DNA from: an uncultured Spirochaetales bacterium
GTDB lineage: Bacteria > Spirochaetota > Spirochaetia > SPDA01 > CAZSGZ01
Reading direction: 5' to 3'
DNA length: 64,000 nt
NCBI GenBank assembly: GCA_964440465.1
Contig: CAYTSI010000005.1
Span: forward strand, 151 to 64,150
Shown here one piece after another: positions 1 through 64,000 of this stretch. Position 1 is the stretch's first letter. The number at the start of each line of letters is the position of its first letter. The translations under genes were made by a program, and so were the position numbers. Below the pieces are notes generated by a model that ran no database searches, was not told the origin of the DNA, and saw only the letters and a program-made list of their open reading frames with translations.

Positions 1-736
1 CTTCGGTAATGCCGCCGTCGGTGATAAAGGCGTCGAAATCTTTTAAATCGGCGAAGTGGGTTGAATGCACCTTCCCGATTTTTGATGAATCGGCAACGAG
101 GATCGAAGATATACTCGAATCGATAATCGCCTTTTTTGTTTCCATCTCGTACTGGTTTGGGCAGGTAACGCCTAGATCTTTGCTGATTCCCCCGGCGGAG
201 ATAAAAGCTTTCGACGCCCTGGACCGCCGTATCAGGGAGATCCCCTCGGGGCTTTCAAACATCATCGTATTTTCATGAAGATATCCCCCGGCGAAGATGA
301 CGCGGCAGTTCTTCTTTTTCTGCAATTCCGCGAGGATGTTGAAAGAGTAGCAGATTACCGTCAGCGGCAGGTCCGCGGGAATGGAGCGCGCGATGTATTC
401 GGTAGTGGACCCGGCATCGATGCTGATAACGTCCTCCGCTTCGATGAGGGACGCGGCGTACCGGCCGATGGCTGCTTTTTCTTTCGTCTGTTTCGATCCC
501 GCCGTGATAAGGGAATAACTGATTTCACCCGATGGCGGTCCGCTGTTCTGGGCCGGATTTAAGACCGCGCCGCCGTGAAGGAGCTGGATGTAGTTTTGAT
601 CCTCGAGTTCCTGCAGGTCCCGCCGGATAGTCATGTGGGAAACGCCGAGCTTGTCGGCAAGTTCGTTTACCGACGCGGCATTATAAATCCGGAGAATTTT
701 CAGTATTTCATCTAACCGTTCCTTTTTATCGGCCAT
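1..736 (-). CDS. DeoR/GlpR-family transcriptional regulator (C-terminus cut by window edge)
   Basis: This reverse-strand ORF is not in the supplied track because it runs off the left edge. My translation from the ATG (complement of 734-736) is MADKKERLDEILKILRIYNAASVNELADKLGVSHMTIRRDLQELEDQNY..., which is a winged HTH. It is followed by DeoR-type sensor-domain motifs (ISIDAGSTT, FAGGY, FISAGGIS). The gene is divergent from the BMC operon. Confidence 0.85.
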   Translation of the reverse strand, partial: MADKKERLDEILKILRIYNAASVNELADKLGVSHMTIRRDLQELEDQNYIQLLHGGAVLNPAQNSGPPSGEISYSLITAGSKQTKEKAAIGRYAASLIEAEDVISIDAGSTTEYIARSIPADLPLTVICYSFNILAELQKKKNCRVIFAGGYLHENTMMFESPEGISLIRRSRASKAFISAGGISKDLGVTCPNQYEMETKKAIIDSSISSILVADSSKIGKVHSTHFADLKDFDAFITDGGITE

Positions 737-751
737 TTCCCCCGCCTTTAC

Positions 752-781
752 TTGACAAAAATGTATTATGGAATGTAAAAT
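752..781 (+). promoter_or_regulatory. Candidate sigma70-type promoter of the BMC operon (TTGACA, 18-nt spacer, TAAAAT)
   Basis: TTGACA lies at 752-757 and TAAAAT at 776-781, in the AT-rich DeoR/BMC divergent intergenic region. A direct repeat TATGTTAA at 793-800 and 815-822 (22-bp spacing) lies just downstream and could be an operator. Confidence 0.35.
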
Positions 782-860
782 AACTATCAATATATGTTAA
801 CAAAATACCATCGTTATGTTAAAATTATAACGTAAAACCAAGAAAAAGAAAAGGGAAGGG

Positions 861-1508
861 ATGAAAATTATGAATAATATTGATTTACGGACCTATATCT
901 ACTTAGATTCACTGCAGCCGCAGATGGCATCGTATATATCCACCATTTCCCGGGGATATTTTCCGGTGGCAGGTCAGGCGTGTATGGTCGTGGAGATCTC
1001 GCCGGGTATCGAGATCAACCGGCTGACGGACATCGCTTTAAAAGCGACGAACGTACGGCCTGGAATACAAATCGTCGAGCGGCTGTTCGGGCTCTTAGAG
1101 CTCCATTCCGACAGTCAGGCCGACGCGCGGCAGTCGGGGGAGTCGATCCTGAAAGAGCTCGACTTAACCGAAGCGGACAGGATGAAGCCGACGGTACTGA
1201 CCAGTCAGCTGATAAAAAACGTGGACGACCATCACGCTCAGCTTATCAATAAAGTGCGCTACGGCAACATGATCCTCCGGGGGGACACCCTCTATGTACT
1301 GGAGCTGCAGCCGGCGGGATATGCCTATTACGCCGCGAACGAGGCGGAAAAGGCCTCGCATATAAATATTATCAACGTGCAGGGCTACGGCAGTTACGGC
1401 CGTATTTATATAGCGGGACCGGAAGCGGAAGTTCTGGTCAGCCAGCAGATTGTTGAATCCCGCCTTTTGTCGTTAAGCGGCAGGGAAGCGGGCGGTAAAA
1501 AAGAATAA
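861..1508 (+). CDS. BMC shell protein, tandem-domain (BMC-T class)
   Basis: The 215-aa product has two BMC-like halves (ACMVVEISPGIEINRLTDIALKATNV... and TLYVLELQPAGYAYYAANEAEKASHINII...). It is the first gene of the shell operon. The start may be 861 or 870, because the RBS AGGGAAGGG abuts 861. Confidence 0.75.
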   Translation: MKIMNNIDLRTYIYLDSLQPQMASYISTISRGYFPVAGQACMVVEISPGIEINRLTDIALKATNVRPGIQIVERLFGLLELHSDSQADARQSGESILKELDLTEADRMKPTVLTSQLIKNVDDHHAQLINKVRYGNMILRGDTLYVLELQPAGYAYYAANEAEKASHINIINVQGYGSYGRIYIAGPEAEVLVSQQIVESRLLSLSGREAGGKKE

Positions 1509-1534
1509 CTAAAAGAATAACTAAAAGAATAACT
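1499..1534. repeat. Perfect tandem repeat, 12 bp x 3 (AAAAGAATAACT)
   Basis: Read directly from the sequence. The first unit contains the TAA stop of the BMC-T gene (1506-1508). The array fills the spacer before the BMC-H RBS. Confidence 0.95.
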
Positions 1535-1547
1535 AGAGGAGAAAAAA

Positions 1548-1856
1548 ATGGCAGAGGTATTTGAAAACGCATTGGGAATGATCGAAACAAAGAGCTTCGC
1601 CGCGATGGTTGAAGCATCGGACGCCATGGTCAAGGCGGCAAGGGTTGAACTGACGAACTGGGTCAACACAGGCGGCGGTTATGTAACATCCATCGTCCGG
1701 GGCGATGTCGCAGCGGTACGGGCGGCCTTAGACGCGGGCGGCCGGGCGGCTGAAAAAGTCGGTGAACTGATCAGCGTTCATATTATTCCCCGTCCCCATG
1801 ACAATGTGGACAGCGCGCTTCCGTTGGGACGGACACCGCAGGGCGGAAAGAAATAG
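1548..1856 (+). CDS. BMC shell protein, hexamer type (BMC-H, PduA/EutM-like)
   Basis: The 102-aa product reads ALGMIETKSFAAMVEASDAMVKAARVEL...GGGYVTSIVRGDVAAVRAALDAG...SVHIIPRPH, which is the canonical single BMC (PF00936-like) domain pattern. Confidence 0.9.
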   Translation: MAEVFENALGMIETKSFAAMVEASDAMVKAARVELTNWVNTGGGYVTSIVRGDVAAVRAALDAGGRAAEKVGELISVHIIPRPHDNVDSALPLGRTPQGGKK

Positions 1857-1860
1857 GTAG

Positions 1861-2160
1861 ATGGTACTCGCGAAAGTAGTCGGAACGGTTGTAGCTACCC
1901 GAAAAGAGCCGAAGATCGAAGGGATAAAATTCCTGCTGATAGAAAAACTGGACCCGGCAACCATGAAGGGAAAAAAAGACTTTCTCGTGGCCATGGACAG
2001 TGTCGGCGCCGGTCCCGGAGAGGTTGTCTTTTACGTGTCCGGAAGTTCGTCGAGAATGACCGCGACGACGGAGGGCAAACCGAGCGACGCGACCATAACG
2101 GCGATCGTGGACGTAATCGAAATGGACGGGAAGACCGTTTATCACAAGGACAGGCCTTAA
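1861..2160 (+). CDS. BMC vertex protein (BMC-P, EutN/CcmL family), paralog 1
   Basis: The 99-aa product starts [28 protein letters not shown]...[11 protein letters not shown], the typical EutN/CcmL N-terminal signature. Confidence 0.9.
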
Positions 2161-2163
2161 GCG

Positions 2164-2451
2164 ATGATTTTTGCACAAACTGTGGGAACGGTGGTGAGCA
2201 CCGCCCGAAGCGATGAGATAGAAGGGGCGAAATTCCTTTTAGTGCGGGAATGCAGCTACAAAGGAGAACTTTCTGACAATTACATGATCGCCCTCGACGC
2301 GGTGCAGACCGGCCCGGGAGAGATGGTCCTCATTGCCCAAGGCAGTTCCTGCCGTCAGACGGAAAACACCTTCCAGAAGCCGGTGGATGCCCTGATTGTG
2401 GGAATCGTCGATTCCATAGACGAGGGAGGGGACCTTGTCTTTAGAAAGTAA
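2164..2451 (+). CDS. BMC vertex protein (BMC-P), paralog 2
   Basis: The 95-aa product reads MIFAQTVGTVVSTARSDEIEGAKFLLV...DAVQTGPGEMVLI. Confidence 0.9.
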   Translation: MIFAQTVGTVVSTARSDEIEGAKFLLVRECSYKGELSDNYMIALDAVQTGPGEMVLIAQGSSCRQTENTFQKPVDALIVGIVDSIDEGGDLVFRK

Positions 2452-3790
2452 GACCGCTGTCCGTCTCGCGGAGGCGGTCCGGGAGGCGGGTATCGTCGGC
2501 GCCGGCGGCGCCGGCTTCCCCACCCATAAAAAGCTCGGCGGGACCTGCCGCACGGTAATTGCCAACGGAGCCGAGTGTGAACCCCTTCTGCAGAGCGACA
2601 AATACATTATGGAAACGGAGGCGGAGAAAATCGCCGCCGCCCTCGAGCTTGCGGTGAATGAACTGCGGGCGGAAGAGGGGATTATCGCGGTAAAGGAGAA
2701 GAACAGCCGGGCTGTGGAGCGGCTCGAAGCAGCGGCGGCATCAAGGGTTGCTCTGTCCCTCTATCACCTTGAAAACTTCTATCCAGCGGGGGACGAGCAT
2801 GTGTTAGTCCATGAGATAACCGGAAAGGTAGTGCCCGAGGGGGGTATCCCGATTGCCGTGGGTGTTGTTGTCCTGAATGTGGAAACGCTGTTGAACATCT
2901 GCAACGCGGTATATGAATCGGCCCCGGTCACCCTGCGCACCGTTACCTGTACGGGAGAGGTGAAGACGCCGAAGGTGCTGCGGGTTCCGGTCGGTACGGC
3001 CATGCGGGACGTAATTCATGAGTGCGGGGGTGCTCTGGTGGAAGAACCCGCTATAATCATCGGCGGACCGATGATGGGAAAGGTCACCACCGATGTAGAT
3101 ACGCCGGTTGATAAACTGACCGGCGGAATTATCGTTTTGCCGAGGGACCACGATTGCATTCAACGGAAAACACGGCCGTTAGAAGTGCAGGTGCGGCTCT
3201 CGCGGAGCGCCTGCTGTCAGTGCGTACTGTGCAGCGAGCTCTGTCCCCGGGAGATGCTCGGGCATAATCTGTATCCGCACTTAATTATGCGGCAGATCAA
3301 TTACGGTCTTGATTTGCCGGAAGAAGCGCTGGCAGCGGCGGCGCTCTGCTGTGAATGCGGAGTGTGCGAGGTGTTCGCGTGTCCTATGGGGCTTTCCCCC
3401 TCCTTTATCAACGGAATTATCAAACAGCGGTTTGCCGAGGGGGGGTACAAGCCGGAGTTCCCCGACAGGGAGCCTAAGCCGCATGAGATGCGGGAATACC
3501 GCAAGGTGCCGGCACAGCGGATAATAGGCCGTTTGCGGCTTAACCGCTACGACGAGCCGATGTATGACCGGGGAGGCGCCGTTACACCGGAACGGGTTGA
3601 ATTGCCGCTGCGGCAGCACATCGGGGCGCCGGCGGTGCCGGTGGTTTCCCCCGGGGCAGCGGTGAAACGGGGAGACTTAATCGGGGAAATTCCCGAAGGG
3701 AGCTTAGGGGCACGGGTGCACGCCTCGGTTACGGGGACCGTTACACTGGTGGAGGAAAGCCGGATACTTATTACGGCATCAGGGGCATAA
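2435..3790 (+). CDS. PduS/RnfC-like NAD(H)-binding iron-sulfur flavoprotein
   Basis: The 451-aa product has a GAGGAGFPTHKKL nucleotide/flavin-binding motif. It carries two ferredoxin-type clusters (CCQCVLCSELCP and CCECGVCEVFACP) and an RnfC-type barrel-like C-terminal segment. The track start is a TTG overlapping the upstream gene by 17 nt, so the exact start is uncertain. Confidence 0.8.
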   Translation: MSLESKTAVRLAEAVREAGIVGAGGAGFPTHKKLGGTCRTVIANGAECEPLLQSDKYIMETEAEKIAAALELAVNELRAEEGIIAVKEKNSRAVERLEAAAASRVALSLYHLENFYPAGDEHVLVHEITGKVVPEGGIPIAVGVVVLNVETLLNICNAVYESAPVTLRTVTCTGEVKTPKVLRVPVGTAMRDVIHECGGALVEEPAIIIGGPMMGKVTTDVDTPVDKLTGGIIVLPRDHDCIQRKTRPLEVQVRLSRSACCQCVLCSELCPREMLGHNLYPHLIMRQINYGLDLPEEALAAAALCCECGVCEVFACPMGLSPSFINGIIKQRFAEGGYKPEFPDREPKPHEMREYRKVPAQRIIGRLRLNRYDEPMYDRGGAVTPERVELPLRQHIGAPAVPVVSPGAAVKRGDLIGEIPEGSLGARVHASVTGTVTLVEESRILITASGA

Positions 3791-3793
3791 CAT

Positions 3794-4345
3794 ATGGAAT
3801 ACAGCGTAATCGGAGTACTTGAATTTTCGGCAACGGCGGCGGGCATTCTGGCCTTAGACAGCATGGTGAAGGCCGCGCCGGTGAAAATTATCGACGCGAA
3901 AACGATTTGTCCCGGCAAGTTCTATATTATCGTTACCGGAGACGTTGCCTCGGTTGATGCCGCGCTGACGGCGGGCAAAAAAGCGGGCGAGGGGTACTTG
4001 ATCGACGAGCTCTTTATTACCAACCTGCAGGAGCAGGTAATTCCGGCCATTTTAGGAACGGTGGAAACGACGAAGTGGGAATCTTTAGGCGTTATCGAAT
4101 CGTTTTCCATTGTGTCGAGTATCGTCGCGGGGGATTTGGCGGCGAAAGCGGCGGCGGTGGAGCTGCCTGAAATCAGGCTTGCTACGGGAATGGCGGGTAA
4201 ATCGTATGTAAAGATGATCGGGACGGTGCATGAGGTGGAGGTCTCCATGAAGGCGGCGAAAGAGTATGTGGGAAAGCAGGGCCTGTTATGTAAGGACGTT
4301 ATTATTCCCCACGCGCACCCGGAAATGAAGCCGTTTATTTTATAG
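3794..4345 (+). CDS. BMC shell protein, tandem-domain PduT-like (BMC-T) with candidate pore cysteine
   Basis: The 183-aa product has two BMC domains (VIGVLEFSATAAGILALDSMVKAA... and SLGVIESFSIVSSIVAGDLAAKAA...). Its length and the Cys in TICPGKF resemble PduT, whose trimer pore binds a [4Fe-4S] cluster. Confidence 0.75.
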   Translation: MEYSVIGVLEFSATAAGILALDSMVKAAPVKIIDAKTICPGKFYIIVTGDVASVDAALTAGKKAGEGYLIDELFITNLQEQVIPAILGTVETTKWESLGVIESFSIVSSIVAGDLAAKAAAVELPEIRLATGMAGKSYVKMIGTVHEVEVSMKAAKEYVGKQGLLCKDVIIPHAHPEMKPFIL

Positions 4346-4369
4346 GCACGGCGGAGGTAGGATACAGAT

Positions 4370-5815
4370 ATGCAGATAGATGAAAAAACGATACGGACGG
4401 TTGTCGAAGAGGTGTTAAAAGAGGTGAGCGCGGCGGCGGTGTCGTCCGCCTCGCCGCCCCGGACCCCTTCCCCGGCAGCCTCCTCTACATATCAGGGCTC
4501 ATTCAGTACCATGGACGCAGCCGTGCGCGCGGCGCATCAGGCGCATCTGGATTTAATGAACACGACGCTGGAAATACGGAGAAAAATGATCGATGCCATG
4601 CGGGAGACCATATGGTCCAATCTTTTTGTCCTGTCAAAAAAAGCGGTGGAGGAGACCGGCTTCGGCCGCACCGACGACAAGGTGAAGAAAAACCTTCTCG
4701 CGGCGAAGATGACACCCGGTGTGGAGGATTTAACGCCGACATCGTATACGGATGACCACGGACTTACCCTGACCGAACTCGCACCCTACGGCGTTATCGG
4801 GGCGATTGCTCCGAGTACGAACCCGACGGAGACGATTATCAGCAATGCCATTGGAATGGTAGCAGGCGGAAACACGGCGGTGTTTGGTCCCCACCCGGCC
4901 GCGAAGGAAGTTTCGAAATATACCATCTGCTTGTTAAACACGGCCATTCAGAAAGCCGGCGGACCGGCAAATGTTCTTACAACGGTGGACGAACCGACCA
5001 TCGAGGCCGCCCAGACGATGATGGACCATCCTCTCGTTTCGCTCTTAGTCGTGACCGGCGGCCCGGGAGTAGTAAAAGAGGCGATGAAACGGGCGAAAAA
5101 GGTCATTGCCGCGGGACCGGGGAACCCGCCGGTGGTGGTGGATGAAACCGCGGACATCGTGAAGGCCGGGAAAGATATCGTCGCGGGCGCGGGTTTGGAC
5201 AACAACATCATCTGTATTGACGAGAAAGAAGTCCTGGCGGTGGACTCTATTGCCGATCAGCTGAAGGCGGAAATGAAGAAAAACGGCGCCTTTGAACTGG
5301 ACCGGCAGCAGGCGGAGGCCCTGACGAAAATCGTCATTTCCGATCCCGGACGGCCGGGGCATGAAGGAATGGCGAATAAAAAATACGTGGGAAAAAACGC
5401 GTCCGTATTGGCGGACCTCATCGGCCTGAAGGTCCCCGAAGATACGCGCATCCTCATTGCCGAAGTCGACCGCGACCATCCGATGGTATGGACGGAACAG
5501 CTGATGCCCTTTATTCCGCTGGTGCGGATGAAGAGCGCCGATGAGGCGATCGATTTTGCCGTAGAATGCGAACACGGGTTTCGGCACACGGCAAGCATGC
5601 ATTCGAAAAACATCGAGCGGCTCTCAAGGATGGCGAAAGTCATGAACTGTTCCCTCTTTGTAAAAAACGGTTCGAATTTTAACGGCATGGCCTTCGGCGG
5701 CGCGGGCTACACCTCCTTTACCATTGCCAGTCCCACCGGCGACGGCTTTACCCGGGCGAGGACCTTTACCCGGGAACGGCGGTGTTCGCTCATTGATTAT
5801 TTTCGGATTGTGTAG
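4370..5815 (+). CDS. CoA-acylating aldehyde dehydrogenase (PduP/EutE-like) with N-terminal extension
   Basis: The 481-aa product belongs to the aldehyde dehydrogenase superfamily. It has the catalytic-Cys context GAGLDNNIICIDEKEV typical of EutE/PduP. An N-terminal amphipathic helix (KTIRTVVEEVLKEV) is followed by an Ala/Ser/Pro linker. Confidence 0.9.
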   Translation: MQIDEKTIRTVVEEVLKEVSAAAVSSASPPRTPSPAASSTYQGSFSTMDAAVRAAHQAHLDLMNTTLEIRRKMIDAMRETIWSNLFVLSKKAVEETGFGRTDDKVKKNLLAAKMTPGVEDLTPTSYTDDHGLTLTELAPYGVIGAIAPSTNPTETIISNAIGMVAGGNTAVFGPHPAAKEVSKYTICLLNTAIQKAGGPANVLTTVDEPTIEAAQTMMDHPLVSLLVVTGGPGVVKEAMKRAKKVIAAGPGNPPVVVDETADIVKAGKDIVAGAGLDNNIICIDEKEVLAVDSIADQLKAEMKKNGAFELDRQQAEALTKIVISDPGRPGHEGMANKKYVGKNASVLADLIGLKVPEDTRILIAEVDRDHPMVWTEQLMPFIPLVRMKSADEAIDFAVECEHGFRHTASMHSKNIERLSRMAKVMNCSLFVKNGSNFNGMAFGGAGYTSFTIASPTGDGFTRARTFTRERRCSLIDYFRIV

Positions 5816-5840
5816 GTTAAGGAAAATAGGAAGTGATGGA

Positions 5841-6113
5841 ATGAAATTAGGGAAAGTAATCGGAACGGTGGTGAGTACACAAAAGGTGGAGTCCTTCGAG
5901 GGGGTAAAGCTTCTTTTAGTACAGCCGTTAGATGAAAATTACGACGAGAAAGGCGGACCCTTAGCGGCGTGTGATACCGTTCAGGCGGGAGTTGGAGACA
6001 TTGTCCTTTATGAAGGCGGCCGGGAAGCCGCCCTGACGCTGGAAAACTGGTACAATCCGTCGGACGCGGCGGTAATGGCTATTGTCGACAGTACAAACCT
6101 GGAGGCAACCTAA
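5841..6113 (+). CDS. BMC vertex protein (BMC-P), paralog 3
   Basis: The product reads MKLGKVIGTVVSTQKVESFEGVKLLLVQP...DTVQAGVGDIVL. I trimmed the track ORF (5724) to the ATG at 5841, which is preceded by AGGAAG. The longer N-terminus overlaps the aldehyde dehydrogenase and looks non-coding. Confidence 0.85.
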   Translation: MKLGKVIGTVVSTQKVESFEGVKLLLVQPLDENYDEKGGPLAACDTVQAGVGDIVLYEGGREAALTLENWYNPSDAAVMAIVDSTNLEAT

Positions 6114-6388
6114 TGCTTGTGGCTAAAGTAATCGGAACGGTTGTCGCCACGCGGAAGCATCCCGTTTTACAGGGGTATAAGCTGTTAATTGTGCAGCCGA
6201 AGGGGCCTGACGGAACGGATGCCGGCGGGATCGAGATTGCCCTCGATACGGTACAGGCAGGGACCGGCGAAACGGTGCTGCTGTTGACGGAGGGCAACTC
6301 TTCGAGGATGATTATCGGCGACGACATGGCCCCGGTACGTGCGGTGGTGGTCGGCATTATCGATGAGGTACAGTACGATGCAGTATAA
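6113..6388 (+). CDS. BMC vertex protein (BMC-P), paralog 4
   Basis: The 91-aa product reads [29 protein letters not shown]...DTVQAGTGETVLL. Confidence 0.9.
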   Translation: MLVAKVIGTVVATRKHPVLQGYKLLIVQPKGPDGTDAGGIEIALDTVQAGTGETVLLLTEGNSSRMIIGDDMAPVRAVVVGIIDEVQYDAV

Positions 6389-6929
6389 AAGTGATTCATC
6401 CATTGTACAAAATATCGTTTCCACGCTTCACACGGCCGCGGACCGGCCGCTTCCGGTGGAGAATACCGCGAACCAGGAAGACAAGGTCCTTCGGGTTGCC
6501 CTCGGGGCGGACCACGGCGGCTTCGAGGCGAAGGAGGCCCTGCGGGAGTATCTGAAGTCCTTAGGTTACCGTGTTACCGACGTCGGGACCGACAGTACCG
6601 AAAGCGTCGACTATCCCGATTTCGCGGTAAAGGTGGCGAAAAAAGTGGCCTCCGGGGAATGCGAGCGGGGAATTATGATCGACGGCGCGGGAATCGGATC
6701 GACGATGGTATGCAACAAGGTGCGGGGCATCCGCGCGGCGCTGTGCTACGATGTGAAAACAATCAGCAACAGCAGGGTGCACAATAACGCGAACGTGCTG
6801 TGCTTAGGCGGCCCCCTGCACGGCAGAGAGGAAATTTTTGAAATGGCAAAGCTGTGGCTAACCACGCGATTCGAGGGCGGCAGACACTGGCCGCGGATTA
6901 ATAAAATGATGGCAGTTGAACGAGGATAA
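6378..6929 (+). CDS. rpiB: Ribose-5-phosphate isomerase B / sugar-phosphate isomerase (RpiB/LacAB family) with N-terminal extension
   Basis: The core reads RVALGADHGGFEAKEALREYLKSLGY...GIMIDGAGIGSTMVCNKVRGIRAALC...NANVLCLGG. The start was trimmed to ATG 6378 (in frame with the track ORF at 6339). About 35 aa (SSIVQNIVSTLHTAA plus a linker) precede the catalytic core. Confidence 0.85.
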   Translation: MQYKSDSSIVQNIVSTLHTAADRPLPVENTANQEDKVLRVALGADHGGFEAKEALREYLKSLGYRVTDVGTDSTESVDYPDFAVKVAKKVASGECERGIMIDGAGIGSTMVCNKVRGIRAALCYDVKTISNSRVHNNANVLCLGGPLHGREEIFEMAKLWLTTRFEGGRHWPRINKMMAVERG

Positions 6930-6941
6930 GAGGATAGACAG

Positions 6942-7820
6942 ATGGAGCAGAAAGATTTAGTAGAAAAATTGACGAAAGAGGTTATCGCGCGGCTTACGCA
7001 GGAAGGCAGCGGCGTTACAGGCGGCGCGCCTGCAGGCGGCAGCAGGACAACGGCCTCCGGCGGCGTCGGCGGCAATATGGGCGGCGGCCGGTCATCGGGC
7101 GCCGTACAGGAAGGCGGCTCGGCTCAGGCGGCCGGTTCCGGGGAGCTCCGTCCCTCCGACCTCAATAAATATATCGACCACACTCTGCTCAAACCGGAGG
7201 CGACGAAAGAGCAGATCGACAAGCTCTGCGATGAGGCGAAGGAATACTCTTTTTATTCGGTATGCGTCAACTCGAGCTGGGTGGAATACTGCGCGAAAAA
7301 ACTCCGCGGAAGCGGAGTCAAAATCAGTGCCGTAGTGGGGTTCCCCTTAGGCGCCATGGAAGGCCGTGCGAAGGGTTATGAAACAAGACACGTCGTCGAG
7401 GCGGGTGCCGATGAAATAGATATGGTGATGAACGTGGGCGCCCTGAAATCGGGAGACACGAAAAAGGTTGAAGAAGACATCCGCTGGGTCCGCCGGTCCA
7501 CCCGGCAGAAGACGGTTGTAAAAGTAATTATCGAAGCGGCCCTGCTGACCGATGACGAGAAGGTGCTCGCCTGTCAGATTTCGAAAAACGCCGGCGCCGA
7601 TTTCGTAAAAACGTCCACCGGGTTTGCAAAAGGCGGCGCCACCGCCGAAGATGTCGCCCTGATGCGGCGCACCGTCGGTCCGAAGACGGGCGTTAAAGCT
7701 GCCGGGGGGATCCGCTCCTTCGAAGATGCTGTGAAGATGATCAATGCCGGCGCGACTCGCTTAGGCACCAGTTCCAGCGTAGAGATTGTTACGGGGCAAA
7801 AGAGCACGTCGGCGTACTAA
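6942..7820 (+). CDS. deoC: Deoxyribose-phosphate aldolase (DERA) with ~68-aa N-terminal extension
   Basis: The core reads LNKYIDHTLLKPEAT...YSVCVN...VVGFPLG...DMVMNVG...VKVIIEAALL...ADFVKTSTGF...GVKAAGGIR, the class I aldolase DeoC pattern. The N-terminus is an amphipathic helix (DLVEKLTKEVIARL) followed by a long Gly/Ser/Ala linker. Confidence 0.9.
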   Translation: MEQKDLVEKLTKEVIARLTQEGSGVTGGAPAGGSRTTASGGVGGNMGGGRSSGAVQEGGSAQAAGSGELRPSDLNKYIDHTLLKPEATKEQIDKLCDEAKEYSFYSVCVNSSWVEYCAKKLRGSGVKISAVVGFPLGAMEGRAKGYETRHVVEAGADEIDMVMNVGALKSGDTKKVEEDIRWVRRSTRQKTVVKVIIEAALLTDDEKVLACQISKNAGADFVKTSTGFAKGGATAEDVALMRRTVGPKTGVKAAGGIRSFEDAVKMINAGATRLGTSSSVEIVTGQKSTSAY

Positions 7821-7907
7821 AGACCGGACACCAGCCTCCCAAAAAGGTCCGGCGAAACGCGAAACGCTAATATTGACAACCAGTATTCAAATCGCTATCG
7901 TTATCAT

Positions 7908-8276
7908 ATGGGGACGTTTCATATCAGCTGTAAAGTAGAAAACCATATTGACCGCGGGAAAAATACTACAGTTAAAAACCTATTAGTAGACACCGGAAGC
8001 GGATTTACCTGGCTCCCCGCCTCGGAACTGGAGAACATCGATGTTGCCCGTGAGAAAAAAGATCTGCCTTTTATTATGGCAAACGGTCAAAGGATTACCA
8101 GGGACGCCGGCTTCGCGATCATCCGTGTAGAAGACCATTTCACCATTGATGAGGTTGTATTCGCGGAGGAAGGGGACTTGCTGCTGTTAGGCGCCCGCAC
8201 TTTAGAAGGACTGAACCTCCGGGTCGATTCGGTCCGGAAGAAACTCGTGGCCGCCGGACCGCTCCCGGCCGCGTAG
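7908..8276 (+). CDS. Retropepsin-like (clan AA) aspartic protease domain protein
   Basis: The 122-aa product has the motif LLVDTGSGFTWLP (a D-T-G-S catalytic-type motif) and a C-terminal LLLLGARTLEGL segment typical of bacterial retropepsin-like proteins. Confidence 0.6.
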   Translation: MGTFHISCKVENHIDRGKNTTVKNLLVDTGSGFTWLPASELENIDVAREKKDLPFIMANGQRITRDAGFAIIRVEDHFTIDEVVFAEEGDLLLLGARTLEGLNLRVDSVRKKLVAAGPLPAA

Positions 8277-8325
8277 AATCTCCCTGTTGCCCCGCCGAGT
8301 CCTCTTTGGTATGATGGGACGGGAG

Positions 8326-8517
8326 ATGGACAATACTCCAAAGAAAGCTCCGAACTGCCTGAAATGCCGTTTTTTTTCGGTTTCCTGGGACAGACGTTAC
8401 CCCCGGGCATGTTCCGTATTTGGTATTAAATCGAAGCAGCTTCCCAGCATGGAGGTATACCGGGCCACCGGGCGGCATTGTCCAATGTTTCAAAAATCCG
8501 AAAAAATAAAGGACTAA
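8326..8517 (+). CDS. Small Cys-rich hypothetical protein
   Basis: The product reads MDNTPKKAPNCLKCRFFSVSWDRRYPRACSVFGIKSKQLPSMEVYRATGRHCPMF, giving a CxxC...C...C pattern. The start was chosen at ATG 8326, after GGGACGGGAG. No family was recognised. Confidence 0.35.
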   Translation: MDNTPKKAPNCLKCRFFSVSWDRRYPRACSVFGIKSKQLPSMEVYRATGRHCPMFQKSEKIKD

Positions 8518-8533
8518 ACTGAAGGAATACATC

Positions 8534-9682
8534 ATGAATAGAGAACGAAAAAAAAGGCGGACACTAAAAAAGAGCGGGCCGATGATGTCCCGCCTGTACG
8601 GAGACACCGGCGTTAACGTTTCCGCGTTAGGTTTCGGCGGGATGCGGTTTGAGAAACCGGACGATATCGAGCATTCCGCCGAGACGGTGTTCCACGCCTT
8701 CGAGCGGGGGATTACCTATTTCGATACGGCGCCGGGGTATTTCGACGGTAAGTCGGAGGAGGCCGTCGGTACGGCGGTAAACGAGATGAAGAAAACCGGC
8801 AGGCCTTTTTATATATCCACGAAATCAAACAAGGCGGACGGTGCCGTGGTCCGGAAAGAGCTGGAAGAAAGCCTGAAGCGGCTGAATCTCGACTGTATCG
8901 ATTTTTATAACTGCTGGTACGTACTGACATTAGAGGATTGGGAAAAACGGAAAAACGGCGGGGCAGTGGAAGCAATTCTAAAGGCGCGGGACGAGGGGCT
9001 TGTCCGCTTTCCGGTATTTTCCACCCACCTTCCGGGAGACGCGGTACGTACGGTCATTGAAGAGGGATATTTCCGCGGCGTTACCCTCGGCTATTCGGCC
9101 ATCAATTTTCCCTACCGGGAAGAGGGGATACGGGCAGCCGGAGAGAACAATCTCGGTGTTGTCGTTATGAACCCCTTAGGGGGAGGAACAATTGTAAACA
9201 ATGCCGATGCCTTTCAATTTATCAAACGGGACAGCAAACAGACCGTTTTAGAGGCGGCCCTTCATTTTCTCTGGGCCCACGATGAAATTACGGTCGCGTT
9301 AGTAGGATGCAGGAACAAGTCCGATGTGGACGATGCCGCTGCCGCCGCGGCATCGTACGTACCCTATTCGGACGAAGATATCTCTAAAATAAAGAAGAAC
9401 ATTACCCGGGACTTCAACCAGCTGTGTACAAGCTGTACCTACTGTGATGTTTGTCCCGAAGACATCCCTGTCTGGAAGTTTGTGGAAACTGCAAACCATG
9501 TTATTTTAGGCTCTTCCGCGTCACTGTCCGGACGACTGAAATACTACTGGGGGGCTGATCCGACGGCCATGGAGCGGTGTATCCGGTGCGGGCAGTGTGA
9601 AAGTGCCTGCACCCAGCATATACCGATTATGGAACGGTTTGAGATGCTGAAAACAGCATTGACGGAGGAACCTACAAAGTAA
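8534..9682 (+). CDS. Aldo/keto reductase with C-terminal 4Fe-4S ferredoxin-like tail
   Basis: The AKR barrel motifs are LGFGGMRF, ITYFDTAPGY and GVVVMNPLGGG. The C-terminal cysteine clusters are CTSCTYCDVCP and CIRCGQCESAC. An alternative start exists at 8582. Confidence 0.8.
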   Translation: MNRERKKRRTLKKSGPMMSRLYGDTGVNVSALGFGGMRFEKPDDIEHSAETVFHAFERGITYFDTAPGYFDGKSEEAVGTAVNEMKKTGRPFYISTKSNKADGAVVRKELEESLKRLNLDCIDFYNCWYVLTLEDWEKRKNGGAVEAILKARDEGLVRFPVFSTHLPGDAVRTVIEEGYFRGVTLGYSAINFPYREEGIRAAGENNLGVVVMNPLGGGTIVNNADAFQFIKRDSKQTVLEAALHFLWAHDEITVALVGCRNKSDVDDAAAAAASYVPYSDEDISKIKKNITRDFNQLCTSCTYCDVCPEDIPVWKFVETANHVILGSSASLSGRLKYYWGADPTAMERCIRCGQCESACTQHIPIMERFEMLKTALTEEPTK

Positions 9683-9813
9683 CAGCGCCGAAAAATGGCT
9701 GTAGCTTTGTCTGAGTACAGATGATGTCCCCGCGTGCAGCCGAAAAGAGGATATATCCCGGAAGATTTGATAAATCACTTGCAGATTAGCCGAAATTGTA
9801 TCAAAATAGAGGT

Positions 9814-10953
9814 ATGGAAGAAAGAAAAGTATTAATAAAAGATTTCGAGAAAAAAATCCAATCCAATGAGGAAAAAATCAGGCTGCTGCTGATACAAACG
9901 GGTGAATACCTCTTTGCAAAGGCGAAAAAAGATACCCGGTCCGCGGCGCAGGATGATTATGATGCCGCGAAACGGCAGCTGGATTCCCTGGAACAATACA
10001 AGGACAGCAAAAAACGGATTCTTGCCATTCTCGAACGGCTTTCTGAGATTAAAGAAGAGATGACCAATTCCGGCGGGCAGATTGAGATCATAGAACGGGC
10101 GAATCTGCCGGTATATGAAGTCATAGGAGAAAAGGCCTACGAACACCTGCGTCATGATCCGTCCCGGTATAATCAGTACAGCGATGTATTTGTGGATGTC
10201 AATAATCAGATAGAGGACATTGAAAATATAGAAAATGACATTGAAGCAATACACGCGCAGAAAAAGCAGCGTAAATTCTTTGAAAAAATTGCGGACACCG
10301 GTCAGGTAACCTATTTAAAGGGGATCAAGATGGTCCGGGCAAAAACAATGCCCCGGCTGTACCGGGAGGCCGGGCAAAAGCTCACGGAAACCAATTTTTT
10401 GGAAACAACAGGAAACGAAGAAATCGTAAGCGCCGCCGGACCGTACCTGCAGAACAAAGAAAAATTGAAGGAACTGCATACCCGGATGGAGCATCTCTCG
10501 GAAGAGGAAAAGAGTTTAGAGTCGGAACTGATCAATTTAGGAGTGGACAAACGGGCAGACCGGCGAACGGACGAACTCGACCGGAATATTGCCGCTGCCC
10601 AGGAGAAATACACGGAAAAGCTTCTCGCGATTGCCCGGAAGGTGCGGGAAAACACCCCGGAGGCAATTGCCTCACTGTCGGACTATAAAGAATTTCTCAA
10701 AGAAATCGCGAAATGCGAAAAGCAGAATGATCAATACCGGGAAAATATTACAAAACTCAACGCGGCAATTGAGGCGGATAATTGTGCCCGCCAGCTTGAA
10801 AGAATGAATGAAAGTATCGGCGACCGCGAGCGGCGTATTCGGGAGTACGAACAGGAAATAGAAGACCTGCAAAAACGGATAGCGGAAACGGAGAAAGAGA
10901 AAAAGCGCTACGAGGAAATCAGGGGTCCTAAGGAACTGACACTTCAGTCGTAA
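9814..10953 (+). CDS. Coiled-coil protein, unknown function
   Basis: The ~380-aa product is highly charged (E/K/R/Q-rich) with heptad-like composition throughout. The start was trimmed to ATG 9814, after an AGAGG RBS. The gene has its own terminator downstream. Confidence 0.55.
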   Translation: MEERKVLIKDFEKKIQSNEEKIRLLLIQTGEYLFAKAKKDTRSAAQDDYDAAKRQLDSLEQYKDSKKRILAILERLSEIKEEMTNSGGQIEIIERANLPVYEVIGEKAYEHLRHDPSRYNQYSDVFVDVNNQIEDIENIENDIEAIHAQKKQRKFFEKIADTGQVTYLKGIKMVRAKTMPRLYREAGQKLTETNFLETTGNEEIVSAAGPYLQNKEKLKELHTRMEHLSEEEKSLESELINLGVDKRADRRTDELDRNIAAAQEKYTEKLLAIARKVRENTPEAIASLSDYKEFLKEIAKCEKQNDQYRENITKLNAAIEADNCARQLERMNESIGDRERRIREYEQEIEDLQKRIAETEKEKKRYEEIRGPKELTLQS

Positions 10954-10990
10954 TGTCTGCCCGCGGCATCCCATAACAACCTTCCACTGA

Positions 10991-11029
10991 CAGCCCGTTC
11001 GGATAACTCCGGCCGGGCTGCTCTTTTTT
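10991..11029 (+). terminator. Rho-independent terminator candidate
   Basis: The stem CAGCCCG (10991-10997) pairs with CGGGCTG (11014-11020) and is followed by CTCTTTTTTG. Confidence 0.6.
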
Positions 11030-11046
11030 GTAAGCTGTGATAGGAT

Positions 11047-12174
11047 ATGTTCCGTATGAACCGGTTTACGATGTGCGCGGCAGCCGACTTTCACCTCGGC
11101 ATGAGGTTCTCTTCCTACCCTTCTGTGCAAAAGGAGCTGATACGGGCGAGGTTTTCCGCGCTCCGGCGGGTGGTGGACCGGGCAAATGCCGAACAATGCG
11201 CTCTTCTTGTGATAGCGGGAGATTTGTTTGATCGTATCAACATCCCGGTAAAAGAAGCGGAGGAAGTGATAGAAATTCTCGGCGGATTTCAGGGTGATTG
11301 CATTGCGGTTTTACCGGGTAACCACGATTATTTCAGCGGTGCAAAGAGCGGTGTCTGGAAAACCGTTACGGAGAATGGACCGGATAACCTCCTGCTGCTG
11401 TCGGAGAAGAAAAAATACTACCTCAATGATTTCCATTTGCCGGTTGTTTTATATGCCGGCCCATGCAGTTCTCAGCACGGACGTGAAAACGCGGTATCGT
11501 GGATCGGCCCGGCGGACCGAAAGGACAGAGAATTGTTTCATATAGGGGTAGCCCACGGCAGCATTGAGGGGATTTCCCCCGACGTAACCAAGCAGTATTT
11601 CCCGATGAACAGGAAGCAGCTGGAGTCCGCCGGTCTCGATTTGTGGATTATCGGGCACACCCATATACCCTTCCCGGAGCGGGAGGAAACGGTATCGCCT
11701 TTTATTATACCCGGCACACCCGAACCGGACGGTTTTGATTCCGGCGGGGACGGAGCTGCTTGGATTATTTCGGTAAATGATAACAAGGCGGTACACAAGA
11801 AGCGGTTTACTGCCGGCTCATACCGTTTTACGCGGCAGATAAAGGAAATACACTCCGCCGGGGACATTGAGGAGGCGGTCCGTGAAATGAGCGGAACGGC
11901 CGGTCCTTCCGTTCTCCTGCAGCTGAAACTGCGGGGCACTCTTGTGAAGGGCGATTTTCCCCTTTTAGGTCCGGCAATGGAAGAATTGGCACAGCGGTTT
12001 TTTTATACGGATATTGATACGGAAAGCGTGAAAACAAAGCTGACCCCCGGAGAAATCGGCAATGAATTCCGGGAAGGGACCTTTCCCTATATTCTTCTTT
12101 CCCGTCTCTCCGAGTACGGCGATACCGAGGCGCTCGAGCGGGCTTACAGGATCCTAGAGGAGATGAGGAAATGA
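11047..12174 (+). CDS. Metallophosphoesterase, SbcD/Mre11-like nuclease subunit (YhaO-like)
   Basis: The calcineurin-like phosphoesterase motifs are AADFHLG, IAGDLFD, LPGNHD and GHTH. The gene overlaps the downstream ATPase gene by 4 nt. Confidence 0.75.
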   Translation: MFRMNRFTMCAAADFHLGMRFSSYPSVQKELIRARFSALRRVVDRANAEQCALLVIAGDLFDRINIPVKEAEEVIEILGGFQGDCIAVLPGNHDYFSGAKSGVWKTVTENGPDNLLLLSEKKKYYLNDFHLPVVLYAGPCSSQHGRENAVSWIGPADRKDRELFHIGVAHGSIEGISPDVTKQYFPMNRKQLESAGLDLWIIGHTHIPFPEREETVSPFIIPGTPEPDGFDSGGDGAAWIISVNDNKAVHKKRFTAGSYRFTRQIKEIHSAGDIEEAVREMSGTAGPSVLLQLKLRGTLVKGDFPLLGPAMEELAQRFFYTDIDTESVKTKLTPGEIGNEFREGTFPYILLSRLSEYGDTEALERAYRILEEMRK

Positions 12175-14651
12175 TCATCCGGGACCTGCACATTCATACC
12201 TTCGGGGACTTTCAGGATGTCCGGCTGCAGTTTGCAGACGGGTGTAATATTGTCCTTGGTGAAAATGAAGCGGGTAAGTCAACGGTTTTCAATGTAATCG
12301 ATCATCTGCTGTTTACTCCCGTCAAGCTGACGAAGCGTGAAATGGAAAAAAGCTTGAATCGATGGTTTCCCGTTGGAGGCGGGGATACGTTGAGCGCGGA
12401 ATTATCTGCCGAACTCGGGGACAGAGCTGTTCGGTACTTCAAGTGCTGGGGCGGGAATCCGGAAGGAACAATTCGATTTTCACCGGGAGGGACCTATTCG
12501 GGCGATGATGCCCTCGCTGCGGAAACGGAAAAATTGTGGGGATACTCTCCGGAGACGGTGCGGCAGGTTTGCCTGCTGCGGCAGAGTACCCTCGCGGATA
12601 CGCTGCCTTCCTACCAGAATTCGAAGGAGGTATTGCAGTCTCTTACCGACATCCTGCAAAATTCTTTAATAGAAGGCGGCGGTATTTCCACCTCCGGTTT
12701 TATTGAAACTCTCCGGGACCGGTACAGCTTGTTTTTTTCAAGATGGGACAGAGACCGGAACTATCCGGAAAAAAACAGAGGGATTGAAAATCCATGGTCG
12801 GTAAACGTGGGTACGGTTTTGAAATGGTGGTATGAAATGAAGCGGGCCGAGTTAGAGGTCCGGCGGGTAGAGCAGCTGGAAGACTCAATATGTTTACTGC
12901 AGAGCAGCCAAAAAGAAAAAAAGAAGGAAACGGCAGCTCTCGAGTCGTTTCTTTCTGCCTTTGAGACAGTCTACAACACTGCCGGAGACAGAAAAAGCCT
13001 GGAATTGGAACTGCGGGAAATTATCGGTACGATGGAGCGGATAAAGAAAGACAGTCAATCCTGGGGACGGGGGAGGGATGGTCTTGAACAGGCGCTCCGG
13101 GAGCGGAAAGAAGGGAACGAAGAACTTGGAAAGCTCCGCGGGCGGATCGAAAGCAGGGATGAAGTAACGGCGAAACGGAAACGGTTCGAAAAATATCGTC
13201 GGCTGCTGGAGGTGAAAACAAAACTCGACGCCCTGGAGGCAAAGCTCAGAGAACAGCCGGCAATACCGGAAAAGGATTTGCAGGCACTCCGTGAATCAAG
13301 GTTGGCAATTCGGGAAAGTGAGGTGAAACTGCAGTCCGGAACACTCTTTGCACAGCTGACCGCGAAGAAAAATATCAGTTTTTCCTATACTCCCGGATTG
13401 GGCACTGAAAAGCGGCGTGACCTTATGGCAGGGAATTCGCTTGAAATAACGGCGGAAGGGAAAATTCGGCTGAGCCACGAAGACTGGGAGCTGGATGTTT
13501 ATTCGGGAAACGAAGATTACGAAACCGTCAAAAAGGAGCTGGAGGCAGGCAAAAAAGAGTTTAACGCTCTCTGTGAGAAGTACGGTGTTGTTTCCGTCGA
13601 GGAAGGAGAAGCACAGCGGAAGGTTTATACTGATCTGGAAGGGGAAACGGCACGGGCGCGGAAACAATTTTCCGAGGAACGCGGAGAGGACTCTTTTGAA
13701 GCCCTGAAGAAGGAAGTCGAAAGTTTTGGGGCCCTTCCTGAGGAAACCGACAGTACCGAGCTGGGAAGAGAATACGGTTCTCTCAATGAACGGCTTGCCG
13801 CGCTTGAAAAAACAATACAGGAACATCGGGAACGGTTGTCGTATTTGGAAGAGACATATGGGACGGAGGAAAAGCTTCTGGACATGCTCGCGGACCTCCG
13901 CGGCCGGCAGCGGGACTTGGAGAAACAAGTGGCTGCTCTTCCGGAAATTCCTGACCCCTTCGAAACGGCGGAAGAATTTCTTGAGGCATACAGGGAAAAA
14001 CAAAGAAAAAGGGAGACGCTCCGTCAGGAAATATTTGAGTTAGATAAGGCGGCCGCCCTTGCGGTAAAAGACCTCCCGGACATCTCCCTCGAGGAGCTCG
14101 AAGCGGACGCTGAAGCCGCGCGGCGGCGTTTTCAATCCGCGCTTTCGGAGGGGGAGACAATCGGCCGGATTCTCGAGACAGCGCTGCGGATCCAAAAAGA
14201 AATTCAGGAGAACCCCTATACCGCCTTTATGGAGGCGGCGGAAGCAAACCTTAAAAAAATGACCGGGCAGAGGCTGCAGTATAAAAGCAGATCAGGCGGG
14301 GGGGACGGTCAGGCAGCGGCCCCTTTTCACGGTGATGTTAGAAACAGCCGGGGAGAAATTCTGGCGTACGGACAGCTTTCAGGCGGAACGAAAGACGCGG
14401 TTTCTCTAGCCGTCCGGCTGGCAATGGCGGAGTATTATCTGAAAAATAAAGCAGGGTTTCTCCTCTTTGATGATCCCCTAGTGGAAATGGACCCGCGGCG
14501 CCAGAAGGCCGCCGCCGAACTGCTTTCCGAAACCGCCCGGCGCTACCAGTCGATAATCTTTACCTGTCATCCCCACATGCGCGATTTATTCCCGAATGCC
14601 AATGTAATTGAGCTGCATCGGGACGGGGAACGGAGGCGTGTTAAATTTTAA
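12171..14651 (+). CDS. SbcC/Rad50-like AAA ATPase with long central coiled coil (YhaN-like)
   Basis: Walker A (GENEAGKST) is at the N-terminus. The central ~500 aa are coiled-coil. The C-terminus carries an ABC signature (LSGGTKD) and Walker B (LLFDDPLVEMD). Confidence 0.8.
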   Translation: MIIRDLHIHTFGDFQDVRLQFADGCNIVLGENEAGKSTVFNVIDHLLFTPVKLTKREMEKSLNRWFPVGGGDTLSAELSAELGDRAVRYFKCWGGNPEGTIRFSPGGTYSGDDALAAETEKLWGYSPETVRQVCLLRQSTLADTLPSYQNSKEVLQSLTDILQNSLIEGGGISTSGFIETLRDRYSLFFSRWDRDRNYPEKNRGIENPWSVNVGTVLKWWYEMKRAELEVRRVEQLEDSICLLQSSQKEKKKETAALESFLSAFETVYNTAGDRKSLELELREIIGTMERIKKDSQSWGRGRDGLEQALRERKEGNEELGKLRGRIESRDEVTAKRKRFEKYRRLLEVKTKLDALEAKLREQPAIPEKDLQALRESRLAIRESEVKLQSGTLFAQLTAKKNISFSYTPGLGTEKRRDLMAGNSLEITAEGKIRLSHEDWELDVYSGNEDYETVKKELEAGKKEFNALCEKYGVVSVEEGEAQRKVYTDLEGETARARKQFSEERGEDSFEALKKEVESFGALPEETDSTELGREYGSLNERLAALEKTIQEHRERLSYLEETYGTEEKLLDMLADLRGRQRDLEKQVAALPEIPDPFETAEEFLEAYREKQRKRETLRQEIFELDKAAALAVKDLPDISLEELEADAEAARRRFQSALSEGETIGRILETALRIQKEIQENPYTAFMEAAEANLKKMTGQRLQYKSRSGGGDGQAAAPFHGDVRNSRGEILAYGQLSGGTKDAVSLAVRLAMAEYYLKNKAGFLLFDDPLVEMDPRRQKAAAELLSETARRYQSIIFTCHPHMRDLFPNANVIELHRDGERRRVKF

Positions 14652-14667
14652 GGCACCCGCGAAAGAA

Positions 14668-15645
14668 TTATGAATCGAAGCTGTATTCCCCGCGCCATGA
14701 AACAATGTATTCCCAGACATTTCCCCGCGGCGGCCGTACCGATCCTCCTGTGCCGGGGTCGTACGTCCACGTTCCCGTAATCCCCTTTTCCGCGGCGGCG
14801 GCTTCGAAATGATACATTGCAATTCCCGTATCGATCCGCTGTAGGTCAATGTGCTTCCTGAAAAGCCCGTAAGCTCTGTCCCTTTGCAGAAAAAAATGCA
14901 CCAGGTTCTCCGCTTTCCCGCTGCCCCGGAAGGTGATTATCAGCCGCCATGGCTGCTTGTTTGATGCCGAGGGAGCAAGTCGCACGCATTCGAGAATGAT
15001 CTTTGTTTTTTCGGAAACTTCACTGGGTTGCAGAGGTTTGAGGGGGACAGAGCTGCAGGTAACGAAAAACAGTTTTTCCCACGGTTTCCGGCGTTTCGAT
15101 CCCGCGGCAAATCTGATGAAGCGTGCAGCCGGCCGCCTACGTTCCGCCGGATATCCCACAGGTGTTATTGCAGGGATAATTTCGTTGTCTGGAAGATTGA
15201 GGTATTCTGAAAGTTTCCCGCGCTGAAAAGTTCCCCCGAGCCAGCAGGTCCCGAGGCCGAGATTCGTCAACTGCAGGATAATATGTTCAAAGGTGTAGCC
15301 GAGGTCCGTCATTTTCTGAGGGACAGAGCTGCCTTTTGAGGAATTTTCTATGTTTCGCTTCCGATTTGCAGTGTCCGCCGCGACTGATTTTTCTGTAACT
15401 GTAACAATGCCCGCGGCAAAAAGGCGTGCCCCTCGTATAAAACCGTAAGTACCAAGTGAGCTCCGCCACTCCTCCGGCATACCGGATAGGTCAATCAGCG
15501 TAAACCGGATGCGCGATCCGAACGGCGGGACAGCACCGGGATGTACGATGAGTTTTTCAATTTTATTTACCAGTTCCGGTTCGCAATGCCGCCCAGAATA
15601 AGAGCGGATCGACCTTCTCCGAAGTATTGTATCGTGTATCGTCAT
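14668..15645 (-). CDS. Nitroreductase-family protein
   Basis: The N-terminal TILRRRSIRSYSG motif and the later APSASNKQPW motif are typical of nitroreductase folds. The start was trimmed to the ATG at 15645 (MTIHDTILRRRS). Confidence 0.7.
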   Translation of the reverse strand: MTIHDTILRRRSIRSYSGRHCEPELVNKIEKLIVHPGAVPPFGSRIRFTLIDLSGMPEEWRSSLGTYGFIRGARLFAAGIVTVTEKSVAADTANRKRNIENSSKGSSVPQKMTDLGYTFEHIILQLTNLGLGTCWLGGTFQRGKLSEYLNLPDNEIIPAITPVGYPAERRRPAARFIRFAAGSKRRKPWEKLFFVTCSSVPLKPLQPSEVSEKTKIILECVRLAPSASNKQPWRLIITFRGSGKAENLVHFFLQRDRAYGLFRKHIDLQRIDTGIAMYHFEAAAAEKGITGTWTYDPGTGGSVRPPRGNVWEYIVSWRGEYSFDS

Positions 15646-15836
15646 CGTCTCTTGTCGAGGGTAATTATATTCACAGGTAGGAGAATACTCTAATTGGGAG
15701 TCTACTTCTATGGGCGACCTCAAGTTTTCCCTTACTGGTCTGGAGATGTAAAGCGTTTAGGAAAATCAGCTACTTACTCTTAATGCTCCGTCCCTCATCA
15801 ACAGCACCGGTTATCGCTCACCGGTATTCGGCATTA

Positions 15837-16343
15837 TCAGCGTAACTTCATCCAAACCCGCCGCAGGAAATCATTAGGCGGCCGCTCTAATATGTCCAGC
15901 TGTCCCTTATAGATCAAACTCATGCCGCTGTATTTATAGTCTGTCGCGTATTGGACCATTTTGGCGCGAACTGGGTTATTGGCTATATAAACAAATGTGG
16001 CAAGATATTGCAGGAAACTGTGAATTATTTTGCTTTTAAACCGCTCGTTCCATACATGGCCGGTTAGCCCAAATGTTTTATTATACTGCATCGCGAAAAC
16101 GCTTAAAACCCATTGCATAATGGCCGATAAGCTCTCATTATTCAGCGGTTTTATGATGAAATGGTAATGGTTTCCCATTATACAGAAGTTTTTGATAGTG
16201 AAGCGGTATTTTTTTTTTGCCCTTCTGATGACTTCCATAAACATTTCTTGTATTTCCGGTGTTTTGAATATTACTTCTTTGCGGTTCACTCTGGAAACTA
16301 CGTGATAACTTGCCCCATACTGTAATTGCCTTGGTTTTCTCAT
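15837..16343 (-). CDS. IS200/IS605-type Y1 (HUH) transposase-like protein, RAYT-like
   Basis: The 168-aa product has an HUH motif (GNHYHFII) and a C-terminal tyrosine region (YIANNPVRAKMV...YKYSG). The gene stands alone, with no tnpB nearby, and local GC content is lower than in the neighbouring genes. Confidence 0.8.
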   Translation of the reverse strand: MRKPRQLQYGASYHVVSRVNRKEVIFKTPEIQEMFMEVIRRAKKKYRFTIKNFCIMGNHYHFIIKPLNNESLSAIMQWVLSVFAMQYNKTFGLTGHVWNERFKSKIIHSFLQYLATFVYIANNPVRAKMVQYATDYKYSGMSLIYKGQLDILERPPNDFLRRVWMKLR

Positions 16344-16448
16344 TCTTTACCCCCTCGAATAGTCGGTATTTTTTTTTGCCTATACTTAATAAGAAGGGGT
16401 AAATAGGATTGCTGATTTTAAAATTCGGTCATTTTTTTTATTTTTTTT

Positions 16449-16458
16449 GCTCTGTCCC
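16449..16458 (-). repeat. Intergenic copy of the over-represented 10-mer GGGACAGAGC
   Basis: GCTCTGTCCC is read on the + strand, 106 bp upstream of the RAYT start codon. Confidence 0.95.
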
Positions 16459-16464
16459 CATCTT

Positions 16465-17661
16465 TTAGCTTTTTAACCGCTTGAGAAGTTCCCGGGCGAC
16501 AGCTGTCTCAACTTTATCCTCTGTCCCTAGCCCGCATACAGTACGGACCATGTGTTCATGTCCGTTTGCGGCCAGTTCTTCAGCGAACTGCTTGTCCCCT
16601 GGGAAAAGAATGCCGTTTTCGTCGGATCCGCGGAATGCAAACCCGGCGGCGGCTGCCTCGGCAATTGCGCTATAGGGAAGCCCGTGGGTTTCGGCTAAAA
16701 GCATTGCTCCGACCAGCCTATCGTCTTTGGCAAGTTTCCGTTGAAGGTCCCGGCCGACCCGGAAAATGGTATCACCCAATGCTTTATTTCGGAACCTGTT
16801 TAGAAGGTCGCCAATGTGTTCTCGGAGCGCGTCCAGAGAGAGATCGGCCGGGTACGCGGCGTGAAGGGCTTCTCCTGACTGTTCCATTGCTTTTTGTACT
16901 TTATCCTTAATTTCCGGAAGCTCAAGGGGTTCCCAGATGTAGGTAAACCCGGGTTCCTTACGATATCCGATATACGCCGCCGCCGCGTGACCCATATTAT
17001 GAATGAACAGTTTCCTGTCTACGTAGGCGGTTATATTTTCCACTGCTTTTATCTCGGGGAAATCCGGCACTTCTCGGACAAATCCGTGTTTATCAAGGAT
17101 AAGCGTATTGTATTCTTCCGAGAATACCCACAGTGGATCTTCGTTTTTGTCTTCCTCCCGCATAATCGGTACCATTTTCCCAATACTCGTTTCAACCAGG
17201 CCCACTGTTTTCTGAATGGGGAAGCCGGGAGGTAGATATTTCTGCAGTTCCCTTCTAAAAAAAGCAGCTCCGTCCCTCATATTTTCAGCAATAATGATGT
17301 CGATTTTTGCCGCTTCCGTCCGCATTTTTATCCCTTCGGCAATAACGGGGATTATATGCGGTAAGACCCCCTTCCCAACAGACGTGGCAATGTACGCCGC
17401 TTTGGAAATTTCTTCCGCTACTGCAGCTCTGTCCCTGCCGTCGACGGCTCGGACACCGGTAACGAAGACCTCTTCATCTTCCTGATTGTTCCGTTTAATA
17501 ATGACACGATAGGAGTTCCTGCTGTTCAACTCCCGTATCAGCGTTTCATCAATATCGACAAAGACAACCTCATAACCGTTGCCTGCAAACACCTTCCCGA
17601 TAAATGATCTGCCGATATTTCCGGCACCGAACTGCACTAGTTTTTTCTGTTTTTCCTGCAT
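16465..17661 (-). CDS. mtlD: Mannitol-1-phosphate 5-dehydrogenase family protein
   Basis: The product is collinear with E. coli MtlD as I recall it. Shared segments include FGAGNIGRSFIGK, IIIAENM, VDRKLFIHNMGHAAAAYIG and RFRN...RVGRDLQRKL..DDRL. Confidence 0.75.
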   Translation of the reverse strand: MQEKQKKLVQFGAGNIGRSFIGKVFAGNGYEVVFVDIDETLIRELNSRNSYRVIIKRNNQEDEEVFVTGVRAVDGRDRAAVAEEISKAAYIATSVGKGVLPHIIPVIAEGIKMRTEAAKIDIIIAENMRDGAAFFRRELQKYLPPGFPIQKTVGLVETSIGKMVPIMREEDKNEDPLWVFSEEYNTLILDKHGFVREVPDFPEIKAVENITAYVDRKLFIHNMGHAAAAYIGYRKEPGFTYIWEPLELPEIKDKVQKAMEQSGEALHAAYPADLSLDALREHIGDLLNRFRNKALGDTIFRVGRDLQRKLAKDDRLVGAMLLAETHGLPYSAIAEAAAAGFAFRGSDENGILFPGDKQFAEELAANGHEHMVRTVCGLGTEDKVETAVARELLKRLKS

Positions 17662-17738
17662 ACCCTATTATAAAGTGTTCGTGTACTCCGATACAAGCCG
17701 AGCGGGAGAGCCTGTCCTTGCCTCCGAAGGCCTTCAGT

Positions 17739-17748
17739 GCTCTGTCCC
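17739..17748 (-). repeat. Intergenic copy of the over-represented 10-mer GGGACAGAGC
   Basis: GCTCTGTCCC is read on the + strand, in the mtlD-like/pfkB divergent intergenic region. Confidence 0.95.
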
Positions 17749-17749
17749 C

Positions 17750-17774
17750 GGAATTGCCGGAATTGCGGAATTGA
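17750..17774. repeat. Three tandem copies of GGAATTGC/GGAATTGA (candidate operator)
   Basis: The sequence is GGAATTGC C GGAATTGC GGAATTGA, read directly. It lies 20-60 nt upstream of the kinase start. Confidence 0.9.
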
Positions 17775-17833
17775 ACTGTCTGCCATTGCACTAGATGATC
17801 ATATTTGAAATACTAAAGAAAAGTGAGGCTGAT

Positions 17834-18769
17834 GTGAAACCAGTAATAACTGCATATGGCGAGGCCCTGTGGGACCTTCTGCCGGAAGGCCCGGTCTTAG
17901 GCGGGGCATTGCTGAATTTTACCTACCGGGCAAAGAGCTTAGGCGCTGACGCGGAATGTATCAGCAGGCTCGGTATGGACGATTTGGGGGACAGAGCTGC
18001 CGGAAAAATGAACGACTTGGGGTTTGATATGAATTATATTCAGAGGGACAGTGCTCACTCTACCGGGACGGTCCCAGTCAGTTTTGATGAACAGAAAAAT
18101 CCCAGCTATGTCATTACCCCGGAGGTTGCGTTTGATTTTATTGAAGACACGGAAAATCTTGAGGCCAGAATACAACAATCCGACTGCCTCTGCTTCGGGA
18201 GCCTTATTCAGCGCGCTCCGGTTTCGCGGGAAACCCTCTACAAACTGATCGAGCAATTCGGGGGCAGGTACCTGCTTTTCGATATCAATTTACGAAAAGA
18301 CTGTTATTCCTCCAAAACGGTGCGCACGTCCCTGGAAAAATGTCATATTGCGAAGCTCAATGAGGACGAACTGCATGAGCTTAAAGAATTAATTGGAATT
18401 TCCGGGAATTCAGTCCGGAAACTGACGCAATCCTGTGTTGAAACCTACGGTTTGACCTATTGTCTCGTAACTTTAGGAGACAAGGGGCTTTTTGCCGCGG
18501 CTGATTCGGGGACAGAGGTGTATGTTCCGGGTATTGTCGTCGACCTTGTCGACCCGATTGGTGCCGGGGACGCCTGTACGGCAGGGTTTATTTTTTCTCT
18601 CCTGCAGGACAGTCCTCTCGATTACGCGTGCAAATATGCCAATGCAATCGGTGCGGCGGTCGCGGAAACTTCCGGGGCCACCGGTTTTGTATCGAAAGAG
18701 CGGATCGAAGCGGTCCTCCGCGGTGGGGACTATTCGGAGCCTCATCCAGAATTTCGGAGGAAGTACTGA
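17834..18769 (+). CDS. PfkB-family carbohydrate kinase
   Basis: The N-terminus AYGEALWDLLP is followed by the C-terminal DPIGAGDACTAGF anion-hole/ATP motif typical of ribokinase/PfkB kinases. The start is either GTG 17834 (RBS GTGAGG) or the track ATG at 17795. Confidence 0.8.
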   Translation: MKPVITAYGEALWDLLPEGPVLGGALLNFTYRAKSLGADAECISRLGMDDLGDRAAGKMNDLGFDMNYIQRDSAHSTGTVPVSFDEQKNPSYVITPEVAFDFIEDTENLEARIQQSDCLCFGSLIQRAPVSRETLYKLIEQFGGRYLLFDINLRKDCYSSKTVRTSLEKCHIAKLNEDELHELKELIGISGNSVRKLTQSCVETYGLTYCLVTLGDKGLFAAADSGTEVYVPGIVVDLVDPIGAGDACTAGFIFSLLQDSPLDYACKYANAIGAAVAETSGATGFVSKERIEAVLRGGDYSEPHPEFRRKY

Positions 18770-18822
18770 ACTTTTAGTTGATTTTTTTGCGCTTTACTAT
18801 TATTATATCTCGAAACAACTAA

Positions 18823-19008
<186 letters not shown>

Positions 19009-19046
19009 CACTTTTACGTAAGCAGTGTTAAGCTGCATTTTGTATG

Positions 19047-19090
19047 AAAGCTGCTGCCGGCCGTTGGTGCCGACGGCAGCTTTTTGTTTG
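19047..19090 (+). terminator. Rho-independent terminator after the ferredoxin gene
   Basis: A long GC-rich hairpin (AAAGCTGCTGCCGG...CCGACGGCAGCTTT) is followed by TTTTTGTTTG. Confidence 0.7.
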
Positions 19091-19120
19091 CCCGGCGAAG
19101 CCGGCAAACCTGCCGCGGTG

Positions 19121-19130
19121 GGGACAGAGC
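19121..19130 (+). repeat. Intergenic copy of the over-represented 10-mer GGGACAGAGC
   Basis: This is an exact match occupying the sequence block at 19121-19130. Confidence 0.95.
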
Positions 19131-19156
19131 ATGCCGATCGATGCCTAATTAATTCG

Positions 19157-19185
19157 TTGACAGGGGACAGAGCCGAAGGTAAACT
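19157..19185 (+). promoter_or_regulatory. Candidate sigma70 promoter (TTGACA, 17-nt spacer, TAAACT) with the 10-mer motif in its spacer
   Basis: TTGACA lies at 19157-19162. The 17-nt spacer GGGGACAGAGCCGAAGG contains the motif at 19164-19173. TAAACT lies at 19180-19185, followed by the RBS AAGGAG and the GTG start at 19204. Confidence 0.4.
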
Positions 19186-19203
19186 TTTTTTAAGGAGTGT
19201 GGT

Positions 19204-19875
19204 GTGAAAAAAATACTAAGTGCTCTCGTGTTGTTGTTCTTTTGCCGCGTTTTTCCTGTTTTTTCCTTCAATCCGGAGGAACTGAACACAATTACCTTTC
19301 ATAATAATACAGGTTACGATATTTACTATATTTTCCTCTCCCCGGGAGACAGCGACTTTTGGGGGCCGGAGGTGCTCGGGGCCGACCGCGTCCTTGGCGC
19401 CGGGGAAAGCCTGGGGTTTTATATTCATTACCCCGATTTTTCGAACACTTTCGATATTATGGCCATCGATGACGACGGGTATACCTTTATTCTGTGGGAC
19501 TATGAAGTCTCCGACGATGCTCCGGCGGAACTGACTTTCGATTTTGAAGACCTTTTGGACGATCCTCCGGACCTGGAGTTTATTACACTCAATGTAACAA
19601 ATGAAACGGTGCCGGTTTATCTTCTTTTCGTATCTCCCGAAGATTCAAACATGTGGGGTGTCGATTTGCTGGATGAATATACCATTTTAGAATCGGAAAA
19701 ATCCTTCAGTGTTCTCGTTCCGGTGGGTGGGACTACAACAACCTACAACGTTCTGGCGGTGGACGAGGACATGGATGAATACATCTTTGATATTCACCTC
19801 AACACCCGCTATGCCGATTCCGAAGGGACCATGTACGAGGCCGTTACCCTGGATGATTTGGTTACCGGCTACTGA
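19204..19875 (+). CDS. Secreted protein of unknown function with an internal duplication
   Basis: The N-terminus is a signal-like hydrophobic segment (MKKILSALVLLFFCRVFPVFS). Two ~100-aa repeats share the pattern Y-[IL]-[FL]-[LV]-SP-[GE]-DS-x-[FM]-WG-x-[ED]-[VL]-L and a later 'AIDDDG/AVDEDM' segment. Confidence 0.55.
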   Translation: MKKILSALVLLFFCRVFPVFSFNPEELNTITFHNNTGYDIYYIFLSPGDSDFWGPEVLGADRVLGAGESLGFYIHYPDFSNTFDIMAIDDDGYTFILWDYEVSDDAPAELTFDFEDLLDDPPDLEFITLNVTNETVPVYLLFVSPEDSNMWGVDLLDEYTILESEKSFSVLVPVGGTTTTYNVLAVDEDMDEYIFDIHLNTRYADSEGTMYEAVTLDDLVTGY

Positions 19876-21944
19876 ACCGTAAGTTCTTTCAGCGGCTGCG
19901 GTTTCGATATTTCGTACCCCTGAGCGTAGTCGACACCGATTTCCGTTAGTTTTTCGAGGATCGTACTATTTCGAACAAATTCGGCAATTGTTTCTATTCC
20001 CATGACATGACCTAACGTGTTAATAGCTTCAACCATAGCTGAGTTGACGCTGTTTTCATCCATATCTTTTACAAAGGAACCGTCTATTTTGAGGTAATCG
20101 ACAGGCATATTTTTCAGGTAATTGAAAGAGGAAAAACCGCTCCCGAAATCGTCCAATGAAAATGTACATCCCATTTTTTTCAGCTCGTGAATAAACTGGC
20201 TTGCCGTGGTCATATTGCTGATGGTGACGGTTTCGGTTATTTCAAAGCAAAAGTTTTCCGGCGCCGCGCCGCTGCTGTGAAGCTGGTTCTGTATAAACTC
20301 GAGAAAATGCTCATCCGCCATACTTTCGGCGGAAAGATTGATGGAAAATACCTTTTTCCCGGCGCCGCCGTTCAACTTGTTAAACATCCCGACCGCTGTT
20401 TTCACGACCCAGCGGTCCACGAGGGGCATTAAATTGTAGCGTTCCGCGGCGGGAAGAAAATCGATCGGGGGGATTATCCCTCCGTTTTCGTCTATCATCC
20501 GGATGAGGACCTCCATTTTTTCCGACGTGCTGGCAACCGCGTGGGGCGAAATGGGCATAATCGTCTGATAGTAGAGCTCAAACCTGTCTTCTTCCAAAGC
20601 CTTGGTTAATCGGGTTACCCACTGCATTTCTCCGCGGCGCTGTTTAAATTGTTTGTCCGATGTTTTATAGACCCGGATCCGCCTTCCCCCCTCGTCTTTT
20701 GCGATGTAGCAGGCATCGTCGGCGGCGGCTAAAACCGAATGGATGTCTTCGCTTGTATCATCGATTACAACGAGGCCGATACTCGAGTGGATGTTGAACG
20801 CGTTCTGGCCCCATACCAGGCGCCGTTCCTTCAGCCGGTTCTGCAGCCGCTCGGCGATAATGTGGGCGGTTTCCTGGTCGGTGTTGTTCAGGACAATACC
20901 GAACTCGTCGCCGCCGAGCCGCGCGCAGATGTCACTGCTTCGAAATACGTTTTTGACAATTGCCGTAGTCTCGAGCAGCAGCTCATCTCCCGCGGCGTGG
21001 CCGATGGTGTCGTTTATCAGCTTAAACTGGTCGAGGTCGAGATAGATGAGGGCGTGCTGTGCCCCTTCTTTTTTCGCGGAATTGATAAGGCCCTTCAATG
21101 CCTGTGAAAAAGCGTCCCGATTTAAAAGGCCGGTAAGAGCGTCGTGGCTTGCCTGATAGGAAATTTTGTTCGACATCTCCCTCAGTTCCGAGATGTCCCG
21201 TACTGCTATTACCTGTCCCTCGATTCCCGATTGGCTGTCCCGGATACTGGCTACCGTACCTTCGACGGGGATCGTTTCGCCGTTTTTGTTCTTGATTACC
21301 GCTTCTTTGAAGAAAAATGTTCCCTGTTGAGGGTTTTTAACGTCGATATCGGGAAGCATAATCTCTTGCTTGGTATTTTCGTCATATATCTTTATCACCG
21401 ATGCAATATGCTTTGCTTTGGCTTCGGTTTCTTCGAGTCCCGTTATCGATTCCGCAACGGGATTCATGAATTCCACGTTCCGCTGATTGTCGGTTGCAAT
21501 TATCCCGTCGGCAATGCTGTGAAGAATAGCTGAAAACCGCCGTTCCTGCCGTTTCAGGGTTTTATCCACCTGGTATTTATAGATTGCTATATCAATGGTA
21601 GTGTAGAGTTCTTTTTCTTTAAAGGGTTTGAGAATGTAGCCGAAAGGTTCCGCTTCTTTCGCCCGGTTTAAGGTCTTTTCATCGGCATAGGCCGTGAGAA
21701 AAATGACGGGTATCTGGTTCCGGTCTTTAACGATTTTTGCCGCGTCGATACCGTCGATATCACCTCCGCCAAGCATAATGTCCATAAGAATGATATCCGG
21801 GTTAAGTTCCGCCGCTTTATCTATAGCTTCCTGTCCGGTAGTGCAGAGCCCGACAACATCGTAGTCGAATTTTTCCAAACGCCGCTGCAGGTCGAGGGAA
21901 ATTATTTTTTCATCTTCAACAATAAGAATTCGTTCTTTACTCAT
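19869..21944 (-). CDS. Response-regulator receiver / PAS / GGDEF / EAL c-di-GMP signalling protein
   Basis: The receiver domain reads ILIVEDE...DIILMDIML. PAS-like and GGDEF regions follow (RLGGDEFG), then an EAL domain (the EITE variant FCFEITET, plus DDFGSG and LKIDGSF). Confidence 0.9.
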   Translation of the reverse strand: MSKERILIVEDEKIISLDLQRRLEKFDYDVVGLCTTGQEAIDKAAELNPDIILMDIMLGGGDIDGIDAAKIVKDRNQIPVIFLTAYADEKTLNRAKEAEPFGYILKPFKEKELYTTIDIAIYKYQVDKTLKRQERRFSAILHSIADGIIATDNQRNVEFMNPVAESITGLEETEAKAKHIASVIKIYDENTKQEIMLPDIDVKNPQQGTFFFKEAVIKNKNGETIPVEGTVASIRDSQSGIEGQVIAVRDISELREMSNKISYQASHDALTGLLNRDAFSQALKGLINSAKKEGAQHALIYLDLDQFKLINDTIGHAAGDELLLETTAIVKNVFRSSDICARLGGDEFGIVLNNTDQETAHIIAERLQNRLKERRLVWGQNAFNIHSSIGLVVIDDTSEDIHSVLAAADDACYIAKDEGGRRIRVYKTSDKQFKQRRGEMQWVTRLTKALEEDRFELYYQTIMPISPHAVASTSEKMEVLIRMIDENGGIIPPIDFLPAAERYNLMPLVDRWVVKTAVGMFNKLNGGAGKKVFSINLSAESMADEHFLEFIQNQLHSSGAAPENFCFEITETVTISNMTTASQFIHELKKMGCTFSLDDFGSGFSSFNYLKNMPVDYLKIDGSFVKDMDENSVNSAMVEAINTLGHVMGIETIAEFVRNSTILEKLTEIGVDYAQGYEISKPQPLKELTVQ

Positions 21945-22031
21945 AGATGCTTATCTTTTCCTTATTACGTTGTATAATATTACCATGATTATTGCAACAT
22001 CAATCTTAATAAATATATACTATTATATAAT

Positions 22032-23165
22032 ATGCAGTTTGTAAATAAAATAAATGTTATGGAGTTGCAAAAACGGGAGCGTCCACGGGAGGAAGATCTG
22101 CGGGGGGCCTTTTTCAGGGACACTACCGCTATTATTCACTCCTATCCTTTCCGAAGGCTGCGGCACAAAACACAGGTATTTTTTTCACCGAAAAACGATC
22201 ATATCTGTACGCGCATCGAACATGTCATGCATGTCGCGACTGTGGCGACCACCATCTGCAAAGCCTTGAAACTCGATACCGACCTGGCTTGGGCAATCAG
22301 CATGGGCCACGACTTAGGGCATACTCCCTTCGGGCATTCCGGCGAAAAAATTATCGAGAAGATGTTTGCCGACCGGGGAGGGTTCGCCCACGAACTCTAC
22401 TCCCTTCGGGTGGTGGACAAACTCCACAAATACGGAAAGGGAATGAACCTGACCTATGCCGTGCGGGACGGAATTGTTACCCACTGCGGAGAAAAGTTTG
22501 AGCAGTTTATTTCCCCCGACCACAGGGTAAAAGAACTTTCTTCCATTACCGACAGGGAGTCCTATCCGGCAACGTGGGAAGGGGCTGTTGTCCGGATGTC
22601 CGACAAAATTGCTTACTTAGGAAGGGACATGGAGGATGCCGTACGGCTGAATGTTATCACTCCGAAAGAGCTTCCCGATACTGTAGTACGGGTCTTAGGA
22701 ACGCGGAACAGCGATATTATTGACACCCTCGTACGTGACTGTGTAGCAACTTCGACAGCTGAGGGACAGATCGGGTTCAGCCCGCGGGTCTACTCCGCTC
22801 TTATCGATTTAAAAGATTTCAACTATGAGCATATTTATACAAGCAGGGCCCTCTCCCGCTATACAGCCTTCTTTGAAAGGATCCTTACGACATTGTTTTT
22901 GTATTTGGAGCGAATTTTTAAAGCTTACCGCTTTACATTTGCCGATTACCAGCGGGAGCATACAATTCTTGCCATCCGCTTTGGAGATTACCTGTCTAAA
23001 ATGCAGTCCTTCTACACCGCCGAGAGAGCGGGGGACGATCAGATAGTAATTGATTATGTAGCAGGAATGACCGACGATTACGCGATAGACTGTATAGAAG
23101 AGATTATGGTCCCAAAAGAGTTTGAACATTACGACAGAGAGCTGTACACAAAGTTGAATTTATGA
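22032..23165 (+). CDS. dGTPase-like HD-domain triphosphohydrolase
   Basis: The motifs FRRLRHKTQVF, RIEHVMHV and GHDLGHTPFGH match the Dgt/HD phosphohydrolase pattern. Confidence 0.8.
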   Translation: MQFVNKINVMELQKRERPREEDLRGAFFRDTTAIIHSYPFRRLRHKTQVFFSPKNDHICTRIEHVMHVATVATTICKALKLDTDLAWAISMGHDLGHTPFGHSGEKIIEKMFADRGGFAHELYSLRVVDKLHKYGKGMNLTYAVRDGIVTHCGEKFEQFISPDHRVKELSSITDRESYPATWEGAVVRMSDKIAYLGRDMEDAVRLNVITPKELPDTVVRVLGTRNSDIIDTLVRDCVATSTAEGQIGFSPRVYSALIDLKDFNYEHIYTSRALSRYTAFFERILTTLFLYLERIFKAYRFTFADYQREHTILAIRFGDYLSKMQSFYTAERAGDDQIVIDYVAGMTDDYAIDCIEEIMVPKEFEHYDRELYTKLNL

Positions 23166-23192
23166 TTTAATGCAGATATTAGAGGAAAATGA

Positions 23193-23561
23193 ATGCCGTT
23201 TAGTATTTTGGAAAAAGACAGGAAGACATTTGAATATTTTAAAAAATACGTTGAGTTTTTAGAGCTCGAGGAAAACACCTGTCTCATCCTTGACAACAAG
23301 ATACAATCCGAGGAAATCCAGGAGCATTTGCGCCGGACCGGTCATAACAGCGGAATGGATGGAAGGAAAAAAGAGATTATTTCACAGTGGATTAAAGAAA
23401 ATGCCCGTCCGTTCCGGGATTATCTGAACAGCATCAAACTTGCCTATGTCGTATGGAAATGCATGGGCAAAGAATGGTCCGAGATAACCTGGGAAGAGTT
23501 CTTCAAAATCGAAGAGCGCCTCAATTCCCTCAAGTACAAATGTCTCGATACGATTTTTTAA
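23193..23561 (+). CDS. Hypothetical protein
   Basis: This is a 122-aa ORF with a plausible RBS (AGAGGAAAA). No family was recognised. Confidence 0.4.
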   Translation: MPFSILEKDRKTFEYFKKYVEFLELEENTCLILDNKIQSEEIQEHLRRTGHNSGMDGRKKEIISQWIKENARPFRDYLNSIKLAYVVWKCMGKEWSEITWEEFFKIEERLNSLKYKCLDTIF

Positions 23562-25399
23562 GAAAACATCATGCTGTTCACGTAATCGTCCATAAACTCC
23601 GGCGAAGATGACAATTCAATATATTCGGTCTGTTCACTCAGTGCCCCGCATTCCTGTAATTTTTCCCGGGACAGCAGCGCCATAATCGCGCCGGAGCCGG
23701 CTGCATTGCCGATAACTTCAATCTTGTTTTCCAGTTCTTTGGGAATAAGGCCGATATGTATTGCGTGATGTTTATCGATATAGCTGCCGAATCCGCCCGC
23801 GAGGAACACCCGTTCGATATCATGAACGCTCTTACCGGCGGTTTTCATGAGGGTGGTTATTCCCGCTGCAATTGAAGCTTTCGCGTTTTGCACCTCCCGT
23901 ATGTCCTTCTGGGTAAGAAGAATTGCATCGCCGTGGGACGTATCTTCAGCCTTTACCAAGGTGTAGGCGGTCTGTTTGTCGAGTTTGGTCAGGTTTTCCG
24001 CTAAATGCTTTCCGGTTTCGTTTTCTATATCATCGGCATCAACCATCCTGCCGGTTTCATCGATAATACCGGCATAGAGCAGGTTGGAAATGGCATCCAC
24101 AATTCCGGAACCGCAAATGCCTAAAGGTTTTTTATCGGCAATGGTAGTACAGGATATCGATGAATCGTGAAGGGCGACCGTATCGATTGCTCCGGCTATT
24201 CCTCCGACTCCGTCCCTGATGGTGGCGCCTTCAAATGCCGGTCCGGCCGCGGTGGAACAGGAAAGCAGCCGGTCCTTGTTTCCGAGCATAATTTCACCGT
24301 TTGTTCCGATGTCGATGAGGAGGCTCAAGCTTTCTTCTTTTGCCATTCCGCTGGCCAATGTAGCGGCGGTAATGTCCGCGCCGATATAGGCTGAAATCCC
24401 GGGCAGCAGATAGATCCACCCCTGTTCGGCAATGGCAATCCCCATTTCAGCCGCGGTTGTCCGCGTCATTTCCAGACTGGCGGGGATAAAGGGCGCCGCG
24501 GCGATATTTTTCGGAGGTATTCCCGCCGCGAGGTGCATCATGGTGGAGTTCCCCACGATGGTCATGCTGTAGATGCTCTTCCGGTCAATTGCATATTTGG
24601 AGACAAGCGAATCGATGAGGTCATTCAGCTGCCCGATAATGCCGTTGTGCAGTGTTTCCAAGCCCTGTTCATTCGTCATGGTGTGATTTATCCGGGCAAT
24701 AACGTCCTGTCCGTAACTTTTCTGCACGTTCAGGCCGGAGGCCACGCCGATTTTTTTCCCGGAAGTCATGTCTAAAAGATAGACGACCACGGTTGTTGTC
24801 CCGATATCCACCGCCAGGCCGTAATTGATATCTTCGGTGTTCCCCTGCTCGATGGTCAGAATCTGCGCGTCGTTGTAGACCGCGGTAGCGGAAAAACCGT
24901 TGTCCCGAAGCACCGAGGGCAGTTTTCCGATCTCATTCAGCGTAATCCTGTGGTCCGGCAGTTTGAGTTCGTCCCGAAGCCTTTTCAGGTCGTCCCGCTG
25001 GTCTTCTAAGGTCGGCTTGGAAAGGGAAACATATTTCTTTTTAATGCATGGGTTTAGATGTTCCCGAAACTCGCTGCTGTCCTCTAATATAACGATCTGT
25101 CCGGACTTGTCGTTTAAGGTAACGGTAATGTCTCCGGTTATCTGAGTAGAACAGGCAAGTCTGTATCCCCGGGCGAGTTCGGTTTCCGACAGTTTTTTCT
25201 TTTCAATTTCGGTAACGCCGGAAGCTCCGTCCCCCTCTACACGGACAAGGCATTTGCCGCAGGTCCCCCTCCCCCCGCAGGGTGTTTCGATAAACGACCT
25301 GTATTTTTCACCCACCGCTTCTAAAATCGTAGTTTCTTTTTTGCATGATACCGTTTCTGTTTCGTTTTCGGTAATAATGGTAACGTTGTATTCTGACAT
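23558..25399 (-). CDS. Corrinoid reductive activase (RACo/RamA-like): N-terminal [2Fe-2S] ferredoxin plus ASKHA ATPase domain
   Basis: The N-terminus has a plant-type ferredoxin Cys pattern (CGGRGTCGKC...C). The remaining ~500 aa carry ASKHA-type phosphate motifs (VDIGTTT, IDIGTNGE). Confidence 0.8.
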   Translation of the reverse strand: MSEYNVTIITENETETVSCKKETTILEAVGEKYRSFIETPCGGRGTCGKCLVRVEGDGASGVTEIEKKKLSETELARGYRLACSTQITGDITVTLNDKSGQIVILEDSSEFREHLNPCIKKKYVSLSKPTLEDQRDDLKRLRDELKLPDHRITLNEIGKLPSVLRDNGFSATAVYNDAQILTIEQGNTEDINYGLAVDIGTTTVVVYLLDMTSGKKIGVASGLNVQKSYGQDVIARINHTMTNEQGLETLHNGIIGQLNDLIDSLVSKYAIDRKSIYSMTIVGNSTMMHLAAGIPPKNIAAAPFIPASLEMTRTTAAEMGIAIAEQGWIYLLPGISAYIGADITAATLASGMAKEESLSLLIDIGTNGEIMLGNKDRLLSCSTAAGPAFEGATIRDGVGGIAGAIDTVALHDSSISCTTIADKKPLGICGSGIVDAISNLLYAGIIDETGRMVDADDIENETGKHLAENLTKLDKQTAYTLVKAEDTSHGDAILLTQKDIREVQNAKASIAAGITTLMKTAGKSVHDIERVFLAGGFGSYIDKHHAIHIGLIPKELENKIEVIGNAAGSGAIMALLSREKLQECGALSEQTEYIELSSSPEFMDDYVNSMMFS

Positions 25400-25444
25400 A
25401 GGACATCCTTTCTTACATATAGAATTTTTAATATATTGATTAAT

Positions 25445-25720
25445 TTACATCGATTTTATCAATTGTTCAAGTCTGTTTTCGGTAATAATTGAACCGGCAC
25501 TGACCTGTTTTCCCCGAACAAGAAGGGCGGGAAACTGATGAATTTCAACACCGGGTACCGTGCATTCTTCATCCGCCCGGAGTTTTACATGATTTATTTG
25601 TATATCGGGATGTTTGGTCTGTATCTCACGCAATACTTCACGAACAATTTGATCGCTAATTGTGCAGGAAGCGCAATGCTGGTCTTTTGAAACAAGGGTA
25701 ATGGTAACAGGTTCAGCCAT
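25445..25720 (-). CDS. Small thioredoxin-fold protein (CxxC)
   Basis: The 91-aa product has a CASC motif after the first beta-strand-like segment (ITLVSKDQHCASC) and a later FPALLV segment. Confidence 0.5.
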   Translation of the reverse strand: MAEPVTITLVSKDQHCASCTISDQIVREVLREIQTKHPDIQINHVKLRADEECTVPGVEIHQFPALLVRGKQVSAGSIITENRLEQLIKSM

Positions 25721-26651
25721 TTCCTTCTATTGTACACGCTTTAATGCTTTGCGCAAGAGATTCTTCGCTGATGCTGCCGCGGATAAGGACGATTTTGCTG
25801 CTGTTTGCTTCGAGAAGCGCGGGAACAGGGGGTTTTTCGGAATAGACGCCGTCAATAATTTCAAAGTACTTCGGACCTTCGGGAAAGCGGAGGACCCCTT
25901 TGCCACGGAGTATTTCCGGTTGTATTTTTTTAATATACGCCTCCCATTTCCCCCGGTCGAGGAGGGCTTTCAGTTCAATACTGAAAGAGAAAAAATTATC
26001 CGGCGGTGTATCGCTGCATTTTTCGGGGACATCCTTCTGCCGCGGCGCGATTTCTTCCAGTGCGTCCCGGGAAACTTCCCCGAAACGGGCGGGAAAGATG
26101 GGGGCGGATTCATTATGTTCCCGCAGAAGCTTTTCCGTTTCTTCCAACCGCTCCGGCGTTACCGTGTCGACTTTATTCAGAATAAAGGCGTCGGCGTATT
26201 CTGCCTGGATCTGTACCGCCTCTAAGGTGGCCTCGACTTTATGAAAATTCGCCGCGTCGATAACACAGAAATTCTGTTCCAGTGATATCAGCTTATCGAG
26301 CCCGTCGAGGCGCATCATGGCATACATATCATCCACCCGGGCGATCCCGGTTGCTTCGATAAGGAGAAAATCGGGCCGCGTCTTCTCCGCTATGTTTTTC
26401 AGCTCCGCGATAAAATCGGTGCGCATGCATACGCAGAAAATGCTGCCCTTGTTGAGTTCGATTTTGTAAAAATCGCCCTCCCGTACCAGGGCGCCGTCAA
26501 TCCCGATGGACCCGAACTCATTAATCATCACCGCGAGTTTTCCGCCCCGGGTACTGTACCATTCGATAAGCCGGTTAATAAGTGTCGTTTTCCCGGCGCC
26601 TAAGAACCCCGTAACCAGGACGGTTTTAATTAGAGGATAGCTTTGATCCAT
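25713..26651 (-). CDS. COG0523/CobW-family G3E GTPase (metallochaperone-like)
   Basis: The P-loop VTGFLGAGKTTLINRLI is followed by a CVCMR Cys motif, LLIEATGIA, and a CobW-type C-terminal domain. Confidence 0.85.
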   Translation of the reverse strand: MDQSYPLIKTVLVTGFLGAGKTTLINRLIEWYSTRGGKLAVMINEFGSIGIDGALVREGDFYKIELNKGSIFCVCMRTDFIAELKNIAEKTRPDFLLIEATGIARVDDMYAMMRLDGLDKLISLEQNFCVIDAANFHKVEATLEAVQIQAEYADAFILNKVDTVTPERLEETEKLLREHNESAPIFPARFGEVSRDALEEIAPRQKDVPEKCSDTPPDNFFSFSIELKALLDRGKWEAYIKKIQPEILRGKGVLRFPEGPKYFEIIDGVYSEKPPVPALLEANSSKIVLIRGSISEESLAQSIKACTIEGNG

Positions 26652-28249
26652 TCCTTAATAACCTCTTTGTCGATTACCTTTCCGAAAGATTTGAGTTCTT
26701 TTTTAACGGAAATGACCGCCGGCAGTTTTTTTACCTTTAAATCGCGGATTTCGTCGGTATCATTAACCCGTTCGATGGTAATATTGCTTCCCAGTTCCCG
26801 CTGGGCCCTGTTGATGTTGTCGAGCAGCTCCATCGATTCGTCGGAACCGTCGTCTATAACGATCAGTTTCGAGTCGGCCCGCTTAATCCGCGCCCGTTCA
26901 ATCATCCTCTTGTAGACGGCATGGACTAAGTCTTCCCGTTTCGGGATTTGGCTGATAAAAGCAACCTGCCCGTCGATACAGATGGTGGGCACTTTTTCCA
27001 CATGCAGAGCCTCCATCAGTTCGATGGATTCCTTTGTTTTAATTTTATGTTCCCGCCATTCGACCACCCCTTCGAACTCCGGCGCGATTTCCTGCACGCT
27101 TTCCACCATGTACTGACAGGGGGCGCAGGATTCGGAGTCAAGGGTTATGATATCAACCTTGATTTTATCCAGGCCGCCGTAATCGGACATGTCCAGGTCG
27201 GAATGTTCGGCCACCTCTGTCCCCACTAACTCCATGGCAACCTGAAGCTTGTAATCGTCCTTCAGCATTTCCGAAACGGCGATAATGTTTTCCTTCGGTA
27301 CGCCGAAGGGAATATCGCATCCCGGGGCGAGGATAAATCCCGTTTTTCCGCCGGTCTGCAGGCATTCCGCCGCGTGCCGGAGGTTGTCCTTTTCATCCCC
27401 GAAGAGCATGATCGTTGTCAGGCGCATATTGCCGCCGAAGGAAACGTTGTATTTTTCAGCGGTCTCCCGAACGTAATCGAGGGGAATGTTTTCATCAATT
27501 GATACATTGTCGGGCCTGCATTTACACATGGCCTCGACATTTTTCTGGGCGTGGCCGCATACAAAAAAGGATGAGTAGGTGTTTTCCTCCCGAATATGGG
27601 AAAAAATGTCGGAGCAGTATTTTGAGACGTAGGTCCCGAAATCTTTCGGGCTTATCTGGCTTGTCATAGGATCGACAACCGCAATCACATCGCAGCCGTT
27701 TTTTATGTAGTAGGAAGCCATTTTTTTCCCAATTTCCGTACCGAATCGCATTACCTCATGGACTTTCTCCGGATTATCGTACATTTCCATAAAGATTTCC
27801 GGCCCTAACAGGTGCAGTGACAATGTAAAGGGCCCTGTTATCAGGCCGTACAGGGCCACTTCGGGGTATTTCTCCCGGATCTTCCGGGTAACTTCCATAA
27901 TCATCGGAATACGACCCTTGGTTTCATTCAATTCCGGAAGGTCCTCCAGTTTTTTTCCGCCTGTAAGGGCGTGGCTGGATACCGCCGGCGGATTGTCCCG
28001 GGCCCAGATCAGGTCGCAGCCTAAAATTTCCGCTTCCACCTGCAGGTCGAAAATGACCGGGATCCCGTCGGGCCGGTAGGTGTCAACTGCCGCGGAAATG
28101 CCCGCGATCATATTGTCTTTGCTTTTTAAAAACTCCTCGGCCCCCATTCCCAGAAGGGCCGCCGCGTGCACCCCCACAAAGGGGACATAGGGTACACGGA
28201 GGGTCTCTTTATTTTGAATAGCTGTTACTACGAGTTCTTTACCTGTCAA
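26630..28249 (-). CDS. URO-D-family (MtaA/MtbA-like) methyltransferase fused to C-terminal thioredoxin-like domains
   Basis: The N-terminal ~340 aa resemble methylcobamide methyltransferases of the uroporphyrinogen decarboxylase fold (FFVCGHA and APGCDIP candidate Zn ligands). The C-terminal ~190 aa contain a CAPC motif (ITLDSESCAPCQYM) and a second Trx-like repeat. Confidence 0.75.
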   Translation of the reverse strand: MTGKELVVTAIQNKETLRVPYVPFVGVHAAALLGMGAEEFLKSKDNMIAGISAAVDTYRPDGIPVIFDLQVEAEILGCDLIWARDNPPAVSSHALTGGKKLEDLPELNETKGRIPMIMEVTRKIREKYPEVALYGLITGPFTLSLHLLGPEIFMEMYDNPEKVHEVMRFGTEIGKKMASYYIKNGCDVIAVVDPMTSQISPKDFGTYVSKYCSDIFSHIREENTYSSFFVCGHAQKNVEAMCKCRPDNVSIDENIPLDYVRETAEKYNVSFGGNMRLTTIMLFGDEKDNLRHAAECLQTGGKTGFILAPGCDIPFGVPKENIIAVSEMLKDDYKLQVAMELVGTEVAEHSDLDMSDYGGLDKIKVDIITLDSESCAPCQYMVESVQEIAPEFEGVVEWREHKIKTKESIELMEALHVEKVPTICIDGQVAFISQIPKREDLVHAVYKRMIERARIKRADSKLIVIDDGSDESMELLDNINRAQRELGSNITIERVNDTDEIRDLKVKKLPAVISVKKELKSFGKVIDKEVIKEWIKAIL

Positions 28250-28388
28250 TATATTCTCCTTACATATGAATATACAAAAATTGCCGCTCTGGAGAAAGGA
28301 TGATCTTTCTAATTTTTGTAATTCCTCTTCCTCCGTCCCCTCATTTATGGTATTTTAGCTGTGGACCCGCAAAATAGAAGGAGAAGAT

Positions 28389-29285
28389 ATGGCACGAACG
28401 ACAATAACAGAGGCAATAGCGGCGCGGAAAGTACTCGTTTCCGACGGCGCGTGGGGAACAATGATGCAGATGGGGGGGCTCTCGCCGGGTGAATGCCCGG
28501 AGGCCTGGAACACGGAAAAGGCCGATACGGTATTCGAAATCGGCAAGGCGTATATCGATGCCGGGTCCGATATTATCGAGACAAACAGCTTCGGCGGAAC
28601 ATCATATAAATTGAAGTACTACGGTCTTGAAGACCGGGTCGAAATACTGAATAAACTGGCCGCGGAATTGTCCCGGAAGGCCGCCGGCGAGGACAGATGG
28701 GTAATGGGGTCCATGGGACCGACAGGGAAGCTAACGGTAATGGGGGACATAACGGAAGAGGAATATTTCACCGCCTTCACCGAGCAGGCAAAGGCCCTCG
28801 AGGCTGGCGGCGCGGACGCGCTGATGATAGAAACCCAAATGGCCCTTGATGAGGCGTTGGCAGCGGTCCGGGCCGGGAAAGAACATACCTCTCTCGAGAT
28901 TATCGCCTCGTTTACTTTTGAAGAAACCGAAAAAGGCGGTTTTAAAACGATGATGGGTGTAAGCCCCGCGCGGGCGGTTACGGCTGCCGTGGACGCCGGG
29001 GCCTCGATTATCGGCGCGAACTGCGGCAGAGGCTATGCAGGAATGGAACGGGTAATACGGGAGTTCAAGGAGGCCCGCCCGGATGTACCTGTCCTTATTC
29101 AGACAAATGCCGGAATTCCGAAGCAGGAGGACGGGGTAGATGTGTTCCCCGCGACACCGGAGGAGATGGCGGGACAGGTGCCGCTATGGATTGAAGCCGG
29201 GGCCTCGATTATCGGCGGCTGCTGCGGAACGACGGAACAGCATATTGCCGCGATCCGGAAAGCCGTCGATGAATATCTACGCTGA
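28389..29285 (+). CDS. Homocysteine S-methyltransferase domain protein (MetH N-terminal-like)
   Basis: The motifs LVSDGAWGTMMQ, DIIETNSFGG, GANCG and GGCCGT form the Zn-binding Cys triad pattern of Hcy-binding domains. Confidence 0.8.
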   Translation: MARTTITEAIAARKVLVSDGAWGTMMQMGGLSPGECPEAWNTEKADTVFEIGKAYIDAGSDIIETNSFGGTSYKLKYYGLEDRVEILNKLAAELSRKAAGEDRWVMGSMGPTGKLTVMGDITEEEYFTAFTEQAKALEAGGADALMIETQMALDEALAAVRAGKEHTSLEIIASFTFEETEKGGFKTMMGVSPARAVTAAVDAGASIIGANCGRGYAGMERVIREFKEARPDVPVLIQTNAGIPKQEDGVDVFPATPEEMAGQVPLWIEAGASIIGGCCGTTEQHIAAIRKAVDEYLR

Positions 29286-29299
29286 CAAAAGGACGGAAC

Positions 29300-30349
29300 A
29301 TGGACCGAAAACTGAAGCTCTCGATTAGGAAAACTGAAAATGAAAAACTCCGGGGGGAAATTCAAACCCGCCTCGACGACTTGACGAAGCCCCCGGGAAG
29401 CCTGGGACGGTTGGAAGAACTGGTTATGCAGTACTGTCTCTGCAGAGGTAATGCCGATGCCGTACTTGAAAAAATGAAGATTTTTACCTTTGCCGGGGAC
29501 CACGGGATTACCGAAGAAGGCGTCAGCCCCTATCCCTCGGAGGTTACCATGCAGATGGTGATGAACATGGCCGCCGGCGGGGCCGCTATCAGTGTGCTCT
29601 GTAAGAACGCGGGAATCGAATATTCCGTTGTGGATATCGGCGTTGCCGGGGACCTTCCGAAGATTGACGGCATTATCTATCAAAAAATTGCACGGGGGAC
29701 GGAGAATTTTGCCAAAGGGCCGGCAATGACGGAGGAGCAGTGCTTCAATGCCCTGCAGGCGGGCATTGATCTCGCCGGCGCGGGACCCCGCGACCTGTAT
29801 GGCGTCGGGGAGATGGGGATTGGCAACACTTCATCCGCTTCCGCCCTCTGTGCCCTTTTGCTGGGAATACCGGCCGAGGAAACAGTCGGTGCCGGGACCG
29901 GAGCGTCGGGAGATCTTCTGGCGCGAAAAAAAGAAGTCATACGGGCGGCGGTTCATTTTCACCGAAAGTCCTGGGACGGAAGCGGGTTTGACGCCCTGCG
30001 CCGTGTCGGGGGGTATGAACTTGCCGGAATGGCCGGTGTCATGCTGGGTGCCGCCGCGAAAAGGGTCCCGACCGTGGTCGACGGCTTTATCTCCTCCGCG
30101 GCGGCGCTGGCGGCGCTTCGTATCTGTCCCGAAACGGAGGATTATCTTATCTTTTCTCACGCATCGGCGGAACATTATCACCGGGCTTTTTTAGAAAAAC
30201 TTTCCGTCAAGCCGGTAATGGACCTGCGGATGCGTTTAGGTGAGGGGACCGGTTCCGCCCTGGCAATGCAGATTATTCAGCAGGGAATGAACTGCTATCA
30301 CCAGATGGCCACCTTCAGTTCCGCCGGGGTTTCGGGGACGGAGGAATAG
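29300..30349 (+). CDS. cobT: Nicotinate-nucleotide--dimethylbenzimidazole phosphoribosyltransferase
   Basis: The motifs [28 protein letters not shown] and [10 protein letters not shown] match the canonical CobT pattern. Confidence 0.9.
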
Positions 30350-30356
30350 CCGCGGC

Positions 30357-31271
30357 ATGCCGATTAAAATACCCGACAATTTACCCGCCCACCTTGTCTT
30401 GTCCCGGGAAAACATCTTCGTTATGGACGAGACCCGGGCAATCCATCAGGATATCAGGCCGTTAAAAATCCTTTTACTCAATTTGATGCCGACAAAAATT
30501 ACGACGGAAACCCAGGTGATGCGTCAGCTTTCCAACTCGCCCCTGCAGATCGAGGTTGAGCTGCTGCATCCGAAAACGCATATACCGAAAAACACCCCTT
30601 CCGAGCATCTGCTGGCTTTTTATAAAACCTTTGACGATGTGAAACATCAAAAATACGACGGCCTTATTATTACCGGCGCGCCTGTTGAGCGTATCGAATT
30701 TGAAGAGGTCACCTACTGGGAAGAGCTTACCCGCATTATGGAATGGTCGATACATCATGTAACGTCGACAATGCACGTCTGCTGGGCCGCCCAGGCGGGG
30801 CTGTACTATCATTACGGGATAAAAAAGCACGATCTTTCGAAAAAAATGTTCGGTGTCTTCCCGCATTCCACCCTGAACAGATCGATACCCCTAGTCCGCG
30901 GCTTCGATGACGTGTTTGTCGCCCCCCATTCGAGGCATACGGAGGTCCGGCGGGAAGAAATCGCGGCCCATCCGGAGCTCGAACTTTTAAGTGAATCCCA
31001 GGAGGCGGGAGTATACATCGTTTTGGCGAAAAACGGCATGATTTTCGTAACCGGTCATGCCGAATACGATCCCCTTACCCTGAAGGAGGAGTACGAACGG
31101 GACCGGCAGAAGGGGGAGTACATCGAATTACCGAAAAACTACTTTATCAATGATGATCCGGGACTAGGCGTTATCGTCCGCTGGCGAAGCCACGCCCAGC
31201 TCCTCTTTTCGAACTGGCTTAATTACTACGTCTACCAGCTTACCCCCTATGATATGAACCAGATCCGGTAG
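30357..31271 (+). CDS. metA: Homoserine O-acyltransferase, MetA type
   Basis: The sequence [11 protein letters not shown]...[10 protein letters not shown]...ITGAPVE...CWAAQAG...HSRHTEV matches the MetA family pattern. Confidence 0.9.
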
Positions 31272-31273
31272 CT

Positions 31274-32800
31274 TTACTCCTGAAAGATCCGTTTTGTCGC
31301 GTAGACAGGGTCCGCCGTCAAGTTTACGCCGATCCTCCTCAGTCCCGCCTCATCGCCGGGGCTCGGAATATGGGTCAGATGCATTTTGCAGCCCCGAATT
31401 TCGTGCAGTTTATCCATGCAGGCCTTGACCATCGGGGTGAGGGCGGAACTTATCGCTAAAGCGATCAGGGCCTCATCCACATCAAGACTGGGATGTTTCC
31501 CGCCTCCCACTTCCCGTTTAAAACCGGCGATGGATTCGATAATCAGCGGGGAAAGGAGGTGTATCGAATCCGGTACGCCCGCGAGTCTCTTCAGCCCGTT
31601 AATGATTGCCGCGGTTGCCGCGTGCAGCAGGTGGGAATTTTTTCCCGTTATCATTTCTCCCGAGGAAAGTTCCAAAGCGGCACCGCAGATGGTAAGTCCG
31701 TCGGCAACACCCCCTTTCGCGCCCAAACGTTCCGCTCTTTCCTCCACCGTTTTTCGGGCGGGAGTTACAACCGGCCGATACTCCGGTGTTATCCCCAGCT
31801 CCTTCAGAAGCATATGGGCTTTATTGAGAGACTCTATGTCAGCTAATCCCATCATATACTCACAGGCCGTCCGAAAATATCTGTAAACGGTTTCCTGCTT
31901 TGCCGATTCACGGGCAGCGTCGTCGTTAACAATAGCGAATCCCACGCGGTTTACCCCCATTTCCGTTGGGGACCGGTAGATCGGCCGGGAAGCGGTAATA
32001 CGTTCTAGTATCGCCTTTAAAATAGGAAAGGACTCCACGTCCCGGTTGTAGTTGATTGCACTTTCCCCCGCGGCCTCCAGGTGGAAAGGGTCGATACAAT
32101 TAACGTCCTTGAGGTCCAGTGTAGCAGCTTCGTAGGCAATATTGACGGGGTGTTTAAAGGGGAGGTTCCACACGGGGAAGGTTTCGAACTTCGCGTACAT
32201 TGCGGGGACCCCCCGTTTATAATCATGGTAAACCTGGGAGAGGCATGTTGCCATTTTCCCCGAACCGGGGCCGGGACCGGTAACCACCACCAGGGGGCTC
32301 GAGACTTCGATCCTGGGATTCGCGCCGTACCCTTCGCCGGAAACAATAAGGTCGATATCGGCAGGATAGCCGCTGATCGGCGCGTGCGTGTAGACCCTGA
32401 GTCCGCGGTTCTCCAGCTTCGTTTTGAATACTTTTGCCTGGCGCTGCCCCTCCCACCGGGTAATGACCACCGCGGACACGGCAAGACTTCTTTCGGCGAG
32501 ATCGTCGATGAGTTTCATGGCGTCGGCATCGTAGGTTATCCCGTAATCGGCCCGGATCTTCCGCTGTTCGATGGCTCCCGCGTGGATGCATAAAAGGATG
32601 TCCGCCTCCTTCTTAAGTTCCTTGAGAAGTCTGACTTTTATATTCGGATCATATCCGGGAAGGACCCGGGCGGCATGGAAGTCATTCAGCAGCTTTCCTC
32701 CGAATTCCAGGTAGAGCCTTCCTTTTGATGTACGCATCCGTTCTCTGATGCAAGAGGTCTGTTCTTGGAGGTAAATTTCGTTATCGAATGCCTTTTCCAT
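31274..32800 (-). CDS. DUF1846 (UPF0371) family protein
   Basis: The 508-aa product starts FDNEIYLQEQ...LYLEFGGKLLNDFHAARVLPGYDPN, which is characteristic of the UPF0371 family as I recall it. Confidence 0.7.
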   Translation of the reverse strand: MEKAFDNEIYLQEQTSCIRERMRTSKGRLYLEFGGKLLNDFHAARVLPGYDPNIKVRLLKELKKEADILLCIHAGAIEQRKIRADYGITYDADAMKLIDDLAERSLAVSAVVITRWEGQRQAKVFKTKLENRGLRVYTHAPISGYPADIDLIVSGEGYGANPRIEVSSPLVVVTGPGPGSGKMATCLSQVYHDYKRGVPAMYAKFETFPVWNLPFKHPVNIAYEAATLDLKDVNCIDPFHLEAAGESAINYNRDVESFPILKAILERITASRPIYRSPTEMGVNRVGFAIVNDDAARESAKQETVYRYFRTACEYMMGLADIESLNKAHMLLKELGITPEYRPVVTPARKTVEERAERLGAKGGVADGLTICGAALELSSGEMITGKNSHLLHAATAAIINGLKRLAGVPDSIHLLSPLIIESIAGFKREVGGGKHPSLDVDEALIALAISSALTPMVKACMDKLHEIRGCKMHLTHIPSPGDEAGLRRIGVNLTADPVYATKRIFQE

Positions 32801-32983
32801 GGTAACGCCTTGTCCCGGGGCAGTCTAACCGGTATCCGGTCTTTTGGGAATAGAACAGATTGAATGATGTTTATTCCCCGCCGATGTTACAACTTTTTTA
32901 CAATTGTTTTACACTGGTCTGACTAAAAAAAATCTCCGGGATATAGATTTGTAATGAAAGAATCTAATTGCAAGGAGAAAGAA

Positions 32984-34321
32984 ATGAAAAAAAGCGGTAT
33001 TATAACGGTGTTTTTGGCGGCAGCGGTCGTTATCGGCGGTGTTTTCGGAGGGACAGAGCTGTCCGCGCAGACTGTGGACTTGAAGGTTTCCGTGTCGAAC
33101 CCGTATCTGCTCGCTGGGGAGCGGCAGAGTGTCTTTCTGAAGGTGGGGCTGACCGGGTTTGAGCTGGATGGACGGATAGACAGGCCGCCCGCGAATGTTT
33201 CTATTGTGCTGGACAAGTCGGGGTCGATGGAGGGGGAAAAGCTGGTCCGGGCGAAGGAAGCGGCGCTGTTAGCGGTGGAGATGCTCGGAGACAGGGACAT
33301 TGTTTCGATTGTGACCTATTCCGATACTGTATCGGTCCTGGTGCCCGCGACACGGGTATCGGAGCGGAGTTATATCCGGCGGCGGATCGAGTCGATTTTT
33401 GCCGGGGGATCGACGGCGCTGTTTGCCGGGGTGAGCAAAGGGGCCGACGAGGTGTCGAAATTCTTAGAGCGGAACAAGGTAAACCGGGTCATTCTTCTTT
33501 CCGACGGTCTGGCGAATGTGGGGCCGGATTCGCCTATGGCGTTAGGCAGTTTGGGAGAATCGTTGAAGCGCACGGGGATTTCGGTGACCACTATCGGCCT
33601 CGGCTTGGGTTACAATGAAGACTTGATGGTTGCTTTAGCGGAACGGAGCGACGGGAACCATGCTTTTGTGGAAAATTATCGCGATTTGACAAGGATTTTT
33701 CAGTATGAGTTTCAGGACATTCTGTCCGTGGTGGCGCAGGACGTGAAAATAGAAATTATATGCGACGAACGGATTGTTCCCCGGCGGATTTTAGGCAGAA
33801 ACGCGGAAATTATCGGGAACAAAGTGTATACCAACCTCAATCAGCTTTACAGCAATCAGGAAAAGTATCTGCTTATCGAGCTCGAAGTGCCCCCGTTTCA
33901 GGAGGGGACACAGATTGATGCCGCCCGGGTAAGTATACAGTATGATAATATGGGGACATACAAGTCCGATTATCTAACGGGGGCCGCGGCCGTCAGTTTT
34001 ACCCGGTCGAAGCAGGCTGTCGACGATGCGAAGGACCGGGCGACATTGGTAGACGCGGTAAAGCAGATAGCAACGGAACGGAGTGAAGAGGCCATCAGTC
34101 TGCGGGACAAGGGAGAGGTGGAGGAAGCACGGCGGGTTTTGCAGGCGAATTCCGAGTTTTTGCTGGAAGAGGCGGAAGAACTGGCATCGCCGGAACTGGA
34201 AGGATTAAGCCAGTCGATTCAGATGGACGCGGCGGCAATTGAGGATGATGCCGAGTGGAATTCCAACCGGAAACGGATGAAGAAGGAGTCCTATGAAGTC
34301 CAGAATCAGCAGAGTTACTAA
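32984..34321 (+). CDS. Secreted von Willebrand factor A (VWA) domain protein
   Basis: A signal peptide (MKKSGIITVFLAAAVVIGGVFG) precedes a VWA MIDAS-type motif (IVLDKSGSMEG...GGSTAL...ILLSDGLAN). The start was trimmed to ATG 32984, after AAGGAG. Confidence 0.75.
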   Translation: MKKSGIITVFLAAAVVIGGVFGGTELSAQTVDLKVSVSNPYLLAGERQSVFLKVGLTGFELDGRIDRPPANVSIVLDKSGSMEGEKLVRAKEAALLAVEMLGDRDIVSIVTYSDTVSVLVPATRVSERSYIRRRIESIFAGGSTALFAGVSKGADEVSKFLERNKVNRVILLSDGLANVGPDSPMALGSLGESLKRTGISVTTIGLGLGYNEDLMVALAERSDGNHAFVENYRDLTRIFQYEFQDILSVVAQDVKIEIICDERIVPRRILGRNAEIIGNKVYTNLNQLYSNQEKYLLIELEVPPFQEGTQIDAARVSIQYDNMGTYKSDYLTGAAAVSFTRSKQAVDDAKDRATLVDAVKQIATERSEEAISLRDKGEVEEARRVLQANSEFLLEEAEELASPELEGLSQSIQMDAAAIEDDAEWNSNRKRMKKESYEVQNQQSY

Positions 34322-35954
34322 CAAAAAACTAATTGCGGTTTTTCTACTATTGACCGCGGTACCGGTAGGGCTGCTGGGCTGGCTTGCCGTAGTGGGCTAC
34401 AGGTCCGAAGCGGAACGGACTCGGCAGCAGCTCGAGGCCCTGGGGAGGGAACGCCTTACCACCGTTAATCTGCAGATAGAACACCATTTTTCTTCCCTGG
34501 AATCGGAGCTGCTGGGCCTGCCGAATCTGTATGAGGCATTTACCCGCGGCGCCGGCGAAGGCGCCGGCGCCGCGGGGACGGAGGAGCTGCGGGAACTTAC
34601 CCGTGAAAATTTTCTTTTTCGCCAGGTTTTTATCCTCGATAGCGAAAACCGCATGCTTTTCCCCGATGCTGAAATGCCGTTAAGCGAAAATGAACGTGAT
34701 TTTCTCCTTCGGACAAAGGAGATTGGGCTCTCCCGGGGGCTGTTTGAAAATAGCAGCGAGAAACGTACCGGTACACAGGAGTACGGCTGGTATACCTGGT
34801 ATTTAGGTGAAGGCATCAATTTTATTTTCTGGCAAAAAGGGGAACAAAAAGGGGGGACAGAGCAAGAAAAAAGCGTGATAACCGCTGTTGAATTAAACCG
34901 TATGGCCGTTATTTCCGGTGTTATCCGGGGACTTCCGGCAACCGACCCTAAGAGCGGTGACAGGTTTCGCGTGGTTTTAAAGGATGTCGGGAATAATGAA
35001 GTGTATATATGGGGCAGCTATGTTCCTGAAGAGGGGATTCCGCCAACGGCAACTGCTTCGGTAGTACCGCCGCTTGCCGCGTGGAGTCTCGAATATTACC
35101 TTCCGCCGGGGACAGAGGAGGCGGCCGCGGGAAGAATTATCCCGCTGTTCGGCGTAATCGGGTTTGTTTCCCTGGCGATTATCGGTTTGGCGGTGTATTT
35201 TTACCGGGAAAGTAGGAGGGAAGTCCGTGAAGCGTATAAAAAGGTCAGTTTCGTCAATCAGGTCAGCCATGAATTGAAAACTCCGTTAACGAATATCCGA
35301 ATGTACGCGGAGCTTCTCGAGAACAGGCTGCCTGAAGAGGATGAGAGGGGAAGCAGCTATCTCGATATCGTTATATCCGAAAGCAGAAGGCTGGGCAGGC
35401 TGATAGGCAATGTGCTTACCTTTGCAAGAGAGGGGCAAAACGGGGCCGCGTTTTCTCCCTCGGAGGAAGTCCCGGACCGGATCGTACAAGCGGTGGTCGG
35501 GAATTTTCGCGCCTCCCTGGAATCGAAAAAAATTCACGTTGAGTTGGACCTTCATGCCGGTACGGCGGTGATGATAGACAGGGACATTACCGAACAAATA
35601 GTGAGTAATCTAATCAGCAATGTGGAAAAGTATGCCGCCTCCGGCGAGTACCTGGGAATACAAACAAAGCAGTACGGGCAAACCGCGAAGAGCTTTACTA
35701 CTGAAATTACCGTTGTCGACAAGGGGCCGGGAATTCCGAAGGGTTTGCGGGAAAAGGTGTTTTCGCCGTTTTTCAGAATCAGCAGCAAGTCGACAGACGG
35801 GATTTCCGGGACCGGTATCGGTTTGTCGATTGTCCGCGGTCTGGCAAAGAAACACGGCGGAAGCGCGGCTGTAATTTCCGGCGGGGGGCCGGGGACAGAG
35901 CTGCGGGTTGTTTTGAAAACTGAAAGAGGACAAAATGAAAATACTGTTAGCTGA
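34293..35954 (+). CDS. Sensor histidine kinase
   Basis: Two TM segments flank a ~250-aa periplasmic region. The H-box is FVNQVSHELKTPLT, and the N/G boxes include NVEKYA and GTGIGLSIV. The gene overlaps the VWA gene by 29 nt. Confidence 0.85.
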   Translation: MKSRISRVTNKKLIAVFLLLTAVPVGLLGWLAVVGYRSEAERTRQQLEALGRERLTTVNLQIEHHFSSLESELLGLPNLYEAFTRGAGEGAGAAGTEELRELTRENFLFRQVFILDSENRMLFPDAEMPLSENERDFLLRTKEIGLSRGLFENSSEKRTGTQEYGWYTWYLGEGINFIFWQKGEQKGGTEQEKSVITAVELNRMAVISGVIRGLPATDPKSGDRFRVVLKDVGNNEVYIWGSYVPEEGIPPTATASVVPPLAAWSLEYYLPPGTEEAAAGRIIPLFGVIGFVSLAIIGLAVYFYRESRREVREAYKKVSFVNQVSHELKTPLTNIRMYAELLENRLPEEDERGSSYLDIVISESRRLGRLIGNVLTFAREGQNGAAFSPSEEVPDRIVQAVVGNFRASLESKKIHVELDLHAGTAVMIDRDITEQIVSNLISNVEKYAASGEYLGIQTKQYGQTAKSFTTEITVVDKGPGIPKGLREKVFSPFFRISSKSTDGISGTGIGLSIVRGLAKKHGGSAAVISGGGPGTELRVVLKTERGQNENTVS

Positions 35955-36621
35955 AGATGATCAGTTTACCCGGGAGGGACTATCGGAGATTTTTGAACGG
36001 GAAGGGTACAACGTAACCACCGCGGGGGACGGAGCCGCGGCAATTGAGCTGTTTCGGGAAAGTCGGCCGGATATGGTTGTTCTTGATATTATGATGCCGG
36101 AGATAAGCGGCTATGATGTCTGCAGGAAAATTAGAAAAGAGGACAAACACGTGCCCGTCATCTTTTTAAGTGCAAAATCGGAGGAAATTGACAAGGTTGT
36201 AGGGCTCGAACTGGGGGCAGACGACTATATTTCGAAGCCCTTCGGCGTGCGGGAAGTTGTCGCGCGGATCCGGGCCGTTACGAGGAGAGTGATGAATGCA
36301 GGATCAGAATCACCTGCTGCCGTTGAAACCTTCGTGCTGGGAGACCTTGAGGTATATCCGGCCGAGCTGAAGGCCCAGAGAGGGACGGAGGAAATCGATT
36401 TGAGTCTGCGTGATGTGAAAATACTGTCGCTTTTTGCCCGAAACAGGGGGAAAGTCCTTAGCCGGGACGAGATCTACAACACCGGCTGGGGAATCAGCCA
36501 CATGCCGAATTCACGGACCCTCGATCAGCATATATCACAACTGAGAAAAAAAATCGAAGTAGACCCCAAAAATCCTCAGATTATTACGACTGTCCATTCC
36601 GCGGGCTACCGGTATCCCTGA
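35935..36621 (+). CDS. OmpR-family response regulator
   Basis: The receiver domain (KILLAEDD...VVLDIMMP...SAK) is followed by a winged-helix trans_reg_C domain (LSLRDVKILSLFARNRGKVLSRDEI...GYRY). The gene overlaps the kinase gene by 20 nt. Confidence 0.9.
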   Translation: MKILLAEDDQFTREGLSEIFEREGYNVTTAGDGAAAIELFRESRPDMVVLDIMMPEISGYDVCRKIRKEDKHVPVIFLSAKSEEIDKVVGLELGADDYISKPFGVREVVARIRAVTRRVMNAGSESPAAVETFVLGDLEVYPAELKAQRGTEEIDLSLRDVKILSLFARNRGKVLSRDEIYNTGWGISHMPNSRTLDQHISQLRKKIEVDPKNPQIITTVHSAGYRYP

Positions 36622-36690
36622 GGCGGTTCGATAGGTGTTATTTGTACAGTCCTATTTCGGAAACTTGGATATCGGCATCGAATTCGGCTT

Positions 36691-36716
36691 TTGCCGCTAC
36701 TACGGCAATACTTTTT
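36691..36716. terminator. Hairpin plus T-run between convergent genes
   Basis: The stem TTGCCG/CGGCAA has a 6-nt loop and is followed by TACTTTTT. Confidence 0.4.
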
Positions 36717-36722
36717 AGGTGT

Positions 36723-37592
36723 TCAGTTTTTACATCGGGCGGTCTGCCGTTTAAAAACAATGTCCCCGAGGGTGACTCCAAGTTCCCGGGCCACGCAGAC
36801 GCATTTCGTCCTCAAAAGAAAGTAGATATTTGCTTCGAGTTCGGAGAGGGTTTCAAAGTTTGCATGCCCCTTGCTGATGATGATATCGGCACTGGAAAAG
36901 CAGTTTTTGAATTCATCGGAAGTGTGGTCCCAATGAACACCCAGATGCCCCGATCCGGTCCCGATAACCTTGACAATATCGGTCAGTCCGGCGAATTCGG
37001 CGTCTTCCATGGTTACATCGTTGATAATCGGGGCTGATTTTACAGAATATGTCAGCTCTGTCCCCAGTTCCAGCAGTTCTTCAACGAAGACCCGGTCAAA
37101 AATGATTTCTCCCGAGTTGTCTCCAATGTAAAGGACCTTTGCGCCCGGCCCGATGTCTTCGCGGAATTGTTCAATATCGTCAATTGCAAAGGTCTGTTCC
37201 GCAATCGGCAGTACGTCACGCTCGACTTTCAGGTCCGGATTAATTCCGAAATCGATAATATTTCCCGCCACGGCCATGTGGACCGCGCTGCGTAACGGGT
37301 CATCCGAGGTAAACACCAGTTTTTCCAGCGTCGGCAGCAGGTCCTTCGCCTGTCTGTTAGTCTCTGCTTTCATGCTTTTATACGGATCGGCTTCTCCGGT
37401 AACCTCCGTAACAATATCGTACACGTGCTGCGAAACTGCCGCCGGGGTGTCCCGGTCTAACACCATTTCTTTTACGCGATCGGCAAGCCGCCGGATAACT
37501 TCTTCCCATTCATCCGGATTATTCGACGCTATTTTTGATGTACGTATCGCCTGGCCGAAAATACAGGAGAGGCATTCAGGATATGCTTTCAT
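36723..37592 (-). CDS. DUF89 / ARMT1-like damage-control phosphatase family protein
   Basis: The 289-aa product shows C..C..Q at the N-terminus (CLSCIFGQA), then DNSGEIIFD, and a C-terminal KGHANFETL segment, which is the typical DUF89 pattern. Confidence 0.75.
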   Translation of the reverse strand: MKAYPECLSCIFGQAIRTSKIASNNPDEWEEVIRRLADRVKEMVLDRDTPAAVSQHVYDIVTEVTGEADPYKSMKAETNRQAKDLLPTLEKLVFTSDDPLRSAVHMAVAGNIIDFGINPDLKVERDVLPIAEQTFAIDDIEQFREDIGPGAKVLYIGDNSGEIIFDRVFVEELLELGTELTYSVKSAPIINDVTMEDAEFAGLTDIVKVIGTGSGHLGVHWDHTSDEFKNCFSSADIIISKGHANFETLSELEANIYFLLRTKCVCVARELGVTLGDIVFKRQTARCKN

Positions 37593-37693
37593 GCTGTTTC
37601 ATACCATGCCTCGGTGTCTTGTGCAAGAGCGGCTCGTTTAAAAGATTTGCCGGAATGATTGTATTTCGGCACAAATTTGCGTACTTTTATGAT

Positions 37694-40273
37694 ATGAAAA
37701 ACAGGCAAGGACGAATATGGACTGCGGTTGTCGTTTCAACATTGTTTCTCGGCTCATGTTCCTCAATGGCCGGGAGGTATATCGGGTATAGGCTGAATCC
37801 CGATACCGTACAAACAACAGGAACGATAGAAGTTGATGTCGAAGCTGACCTGCAGCAGCCGGTAACAGTATACCTGGACGATTACGCGGTGCCCCACATC
37901 CAGGCTGACAGCGAGTACGATCTCTATTTTGCCCTCGGCTATATGCAGGGGCGGGACAGGCGGTTTCAGCTCGAGATGTTCAAGATGCTTGCATACGGCA
38001 GGCTGCGGGAGTTAGTCGGCGACCGGGACAAAACGGGGATCCTTAAGCAGACTGAAATGATGAGCAGGATGCTCGGTTTTTATAAAGATGCTGAGTATCT
38101 TCTGCGGGAGGCCTCGGAAGAGGATGCGCGGCTGCTCGAGGCATTTTCGGCAGGCATCAACGAGGCGACCCGGCTCGAACCTCGGCCCATGGAATTCCGG
38201 GTGCTGGATTATCAGCCGGAGGAGTGGAAGCCGGAAGATTCGATGGTTATTTTTGCAATGATTTCCTTCGGTTTATGTAAAAACTGGGAACACGAATTGA
38301 GCAGGCTGGAACTGATAGTGCATCAGCTCAGAATCGGCCAAAGTATTGATCGAAGCTTACAGATATATAAACCCGTTTATGAATTACCGCCGTATCTTAT
38401 CAGTGACGGGGCTGCCAATACCTACTCACCAAACGGGAGCGGATACCGCTCTCCTGCCGACGGCGGCGTTTCTCTTATTTCCCCGGAGCTTGTCAGTTAT
38501 TTAGAAGCGTTTGTTGAAGATTATCCCGAACCGGACATGGAAAACCCGGCCGAAGATGCCGGACTTGTCTACAGAGGGATGGATAACTGGTACCGCGGCA
38601 ACAGCGCAAGCAACAACTGGGCGGTTGACGGCAGCTGGACCGGCACCGGCAAAGCGGCGCTGGCAACGGATTCACATATGCCGCATATGCTGCCGTCGAT
38701 GGGATATCTTTTTCACCTGGAAAAAGAGGGTGCATATTCGGCAATCGGGGCGGGCTTTACCGGCCTGCCCGCGGTCCCATTCGGGACAAACGGTAACGTT
38801 GCGTGGGGTGCGACTTCGAACTGGGCGGACGTAACGGACCTGTTTGTTGAAAAACCCGTATCGGGCGATCCGGATTTTTACTATTTTGAAGGGGAAGCTG
38901 TCCCGTTCGAAAAGCGGGTCGAGACATTTAAAATTCGCCGTGACGACGGCAGTTTTACGGAAGAAACCTATACGGTAAGGGAGTCGCGTCACGGGGTTAT
39001 CCTCAACGATTTTATAGAACGGATTGGCGGCGATTTTCCTCTTTTGGCACTGCGAAGAAACCGCATATTGGGAGAGCCCCTCAGTGCTCTCCGGCGGGCT
39101 TATAACGCTTATAATGTGGATGATGCGAGAGGGGCCTTTGAGGATTTCTATGGTTTTACCGGACACTGGGCCCTGGCGGATGTAAACGGGGACATAGGCT
39201 ATGTTGGAAGTGTCAGGCTGCCGCGGCGGCAGTTTCATCCGGGGACTCTCCCGGTACCGGGATGGATTGATCGGTATGAATGGAAGGAATATGTAGGGAC
39301 GGAGGAACTTCCGTTTATCAAAAACCCGCCGGCGGGACACCTCGGCACTGCAAATAATCAGGTCGTCGACCCTGAGTCAGTTTCATATCCGTTAAACCTG
39401 GACGGCTCTACGCCATTTCGCTATCAGCGAATAAAGGAAGTATTGGATAAAGGCAGCGAGGGCAGGGAAATATCGGAGATTATGTCGGAATTACAGATGG
39501 ACGACAAATTTATGGGCTGGGAGCTTCTCCGTTCCCGCTTTGGGGCCTTTCTAACCCCATTGTTACATGATGCTGATCCGCTTGTTGCTGATGCTTCCGC
39601 GATATTGCTGGAGTGGGACGGTCGGAATATTGATACGAGTACCGGGCCGACGATTTTTAATATTTTCCAGATCCAGGCATTCATTGCGGCCCTCGAGGAT
39701 GAGGTAAGTCCGAAAACGCTTCATTTCTACCTTTCCTTTTATAATATGGAGCCGCTTGTTTACGATCTTCTCGGTGATCCTGAAAATCCGGCCTGGGATG
39801 ATATCCGGACGTCCGGAAGGGAAACCTATGAAGAGGTCCTCGATGAGGCTTTCCGGAAGACTGTTTCCATGTGTGCCGATCTATATGGGGAAAAGGTTGA
39901 AAAATGGAGATGGGACCGGGGAGCGACCTTTATTTTAGAACACCCCTTCGGGACGGAAAAGGCCCTTGCCGGCTTTTTAAACAGGGGCCCCCTGCCGCTC
40001 CGCGGTGCTACCGACACACTGTTTGCACATCAAATCCAGAGGAGTGAAATCGACCACTTCGATATCAAAGGCGGTCCGGTTCTTCGTGTAGTCGTCGATT
40101 TTGGTGATCTTGAGCGTTCTTTTATGAGTTTACCAGGTGGTCAGTCGGGACGTCCTGTATCCGGCCACTATGACGATATACTTCCGCTGTATGTGAAAGG
40201 GAAGGGAATACCGATGTTAACCGATTTTTACCGGCTTGACTCCAACGCGAAGGGGCGGATAATTCTTTATTAG
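37694..40273 (+). CDS. Penicillin/acyl-homoserine-lactone acylase family protein (peptidase S45, Ntn hydrolase)
   Basis: A signal or lipoprotein-like N-terminus (VVVSTLFLGSCSS) is present. The alpha-subunit region includes PHIQA and GYMQGRDRRFQLE. The candidate self-processing nucleophile context is GNSASNNWAV. The start was trimmed to ATG 37694. Confidence 0.85.
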   Translation: MKNRQGRIWTAVVVSTLFLGSCSSMAGRYIGYRLNPDTVQTTGTIEVDVEADLQQPVTVYLDDYAVPHIQADSEYDLYFALGYMQGRDRRFQLEMFKMLAYGRLRELVGDRDKTGILKQTEMMSRMLGFYKDAEYLLREASEEDARLLEAFSAGINEATRLEPRPMEFRVLDYQPEEWKPEDSMVIFAMISFGLCKNWEHELSRLELIVHQLRIGQSIDRSLQIYKPVYELPPYLISDGAANTYSPNGSGYRSPADGGVSLISPELVSYLEAFVEDYPEPDMENPAEDAGLVYRGMDNWYRGNSASNNWAVDGSWTGTGKAALATDSHMPHMLPSMGYLFHLEKEGAYSAIGAGFTGLPAVPFGTNGNVAWGATSNWADVTDLFVEKPVSGDPDFYYFEGEAVPFEKRVETFKIRRDDGSFTEETYTVRESRHGVILNDFIERIGGDFPLLALRRNRILGEPLSALRRAYNAYNVDDARGAFEDFYGFTGHWALADVNGDIGYVGSVRLPRRQFHPGTLPVPGWIDRYEWKEYVGTEELPFIKNPPAGHLGTANNQVVDPESVSYPLNLDGSTPFRYQRIKEVLDKGSEGREISEIMSELQMDDKFMGWELLRSRFGAFLTPLLHDADPLVADASAILLEWDGRNIDTSTGPTIFNIFQIQAFIAALEDEVSPKTLHFYLSFYNMEPLVYDLLGDPENPAWDDIRTSGRETYEEVLDEAFRKTVSMCADLYGEKVEKWRWDRGATFILEHPFGTEKALAGFLNRGPLPLRGATDTLFAHQIQRSEIDHFDIKGGPVLRVVVDFGDLERSFMSLPGGQSGRPVSGHYDDILPLYVKGKGIPMLTDFYRLDSNAKGRIILY

Positions 40274-40300
40274 TGCCGTTTAACAAGTGCCGTTTAACAA
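40273..40300. repeat. Perfect 14-bp tandem duplication (GTGCCGTTTAACAA x2)
   Basis: Read directly. The duplication starts at the last base of the acylase stop codon. Confidence 0.95.
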
Positions 40301-40435
40301 GGGACCGCTTGCCGATACTATTTTTTCAGGAAGCCCTAAGTACAGAAATGAAAAGATATCTCTATTAATTTTCAAAAGGACCTGAAAGTTTTTATGTGGA
40401 AGTCAATACCGTTGTACTAGTTGTACTATATGTGC

Positions 40436-40472
40436 AAGAGAAACAAGGCAATGCAATTGCCTTGTTTCTCTT
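40436..40472. other. Perfect 17-bp-stem hairpin (AAGAGAAACAAGGCAAT gca ATTGCCTTGTTTCTCTT)
   Basis: Read directly. There is no flanking T-run on either strand, so it is not a canonical terminator. It lies between the convergent acylase and TRL-like genes. Confidence 0.85.
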
Positions 40473-40478
40473 GAGATA

Positions 40479-40760
40479 TTATTCGCCTGTTATAATAGTA
40501 GTTATTTTATACCCGACGAAAAACCAGTTGTATTCTATATCAACAGTACCAATCTTGGAGATACCTCCATTTTGGGCGGCTTTTCTAAGTCCGGCATCAC
40601 CGGTTGCTGGGAAAAACAGAATACTCGTCATTTCCGATCGTCCAACTTTTGATCCCACTTTGCCACTGGCGCCGGCATCAAATGGCCTTACATTAACACA
40701 AGATCCAAGTAATGCAATAATGAACACCACAGTAATAGCTAACATTACCCCTTTTTTCAT
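40479..40760 (-). CDS. TRL-like small lipoprotein
   Basis: A lipobox (MKKGVMLAITVVFIIALLGSC) is present. The C-terminal pattern GDAGLRKAAQNGGISKIGTVDIEY...YKITTIITGE matches my recollection of the TRL-like family. The start was trimmed to 40760. The overlapping + strand ORF (40396..40803) was rejected. Confidence 0.6.
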   Translation of the reverse strand: MKKGVMLAITVVFIIALLGSCVNVRPFDAGASGKVGSKVGRSEMTSILFFPATGDAGLRKAAQNGGISKIGTVDIEYNWFFVGYKITTIITGE

Positions 40761-40914
40761 GAAAATACTCCTTAGGCTAAGTTTTTTTATGCAGTTTGTA
40801 TGATATAATATTAATAAAATCATGTCAATCTGTTTTTTTTCGAACTTTTTGCGAGATTATCCAAATTTCTTTGATATTTTCTAGGCTGCTTTATACCATT
40901 TAACCTGGGTAAGC

Positions 40915-41283
40915 TTACTCGATTGGATATAACTTGTAATAGTGTTCTTCTTGGGGGCCGTAAACCCATAAAAGAGGCCACGGAGCAAAGAAGAATGGAA
41001 TACTAGCAATAATAGCCCCTGCCTTTATCTCTTTTTCCAATTGAGCAGAAACTTCTTGGTATCCTTGTTTTTTTATTTTTACGTTGTAGGTGTTGCCAGC
41101 AAAATCACTCAATTCCGTTTTCACCGGAGTAGCTCCGACGTACCTATGATTAATGAATACATCGGATCCTTTCGGTTCACTATCAATCGAAACAACTGTT
41201 GTGCAACTTATTAGCGTAGCAATTAAAATAATAGATGTAATATTCTTGACGAAAATCATAAGCCTTTTAAAATTATAATACAT
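40915..41283 (-). CDS. PEGA-domain lipoprotein
   Basis: A lipobox (IILIATLISC) is followed by a PEGA-like segment (SEPKGSDVFINHRYVGATPVKTEL...YNVKIKKQGY). An alternative start exists at 41259. Confidence 0.6.
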   Translation of the reverse strand: MYYNFKRLMIFVKNITSIILIATLISCTTVVSIDSEPKGSDVFINHRYVGATPVKTELSDFAGNTYNVKIKKQGYQEVSAQLEKEIKAGAIIASIPFFFAPWPLLWVYGPQEEHYYKLYPIE

Positions 41284-41289
41284 GGCTGC

Positions 41290-42864
41290 CTACTCCGGCG
41301 GCATGGTGGTGAGGGTTAGAAACGCCTCTCCAACTTTTACGTCGGTGCTGCCCGTCTCGCTCTGCTTTTTTCGCAGTCCCCGTGTTTGAGCGACAACCGC
41401 CTTCGCGTCTCCAAACACTTCGTAACGCTCGCCGTCAATGTAATCGATAATGACGTTTGCCGGCGGCGGTTCCTTTGAGAAGGCCGTTACCATGAGATGT
41501 TCGACGCCGTACGGCGGGACAACTTCAAATTCGTACGAGTATTTCACTACCCGGTTAACCATATCCATGCCGATATAAAAGGATTCTTCTAAAAGCACCT
41601 TTTCTCCGGTTGCCAAATCGTAGGTAAGCTGGAGGAACGCCGGCTGGTTGACCTTGAAATAGAGCTGTAGAGATTCTCCGCCTGTAAAAACGAGAACATC
41701 TCCATTTCTGCCTCTGTTTGTCCATATGTCTACCTTCAGTCCCCCGTCGGTAAAGGCGCCGTCGGCTATGGCATACTGTGTTTTCAGTGCTTCTTCGGCG
41801 TTTTGCGGTTTTATGTCATATCCCCCGGGGGCGGAGGAAACCGGAAACTCGGCAAAACCGCTGCCGAGGCTTTGCCCCGTCTCGACCGACCTCGCGACGA
41901 CCATCAGTTCAATGGAATCGCCTTTTTCCCAGTATGTGCCCCGCACTGCAATTTTGCTCTGTCCCCGTGTAAGCCGGGTATTGACGAGATTTTCAAGTTT
42001 CCGTGAAGCATAATTGCCGAAAGCGCTGGTAAAGTCGGAGTTCTGATACAAAAGAGGCGGGACTTGAAAGGAGCCGCCTTGTACCTGCTGCGTGGCGAGC
42101 ATAACGACGATTTTGTCCAGCGCGGCGTCGAGGTCGGGGACAGAGCCTTTCTGCAGGGTGGTTATTTTATTTCTAATCTCACCTTCTAAGCGGAAAAAGG
42201 TGTCCGCGTTGGTAATCCCGCCGACATTTCCCGCGGGGAAAAAACCGCTTTCGTAGCTCCCTTCCGCTAAGACATTGAAAATTGACCGGTTTTCGAGTAC
42301 ATCGGAAAAATACGGCAGTATGCCGATATATATGTCGATGGCGGACCCGATATCTCCCGCGCGTTCGGCATTTTCCGCCCGGTTTTTCCCCTGGACGATC
42401 TTTTGAAGCGCCTCCGTCCCTCTGCTCAGGAACGTATTCCGAAGCGGCCCCTTCGCGGCGTAGGCGAGGGCGTAGTGATGCTTCCAGTCGCCTGCAATTT
42501 CAAAGTCGATGTTGGTCAGTTTCATATTGCTGATGCTCCTGCTGACCATGGATACACTGGAGGACGCCGTCCCGCCGCTATCGGCCGTCGACGTGGTAAT
42601 GGTACTGGAAACCTGTACCCTGATTTTACGAATTAAATCGTCTAACGCGCCGGTTTTCGCGGCTTCCAGGGACTCGGCATCATCCGCTCCCCGCTCAGCC
42701 ATCCCGAATCCGGTAATGTGCCGCGTATCGGAGTAGGGTGATTGTAAGCCGTACTCCCGCGCCCATTCCGGCAGGCTTTGAGCGCCGGCAGGTCCGGGAA
42801 CTAGTACCGCCGCAAAGAGAAAAAGCGGCAGCGCGGCATGGAGTGTCACTTTTTTCATCATCAC
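41290..42864 (-). CDS. Secreted protein, LPP20-like N-terminal region and DUF4384-like C-terminal region (tentative)
   Basis: A signal peptide (MMMKKVTLHAALPLFLFAAVLVPGPAGA) is present. The domain calls rest on my recollection of family patterns (ITGFGMAE...AKTGALDDLIRKIRVQV and a C-terminal beta-rich segment QLYFKVNQPAFLQLTY) and were not searched. Confidence 0.5.
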   Translation of the reverse strand: MMMKKVTLHAALPLFLFAAVLVPGPAGAQSLPEWAREYGLQSPYSDTRHITGFGMAERGADDAESLEAAKTGALDDLIRKIRVQVSSTITTSTADSGGTASSSVSMVSRSISNMKLTNIDFEIAGDWKHHYALAYAAKGPLRNTFLSRGTEALQKIVQGKNRAENAERAGDIGSAIDIYIGILPYFSDVLENRSIFNVLAEGSYESGFFPAGNVGGITNADTFFRLEGEIRNKITTLQKGSVPDLDAALDKIVVMLATQQVQGGSFQVPPLLYQNSDFTSAFGNYASRKLENLVNTRLTRGQSKIAVRGTYWEKGDSIELMVVARSVETGQSLGSGFAEFPVSSAPGGYDIKPQNAEEALKTQYAIADGAFTDGGLKVDIWTNRGRNGDVLVFTGGESLQLYFKVNQPAFLQLTYDLATGEKVLLEESFYIGMDMVNRVVKYSYEFEVVPPYGVEHLMVTAFSKEPPPANVIIDYIDGERYEVFGDAKAVVAQTRGLRKKQSETGSTDVKVGEAFLTLTTMPPE

Positions 42865-42909
42865 CTCCTGTAGATAGTATAGCGCTTTTTTTCCGGAAAA
42901 CCAGGCCCC

Positions 42910-43671
42910 CTATACTCCTCGAACTTCGCAGTTGATGCCCGTTTCTCGGACGATTTCAGCCGCGCGGCGCAGTTCAGTCCCGAAATAGGGACAGAGCTCG
43001 CTGAACGCGGGGTCGAGGGTCGTGCCGGGCCTGAATTGCGTCAGAATGTACCTGCCCGCGCTTTGCGGGTCCCGGGCCGCCGAAGTATAAGCCGATTTCA
43101 GGAGTTCCGCTATTGCTGCCGCCTCCTCCGTCCCCGCTATACCCGGGGCCATGGTGGTGCGGAATTCGTGGCGCACCCCGGAAGAGATGATGATTTCAAT
43201 GCTTTGCCGCAGGGCGTTTTCCACAGTGTCGACAGCCGCGGATGCCGGAGGGACAGAGCTGCTGAGAAGGCCGTATTTCTCCGGGACCGTTTTGATGTCC
43301 ATGGCAATATAGTCGGTCCGTGCAAGCAGCGGACGAAGCAGGCGGGGAAAGCAGCCGTTCGTGTCGAGTTTTACTTTTAAACCGAGGTTTTTACAGAAAT
43401 CGATAAACCCTATCAGGTCCGTATGCAGAAGCGGTTCGCCGCCGGTAACGCAGACCCCCCCGAGGACGGAAGCGCGTTTTGCTACAAACCGCCGCACCTC
43501 TTCAATCGGCAGCAGGTCATCCGGAAACGGCGGTATAACGAGCTCGGGATTGTGGCAGTAGGGGCAGCGGAGGTTGCAGCCCGGTGTAAACACCGTGGCC
43601 GCAACCTCTCCCGGAAAGTCGATTAAGGTCGTTTTAACCAGCCCTGCCCTGGTAAGCGTCATGGCCGGCAC
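42910..43671 (-). CDS. nrdG: Anaerobic ribonucleoside-triphosphate reductase activating protein (radical SAM)
   Basis: The CNLRCPYCHN radical-SAM cluster motif is present, along with GGVCVTGGEPL, and the gene lies in the nrdD operon. Confidence 0.85.
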   Translation of the reverse strand: MPAMTLTRAGLVKTTLIDFPGEVAATVFTPGCNLRCPYCHNPELVIPPFPDDLLPIEEVRRFVAKRASVLGGVCVTGGEPLLHTDLIGFIDFCKNLGLKVKLDTNGCFPRLLRPLLARTDYIAMDIKTVPEKYGLLSSSVPPASAAVDTVENALRQSIEIIISSGVRHEFRTTMAPGIAGTEEAAAIAELLKSAYTSAARDPQSAGRYILTQFRPGTTLDPAFSELCPYFGTELRRAAEIVRETGINCEVRGV

Positions 43672-43691
43672 ACTAACCGGAGAAAACGACC

Positions 43692-44228
43692 CTAGGAGAC
43701 GCCGGCTTCCGCAAGTGAAAACACCTGCTCCATGGTTTCGGTGTTATTCGCCCGAAACACCTCGTGATCCTGGACGTCGAAAAAGATCACCGTTGGAGAG
43801 GCAAGTACCTGATGCTCTATCGCCGAATCCATTCCTTCGGGGGTATCAACATCGACGGAACTGCCGGGCATGGAAAGCTTGTTTACATATTCTTTAACCG
43901 GAGGACAATTCGGGCATGTGCCGCGGTAAAAAAACGTATAGGAAGCGGCCGATTCCGCGATGTCCCGGGGAGGGGACCCGCCGGTGCCCATCTCTTTTCC
44001 CGCGAATTCCGGCTGCCTCGAGCCGTGTTTTATCATGTTTTTCGGTTCCGAAAACAGCTTTCGGTAGTCGTATTCCTCCCGCTTCCCCTTGTTCCAATTT
44101 GCCACGGAACGGTAATATCCGACAATCCGCGTATATACTTCGGTTTTCGTACCGGTCACGCCCCGCAGATGCTGTTGTAATTCGGCTATTTCTTTGTCCA
44201 CCTGTTCAACTGTTCGTGTCGCGTTCAT
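43692..44228 (-). CDS. Stand-alone glycyl-radical domain of class III RNR fused to a CxxC thioredoxin-fold domain
   Basis: The 178-aa product contains EVYTRIVGYYRSVANWNKGKREEY, the C-terminal glycyl-radical motif normally found at the end of NrdD. The C-terminal ~90 aa read FFYRGTCPNCPPVKEYV...SPTVIFFD, which is a Trx/NrdH-like fold. Its ATG overlaps the nrdD stop (ATGA). Confidence 0.7.
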   Translation of the reverse strand: MNATRTVEQVDKEIAELQQHLRGVTGTKTEVYTRIVGYYRSVANWNKGKREEYDYRKLFSEPKNMIKHGSRQPEFAGKEMGTGGSPPRDIAESAASYTFFYRGTCPNCPPVKEYVNKLSMPGSSVDVDTPEGMDSAIEHQVLASPTVIFFDVQDHEVFRANNTETMEQVFSLAEAGVS

Positions 44229-46351
44229 TTCTTCTCTCCCTTCTGTGTTTTAACCAGTTTCTGCTTTTCTGTTTGCAGTTCATCGAGCCGCCGCTGGATT
44301 TTCTCCCGTTCTTCATCGGCGCATTTCGGGCAGGCGAAATGTTCACCGTTTAAATATCCGTGTATCGGGCAGATAGAGAACGTCGGCGAGATGGTAAAAT
44401 AGGGGAGCCTGTAATTCCAGGCAATGGCGCGCACGAGATTTCTGCATGCCTCCCAGTTGTCCACGGCTTCACCCAGAAATCCATGGAATACAGTCCCCCC
44501 TGTATATTTAATTTGAAGCTCGTCCTGATGGTCGAGGGCCTCAAAAATGTCCGAAGTAAAATCGACGGGCATCTGCGTCGAATTGGTGTAGAAGGGCTCC
44601 TGAACGCCGCTGGTAATAATGTCCGGATACCGCTCTCTGTCGTGTTTTGCCAGCCTGTAGGAGGTGCTCTCCGCGGGTGTTGCCTCAAGATTGAACAGGT
44701 CTCCCGTGTCTTCCTGCAGGTCCGCAAGGTGCCGCCGCATGTAGTCGAGAATTTCCAGAGCAAATTCGCGGCCTGTTTCGGTGGTCATGTCCTCTCCTGA
44801 AAAATTAAGAGTGCATTCGTTCATCCCCACGATGCCGATAGTCGAAAAGTGGTTGTCCAGGTGTTTCAGGTACCGTTTGGTATATGGAAACAGTCCGGCT
44901 TCCATCAGCCTGTTGATTACCTTCCGTTTAATAGTGAGGGACTCCGCGGCGGTGTCCATCAGTTCGGTAAGCCGGTGGAAGAAATCCACTTTCGTGTTCG
45001 AAAGATATCCGATTCTCGGAAGGTTGATGGTTACCACCCCGATAGACCCGGTAAACTCGTCGGAACCGAAGAGGCCGCCCCCCCGTTTCCGGAGTTCCCG
45101 CTTGTCCAGCTGCAGCCGGCAGCACATGGAGCGGACATCCCCGGGATTCAGGTCGCTGTTGACGAAATTCTGAAAGTAGGGTGTTCCGTACTTCGAGGTC
45201 ATTTCAAACAGCAGTTTCGCGTTTTCCGAATCCCAGTTGAAATCGTCGGTAATGTTGTAGGTGGGTATAGGATATTGAAACCCCCGGCCGTTGGCGTCAC
45301 CGTCAATCATAAGATGAATGAAAGCCTTGTTGATGAGGTCCATCTCCCGCTGACAGTCGCCGTAGGTAAAGTCAAGATCTTCACCCCCCACAATTGCCGG
45401 CCGTTCCTGCAGGTCGGAAGGAACATTCCAGTCCAGGGTAATGTTGGTGAACGGCGCCTGACTTCCCCAGCGGGACGGTGTATTAACACCGAAAATAAAA
45501 CTCTGGATTGCCTGTTTTACCTGTTCGAAGCTTAAATCATCAATTTTTACAAAGGGGGCCAAGTAGGTGTCGAAACTCGAAAGCGCCTGCGCGCCGGCCC
45601 ATTCGTTCTGCATAATCCCTAAAAAATTGACAATCTGCTGAATTAAGGTGTTTAAGTGCTTTGCCGGTTTCGACGTAATTTTATCGGGAACGCCGCCTAA
45701 GCCTTCCATAATCAGCTGACGCAGGGACCAGCCGGCGCAGTAGCCGGAAAACATTGACAGATCGTGGATATGAAAATCGGCATTCTGATGGGCCATGGAA
45801 ACGTCCTCGGGATAGATGTTTTTAAGCCAGTAATTTGCCGTGATGGTACCCGAATTGTGAAGGACCAGCCCGCCTAATGAAAAATTAACGTTGGCGTTTT
45901 CGTTTACCCGCCAGTCGGACTGGCTTAAGTATCCGTCCATGGTTGAGCTGATGTCCAGTGTCAGCTTTCTGGTGTCCCTTATTATCTCATGTTTGGCCCG
46001 GTAGATAATATAGGCTTTTGCAATATCGAACTGCTTCCTTTCCATCAGGACCGTTTCCACTAAGTCCTGTATCTCCTCTATTGCCGGTACCGAGTTCGGA
46101 TGCCGTGCGGACATTACCTTCCGCATCCGTTCCTCCACCTGACTTGTAAGCTCCTCTACAAAGTCGAGGTCTTCCTCTCCCCGGACTGCCCGGACCGCTT
46201 TCCCGACGGCCCCGGCAATTTTCCATCGGTCATACTTTTCCAATTTCCCGTTTCTTTTAATAACCTGCCGTATCACTGCCCCTGCAGCCGGCTTCTCGGA
46301 ACTCTCTATGCCGAGAAACTCCTCCCAATAGCTGCGTCCTGTATGCTCCAA
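44225..46351 (-). CDS. nrdD: Anaerobic ribonucleoside-triphosphate reductase, large (core) polypeptide lacking the glycyl-radical tail
   Basis: An ATP-cone (VIKRNGKLEKYDRWKI) precedes the class III core (SMCCRLQLD, GSIGVVTINLPR). The Zn-ribbon ICPIHGYLNGEHFACPKC lies near the C-terminus, and the protein then ends in a charged helix. Confidence 0.9.
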   Translation of the reverse strand: MEHTGRSYWEEFLGIESSEKPAAGAVIRQVIKRNGKLEKYDRWKIAGAVGKAVRAVRGEEDLDFVEELTSQVEERMRKVMSARHPNSVPAIEEIQDLVETVLMERKQFDIAKAYIIYRAKHEIIRDTRKLTLDISSTMDGYLSQSDWRVNENANVNFSLGGLVLHNSGTITANYWLKNIYPEDVSMAHQNADFHIHDLSMFSGYCAGWSLRQLIMEGLGGVPDKITSKPAKHLNTLIQQIVNFLGIMQNEWAGAQALSSFDTYLAPFVKIDDLSFEQVKQAIQSFIFGVNTPSRWGSQAPFTNITLDWNVPSDLQERPAIVGGEDLDFTYGDCQREMDLINKAFIHLMIDGDANGRGFQYPIPTYNITDDFNWDSENAKLLFEMTSKYGTPYFQNFVNSDLNPGDVRSMCCRLQLDKRELRKRGGGLFGSDEFTGSIGVVTINLPRIGYLSNTKVDFFHRLTELMDTAAESLTIKRKVINRLMEAGLFPYTKRYLKHLDNHFSTIGIVGMNECTLNFSGEDMTTETGREFALEILDYMRRHLADLQEDTGDLFNLEATPAESTSYRLAKHDRERYPDIITSGVQEPFYTNSTQMPVDFTSDIFEALDHQDELQIKYTGGTVFHGFLGEAVDNWEACRNLVRAIAWNYRLPYFTISPTFSICPIHGYLNGEHFACPKCADEEREKIQRRLDELQTEKQKLVKTQKGEKK

Positions 46352-46367
46352 TTGGTCCCCCTTCCCC

Positions 46368-46832
46368 TCATGACGATTTATTTGACAACTTTCCTATTTC
46401 ATCGATAAATTGATCAACATTTTCAAACATCCGGTATACCGAGGCAAACCGGACATACCCCACCATATCAACGTCGAATAATTTTGAAAGCACCATTTCC
46501 CCTAATTTCCGCGAGGTAATCTCATGGGTGCTTTTTGCCTGCATGGCCGCTTCATCTTCCAATTCGTGAAGCATTTCTTCTACTTTCAGCTGGGGGACCG
46601 GCCGTTTTTCCAGGGAAATTTGAATACCCCGTTCGAGTTTGGTCAAATCGAACTGCTGCCGCCGGCCGTCACGCTTTACAACCATCAGCTTTTTTTCTTC
46701 AATGTGTTCGTAGGATGTGAATCGATACCCGCAGTGCAGACATTCCCTCCGCCGGCGTATGGACGTGCCGCTGGCGTTCTGTCTGGACTCGAGGACCCTG
46801 TCTTCGTGACTTTCACAAAGCGGGCATTTCAC
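46368..46832 (-). CDS. nrdR: Transcriptional repressor NrdR
   Basis: The product reads (V)KCPLCESHEDRVLESRQ...RRRRECLHCGYRFTSYE, a Zn-ribbon, followed by an ATP-cone. The start was trimmed to GTG 46832, after GGGGGAAGG. The track's longer N-terminus runs through the promoter region. Confidence 0.85.
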   Translation of the reverse strand: MKCPLCESHEDRVLESRQNASGTSIRRRRECLHCGYRFTSYEHIEEKKLMVVKRDGRRQQFDLTKLERGIQISLEKRPVPQLKVEEMLHELEDEAAMQAKSTHEITSRKLGEMVLSKLFDVDMVGYVRFASVYRMFENVDQFIDEIGKLSNKSS

Positions 46833-46864
46833 AACCTTCCCCCAATTAACGCGGCCGCCCAAAA

Positions 46865-46880
46865 CCTCTATATATAGTGG
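46865..46880. promoter_or_regulatory. Candidate NrdR box 1 (CCTCTATATATAGTGG)
   Basis: This is an AT-centred 16-bp imperfect palindrome upstream of nrdR. It resembles the reported NrdR-box consensus (acaCwAtATaTwGtgt). Confidence 0.45.
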
Positions 46881-46907
46881 AATTAGCCGCAACAATATCA
46901 CTATATC

Positions 46908-46923
46908 ACACCATATATTGTGT
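46908..46923. promoter_or_regulatory. Candidate NrdR box 2 (ACACCATATATTGTGT)
   Basis: This near-perfect 16-bp palindrome matches the NrdR-box consensus well. Its centre is 43 bp from box 1. Confidence 0.55.
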
Positions 46924-47039
46924 TGCAACACAATTCTAATATTTTTATCGACATTTCTTGCCAAACCCTAAACGGATGTGTGTAAAATTTTCGGTAACGG
47001 GTATATACTGATACCAATGACCACTGTAAGGAGATATGA

Positions 47040-50000
47040 ATGAAACGGACCGTAATGCTGATTGCCCTTTTACTAGGCAGCATACTGCTTGTTTTTACCG
47101 GCTGCACCAGGGAGGAAGCCCCCGGGGCGAAACCTGCTACGGAGGAAAACACGGAGGAGATGAGTGAAAGCCAAAAAATCCAGCGGCAGCTGTATCAAGA
47201 CGCGGCAATTAACGAGGACCTAGCCTCCTATGACATTACCTACTACGAGCCGGACTCGATACAAACGGTAGCGGCGCCGGTGAAGGAATCGGACGAACCG
47301 TTTCAAATTGTCGATTACGGTCCCGTCGAGGAGCTTCCCCCGGAGGTCGTTTATCCGTCGATGTATGTCGTTTTCTCCCAGCCGGTGGTGCCTCTGCGGC
47401 AGCTGGGAGAACCTATGCGTTCGTCTGACATTATGTCAATTGACCCGCCCATACAAGGTACCTTCCGATGGTACGGGACCAGGCTTTTGAGTTTTGACGC
47501 CGATGAAAAGGCCCTTCCCCAGCGGCGTTACACCGTTTCAATTTCGGATACCGCGCGGTCATTAGGCGGCAAAGAGCTGACGGGAGAGAAATCCTTCAGT
47601 TTTCATACCGAATATCTTTCGATTCGGGACTTTTTTACCGGTACAGCGGAGGGGGACTACAGCTTAGATGATGTGCCCCCAGACGAAGCAAAAACAATCC
47701 ACATCGTATTTTCCCACAAGGTCAACCTCAATGTTATCAAAAATTATCTGTCCGTCGAAGCGGGAGGCCGCGGCTATAATTTTACCATTGCCCGTCCCGA
47801 CGACCCGGAAAATCGGCTGTCCGAAGAAATCAAGGAACGGACGGCAGTCCTGCATGTGGAAGGTCTGTTCCCTGAAGATACCGATGTTACCGTAACAGTA
47901 CGGAAAGGGGCGCGGAGTGAAGCCGATTTTATCGGTACGCCGGTGAACATAACACGGAGTTTTCATACCCTCAGGCCCTTCCGGTTTGTGGATTACGATA
48001 CCTGTTCCTGGTCCTTTCCCCGGAGCAGGCAGGGCGAAGCAAATCCGGTATATCTAAAGTTCAGTCATTCCGTAAAAGCCGAGGACCTCACGGGTAAGGT
48101 CCGCACCAATCCGGCAATGGAAATAACGGAAGAGAATGTCGAGGTTTACCGGGACCGGGTCCGGATCAACAATCTGCCCGTTGCCCCCGAGTCGGTATAC
48201 ACTCTGTTTCTGGACGCCGGTATTACCGACGTGTACGGGAGAAAACTACAAAGGAGCGAACAGGTCCGAGTCGAGGTCCCTCCGGCGGAACGCTACGCCT
48301 ATTTTCCGAATACCGGGCCCCGGATGCTGGAGGCCGCGTTCCCGAAGCGGATTATGTGGGAGCACCAGAATGTTTTCGAAGGCCTGTGGAAGGCGGATAC
48401 CGTTTCCGACCCCTACGGGACGTTCAGTCATGAGGAGCTCAGGCCCTACAATTTCGGAGAAATCGAGAGGAATAAACGGTATTTTGAGGTCTACAATTTC
48501 AAGGACTATTTGAACAGTGAAGGATACGGCTGGGTCGGCTTCTCCTGGAACTTCGGGAAGAGGAACAACGACGGCACCATGCCGACATGGACGAAACGGG
48601 ACCTTCGGCTGCAGGTTACCGATTTGGGCCTTACGGTCCGCCACGGTTACAATAAAATTATTACCCTTGTTACTTCCCTCGCGACAGGCGAGGCGGTAGA
48701 GGGTGCCGAGGTAAGCATTACGCGGAAACAGGCCGTTAAAAAGAGCACCGAAACGGATGCCGACGGCTTAGCGGTATTCGAGCTGGAAGAAGGGGAATAC
48801 TTTGAATATTTCGGGGTCCCCGGACGGACCTATGAAAATGAACTGCGGATACGGGTCAAGTACGGAAACGACAAAATAGAATTTAAACCGAATTACAGTC
48901 ACGATACGTGGCGTTCCAATATATACAACACCGCGGCGCCGACACAGATCGGGACCCCGAATATGGTCACCTATCTGTTTACCGACCGCAAACTGTACAA
49001 GCCGGGGGAAACGGTCACCTTCAGAGGTATCGACCGGAACCAGCAGTACGGTAAATACACGCCTTTTTCCGGCGGGTACGATATCGCCGTTCGTGAGTCC
49101 CGGTACCGCGGAAGAGAAATAACCCGTTTCCGCGGTGAAACAACCGGTTCCGGCGGGTTGTACGGGAGTTTTACCCTGCCGGAGGACGCGGAACCGGGGT
49201 GGTATGAAATTGCTTACAGCCGGGACGAAAAAACGGTCCGGGAGCTGTTCCAGGTGGCCCACTTCCGGCGGCTTCTCTTTTCCGTCGATATGTCGAGTCC
49301 CGACATTACCCATTATCAGGGGGACACGGTGAGTTTTACCGTTGCCTCGGAATATCTTGCAGGCGGGGCTCTCAGCCGGGGAAATTACGAGGTCTATTGG
49401 TCGAAACGTCCGGTTACCTACACGCCGCCGGGAGATGACTGGAAGGATTACCGGTTCGGACCGGAAGGGTACGACAGCAGACACAGCCTGGAAACTGCCG
49501 AAGGCAGCCTGCCGCCGACGGGTACTATCAATGTGAAGCAGAAAACATCACCCGAGGGCATCGAGGGGAGGGCCTATGTTTATGAAGCAGAAGCGCGAAT
49601 CAGCGACGTCAGCAATCAGCTTGTAGCAAAGCGGGAGGGTGTAACGGTCCATCCCGCCGCTTTTTACATCGGCGCCCGGGTGAAGGACGCTGCCGGCTCC
49701 TGGTATACCTTTGTGGAAAAGGGAAAGGAGATGGAGTGTGAGGTCCGGCTGGTTACACCGGAAGGCGGCCTTGTAAAAGACGGAGAAAAAATCAGCCTTA
49801 CAGGTGAATTGTATAAAATCGAGTGGAAACTGGCCCAGCAGCAGGGGGTGTATGATACCATCAACTCCCGCTGGGAGCGGGTGGAGACGAAAATCGCCGA
49901 CGAGGAAATAACCCTAAGCAGCGGAAAGGGGACGGCGCGGTTTACCCCCGGGGAGAGCGGTTCGTATTATATCAAATTTACCGCCGAGGACGCCATGGAG

Positions 50001-52820
50001 CGGAAAGCGGTAACGGAACTGAGCTTGTACGCCACCGGCGGCGGGTGGGTCCGCTGGGGGTCCGGAGACGCGGACATGCTGGAGCTGAAACCGGACAAGC
50101 AGCTGTATAAGCCGGGAGATACGGCGAAAATCCTGCTGCAGTCTCCCATTCCCGAAGGGGACTACCTGATAACCGTCGAGCGGGAGGGAATTTTCAATGA
50201 GAGAAAAATCAGCGTGGAAGGATCGGCGAAGCTGATCGAGGTCCCGATTACGGAGGACTATCTGCCGGTTGTGTATGTCAGCGTTTCCTCCTATACGGTG
50301 AGGACCGGCAAACCGGAGCATACCTACTTCGAACCCGATTTAGACAAGCCGAAGGGACTCTACGGCGTTACGCCGCTGCGGGTTGAAACGGCGGCGAAAT
50401 TGATCGATATCAGTATCGAACCGGCGGCACCTGCCTATTTGCCGGGGGCTGAGGCGGAAGTGGTCCTTACCGCGACACAAAACGGCAGGCCCGTGGAAAA
50501 CGCGGAGCTTACCTTTTTGGCAGTCGACCGCGGGGTTTTAGACCTCATCAACTACCATATTACGGACCCGCTTGCATTTTTCTACAGTGAAGGACGGTTT
50601 CCCCTGGCCGTGGAGGGGGCGGATTCCCGGTCCCTCTTAATCGACCCGGTTACCTACGACGTGCCCGACCTGGCAGGGGGCGACGGGAAAGACGGAGAAG
50701 ACGAGGGAGGCGCCGGTATGGGGATGAAAAGGCGGGAGGATTTTAACCCTACCGCGGTTTTCGAGCCGTTTCTCAGTACCGATGAAGAGGGCAGAGTAAC
50801 GGTGCGCTTTACCCTTCCCGATACCCTTACAACGTACCGCTTAACCGCCGTTGCGGTACGGGACAACAGCTTCGGTATTCAGGAAAAAGAGCTGAAGGTC
50901 CAGAATCCCATCAACGTAAAAACCGCCTTTCCGCGGCGTCTCCGCTACCGGGACACCGCCGTCGGCAGCGTGCTGCTTACCAATTTAGACGGCAAAGAGC
51001 ACGAAGTTACCCTGAATATCGAATCGGACATTCTCGGTATCGGAGGAAAAAACTCCAAGACCGTTGCCATACCCGCGGCGTCCACCTTGGAAGTGCCGTT
51101 TCAGCTCTTAGCTGTTTCGCCGGGTACGGCGGAAATTACGGTCACCACGAAGTCCGAAGTCCTGGAAGAACAGCTTGTGGAAACACTAATTGTTGAAAAG
51201 CCCTACATTTTCGAAACATTTGCCACTATCGGGCAGGCGGAGGACTCCGCGGGAGAGGGGATTGTACTTCCTTCCTATGTCGACGACGATGAGGGGAGCC
51301 TTACCATTAACCTTTCCGGTTCCCGGGCCGCCTCGTTAGGAGAGGCAATCGACTATGTAATCGGATATCCGTACGGCTGCATGGAGCAGCGGGCGAGCAA
51401 ACTCTTGCCGCTGGTGCTTTTAGAGGATTATGTCGACGATTTCGCTTTGGAAAATCCCGTCGGGGACATCAGGGGAACGGTGCAGGCCGACCTCGACTTG
51501 TGGGGAGCGTATCAGCGTTCCGACGGGGGGTTCCCCTTCTGGCCGGTCCGGGAAGGTGTATATTCATCCTACTATGCCACTGTCCGTGCCGGACACCTCC
51601 TGGCCCTCGCACGGGACCGGGGCTACACGATTCCGGACGGCCTCAGTGTTCCCGGGCTGCTCGACTATCTGGCCAATCCCCCCTCCTCCGCGCGGGGGAA
51701 CAATTACCTCATGCTCTACGGGCTCTATGTCCGCTCCCTCCTCGGTGCCGGAGTTTCCGGGGAGGCGGCCCGCTATTTTGCCAGGGGTGATGAAATTGGT
51801 ATTTCAGGATACGGATTTTTAGGGCTTATTTACCTGGACCAAAACCAGGACAATCAGGCGGAGCAGTGCCTGAACAGAATTAAGCAGTTTGTCCGGCCCG
51901 GTACCCGGTCCGTTGATCTAACGGAAACATACGAAAGCTCCTCGTTTTATAATTCCCAGGTTGAGCAGCTGGCGCTGTTTCTCATGCTTTACAGCCGGAT
52001 CGACCCCGAAAGCGATATGGTAACCAGGATTACCAACACCCTCATGGACAGACAGAAGGGGGGAATCTGGAAAAATACCGCCGATACAAACTGGGCCATT
52101 CAGGCCTTTACCTCATTACTGCAAGCCGAAGGCGGGGGAGGGCCCGATTTTGCCGCGGAGGTGACAATCGACGGTGAGACAATCGCGGAAGCTGAAATCG
52201 ATTCGATCGCGGAAATTTTCAACCGGAAGCTGCCCCTGTCGGGAAGCGTGCTTACGGGATTCGACCGGGACACCATGTATCCCCTTACATTTACAAAAGA
52301 GGGGGCGGGCCGCCTCTACTATACCGCGAGTCTGCGTTACGCAATTCCTTCGGAAATAAGCTACCCCCGGGACGAGGGGATAGGGATTGTCTATGAAATC
52401 AGCACCGTAGACGGGCAGAAGGTGGAGGGTGCTGCCCTTACCGTCGGTAAAACGTACCGTCTGAAAGCGGTAGTTTCCAGCCACCGCGGCCGGAGCTACG
52501 TAGCTGTCCGTCTGCCCGTGCCGTCGGGGGCGGAAATCCTCGATGCCGCTTTCGTTACCACACCGAAGTACGACGAATTTCAGGACCCGGACGTCGACTG
52601 GTCCCGGTATGTTCCATTCGGGTCGAAAATATTCGACAACGAAGTGCGCTATTTCTGGGACGAGTTCCCCCGGGGGCGGCAGGAGGTGAGTTTTCTCTTC
52701 CGGACGACCAGCGGCGGTGTTTTTCCCACGCCTCCGGCAACGGCGGAATGTATGTACGAACCGGAAATTTTCGGCCGGACCGGGGGGAGGATCTTTATTA
52801 TCAAACGGGATGAGGAGTAG
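47040..52820 (+). CDS. Alpha-2-macroglobulin family lipoprotein (thioester-containing)
   Basis: The 1926-aa product has a lipobox (LLVFTGC). A thioester motif, GCMEQ, is encoded at 51378-51389. The length and repeated beta-rich MG-like architecture are typical of bacterial A2M. Confidence 0.9.
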   Translation: MKRTVMLIALLLGSILLVFTGCTREEAPGAKPATEENTEEMSESQKIQRQLYQDAAINEDLASYDITYYEPDSIQTVAAPVKESDEPFQIVDYGPVEELPPEVVYPSMYVVFSQPVVPLRQLGEPMRSSDIMSIDPPIQGTFRWYGTRLLSFDADEKALPQRRYTVSISDTARSLGGKELTGEKSFSFHTEYLSIRDFFTGTAEGDYSLDDVPPDEAKTIHIVFSHKVNLNVIKNYLSVEAGGRGYNFTIARPDDPENRLSEEIKERTAVLHVEGLFPEDTDVTVTVRKGARSEADFIGTPVNITRSFHTLRPFRFVDYDTCSWSFPRSRQGEANPVYLKFSHSVKAEDLTGKVRTNPAMEITEENVEVYRDRVRINNLPVAPESVYTLFLDAGITDVYGRKLQRSEQVRVEVPPAERYAYFPNTGPRMLEAAFPKRIMWEHQNVFEGLWKADTVSDPYGTFSHEELRPYNFGEIERNKRYFEVYNFKDYLNSEGYGWVGFSWNFGKRNNDGTMPTWTKRDLRLQVTDLGLTVRHGYNKIITLVTSLATGEAVEGAEVSITRKQAVKKSTETDADGLAVFELEEGEYFEYFGVPGRTYENELRIRVKYGNDKIEFKPNYSHDTWRSNIYNTAAPTQIGTPNMVTYLFTDRKLYKPGETVTFRGIDRNQQYGKYTPFSGGYDIAVRESRYRGREITRFRGETTGSGGLYGSFTLPEDAEPGWYEIAYSRDEKTVRELFQVAHFRRLLFSVDMSSPDITHYQGDTVSFTVASEYLAGGALSRGNYEVYWSKRPVTYTPPGDDWKDYRFGPEGYDSRHSLETAEGSLPPTGTINVKQKTSPEGIEGRAYVYEAEARISDVSNQLVAKREGVTVHPAAFYIGARVKDAAGSWYTFVEKGKEMECEVRLVTPEGGLVKDGEKISLTGELYKIEWKLAQQQGVYDTINSRWERVETKIADEEITLSSGKGTARFTPGESGSYYIKFTAEDAMERKAVTELSLYATGGGWVRWGSGDADMLELKPDKQLYKPGDTAKILLQSPIPEGDYLITVEREGIFNERKISVEGSAKLIEVPITEDYLPVVYVSVSSYTVRTGKPEHTYFEPDLDKPKGLYGVTPLRVETAAKLIDISIEPAAPAYLPGAEAEVVLTATQNGRPVENAELTFLAVDRGVLDLINYHITDPLAFFYSEGRFPLAVEGADSRSLLIDPVTYDVPDLAGGDGKDGEDEGGAGMGMKRREDFNPTAVFEPFLSTDEEGRVTVRFTLPDTLTTYRLTAVAVRDNSFGIQEKELKVQNPINVKTAFPRRLRYRDTAVGSVLLTNLDGKEHEVTLNIESDILGIGGKNSKTVAIPAASTLEVPFQLLAVSPGTAEITVTTKSEVLEEQLVETLIVEKPYIFETFATIGQAEDSAGEGIVLPSYVDDDEGSLTINLSGSRAASLGEAIDYVIGYPYGCMEQRASKLLPLVLLEDYVDDFALENPVGDIRGTVQADLDLWGAYQRSDGGFPFWPVREGVYSSYYATVRAGHLLALARDRGYTIPDGLSVPGLLDYLANPPSSARGNNYLMLYGLYVRSLLGAGVSGEAARYFARGDEIGISGYGFLGLIYLDQNQDNQAEQCLNRIKQFVRPGTRSVDLTETYESSSFYNSQVEQLALFLMLYSRIDPESDMVTRITNTLMDRQKGGIWKNTADTNWAIQAFTSLLQAEGGGGPDFAAEVTIDGETIAEAEIDSIAEIFNRKLPLSGSVLTGFDRDTMYPLTFTKEGAGRLYYTASLRYAIPSEISYPRDEGIGIVYEISTVDGQKVEGAALTVGKTYRLKAVVSSHRGRSYVAVRLPVPSGAEILDAAFVTTPKYDEFQDPDVDWSRYVPFGSKIFDNEVRYFWDEFPRGRQEVSFLFRTTSGGVFPTPPATAECMYEPEIFGRTGGRIFIIKRDEE

Positions 52821-52833
52821 AAACAGCCGGTGA

Positions 52834-52861
52834 TTAACCCGCTCGGAAATGAGCGGGTTAA
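52834..52861 (+). terminator. Hairpin terminator candidate after the A2M gene
   Basis: The stem TTAACCCGCTC / GAGCGGGTTAA has a 6-nt loop and begins 14 nt after the stop codon. There is no strong T-run. Confidence 0.45.
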
Positions 52862-53154
52862 TTAAGTGACAAGGCCCCTCGCCCGCGGAGGGTTCCCGGC
52901 CCCGTCCTGCTACGTCTTCTGGCTGACGGTATGAAAAGTATGCGGATAGTCCTTCCCGCTCACGTGGCAGTGGACCAACCGCGTAGAAACCCTCCACCGA
53001 ACACAGCAGCGCGTCTGCAGCGGAATTACACCGCAATTCCGTATAGCAGGACGGTTAGAAATCACCAACTGTCGGCAGTATACTATTCATCCGCCGGGAA
53101 TGCAAGCAAAAATCCGGCTTGATCTTCCGGTATCCGGGGTTTATATTTGTATTA

Positions 53155-53696
53155 ATGAAAAAGACAATAATTCTCCTGCTGGTCCTGATGTGCGCGGTCC
53201 CGGTTTTCGGACTGGAGAGTATTTCCGTATATGGACGCCTGGTCGATTACGCCTGGGCGCATTCCTCGGATGAATTGGCCCTGCTGCTTTTTCGGGGGAA
53301 GGGCATCCCGATGTATATTTTTACAACGGACCTGAGCTGCTTCTGCGGACCGATGTATATCCCGGCATCATTACACTTGTAGGCTGGGATGAAGGGTACG
53401 CGTACTGCATGTCCGATGTACTCCTCGATGCGGGGATGACACAGGGTGAACGGGAGGAGTCGTACCGGAGGAGCGGAGAGGCCGAAGATGGCATTTCCTT
53501 TCGGGATTCGAAGTATTTTGTTGATGAACGGCTCAGGCTGTACCGGATCGATCCGGAAACAGGGACGGCGGTAGAATCCGAGAAATATTACAAGGAGCTG
53601 ATTAGCACTTCCTCCAGCGGTACCTACACTGTTGACTTTTCACAAATTACGCTTCCGGAGTCGGGATTCTCTCAGATTACCGTCAGCATTTTTTAA
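53155..53696 (+). pseudogene. Secreted hypothetical protein split by a frameshift (or sequencing error) near a T5/G5 run
   Basis: ORF 53155..53382 encodes a signal peptide (MKKTIILLLVLMCAVPVFG). A second frame is open from 53274 and continues to 53696. The two frames overlap across CTTTTTCGGGGGAA (53287-53300). Confidence 0.4.
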
Positions 53697-53851
53697 GCGG
53701 GCCGTATGGACCATCCCGGGCACGCCCGTCACCACCTTAAAATTGTTGAAGACCTGCCGCTGTCGCAAATAGAAGGGCTGAAAAGCGGCGCGAAGGAGAT
53801 GCTCCACGATCGGCATTTGATTCCCCTTTAAAAAAGGCGTACATTGTTGGC

Positions 53852-55759
53852 ATGAACGACAAAGAAAACCAATTTCAAAATCAATTTGACAAACTGCCCG
53901 GCTTTTCCGGCGGGGACAACGGCAACTTTTTCCGCAAATGGGGACCGCTGCTTCTCCTGCTCCTTCTGTTTACCATTCCCTGGATCGTGACCCTCTTTTC
54001 CGGAGGGGTAACCCGTACACAGGTAAGCTATTCCTTTTTTATTCAACAGCTGAACGAGGGAAATATCGAGTCCGTGCTGGTCCGCGGCGAAGAAATACAA
54101 GGAACGCTGAAGGAAAATGCCCTGACGCTGTCGACGGAAGGGGACGGCGGGGGGACGGAGGTGCGCCGGTTTACCACATTTTATCCGGCAAAGATCAGCA
54201 GTTCGCTCATTTCCGACCTCCAGGGCGGCAATGTTGTGGTATACACCCAGCCTGAAAGGGAGGGGGATTTTTTTACCGTTCTTCTGAATATTCTTCCGTT
54301 TCTTTTTATTTTCTGGATCATTTTTCGGCTTTCCAAACGGATGCGCGCCCAGGGCGGAGGGCTGTTCAATGTTGGCCGGAACAAAGCGAAAAAATATGAA
54401 AAGAAACGGCAGGAGGAAACCACCTTTGACGATGTGGCAGGGATAGAATCGGCGAAGGCCGAACTCAAGGAAATTGTCGATTTTTTAAAGAAGCCGGACA
54501 AGTACCGCAATTTCGGCGCGAAAACGCCGAAGGGAGTACTGTTAGTGGGTCCTCCGGGGACCGGAAAAACGCTCCTTGCCCGCGCGGTCGCGGGGGAGGC
54601 GGATGTGCCCTTTTTCAGCATCAGCGGTTCCGATTTTATGGAAATGTTTGTCGGTGTCGGCGCTTCACGGGTGAGAAATCTGTTTCGGGACGCAAAAAAG
54701 CAGCAGCCGAGTATTATTTTTATCGACGAACTCGACTCCATCGGCAGGAGCCGGGGCGCGGGTTTAGGGGGCGGACACGACGAGCGGGAACAGACCCTCA
54801 ATCAGCTCCTTTCCGAACTGGACGGATTCGAGCAGGACGAAAGCACAATCGTTCTAGCCGCTACCAATCGGCCGGACATTCTCGACCCCGCTCTGCAGCG
54901 CCCGGGAAGGTTTGACCGGCAGATTACCACAAATCTGCCGCCGAAGAAGGACAGAACGTCTATTCTGCGAATCCACAGTAAAAACAAACCATTGGCGGAA
55001 TCCGTGGACCTCGAGCGGCTTGCCTCGAGCACACCCGGGTTCAGCGGCGCGGATTTGGCAAACCTGCTGAACGAGGCGGCCTTGATCGCGGTAAAAAACG
55101 GGAAAAAGGAAATTGAACAGGAGGACCTTGATACGGCCAGGGACAAGGTGATACTTGGTCTTGAACGGAAAAGTGTCGTCATGAGCGACCGGGAAAAGGA
55201 GATTGTAGCGTATCACGAATCGGGGCATGCCTTAGTGGCGGCGCTCCTTCCCAATGCGGAGCCGGTCCACAAGGTCACCATTATCCCACGGGACCGTTCC
55301 ATGGGGGCGACGCAGCAGCTTCCCGAAGAAGACAGGTATCTGTATGAACTCGCCTATCTGCAGGACCGGATTTCGGTAATGATGGGAGGCCGGGCGGCTG
55401 AAAAACTGAAAACCGGTACCCTGACAAGCGGCGCGGAAAACGACTTGAAGGAGGCACAGAAACTCGCGCGGAAAATGGTCCTTGACTGGGGAATGGCGGA
55501 ACAATTCGAGAATATCGCCATGGGCAGCCAGCGGCAGAATGTTTTTTTAGGTGAACAGATCGCGGCTGAAAAAGAGTACAGCGAAGAGACAAACCGGCAC
55601 ATCGATGAAGCGGTGCAAAAACTGCTGACCGATGCTTTTAACCGGGCAACGGAAAACTTACAGGAGCAGGAGAAAGTCCTGGACGGTATTGCCGAAATAC
55701 TGCTGCGGGAAGAGGAGATATCCGGGCGGCAGATTTATGAAATGCTCCACACACAGTGA
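53852..55759 (+). CDS. ftsH: ATP-dependent zinc metalloprotease FtsH
   Basis: The AAA module has GPPGTGKT and DELD. The SRH region is present, and the HESGH zinc motif appears in [12 protein letters not shown]. There is an N-terminal TM segment. Confidence 0.95.
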
Positions 55760-55761
55760 AG

Positions 55762-55790
55762 TTGACCTGCATTTTTTCTTTTAGTATATT
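55762..55790 (+). promoter_or_regulatory. Candidate sigma70 promoter (TTGACC, 17-nt spacer, TATATT)
   Basis: Read directly. The element lies 44 nt upstream of the 55834 ORF. Confidence 0.4.
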
Positions 55791-55833
55791 TACCGTATCA
55801 GTTTCGTAGAGGAGCTGAAAGAGGAGGAGACCT

Positions 55834-56217
55834 ATGGCTACAATAGATTCAACAATAATAGAGCAGCTGCAGTCGATTATCACTTCGGGGGTGGACGACA
55901 GTGAGCAGAAGTGTAAAGCGGCGTTTAAGGAAGTAATGCCGGAAAATCTGCCCGCTGATAAAATGTTTAACGAAGCGGCGGAGAAATTTTCCGACGAAGA
56001 ACTGGCGGAAGTGTGCGGAGAGGTTGCTTTAACGGTACACGCGGGATGCACCCGTGACGATTTTCACAATTGGAACTACGATCATCTCGAGTTTATCATT
56101 GACCTTTCGAACCGTTACGATTTTGATATACCGAAAAATTTTTTAAACGGGCTTCCCGAGCAGCTGATTATCCTGGTTGATTCGGACCATGTGAAAAAGC
56201 CCGAATGCGATGATTAG
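55834..56217 (+). CDS. Hypothetical protein
   Basis: This is a 127-aa acidic ORF preceded by a GAGGAGGAG RBS. No family was recognised. Confidence 0.5.
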   Translation: MATIDSTIIEQLQSIITSGVDDSEQKCKAAFKEVMPENLPADKMFNEAAEKFSDEELAEVCGEVALTVHAGCTRDDFHNWNYDHLEFIIDLSNRYDFDIPKNFLNGLPEQLIILVDSDHVKKPECDD

Positions 56218-56229
56218 AAAACAGGCTTA

Positions 56230-58476
56230 TTGAAAAGAAACGGTAACTATATACCGGTAATTGTCGCGGGAATAATTATTTTCCTGTTTGTTACCGGAGA
56301 AATTACACTGCGGCATCTCCCCTTTCCCGAACTTGAGGCGTTTCAGAACAGGGCGTACAGTACAATAGTAACCGACAGAAACGGCACAATTCTCAGAATT
56401 CTTCCTCTCGAAGGAGGATTGAGGCGGGAATACGTTCCCCTCGAAGAACTGCGCCCGGAGATTGTCCGGATTTTTATCGAAAGCGAAGACAAGCGGTTCT
56501 CTTTTCACCGCGGTGTGGACGGTTTTGCCGTGCTGCGCGGTTTTTTTCAAAACAGACGAGCGGGACGGACGGTTTCGGGGGCGTCCACCATCTCCATGCA
56601 GCTGGCGGGTCTTGTCCGCCCGCGAAAGCAGACCGTCGGGGGCAAGGTCCTTGAAGCCTGGGACGCCCTTCGCCTGGAGGCAAAACTCTCGAAACGGGAA
56701 ATCCTCGAGCTGTGGCTAAACTCTCTCCCCTTCGGCAGGCAGGCGGAGGGTGTCGGGAGCGGCAGCAGGGCCTACTTCAATATATCCGCCGCGGACCTCT
56801 CAATTCCGGAGGCGGCCCTTCTTGCCGTTGTTCCGAGGCATCCGAAAAAGTACAGCCCCGTCGACAATCCAGAGGGCGCGTATGAAGGCGCGCTCCGCAA
56901 TGCCGGGAGGCTTCGTACGGACATTTCCGCACAGGAGCTGCGGAAGGCCGCCCGGGCCGCGGAGCCGGGAAATTTTATCTACCACGCGCCCCATTTTCTT
57001 CGTCAAATAGGGACAGAGCTCGGCGGCAAGCAGGGCGGCAGGGTAACAACCACATTGGATCTGGAACTTCAGCAGCATTTTCACCGTCTTTTGTCCACCT
57101 ATCAGCAGCGGTACGCCCAAAGCCGCATTACCAGCGCCGCCGGAATGCTCATCGACAATCATACGGGCGAAGTCCTTGCCTACGTCGGTTCACTCGACTT
57201 TTTCTCCGGCAGAGCGGGGGAGCAGCTGGACGGGGTAACCGTCCCGCGGCAGCCCGGGTCCTGTCTTAAACCCTTTCTTTACGCGGCGGCGCTGGAGGAC
57301 GGGTGGTATCCGAACACACTGCTTCCCGACGTCCCGCTCAATTTCGGCGGGGGCGAGGTATATGTGCCTTCGAATTTCACAAATTCTTTTTCCGGTCCCG
57401 TCAGGCTTCGGGTTGCCCTCGGGTCGTCTCTGAACGTACCGGCGGTCTATCTGTTGGATGAGATCGGGTTGGAACGGTTCGGGGAGCTGCTGCGGGCGGC
57501 GGGTTTTCACGTCGGAGCGGGCGCGCTTGAGAAGGCGGGCCTCGGCGCCGCGTTGGGCAATCTGGATGTCTCCCTCCTGGAACTGACCCGGGGCTTCGCC
57601 CTTTTCCCCCGGCGTGGTGTGCCCCTGGAGCTTTCATGGACACTCCCCGAAGTTTTCGAAGGGCCCTCCCCCGCGGGACGGGCCGTTTCCGAATACACCG
57701 CCGATATTATCTGCGACATCCTCTCGGACCCGGCGGCGAGGGCCCGGGGGTTCGGGTACAATTCCGCTTTTACCCTTCCCTTTCCCGCCATGTTTAAAAC
57801 CGGGACAACCGATCAGTTTCAGCACATCTGGGCCCTTGCCGCGACGCCGGATTATACCGTGGGCATATGGATGGGAAACAACACCGGGGAAACGGTAATC
57901 GGCCGGACCGGTTCCTCCGTCCCCGCGCGGATAGCGGCTGAAGTGCTTACCTTCGCGCGGAAGGGGAGGGCGGAATTCCCGGTCCCGGCGGGGGCGGTGC
58001 CGGTGGAGATCTGCACAGTATCCGGGCAGCGGGGGACGGAGCTCTGTCCCTCCGTTGTTACCGAATACCTGCCGGCGGCCGGCGGGGAAGGGGCTGTACC
58101 CGGTCCCTGTACATTTCATATACTGCGAAACGGTACGGTAACAACCGAGTATCCGGAAAAATATCATGCATGGCTGCGGGAGCTGGGCCGGTCGGGGGGA
58201 TTTTCCTTCTCCGGCGGAGAAGGCCTTGAAATTATTCACCCCCGCGGCGGAGCGGTATTTTACTATGACCCGACAGTTTCCGCCGGAGTCCAGGCGCTGC
58301 GGGTCGAGGCAGCTGCCGGCAGGCCCGGGGCCTGCACACTCTATGTAAACGGCGAAAGGGCGGGTACTGTTTTCCATCCCCCCTATGTATGGTTTTTGCC
58401 GCTTCAGCGGGGAGCGTGGGAATTGACCGTATCGAATACCGGTTCCGAGGCGACGGTGCGCGTCGAAGTCCGCTAA
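56230..58476 (+). CDS. pbpC: Penicillin-binding protein 1C-like (glycosyltransferase plus transpeptidase)
   Basis: The GT51 motifs are EDKRFSFHRGVD and GASTISMQL. The transpeptidase motifs are SCLKPF, SNF and KTGTT. A C-terminal extra domain is typical of PbpC. The start codon in the track is TTG. Confidence 0.85.
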   Translation: MKRNGNYIPVIVAGIIIFLFVTGEITLRHLPFPELEAFQNRAYSTIVTDRNGTILRILPLEGGLRREYVPLEELRPEIVRIFIESEDKRFSFHRGVDGFAVLRGFFQNRRAGRTVSGASTISMQLAGLVRPRKQTVGGKVLEAWDALRLEAKLSKREILELWLNSLPFGRQAEGVGSGSRAYFNISAADLSIPEAALLAVVPRHPKKYSPVDNPEGAYEGALRNAGRLRTDISAQELRKAARAAEPGNFIYHAPHFLRQIGTELGGKQGGRVTTTLDLELQQHFHRLLSTYQQRYAQSRITSAAGMLIDNHTGEVLAYVGSLDFFSGRAGEQLDGVTVPRQPGSCLKPFLYAAALEDGWYPNTLLPDVPLNFGGGEVYVPSNFTNSFSGPVRLRVALGSSLNVPAVYLLDEIGLERFGELLRAAGFHVGAGALEKAGLGAALGNLDVSLLELTRGFALFPRRGVPLELSWTLPEVFEGPSPAGRAVSEYTADIICDILSDPAARARGFGYNSAFTLPFPAMFKTGTTDQFQHIWALAATPDYTVGIWMGNNTGETVIGRTGSSVPARIAAEVLTFARKGRAEFPVPAGAVPVEICTVSGQRGTELCPSVVTEYLPAAGGEGAVPGPCTFHILRNGTVTTEYPEKYHAWLRELGRSGGFSFSGGEGLEIIHPRGGAVFYYDPTVSAGVQALRVEAAAGRPGACTLYVNGERAGTVFHPPYVWFLPLQRGAWELTVSNTGSEATVRVEVR

Positions 58477-58481
58477 ATACA

Positions 58482-59417
58482 ATGAAATGGCATGAAATAA
58501 TACAGAAATACTTCGGTCTCATATTTTTCGCGGCGATGGCGGCGGGATTTCTTTTTTCGGATGTTTTCCGTCCTCTTTCGGAAATTACCTATATTGTTTT
58601 AGGGGTAATTATTACCATATCCTTTCTCACCCTCGATTACCGGCAGTTCGCCCATACGCTGAAGCGCTTTTATGTTCCCGTCGGGGTGTTCATTGTCTAT
58701 AAACTGGTCATTCCCGCCGCCTTCTACTATATCATCTCTTTATGGGACAGAAATATCGCCCTTGCGGCACTCCTTCTGGCGGCCACACCCGTGGGGATGA
58801 TTACTCCGGCCCTTTCACAGCTCATCGGGGCCGATAGGGAATTTGTTCTTTCCATTGTAGTTATCACCTCATTCGCGGCCCCCTTTTATCTGCCCTTTCT
58901 TATTAAGCTGGTTGCCGGGGCCCATATCAGTGTCGATCCCGTTTCCATGATGTTTTCGCTTATCAAACTGATCTTTATCCCCTTTGCTGTTTCCCTCGTT
59001 GTGAGAAAATGGGGGAAACGGTTTATCGATACAACAAAGCACTTTCACAGCGCCCTTTCCGTTCTTTTGCTGATTTTCGTGCTGCTTGGAATTGTGGCAA
59101 AAGGCGCTCCCCATATCCGTGATAATTGGACGGTGTCTGTCGGTTTTCTCGGGATGTCCGTTGTTTTTTGCGCCGCGCTTGCCGGTCTGGGGTTCGGTCT
59201 GTTTTGGTTTTTATCGAAAGAAAAGCGGTTCGGACTTGCCGTTTCGGTCCCGTATATGAATTTGGCCATGTCCATCGTAATCGCGGCCGTTTATTTCCGG
59301 CCGGATGTTCTCCTGTTCTGCATTATGTATGAAGTTCCGGTAAATCTCCTGCCGGTCATTCTTCGCGGAATCAAGCGGAAGCCGGCCGCGGAAAGCGCGG
59401 CTGACGGAGGGGACTAA
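58482..59417 (+). CDS. Bile acid:sodium symporter (BASS/Acr3-like) family transporter
   Basis: The ~310-aa polytopic membrane protein has composition and length typical of the BASS family. The start was trimmed to ATG 58482 (MKWHEIIQKYF). Confidence 0.65.
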   Translation: MKWHEIIQKYFGLIFFAAMAAGFLFSDVFRPLSEITYIVLGVIITISFLTLDYRQFAHTLKRFYVPVGVFIVYKLVIPAAFYYIISLWDRNIALAALLLAATPVGMITPALSQLIGADREFVLSIVVITSFAAPFYLPFLIKLVAGAHISVDPVSMMFSLIKLIFIPFAVSLVVRKWGKRFIDTTKHFHSALSVLLLIFVLLGIVAKGAPHIRDNWTVSVGFLGMSVVFCAALAGLGFGLFWFLSKEKRFGLAVSVPYMNLAMSIVIAAVYFRPDVLLFCIMYEVPVNLLPVILRGIKRKPAAESAADGGD

Positions 59418-59450
59418 GTGTGTTACAATCACTACAACAGAGAATAAAAC

Positions 59451-60119
59451 GTGTTTCATATCGATAAAAACGACATTAAAAAGAAGCGGGTAGTTAAACT
59501 CTTTATAGAAGCCGCGTCGGATATTATCAGCAATGAAGGGATCGACGGAGTAACCATCCGAAAAGTTGCCGAACGTACCGGCTATAACAGTGCTTCCATC
59601 TATTCCTATTTTGATAATTTCCGGCAGCTGGTGTTCCTCGCCTCGGCGTCCTCGCTGCACGACTATGTTACCGCTATGCCGAAATATATTAAAAAGGGGA
59701 AAAACGCCCTGGATAAATTCCTGCTGATGTGGGAATGTTTCTGCCGGTATTCTTTTCAGAAGCCCCGGGATTATTACGCGGTATTTTCAGACGACATAGG
59801 GTCCGAGCCGGAGGCCCTGGTTGCCCATTATTATGAACTGTTTCCCGAAGAATTAGCGGAGGCCCCGAAGGACCTGCGTCCAATGCTTACAGAAACAGAC
59901 CTGAAGCGCAGAAACATGATTGCAATCAGCGGCTGCACGGAGGCGGGATTTTTCTCAGAAGCTGATGAAGAAGTCGTGGAGGAATCGATCCGGTTGATCT
60001 ATCAGGGGATGCTTACGCTGATGGTGAACCGCCGTGTGGAATATACGCCTGAAGAGGCGGTGAAACGGACAATGCGGAGCATTACAAAAATCGCGGAGAG
60101 TTATTCCCGGCGTTCCTGA
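59451..60119 (+). CDS. TetR-family transcriptional regulator
   Basis: The N-terminal HTH reads KLFIEAASDIISNEGIDGVTIRKVAERTGYNSASIYSYF. Confidence 0.85.
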   Translation: MFHIDKNDIKKKRVVKLFIEAASDIISNEGIDGVTIRKVAERTGYNSASIYSYFDNFRQLVFLASASSLHDYVTAMPKYIKKGKNALDKFLLMWECFCRYSFQKPRDYYAVFSDDIGSEPEALVAHYYELFPEELAEAPKDLRPMLTETDLKRRNMIAISGCTEAGFFSEADEEVVEESIRLIYQGMLTLMVNRRVEYTPEEAVKRTMRSITKIAESYSRRS

Positions 60120-60155
60120 TAACCGGCTGCCGCGGGCTGCTGTGTATAGAAAAAA

Positions 60156-60201
60156 CTCCAGCCGTAAACGGCAGGACAACTGCCGCCTGACCTGGCTGGA
60201 G
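60156..60201. terminator. Compound hairpin between the convergent TetR and MttB-family genes
   Basis: The outer stem is CTCCAGCC/GGCTGGAG and the inner stem is CGGCAG/CTGCCG. Confidence 0.45.
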
Positions 60202-60229
60202 AATTGGAAGGATTTTTACATAAACTTTT

Positions 60230-61654
60230 TTACATGTTCTTTTTTTTACTTACAAACCCTATAAGGTCTTTTTCCAGTTTTGGATCGATATCCGGTTTCT
60301 CCCATTCCTCAAGCCGCCGTTCGAGGATTTTTTCCGCGCGGTCAACCGCGAGGGGTTTACCGCTGCTTTCCCAGGAGGGGAAATCGGAAACAGTCATAAT
60401 TTCAGGATCGAAAAATTCGCTTCTGCACCGCTCGATAGTTTTGTCCTGGGTCATAAACTCTCCGCCGATTCCCGCCTCCCGGAACGCGGCGACGTCAATT
60501 TCGTCACCTGAAATTACAGTCGGCGTAATCAGTTTCCTGATCATTCCGGCAAGTTCTTCGTCGGCAAGGTATTTTTCATAACTCATTGCCAGATAGGAAC
60601 CGAGGATTCCGGCAGAATGGAGGATGAAATTGATGCCGCTTCGTATGGCCGTGGAAAGGGCCAGCGCGGACTGGGCACCGGCCTGGATGTCGGGGTAATT
60701 AGCATCCGTCAGTCCTCCGCCGCTCCGGGACGGCAGGTGGTAGTAGTGTGCCAACTGGGCGGTAAAGGAAACCAGCATGGAAAGTTCCGGCGCTCCGATG
60801 GAGAGGCCGCCGGTTTTCATGTCCATCGGTGCCGATGTGGAGCCGTAAATAACCGGCGCGCCGGGGCGAACGAGCTGGGCGAGGGTAAGCCCTGCCAGCA
60901 CTTCCGCGTTCTGCTGCGCCAATACTCCCGGCAGTGTAATAGGCCCGGAGGACCCCGCCATAATAAGGCTTGCGATAACACAAGCCTGTCCGCCGCGGAC
61001 CAAGGCAATCAGGCTCCCTGCCATCTCTTCCGAAAATCCCAGGGGAGACAGTGAATTGATCAGGGATACGGTGGCCGGGGCGCGTTCCATTTCCTCCTTT
61101 CCCCAGACAATTTCGAGCATTTCAGCGCACTCGTCCGCCCCCTGCCGTGAAACGGGGCTTCCCATAAACGGTTTATCACAGTGCAGTATATTAGCCAGCA
61201 GCATATCGAGGTGCGCGGTGGCGGCGGGAATACCCGACGGTTCGACCATCATAAAACCGTTCATATTGATGTGCCGGGATGTCTGCGCCAGTTTACAGAA
61301 GTTGTTGTAATCCTCCATGCTCGCTTCCCGCCGCGCCTTTTCCGCGGTAATAATGAATGGGGCCCCGTAGCCCGGTACAAGGGCAAAATCGTCTTTTCCA
61401 ATGGGAACACTTTTTTCAGGGTCCCGTGCCGTAACAATAAAGGTTTCCGGCGCCGAATCGAGGGCTTTCCTGATGTCCGCCTCCGATAAATAAACGACAT
61501 AACCGTCTGTTGTAACACCGTGTTTTTTAAATATCTCGATGGCCTCGTCTTCTTTAAACCGTATCCCGACCGAACTCAATATTTCCATCGAAGAAGAATG
61601 GATAAGTTCGAGGTCCGTTTTCGTCAATTCCTGTATTCGGTCATACATTGGCAT
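60230..61654 (-). CDS. MttB-superfamily methyltransferase, non-pyrrolysine type
   Basis: The 474-aa product has an N-terminus (LTKTDLELIHSSSMEILSSVGIRFKEDEAIEIFKKHG) and an overall TIM-barrel length that match the trimethylamine methyltransferase family. There is no in-frame TAG. Confidence 0.8.
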   Translation of the reverse strand: MPMYDRIQELTKTDLELIHSSSMEILSSVGIRFKEDEAIEIFKKHGVTTDGYVVYLSEADIRKALDSAPETFIVTARDPEKSVPIGKDDFALVPGYGAPFIITAEKARREASMEDYNNFCKLAQTSRHINMNGFMMVEPSGIPAATAHLDMLLANILHCDKPFMGSPVSRQGADECAEMLEIVWGKEEMERAPATVSLINSLSPLGFSEEMAGSLIALVRGGQACVIASLIMAGSSGPITLPGVLAQQNAEVLAGLTLAQLVRPGAPVIYGSTSAPMDMKTGGLSIGAPELSMLVSFTAQLAHYYHLPSRSGGGLTDANYPDIQAGAQSALALSTAIRSGINFILHSAGILGSYLAMSYEKYLADEELAGMIRKLITPTVISGDEIDVAAFREAGIGGEFMTQDKTIERCRSEFFDPEIMTVSDFPSWESSGKPLAVDRAEKILERRLEEWEKPDIDPKLEKDLIGFVSKKKNM

Positions 61655-61790
61655 TTACCCTCCTTATCTCCTTGGCTGAAATTCTACCATGGCTTTTTCC
61701 AGACGTCAATCAAGATTATTAATTAATCGCGATTATTTTGTTGTTATTTTTCATCTATACCTTTATACTGAATACAGAAGGGGGTATATA

Positions 61791-62462
61791 ATGAAAGTAA
61801 AAAAACTGATGACGCCTGCACCGATAACCGCCGGAACGAACACAAGCTACAATGAAGCCGTAAAACTGTTGCAGGAGAACGAAATTCGGCATTTGCCGGT
61901 TATCGGTAAAAAAGGAAAGCTTGTTGGAATAGTCTCTCTCGAGGACTTGTTAAGTGCAAAGCCTTCGGGAGTTTCTACATTGAGCGTTTATGAAATTGCC
62001 TCTCTGCTTGAATCCGTGAAGCTTGAAAAGGTTATGACGTCTCCGGTATATGCCGTTAGTGAAGATTGCAGTCTGACGAACGCGGCACGTTTTATGATCG
62101 AAAAAAAGATCGGCTGTCTTCCTGTTGTGCAAGATGATAAACTGATCGGCATTATTACCGACACCGATATTTTCCGCAGCTTTGTTGAAATCTCCGGAGG
62201 AGGTCAGCCGGGGACCCGAATTGAAATCAAGATGCCCGATAAAAAAGGTGAACTGGCAAAAATTATCCAGGCTTTGGCAGACGCCGGAAGCTATATTGTT
62301 TCCGTTACTCTCACGTACGAGAAAGGTGAACCGGTCTGTATTGCCGATATCAAAGAGCGGGACGGCGACGAAAAAAACCTCCGGGAGGAACTCGAAAAAC
62401 TCGAAGGGATGGAAATTACAACTTTCAGGCCCCACCGGGAGGATAAACTGCTGTCCTACTAA
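61791..62462 (+). CDS. CBS-pair plus ACT domain protein
   Basis: Two CBS motifs are present (VKKLMTPAPIT...IRHLPVI and VMTSPVYAV...IGCLPVV). An ACT-like C-terminus follows (GTRIEIKMPDKKGELAKI). The start was trimmed to ATG 61791, after GAAGGGGG. Confidence 0.75.
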   Translation: MKVKKLMTPAPITAGTNTSYNEAVKLLQENEIRHLPVIGKKGKLVGIVSLEDLLSAKPSGVSTLSVYEIASLLESVKLEKVMTSPVYAVSEDCSLTNAARFMIEKKIGCLPVVQDDKLIGIITDTDIFRSFVEISGGGQPGTRIEIKMPDKKGELAKIIQALADAGSYIVSVTLTYEKGEPVCIADIKERDGDEKNLREELEKLEGMEITTFRPHREDKLLSY

Positions 62463-62482
62463 AACGGCACAGCGCTGCCTCA

Positions 62483-63454
62483 TTAAACCGGGGGGGTAAA
62501 TTGATCAGCGGGCTTTTTCGGATGCCGGTTCCGATTTAACATGATAAAAAGCGATACCCCTCCCACCACAAAGGTCGTGCCGATCCATTGGTAGAGGGTA
62601 AAGCTTTCCGAGAACAGCAGGGATGCATACAGAAATGCAACGGGAATTTCCGCCATGGAAAGTATTCCGGCAATGCTCACCTGTAGTTTCCGCAGTGTCG
62701 CGGTGTAAAGTGCAAACGGCAGAAGTGTTGAAATAATAACGAGCCCGCCAAGCCACAGGCAGGAAACCGCGGGAAAACTTGCCGGAGGCGGAACGAAGAA
62801 CTGGATTGGAAGGAGTACCAGCGCCCCGAAACCGAAGCCGTAGGTAAGAATTGTAAAAGGATGATACTTGCCGGTAATTTTTTTTCCAAAGAGATTAAAC
62901 AGAGCATAGGCTAGTGGAATAGAGAACCCGACAATGACACCGGTTATGTTTGCCGGCCCGGGACCGCCTCTAAGCAGTCCCGACAGAAAAACGGACCCGC
63001 TAAGAGTCAGCACGACGGCGATTATTTTCCTAAAATTAAACGCTTCTTTAAAAAAAAGCCGGGCCGCGACGGCAAGGATTATCGGCATAATCGCCTGCTG
63101 TACCGTGGAAACCGCTACACCGTTTATTCCCACGCCGAAATTCCACAGCAGGTGGAACACCCCGAGGCCGAGGCCGCCGAGTGCGGCAAGCCAGGGGATG
63201 TCCTTCCGGTCAACGCGAAGCAGGTCGCGCCTGAAGATGAGGAGAATAAACAAAAGACAGAAGAACGTTGCAAGATCTCGGTAGAAGGCCAGGGAGTATT
63301 CCGATATTTCCGCCGAGGACAATGTCAGCTTGATAAAAACGCCGGATGTCGCCCACATAACTGTGGTGGCGAAAACTCCGCCGTAATTCTTGGCTTCAGA
63401 GGTCTTTGTAGGAAACTTTGTTCCCCGTCGATTGCAGAAATTTTTTAAAATCAT
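62483..63454 (-). CDS. EamA/DMT-family transporter
   Basis: The product has ten predicted hydrophobic segments and a duplicated EamA-like organisation. The track start overlaps the upstream gene by 59 nt, so the true start is uncertain. Confidence 0.7.
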   Translation of the reverse strand: MILKNFCNRRGTKFPTKTSEAKNYGGVFATTVMWATSGVFIKLTLSSAEISEYSLAFYRDLATFFCLLFILLIFRRDLLRVDRKDIPWLAALGGLGLGVFHLLWNFGVGINGVAVSTVQQAIMPIILAVAARLFFKEAFNFRKIIAVVLTLSGSVFLSGLLRGGPGPANITGVIVGFSIPLAYALFNLFGKKITGKYHPFTILTYGFGFGALVLLPIQFFVPPPASFPAVSCLWLGGLVIISTLLPFALYTATLRKLQVSIAGILSMAEIPVAFLYASLLFSESFTLYQWIGTTFVVGGVSLFIMLNRNRHPKKPADQFTPPV

Positions 63455-63884
63455 CTATGCTTATCGTTATAGTTGCCGTATTGACGTTCGGGTGAAACCC
63501 GATCCGTCCGCTTTTCAGAAGCTTGTTATCGACAATTACCTCGACTGCTTTCTTTTCGTCATTGATCAGCCCGAAAACAGATACGGCGCCTTTGGAGAGG
63601 CCGAGATGTTCTTGCAGCCTCCTGTCGGAGGCGAAACTCAGTGTTCCGGCTCCAATCTTGGATTGGAGGGACTTTATATCGAGGTTTTTCGCGCTGTCCA
63701 GAATAACAAGGAAATGACGGTTGCCTTTTTTGTTCCGAAAAAAAAGGTTTTTTGTATGGGACCCCTCGAGGGCCGCCCAGTGTTCATTTGCCTCCTCCAC
63801 CGTAAAAACCGGAGGGTGGGTTATTTTTTCGTACTCTATTCCAAGATCATTAAGTACTTCATACACGTTTTCTTCCGACGCCAT
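63396..63884 (-). CDS. YbaK/ProX-like aminoacyl-tRNA editing domain protein
   Basis: The sequence MASEENVYEVLNDLGIEYEKITHPPVFTVEEA...TKNLFFRNKKG...GAVSVFGL matches the prolyl-tRNA synthetase associated domain pattern. The start was trimmed to ATG 63884. Confidence 0.7.
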   Translation of the reverse strand: MASEENVYEVLNDLGIEYEKITHPPVFTVEEANEHWAALEGSHTKNLFFRNKKGNRHFLVILDSAKNLDIKSLQSKIGAGTLSFASDRRLQEHLGLSKGAVSVFGLINDEKKAVEVIVDNKLLKSGRIGFHPNVNTATITISIDDFKKFLQSTGNKVSYKDL

Positions 63885-64000
63885 AGCTGCCTCCTGGATA
63901 CTGTTGCTGAAAACAAGTATAGCAGAAGCATACGGGGGAGGCAAGGGAGTATCCGGCAAGGCAAACAGAAAACTGCAAAAAAGTAGTTAAATATTGTGTA

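Follow-up and report, generated by a model that had tools for sequence, protein, structure and literature searches.

A class III ribonucleotide reductase in two genes: spirochaete loci that encode the glycyl-radical loop apart from the catalytic barrel

Split, spare-part and redoxin-fused reductases

Class III ribonucleotide reductase (RNR) is pictured in textbooks as one catalytic chain with its own glycyl radical, and the glycine to which its activase has to gain access lies buried in the barrel. Single-chain NrdD/NrdG systems of this kind are those of phage T4, E. coli, Thermotoga maritima and Prevotella copri, and the thioredoxin-dependent enzyme of Neisseria bacilliformis. The locus described here was found in a 64-kb stretch of DNA, called hereafter the window. 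It shares with single-chain NrdD the barrel, finger loop, Zn ribbon, glycine motif and ATP-cone, an adjacent nrdG and NrdR control, and, with the thioredoxin-capable ones, a double-Cys finger loop and a Glu. Unlike in these enzymes, the glycine loop lies on a separate polypeptide, some 55 extra residues forming two helices are present at the break, and the radical subunit carries a thioredoxin-fold domain.

Other RNR catalytic chains come in pieces. NrdJa/NrdJb of Pseudomonas aeruginosa is reportedly a split RNR, an account attributed to Crona in 2015. To our knowledge, neither this enzyme nor the split or interrupted phage genes set the loop that bears the radical apart from the catalytic barrel in any cellular lineage. 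The phage examples are the 'genes-in-pieces' NrdA of Aeromonas phage Aeh1 and the nrdD genes interrupted by introns or inteins (PMC3653736). All of them resemble the window enzyme in having a catalytic chain in at least two pieces, reassembled non-covalently or spliced, but their breaks are elsewhere or are spliced out.

By analogy, the small protein of the window may be likened to GrcA/YfiD and to Y06I of phage T4, which are small stand-alone glycyl-radical proteins, in that it would have to dock into a large barrel subunit; with GrcA/YfiD it may also share activation by a cognate radical-SAM activase. GrcA, however, is a relative of the C-terminus of pyruvate formate-lyase (PFL), whereas the window protein matches NRDD profiles only. 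Moreover, PFL retains a radical domain, which GrcA replaces only after damage, while the window core has none. According to a 2026 review, formate lyases are the only enzymes with known spare parts, and whether these exist beyond PFL is a question that the field asks (PMC13450708); a naturally split NrdD can address it directly.

Class I RNR offers a looser analogy, since there too a large catalytic subunit (NrdA) gets its radical from a separate small one (NrdB), with docking of a terminal segment. The class I small subunit is, however, a ferritin-like metallo-radical protein unrelated to the glycyl loop, and radical transfer is long-range. Redoxins carried on an RNR subunit occur in Grx::NrdB of Facklamia ignava, where the fused redoxin is an efficient reductant (PMC6187632), and in one grx::nrdD of Lachnospiraceae bacterium TWA4. 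In contrast to these, the window redoxin stands at the C-terminus of a detached radical subunit and is of the small MJ0307-like thioredoxin type, not GrxC. In the literature searched, neither a split NrdD, that is, a two-gene NrdD with a detached radical subunit, nor an NrdD spare part is described.

The locus and its two products

The minus strand of the window carries an operon in the order nrdR, nrdD core, a 178-aa ORF and nrdG (Table 1). This order holds in related genomes wherever sequence was available. The true start of nrdR lies near residue 45 of its mechanical ORF, gene callers giving 154 aa, and for nrdG they choose an ATG 9 nt downstream, which yields 250 aa. As expected of a dedicated activase gene, nrdG directly follows the 178-aa ORF, and this is kept in related loci. 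A promoter scan placed a promoter-like site at 46928-46900, overlapped by the NrdR-box-like 16-mers; the operon of this organism probably has its only regulated promoter here. Within the 64 kb, no gene identifies a reductase that would recharge the thioredoxin domain of the small subunit.

Table 1. Coordinates in the window of the genes, protein segments and regulatory sites of the split nrdD operon
Feature	Position	Strand	Basis
NrdR-box-like 16-mers, two (46865-46880, 46908-46923)	46865..46923	-	2 matches vs 0.04 expected
nrdR, transcriptional repressor of RNR genes	46368..46832	-	TIGR00244 169.5 bits, residues 45-193 of 198-aa mechanical ORF
NrdD core subunit, 708 aa	44225..46351	-	ATP-cone, 10-stranded barrel, beta-A Cys205, M409-C410-C411-R412 finger loop, Glu556
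Zn-ribbon ligands C661, H664, C674, C677 (CxxH...CxxC)	44321..44371	-	invariant alignment columns
Core C-terminal charged amphipathic helix, residues 678-708 (upstream arm of helix pair)	44228..44320	-	
ATGA stop/start overlap, core/small subunit	44225..44228	-	TGA stop overlaps next ATG
Small-subunit ORF, 178 aa	43692..44228	-	end of NRDD profile and weak thioredoxin match
N-terminal amphipathic helix region, residues 1-29 (helix 7-22 by AF2; downstream arm)	44142..44228	-	
Glycyl-radical loop, from E30 (E30-VYTRIVG37YYR...)	44049..44141	-	Pfam NRDD 532-562 of 562
Disordered linker, about residues 61-92	43953..44048	-	pLDDT <50; length and sequence variable in alignment
Thioredoxin-fold domain, C105-P-N-C108, cis-Pro motif P145-T-V	43692..43952	-	AF2, Foldseek
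nrdG activase, radical-SAM	42910..43671	-	TIGR02495 170.9 bits

The core has the barrel with a finger-loop cysteine and the C-terminal Zn ribbon of a class III RNR. Profile searches detected an ATP-cone and positions 1-538 of 562 of Pfam NRDD (593 bits), and the match to NCBIfam PRK08270 covers positions 2-664 of 684 (1087 bits). Alignment to T. maritima NrdD (4COI) equates C125 with C205, SCCR 328-331 with MCCR 409-412 and E495 with E556; the T. maritima enzyme has the same type of Zn-ligand motif (PMC4493059). The residues for thiol use, C410/C411, C205 and E556, are thus all present (positions defined in PMC9669993). The finger-loop Met (M409), which has been linked to formate use, is kept, whereas its loss marks thioredoxin-only enzymes, which places the window enzyme in the majority group, whose members could use either formate or thioredoxin (PMC9669993). 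The Zn ribbon is the final canonical element of the core. The chain stops after it and a C-terminal helix (...ICPIHGYLNGEHFACPKCADEEREKIQRRLDELQTEKQKLVKTQKGEKK, then the stop codon), and has no glycyl-radical loop.

This loop is found in the 178-aa product, which consists of an N-terminal helix, the RIVG37YYR glycyl-radical motif, a disordered linker and a CPNC thioredoxin fold. Only the last 30 or so NRDD profile positions (532-562 of 562) are matched: EVYTRIVGYYRSVANWNKGKREEY. No variation was seen at Gly37 (codon 44118-44120) or its flanks among 23 sequences. Thioredoxin matches by sequence are weak and below curated cut-offs (TIGR00411, E 4.6e-4; PDB 1FO5, E 0.024). AlphaFold2, in contrast, gives a thioredoxin fold at residues 95-177 approximately, with pLDDT of 88-97 and a beta-alpha-beta-alpha-beta-beta-alpha topology (E96-101, H108-116, E122-126, H130-138, E146-150, E156-160, H163-177), the CxxC lying at the N-terminus of helix 1 and the cis-Pro in its loop. 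A Foldseek search of the PDB likewise returned thioredoxins at the top (E 4e-5, probability 1.00).

Database searches yielded 993 relatives of the small protein, and the best 120 of them all measure 152-196 aa. Alignment with relatives, proposed in a preliminary description of this DNA, revealed that C105, C108 and P145, hence the CPNC cysteines and the cis-Pro, are invariant among the aligned small subunits. Compared with an 87% identical orthologue, dN/dS was 0.26 over the whole gene, 0.12 for the helix and glycine loop, and 0.36 for the linker, values which indicate that the small gene is under purifying selection.

In single-chain enzymes the radical motif follows the Zn ribbon in the same chain after about 12-16 residues. 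Here about 55 residues separate the two, and the motif, itself canonical, lies in the next ORF, whose ATG is preceded at 7-13 nt by GGGAGAG. Three independent assemblies show the junction of the two ORFs in identical form. Everything that the preliminary description had read from the letters was found again: the end of the core, the ATGA overlap, the two charged helices, the glycyl motif and the thioredoxin domain. Its proposal of translational coupling by overlap fits the window and seven other loci, but does not extend to the family, as the -4 overlap is seen in 8 of 74 measurable loci, window counted. Core-small spacers in these 74 run from -4 bp up to +346 bp, and each of the three relative frames occurs, so that no single indel could restore one ORF.

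Split and unsplit forms among relatives

A short separate ORF encodes the glycine motif in all 80 best-matching species genomes, 79 of which are labelled spirochaetes. They include the isolates Treponema socranskii ATCC 35535, T. bryantii NK4A124 and Marispirochaeta. Sequence comparison thus indicates that the split is fixed across the spirochaete genomes sampled, and a conserved separate radical-loop gene in these organisms, oral and gut Treponema among them, contradicts the one-chain picture of class III RNR.

When the 120 closest core clusters were examined, one unsplit form was found. P0466, a close relative without the split, shares the operon, and its core is 76% identical to that of the window. 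Its Zn ribbon joins the glycine loop directly, both helices being absent (CPRCGGEAEVYTRIVGYYR). Its C-terminus is most similar to the spirochaete small subunits, and the alignments to these begin after their N-terminal helix. It follows that helix pair and split go together. The same direct join, CPxC followed within about 4 residues by EVY(T/S)R(I/V)xGY, was seen in P0121, P0128, P0141 and P0150 as well as in P0466, which bears out the earlier claim that the helix insertion is absent from canonical NrdD. In a neighbouring clade (P0121, P0125, P0128, P0229) unsplit NrdD is fused to a CPNC thioredoxin domain, the sister state of the window system.

Both arms of the helix pair were inspected in 73 split pairs. 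The core tail is 21-32 aa long, with a mean net charge of +1.2 and strong hydrophobic residues at fixed positions 8, 12, 15, 22 and 23 after the CxxC. The N-terminus of the small subunit is 25-38 aa long, with a mean net charge of -2.4 and heptad a/d hydrophobic residues fully conserved at five positions. The lengths of the two helices were not correlated across the 73 pairs (Spearman -0.06).

The split is peculiar neither to this organism nor to spirochaetes, as might have been supposed from the first reading. Fission at the same junction, without thioredoxin domain, was found in Chloroflexota, in Halanaerobiales, in a MAG labelled Nanoarchaeota and in phage-like contigs, so that an invention of spirochaetes alone is rejected. 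The stand-alone radical proteins of these other lineages are 40-108 aa long. The Chloroflexota and Halanaerobiales pairs have no helix pair, and the helices are therefore not required for a split NrdD to exist.

Gene arrangements are also variable. Among 41 core-to-small spacers longer than 60 bp, 29 contain NrdR boxes, often with a TTGACA-like hexamer, so that the small gene and nrdG can be transcribed apart from the core. One Treponema MAG (L015) has its small-subunit gene away from any core. Viral contigs, seen in part, carry orphan radical-domain genes, including a radical-plus-thioredoxin gene of spirochaete type (L099). In locus L084, the core and a 61-aa radical ORF are separated by a DUF7487 gene and nrdG. 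In a rough tree built from the 142 closest cluster representatives, split and unsplit states are interleaved, with at least 18 state changes, and many relatives contain inteins.

A two-polypeptide enzyme and its alternatives

These loci probably encode a genuine two-polypeptide class III RNR, in which the small subunit supplies the radical together with a tethered dithiol reductant. The large subunit would supply the ATP-cone, the catalytic barrel with its thiyl-radical finger loop, and the Zn ribbon. NrdG would install the stable radical on G37 of the small subunit, and the glycine loop would enter the core barrel as in single-chain enzymes. In a single-chain NrdD, the glycyl-radical domain behaves as a mobile rigid body (PMC11226230). 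In place of the lost covalent link, the basic core helix and its acidic partner on the small subunit may zip up beside the Zn ribbon.

Charge and hydrophobic pattern fit such a pairing, which, like the docking geometry, is inferred. An AlphaFold2 model of the concatenated chains, made with core homologues only, had a mean pLDDT of 56, with the glycine loop and thioredoxin domain below 45 and no contacts; in this same low-confidence model, helices were predicted at 675-704 and 715-733 (concatenated numbering, pLDDT about 70-82).

At each turnover, the disulfide between Cys205 and Cys410/411 would be re-reduced by the thioredoxin domain, tied to the radical loop by a flexible linker of 30-45 residues and recharged in turn by a cellular reductase. 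Such a tethered fold suggests a built-in electron shuttle, comparable to the cysteine tails at the C-termini of class I and class II enzymes. The ancestor was probably a single-chain fusion of NrdD, glycyl-radical domain and thioredoxin. Fission between Zn ribbon and glycine loop, with gain of the helix pair, would then have become fixed in the sampled spirochaete lineages, and the same junction has been cut many times in others.

As for the selective reason for the split, a tentative proposal, compatible with the two-polypeptide explanation, is that the small subunit acts as a radical cartridge that can be exchanged, and so does for NrdD what GrcA/YfiD does for PFL. Once cleaved by O2, the 20-kDa radical piece would dissociate and be replaced by a fresh one, perhaps activated by NrdG off the enzyme, and the 80-kDa core would be spared. 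Oxygen does cleave NrdD at the radical glycine (PMC12288474), the boxes in long spacers would let the small gene and nrdG be expressed separately, orphan small genes exist in the Treponema MAG and on the partly seen viral contigs, and the helices would allow reversible docking. In the window, however, the two genes overlap and share one promoter. Furthermore, the core, unlike PFL, lacks a radical domain, which makes the small subunit obligatory and not a spare, as the analogy with GrcA had first suggested. Replacement of the subunit after oxygen damage stays plausible.

The fuller scheme appears unlikely. In it, NrdG would activate the cartridge off the enzyme, the helix zipper would dock it, radical and reductant would be delivered together, and the piece would be ejected after oxygen cleavage, while phages or mobile islands that carry the radical gene only, whether or not it includes the thioredoxin domain, would re-arm or take over a host NrdD core. 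If the cartridge reading were true, class III RNR would have a natural two-component form, and a first spare-part or cartridge system would be known for glycyl-radical enzymes beyond PFL. A free radical domain of 20 kDa (or 5 kDa) is in addition a handle for separate labelling, activation and titration.

Slightly less favoured than the cartridge as such, and on balance doubtful, is a neutral fission: the junction tolerates a break, perhaps made by a mobile element, the helix pair came later as a compensation, and no functional advantage is involved. The many interleaved state changes, the richness of the clade in inteins and homing-endonuclease-like inserts, the insertion in L084 and the split RNR genes known in phages (PMC3653736) are all in keeping with it. 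It accounts less well for a split present in 80 of 80 best-matching genomes with both helices strongly conserved, for a lone unsplit form among the closest core clusters, and for the independent NrdR-regulated promoters that the small gene has acquired.

The role of the thioredoxin domain can also be read differently. Since the Met of MCCR is retained, formate could act as the sole or as a further reductant, and the domain could serve otherwise, as a redox sensor of docking or activation or as a protector of the radical domain, with formate or free thioredoxin reducing the active site. The link of this Met to formate (PMC9669993), the 'formate'-type label given to the core by JGI annotation, and the split systems of other phyla that do without a fused thioredoxin domain point in this direction. 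We nevertheless judge it improbable, given the invariant CPNC and cis-Pro, the presence of the Glu and Cys for disulfide chemistry, the occurrence of the fusion in unsplit relatives, and the glutaredoxin that works as fused reductant in another RNR (PMC6187632).

Finally, the expectation of a one-chain NrdD and the -1 frame relation at the ATGA overlap of the window might evoke a sequencing or assembly frameshift, a pseudogene, a programmed frameshift or trans-splicing that restores a single chain, a reading that is hardly credible given the three identical assemblies, the 80 split genomes, spacers that reach 346 bp, occur in three frames and contain ribosome-binding sites and promoters of their own, and the purifying selection on the small gene. 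The artefact that the preliminary description had kept as its alternative is thereby refuted at the level of sequence, as are programmed frameshifting, by the spacers, and a pseudogene, by dN/dS and conservation; comparison across loci confirms that the two-ORF split is real, neither chance nor error. A split intein would need fragments of about 100 and 35 aa, for which the flanks (21-32 and 25-38 aa) are too short; they are charged helix, with neither an N-terminal Cys/Ser block nor a terminal HN motif.

NCBIfam has no model for stand-alone radical domains. In current annotation the core is named a complete reductase, and the small protein is called hypothetical, glutaredoxin or reductase.

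The two nrdD genes and their operon

The reductase was encoded on the minus strand of the window by a four-gene operon of nrdR, the nrdD core, a 178-aa ORF and nrdG (see table). The core contains an ATP-cone; it matched the Pfam NRDD profile over positions 1-538 of 562, and the NCBIfam equivalog PRK08270 from position 2 to position 664 of 684 (1087 bits), so that nothing but the far C-terminal end of an ordinary NrdD is missing. Exactly this piece is supplied by the 178-aa ORF (NRDD 532-562 of 562; PRK08270 648-682 of 684), and these C-terminal matches confirm the canonical glycyl-radical motif that the preliminary description had read in it, EVYTRIVG37YYRSVANWNKGKREEY. The overlapping stop and start codons and the ribosome-binding site reported there were also found: the core TGA overlaps the small-ORF ATG (ATGA), and GGGAGAG lies 7-13 nt upstream.

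Gene arrangements of split NrdD in the window and in related loci
Locus	Feature	Position	Strand
Window	nrdR	46368-46832	-
Window	nrdD core, 708 aa	44225-46351	-
Window	small-subunit ORF, 178 aa	43692-44228	-
Window	nrdG	42910-43671	-
L086, phage-like contig	helical-tailed core overlapped by 63-aa ORF (MNKNKEELKKELNDLRALRQEIL...EVYSRIVGY; helix and glycine loop, no thioredoxin)		
L084, phage-like contig	core, DUF7487 gene (353 aa), nrdG, then 61-aa glycine-loop ORF	DUF7487 gene, 5116-6177	
L088-L090, Pelolinea-type Chloroflexota	core (677-693 aa), 53-57-aa ORF, nrdG		
L091, Halanaerobiales	intein-bearing core, nrdG, 47-aa ORF		
L092, MAG labelled Nanoarchaeota	nrdR, core, 44-aa ORF, nrdG		

Only two NrdR-box-like sites were present in the 64-kb window (46865-46880 and 46908-46923, versus 0.04 expected). 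Both are upstream of nrdR and overlap a promoter-like site. The nrdR ORF as called mechanically (198 aa, TTG start) is about 44 codons too long, extending through 46833-46964 across the NrdR boxes and the promoter, and the actual start is at about 46832. The operon is flanked on the opposite strand by a 1926-aa bacterial alpha-2-macroglobulin-like gene (47040-52820, +), and downstream (40915-42864, -) by genes for a 524-aa protein without Pfam matches and a PEGA-domain protein. None of the flanking genes in the window encodes a thioredoxin reductase or other redox partner.

Three independent assemblies share exactly this two-ORF junction: two come from ENA microbial-mat metagenomes, the third from a JGI metagenome. 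Relatives of the small protein numbered 993 at E<=1e-3, the best 120 of which were all 152-196 aa long, and at least 570 loci encoding one were found when each species was represented by a single genome. All but one of the best 80 of these loci carried spirochaete labels (Treponema, Spirochaetales, Marispirochaeta and others), with T. socranskii ATCC 35535 and T. bryantii NK4A124 among the cultured members; the exception was a MAG labelled Collinsella. In all 80, the glycine motif was in an open frame of 162-347 codons that was never continuous with the core, and the gene order nrdR, core, small gene, nrdG was repeated in related loci wherever sequence was available. The spacing between core stop and small-ORF start varied (-4 to +346 bp) and all three relative frames occurred, so that an indel, a programmed frameshift or read-through cannot generally yield one chain. 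Purifying selection on the small protein was evident against an 87%-identical orthologue (dN/dS 0.26 overall, 0.12 over the helix and glycine loop). Taken together, the three assemblies, the 80 loci, the spread of spacers and frames and the dN/dS of 0.26 rule out the frameshift or sequencing artefact that the preliminary description had already argued against. The reductase is encoded by two genes, conserved and under purifying selection.

Domains, helices and catalytic residues

An AlphaFold2 model of the small protein, built from a 23-sequence alignment, showed an N-terminal helix (residues 7-22, pLDDT about 76-86), a disordered linker (about 58-86, pLDDT below 50) and a confident thioredoxin fold (about 95-177, pLDDT 88-97); its glycine-loop region has no meaning when modelled in isolation. 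Thioredoxins were the top Foldseek matches among solved structures (E 4e-5, probability 1.00), and fold and matches bear out the thioredoxin-like domain proposed earlier to follow the linker. The nearest relatives by sequence were small thioredoxins of the MJ0307 type (TIGR00411, E 4.6e-4; PDB 1FO5, E 0.024), both under the curated thresholds. In the family alignment G37 with its flanks, C105-P-N-C108 and the cis-Pro motif P145-T-V were invariant, and the linker varied in both length and sequence.

The helices were compared in 73 pairs of core and small protein. The core extends 21-32 residues past the last Zn-ribbon cysteine, in an amphipathic tail with strong hydrophobics fixed at tail positions 8, 12, 15, 22 and 23. 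In the small protein 25-38 residues precede EVY; they too are amphipathic, with a clean 3-4-3-4-3 heptad pattern and five positions fully conserved. Mean net charges were complementary (+1.2 for the core tail, -2.4 for the small-subunit N-terminus).

Canonical NrdD had been said to be without this helix insertion, and three unsplit relatives agree. In P0121 the Zn ribbon joins the glycine loop directly (CPICGKPAEVYSRITGYYR), and in P0141 the loop comes straight after the ribbon (CPHCQEITEVYTRVVGYYR). The third, P0466 (locus L207, 3001-5610), is an 869-aa single chain of core, glycine loop and thioredoxin domain in an nrdR-nrdD-nrdG operon. Its core and the window core share 76% identity; its C-terminal radical and thioredoxin region is closest to spirochaete small subunits, at 40-45% identity, versus 28-30% with other unsplit fusions. 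Its junction, CPRCGGEAEVYTRIVGYYR, contains neither helix, and small-subunit alignments to it start immediately past the small-subunit N-terminal helix. Comparison of P0466 with its split relatives thus places the helices with the split, and their absence with the unsplit state, within one family. The helices may substitute for the covalent link, their co-occurrence with the split being the strongest, although indirect, support, and we infer that they pair with each other.

By alignment of the core to the T. maritima structure, C125 of that enzyme, which we take to be the conserved beta-A cysteine, corresponded to C205. The finger-loop motif SCCR (328-331) corresponded to M409-C410-C411-R412 and the proposed proton-donor glutamate E495 to E556 (positions as defined in PMC9669993). 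Double-cysteine finger loops are associated with disulfide-based, thioredoxin-dependent reduction (PMC9669993), so a dithiol reductant is possible. Judging from these residues, the window enzyme could plausibly use one; formate could also serve. There is experimental precedent for a fused redoxin as RNR reductant in Grx::NrdB of Facklamia ignava, and a single grx::nrdD fusion is recorded in RefSeq (PMC6187632).

Splits and fusions beyond the spirochaetes

The core's 150 closest cluster representatives at 50% identity fell into three groups: 62 had the glycine loop in the same chain, 72 stopped 13-57 residues after the Zn-ribbon start with the glycine motif absent, and 16 were unclear, the split state of many being read from the protein end alone. 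More than 90 residues followed the loop in 14 of the 62; several of these extensions were CPNC thioredoxin domains and two were NrdG fusions. In the representatives P0222 and P0270 the activase NrdG is fused C-terminally, with a CPWC radical-SAM motif past the glycine loop, a trend opposite to fission. The cluster representatives P0165, P0239, P0246, P0211 and P0225 are NrdD-like paralogues that have lost the CC finger loop, Zn ribbon and glycine loop. Their C-termini are long and of low complexity, in some cases with a thioredoxin-like segment (VPTLVV) at the end, and catalytic activity has probably been lost as well.

Split and unsplit forms were interleaved on distance-based trees, with at least 18 changes by parsimony, a rough figure because the split state was verified for a subset of representatives only. 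In rough neighbour-joining trees, two groups adjoin the split clade of spirochaetes: NrdD that is unsplit and has a fused CPNC thioredoxin domain, and a clade of phage-like sequences in which the core likewise finishes with a charged helix. Beyond the spirochaetes, split arrangements were verified at L084, L086 and L088-L092 (see table). The DUF7487 gene of the phage-like contig L084 may be a mobile insert causing or exploiting the break. Pairs from Chloroflexota and Halanaerobiales had neither helix. With the 63-aa protein of L086 as query, 82 proteins were retrieved, all of 40-108 aa and with the NRDD C-terminus as sole match; no NCBIfam model is specific for such stand-alone radical-domain proteins. 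Of the best 80 core-bearing viral loci, 70 were unsplit and seven had no loop; in three of these seven a loop ORF was located 85-2055 nt downstream.

The most economical history of the window's system would begin with a single-chain NrdD carrying both glycine loop and thioredoxin domain. This chain would have been cut at the junction of Zn ribbon and glycine loop, with gain of the helix pair, and split and helices would then have been fixed in the sampled spirochaete lineages. P0466 could be either a basal survivor or a re-fusion; it falls inside the spirochaete split clade on a rough tree, so it may have arisen by re-fusion and not be a remnant of the ancestral state.

Proposed mechanism, probable separate regulation and orphan radical genes

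The small protein has a canonical glycine loop and a thioredoxin fold with intact CxxC; the core has the catalytic Cys and Glu residues, the activase gene is adjacent, and the helices co-occur with the split. We rate the system as a class III RNR of two-subunit architecture, whose radical subunit carries its own redoxin. In known class III enzymes the glycyl radical is generated by NrdG and transferred from the glycine to the finger-loop cysteine. Here the glycine loop would dock in trans, the core and small-subunit helices would zip together, and the thioredoxin domain, moving on its linker, would reach and reduce the disulfide in the active site. In a single-chain NrdD the radical domain moves as a rigid body and can no longer be detected once dATP inhibits the enzyme (PMC11226230). 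NrdD chains are cut by O2 at the glycine that bears the radical (PMC12288474). A detachable design might make the radical subunit cheap to replace when oxygen has damaged it, or let it be activated away from the enzyme.

Neither an NrdD with a separately encoded glycyl-radical loop nor an NrdD spare part was described in the literature searched, in which subscription papers were incompletely covered. According to a 2026 review, formate lyases are the one group with known spare-part proteins, and the existence of others is 'yet to be determined' (PMC13450708). Split RNR genes as such are already known, from phages and the NrdJa/NrdJb pair (PMC3653736). Large RNR surveys treat class III C-termini solely as an integral radical domain (PMC9669993).

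A radical subunit that is replaceable, or activated off the enzyme, is compatible with three observations but not proven by them: many Treponema probably have a separate promoter for the small gene, one Treponema MAG has an orphan small-subunit gene, and some viral contigs have radical-domain-only genes. For the promoters, at least one NrdR box (a 16-mer within 3 mismatches of the consensus) was present in 29 of 41 core-small spacers longer than 60 bp, often beside a TTGACA-like hexamer, as in T. bryantii; all loci together contain only 79 such sites in 610 kb. Boxes between the two genes, often near-perfect (ACACTATATTTAGTGT), were found for example in loci L075 (upstream of 4001), L012, L032, L038, L039, L052, L063, L068 and L071. 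The spacer boxes would thus give the small gene and nrdG their own NrdR-controlled promoter, and many Treponema probably have this second regulated promoter inside the operon. In the window's lineage core and small genes overlap and share the upstream promoter.

The orphan of the Treponema MAG (L015, 3980-4519) encodes 179 aa with glycine loop and CPNC thioredoxin, and no nrdD core or nrdG was found within 4 kb. Nearby are genes for an XRE-type HTH protein, a DUF6361 protein and a PLD-like protein, surroundings that look like a mobile or defence island. The viral contig L099 (IMGVR_UViG_3300037245_000992, 4986-5486), outside the 80 best core-bearing viral contigs, encodes a spirochaete-type 166-aa protein with glycine loop and thioredoxin domain, as well as primase/helicase and GroES-like genes; neither core nor nrdG was found within 5 kb. 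About 18 further viral contigs (L094-L102, L104, L105, L110-L113, L122-L124) have frames of 45-161 codons with the NrdD glycine loop only, many with an N-terminal amphipathic helix, and none showed an NrdD core within 5 kb. Orphan-gene contigs were viewed within 4-5 kb of the gene. Finally, a Candidatus Nealsonbacteria MAG (L093, 4001-4288), with no core nearby, encodes an orphan 95-aa protein that matches NrdD at the end of its Zn ribbon and in its glycine loop, flanked by a Fur-family regulator and a hemerythrin gene.
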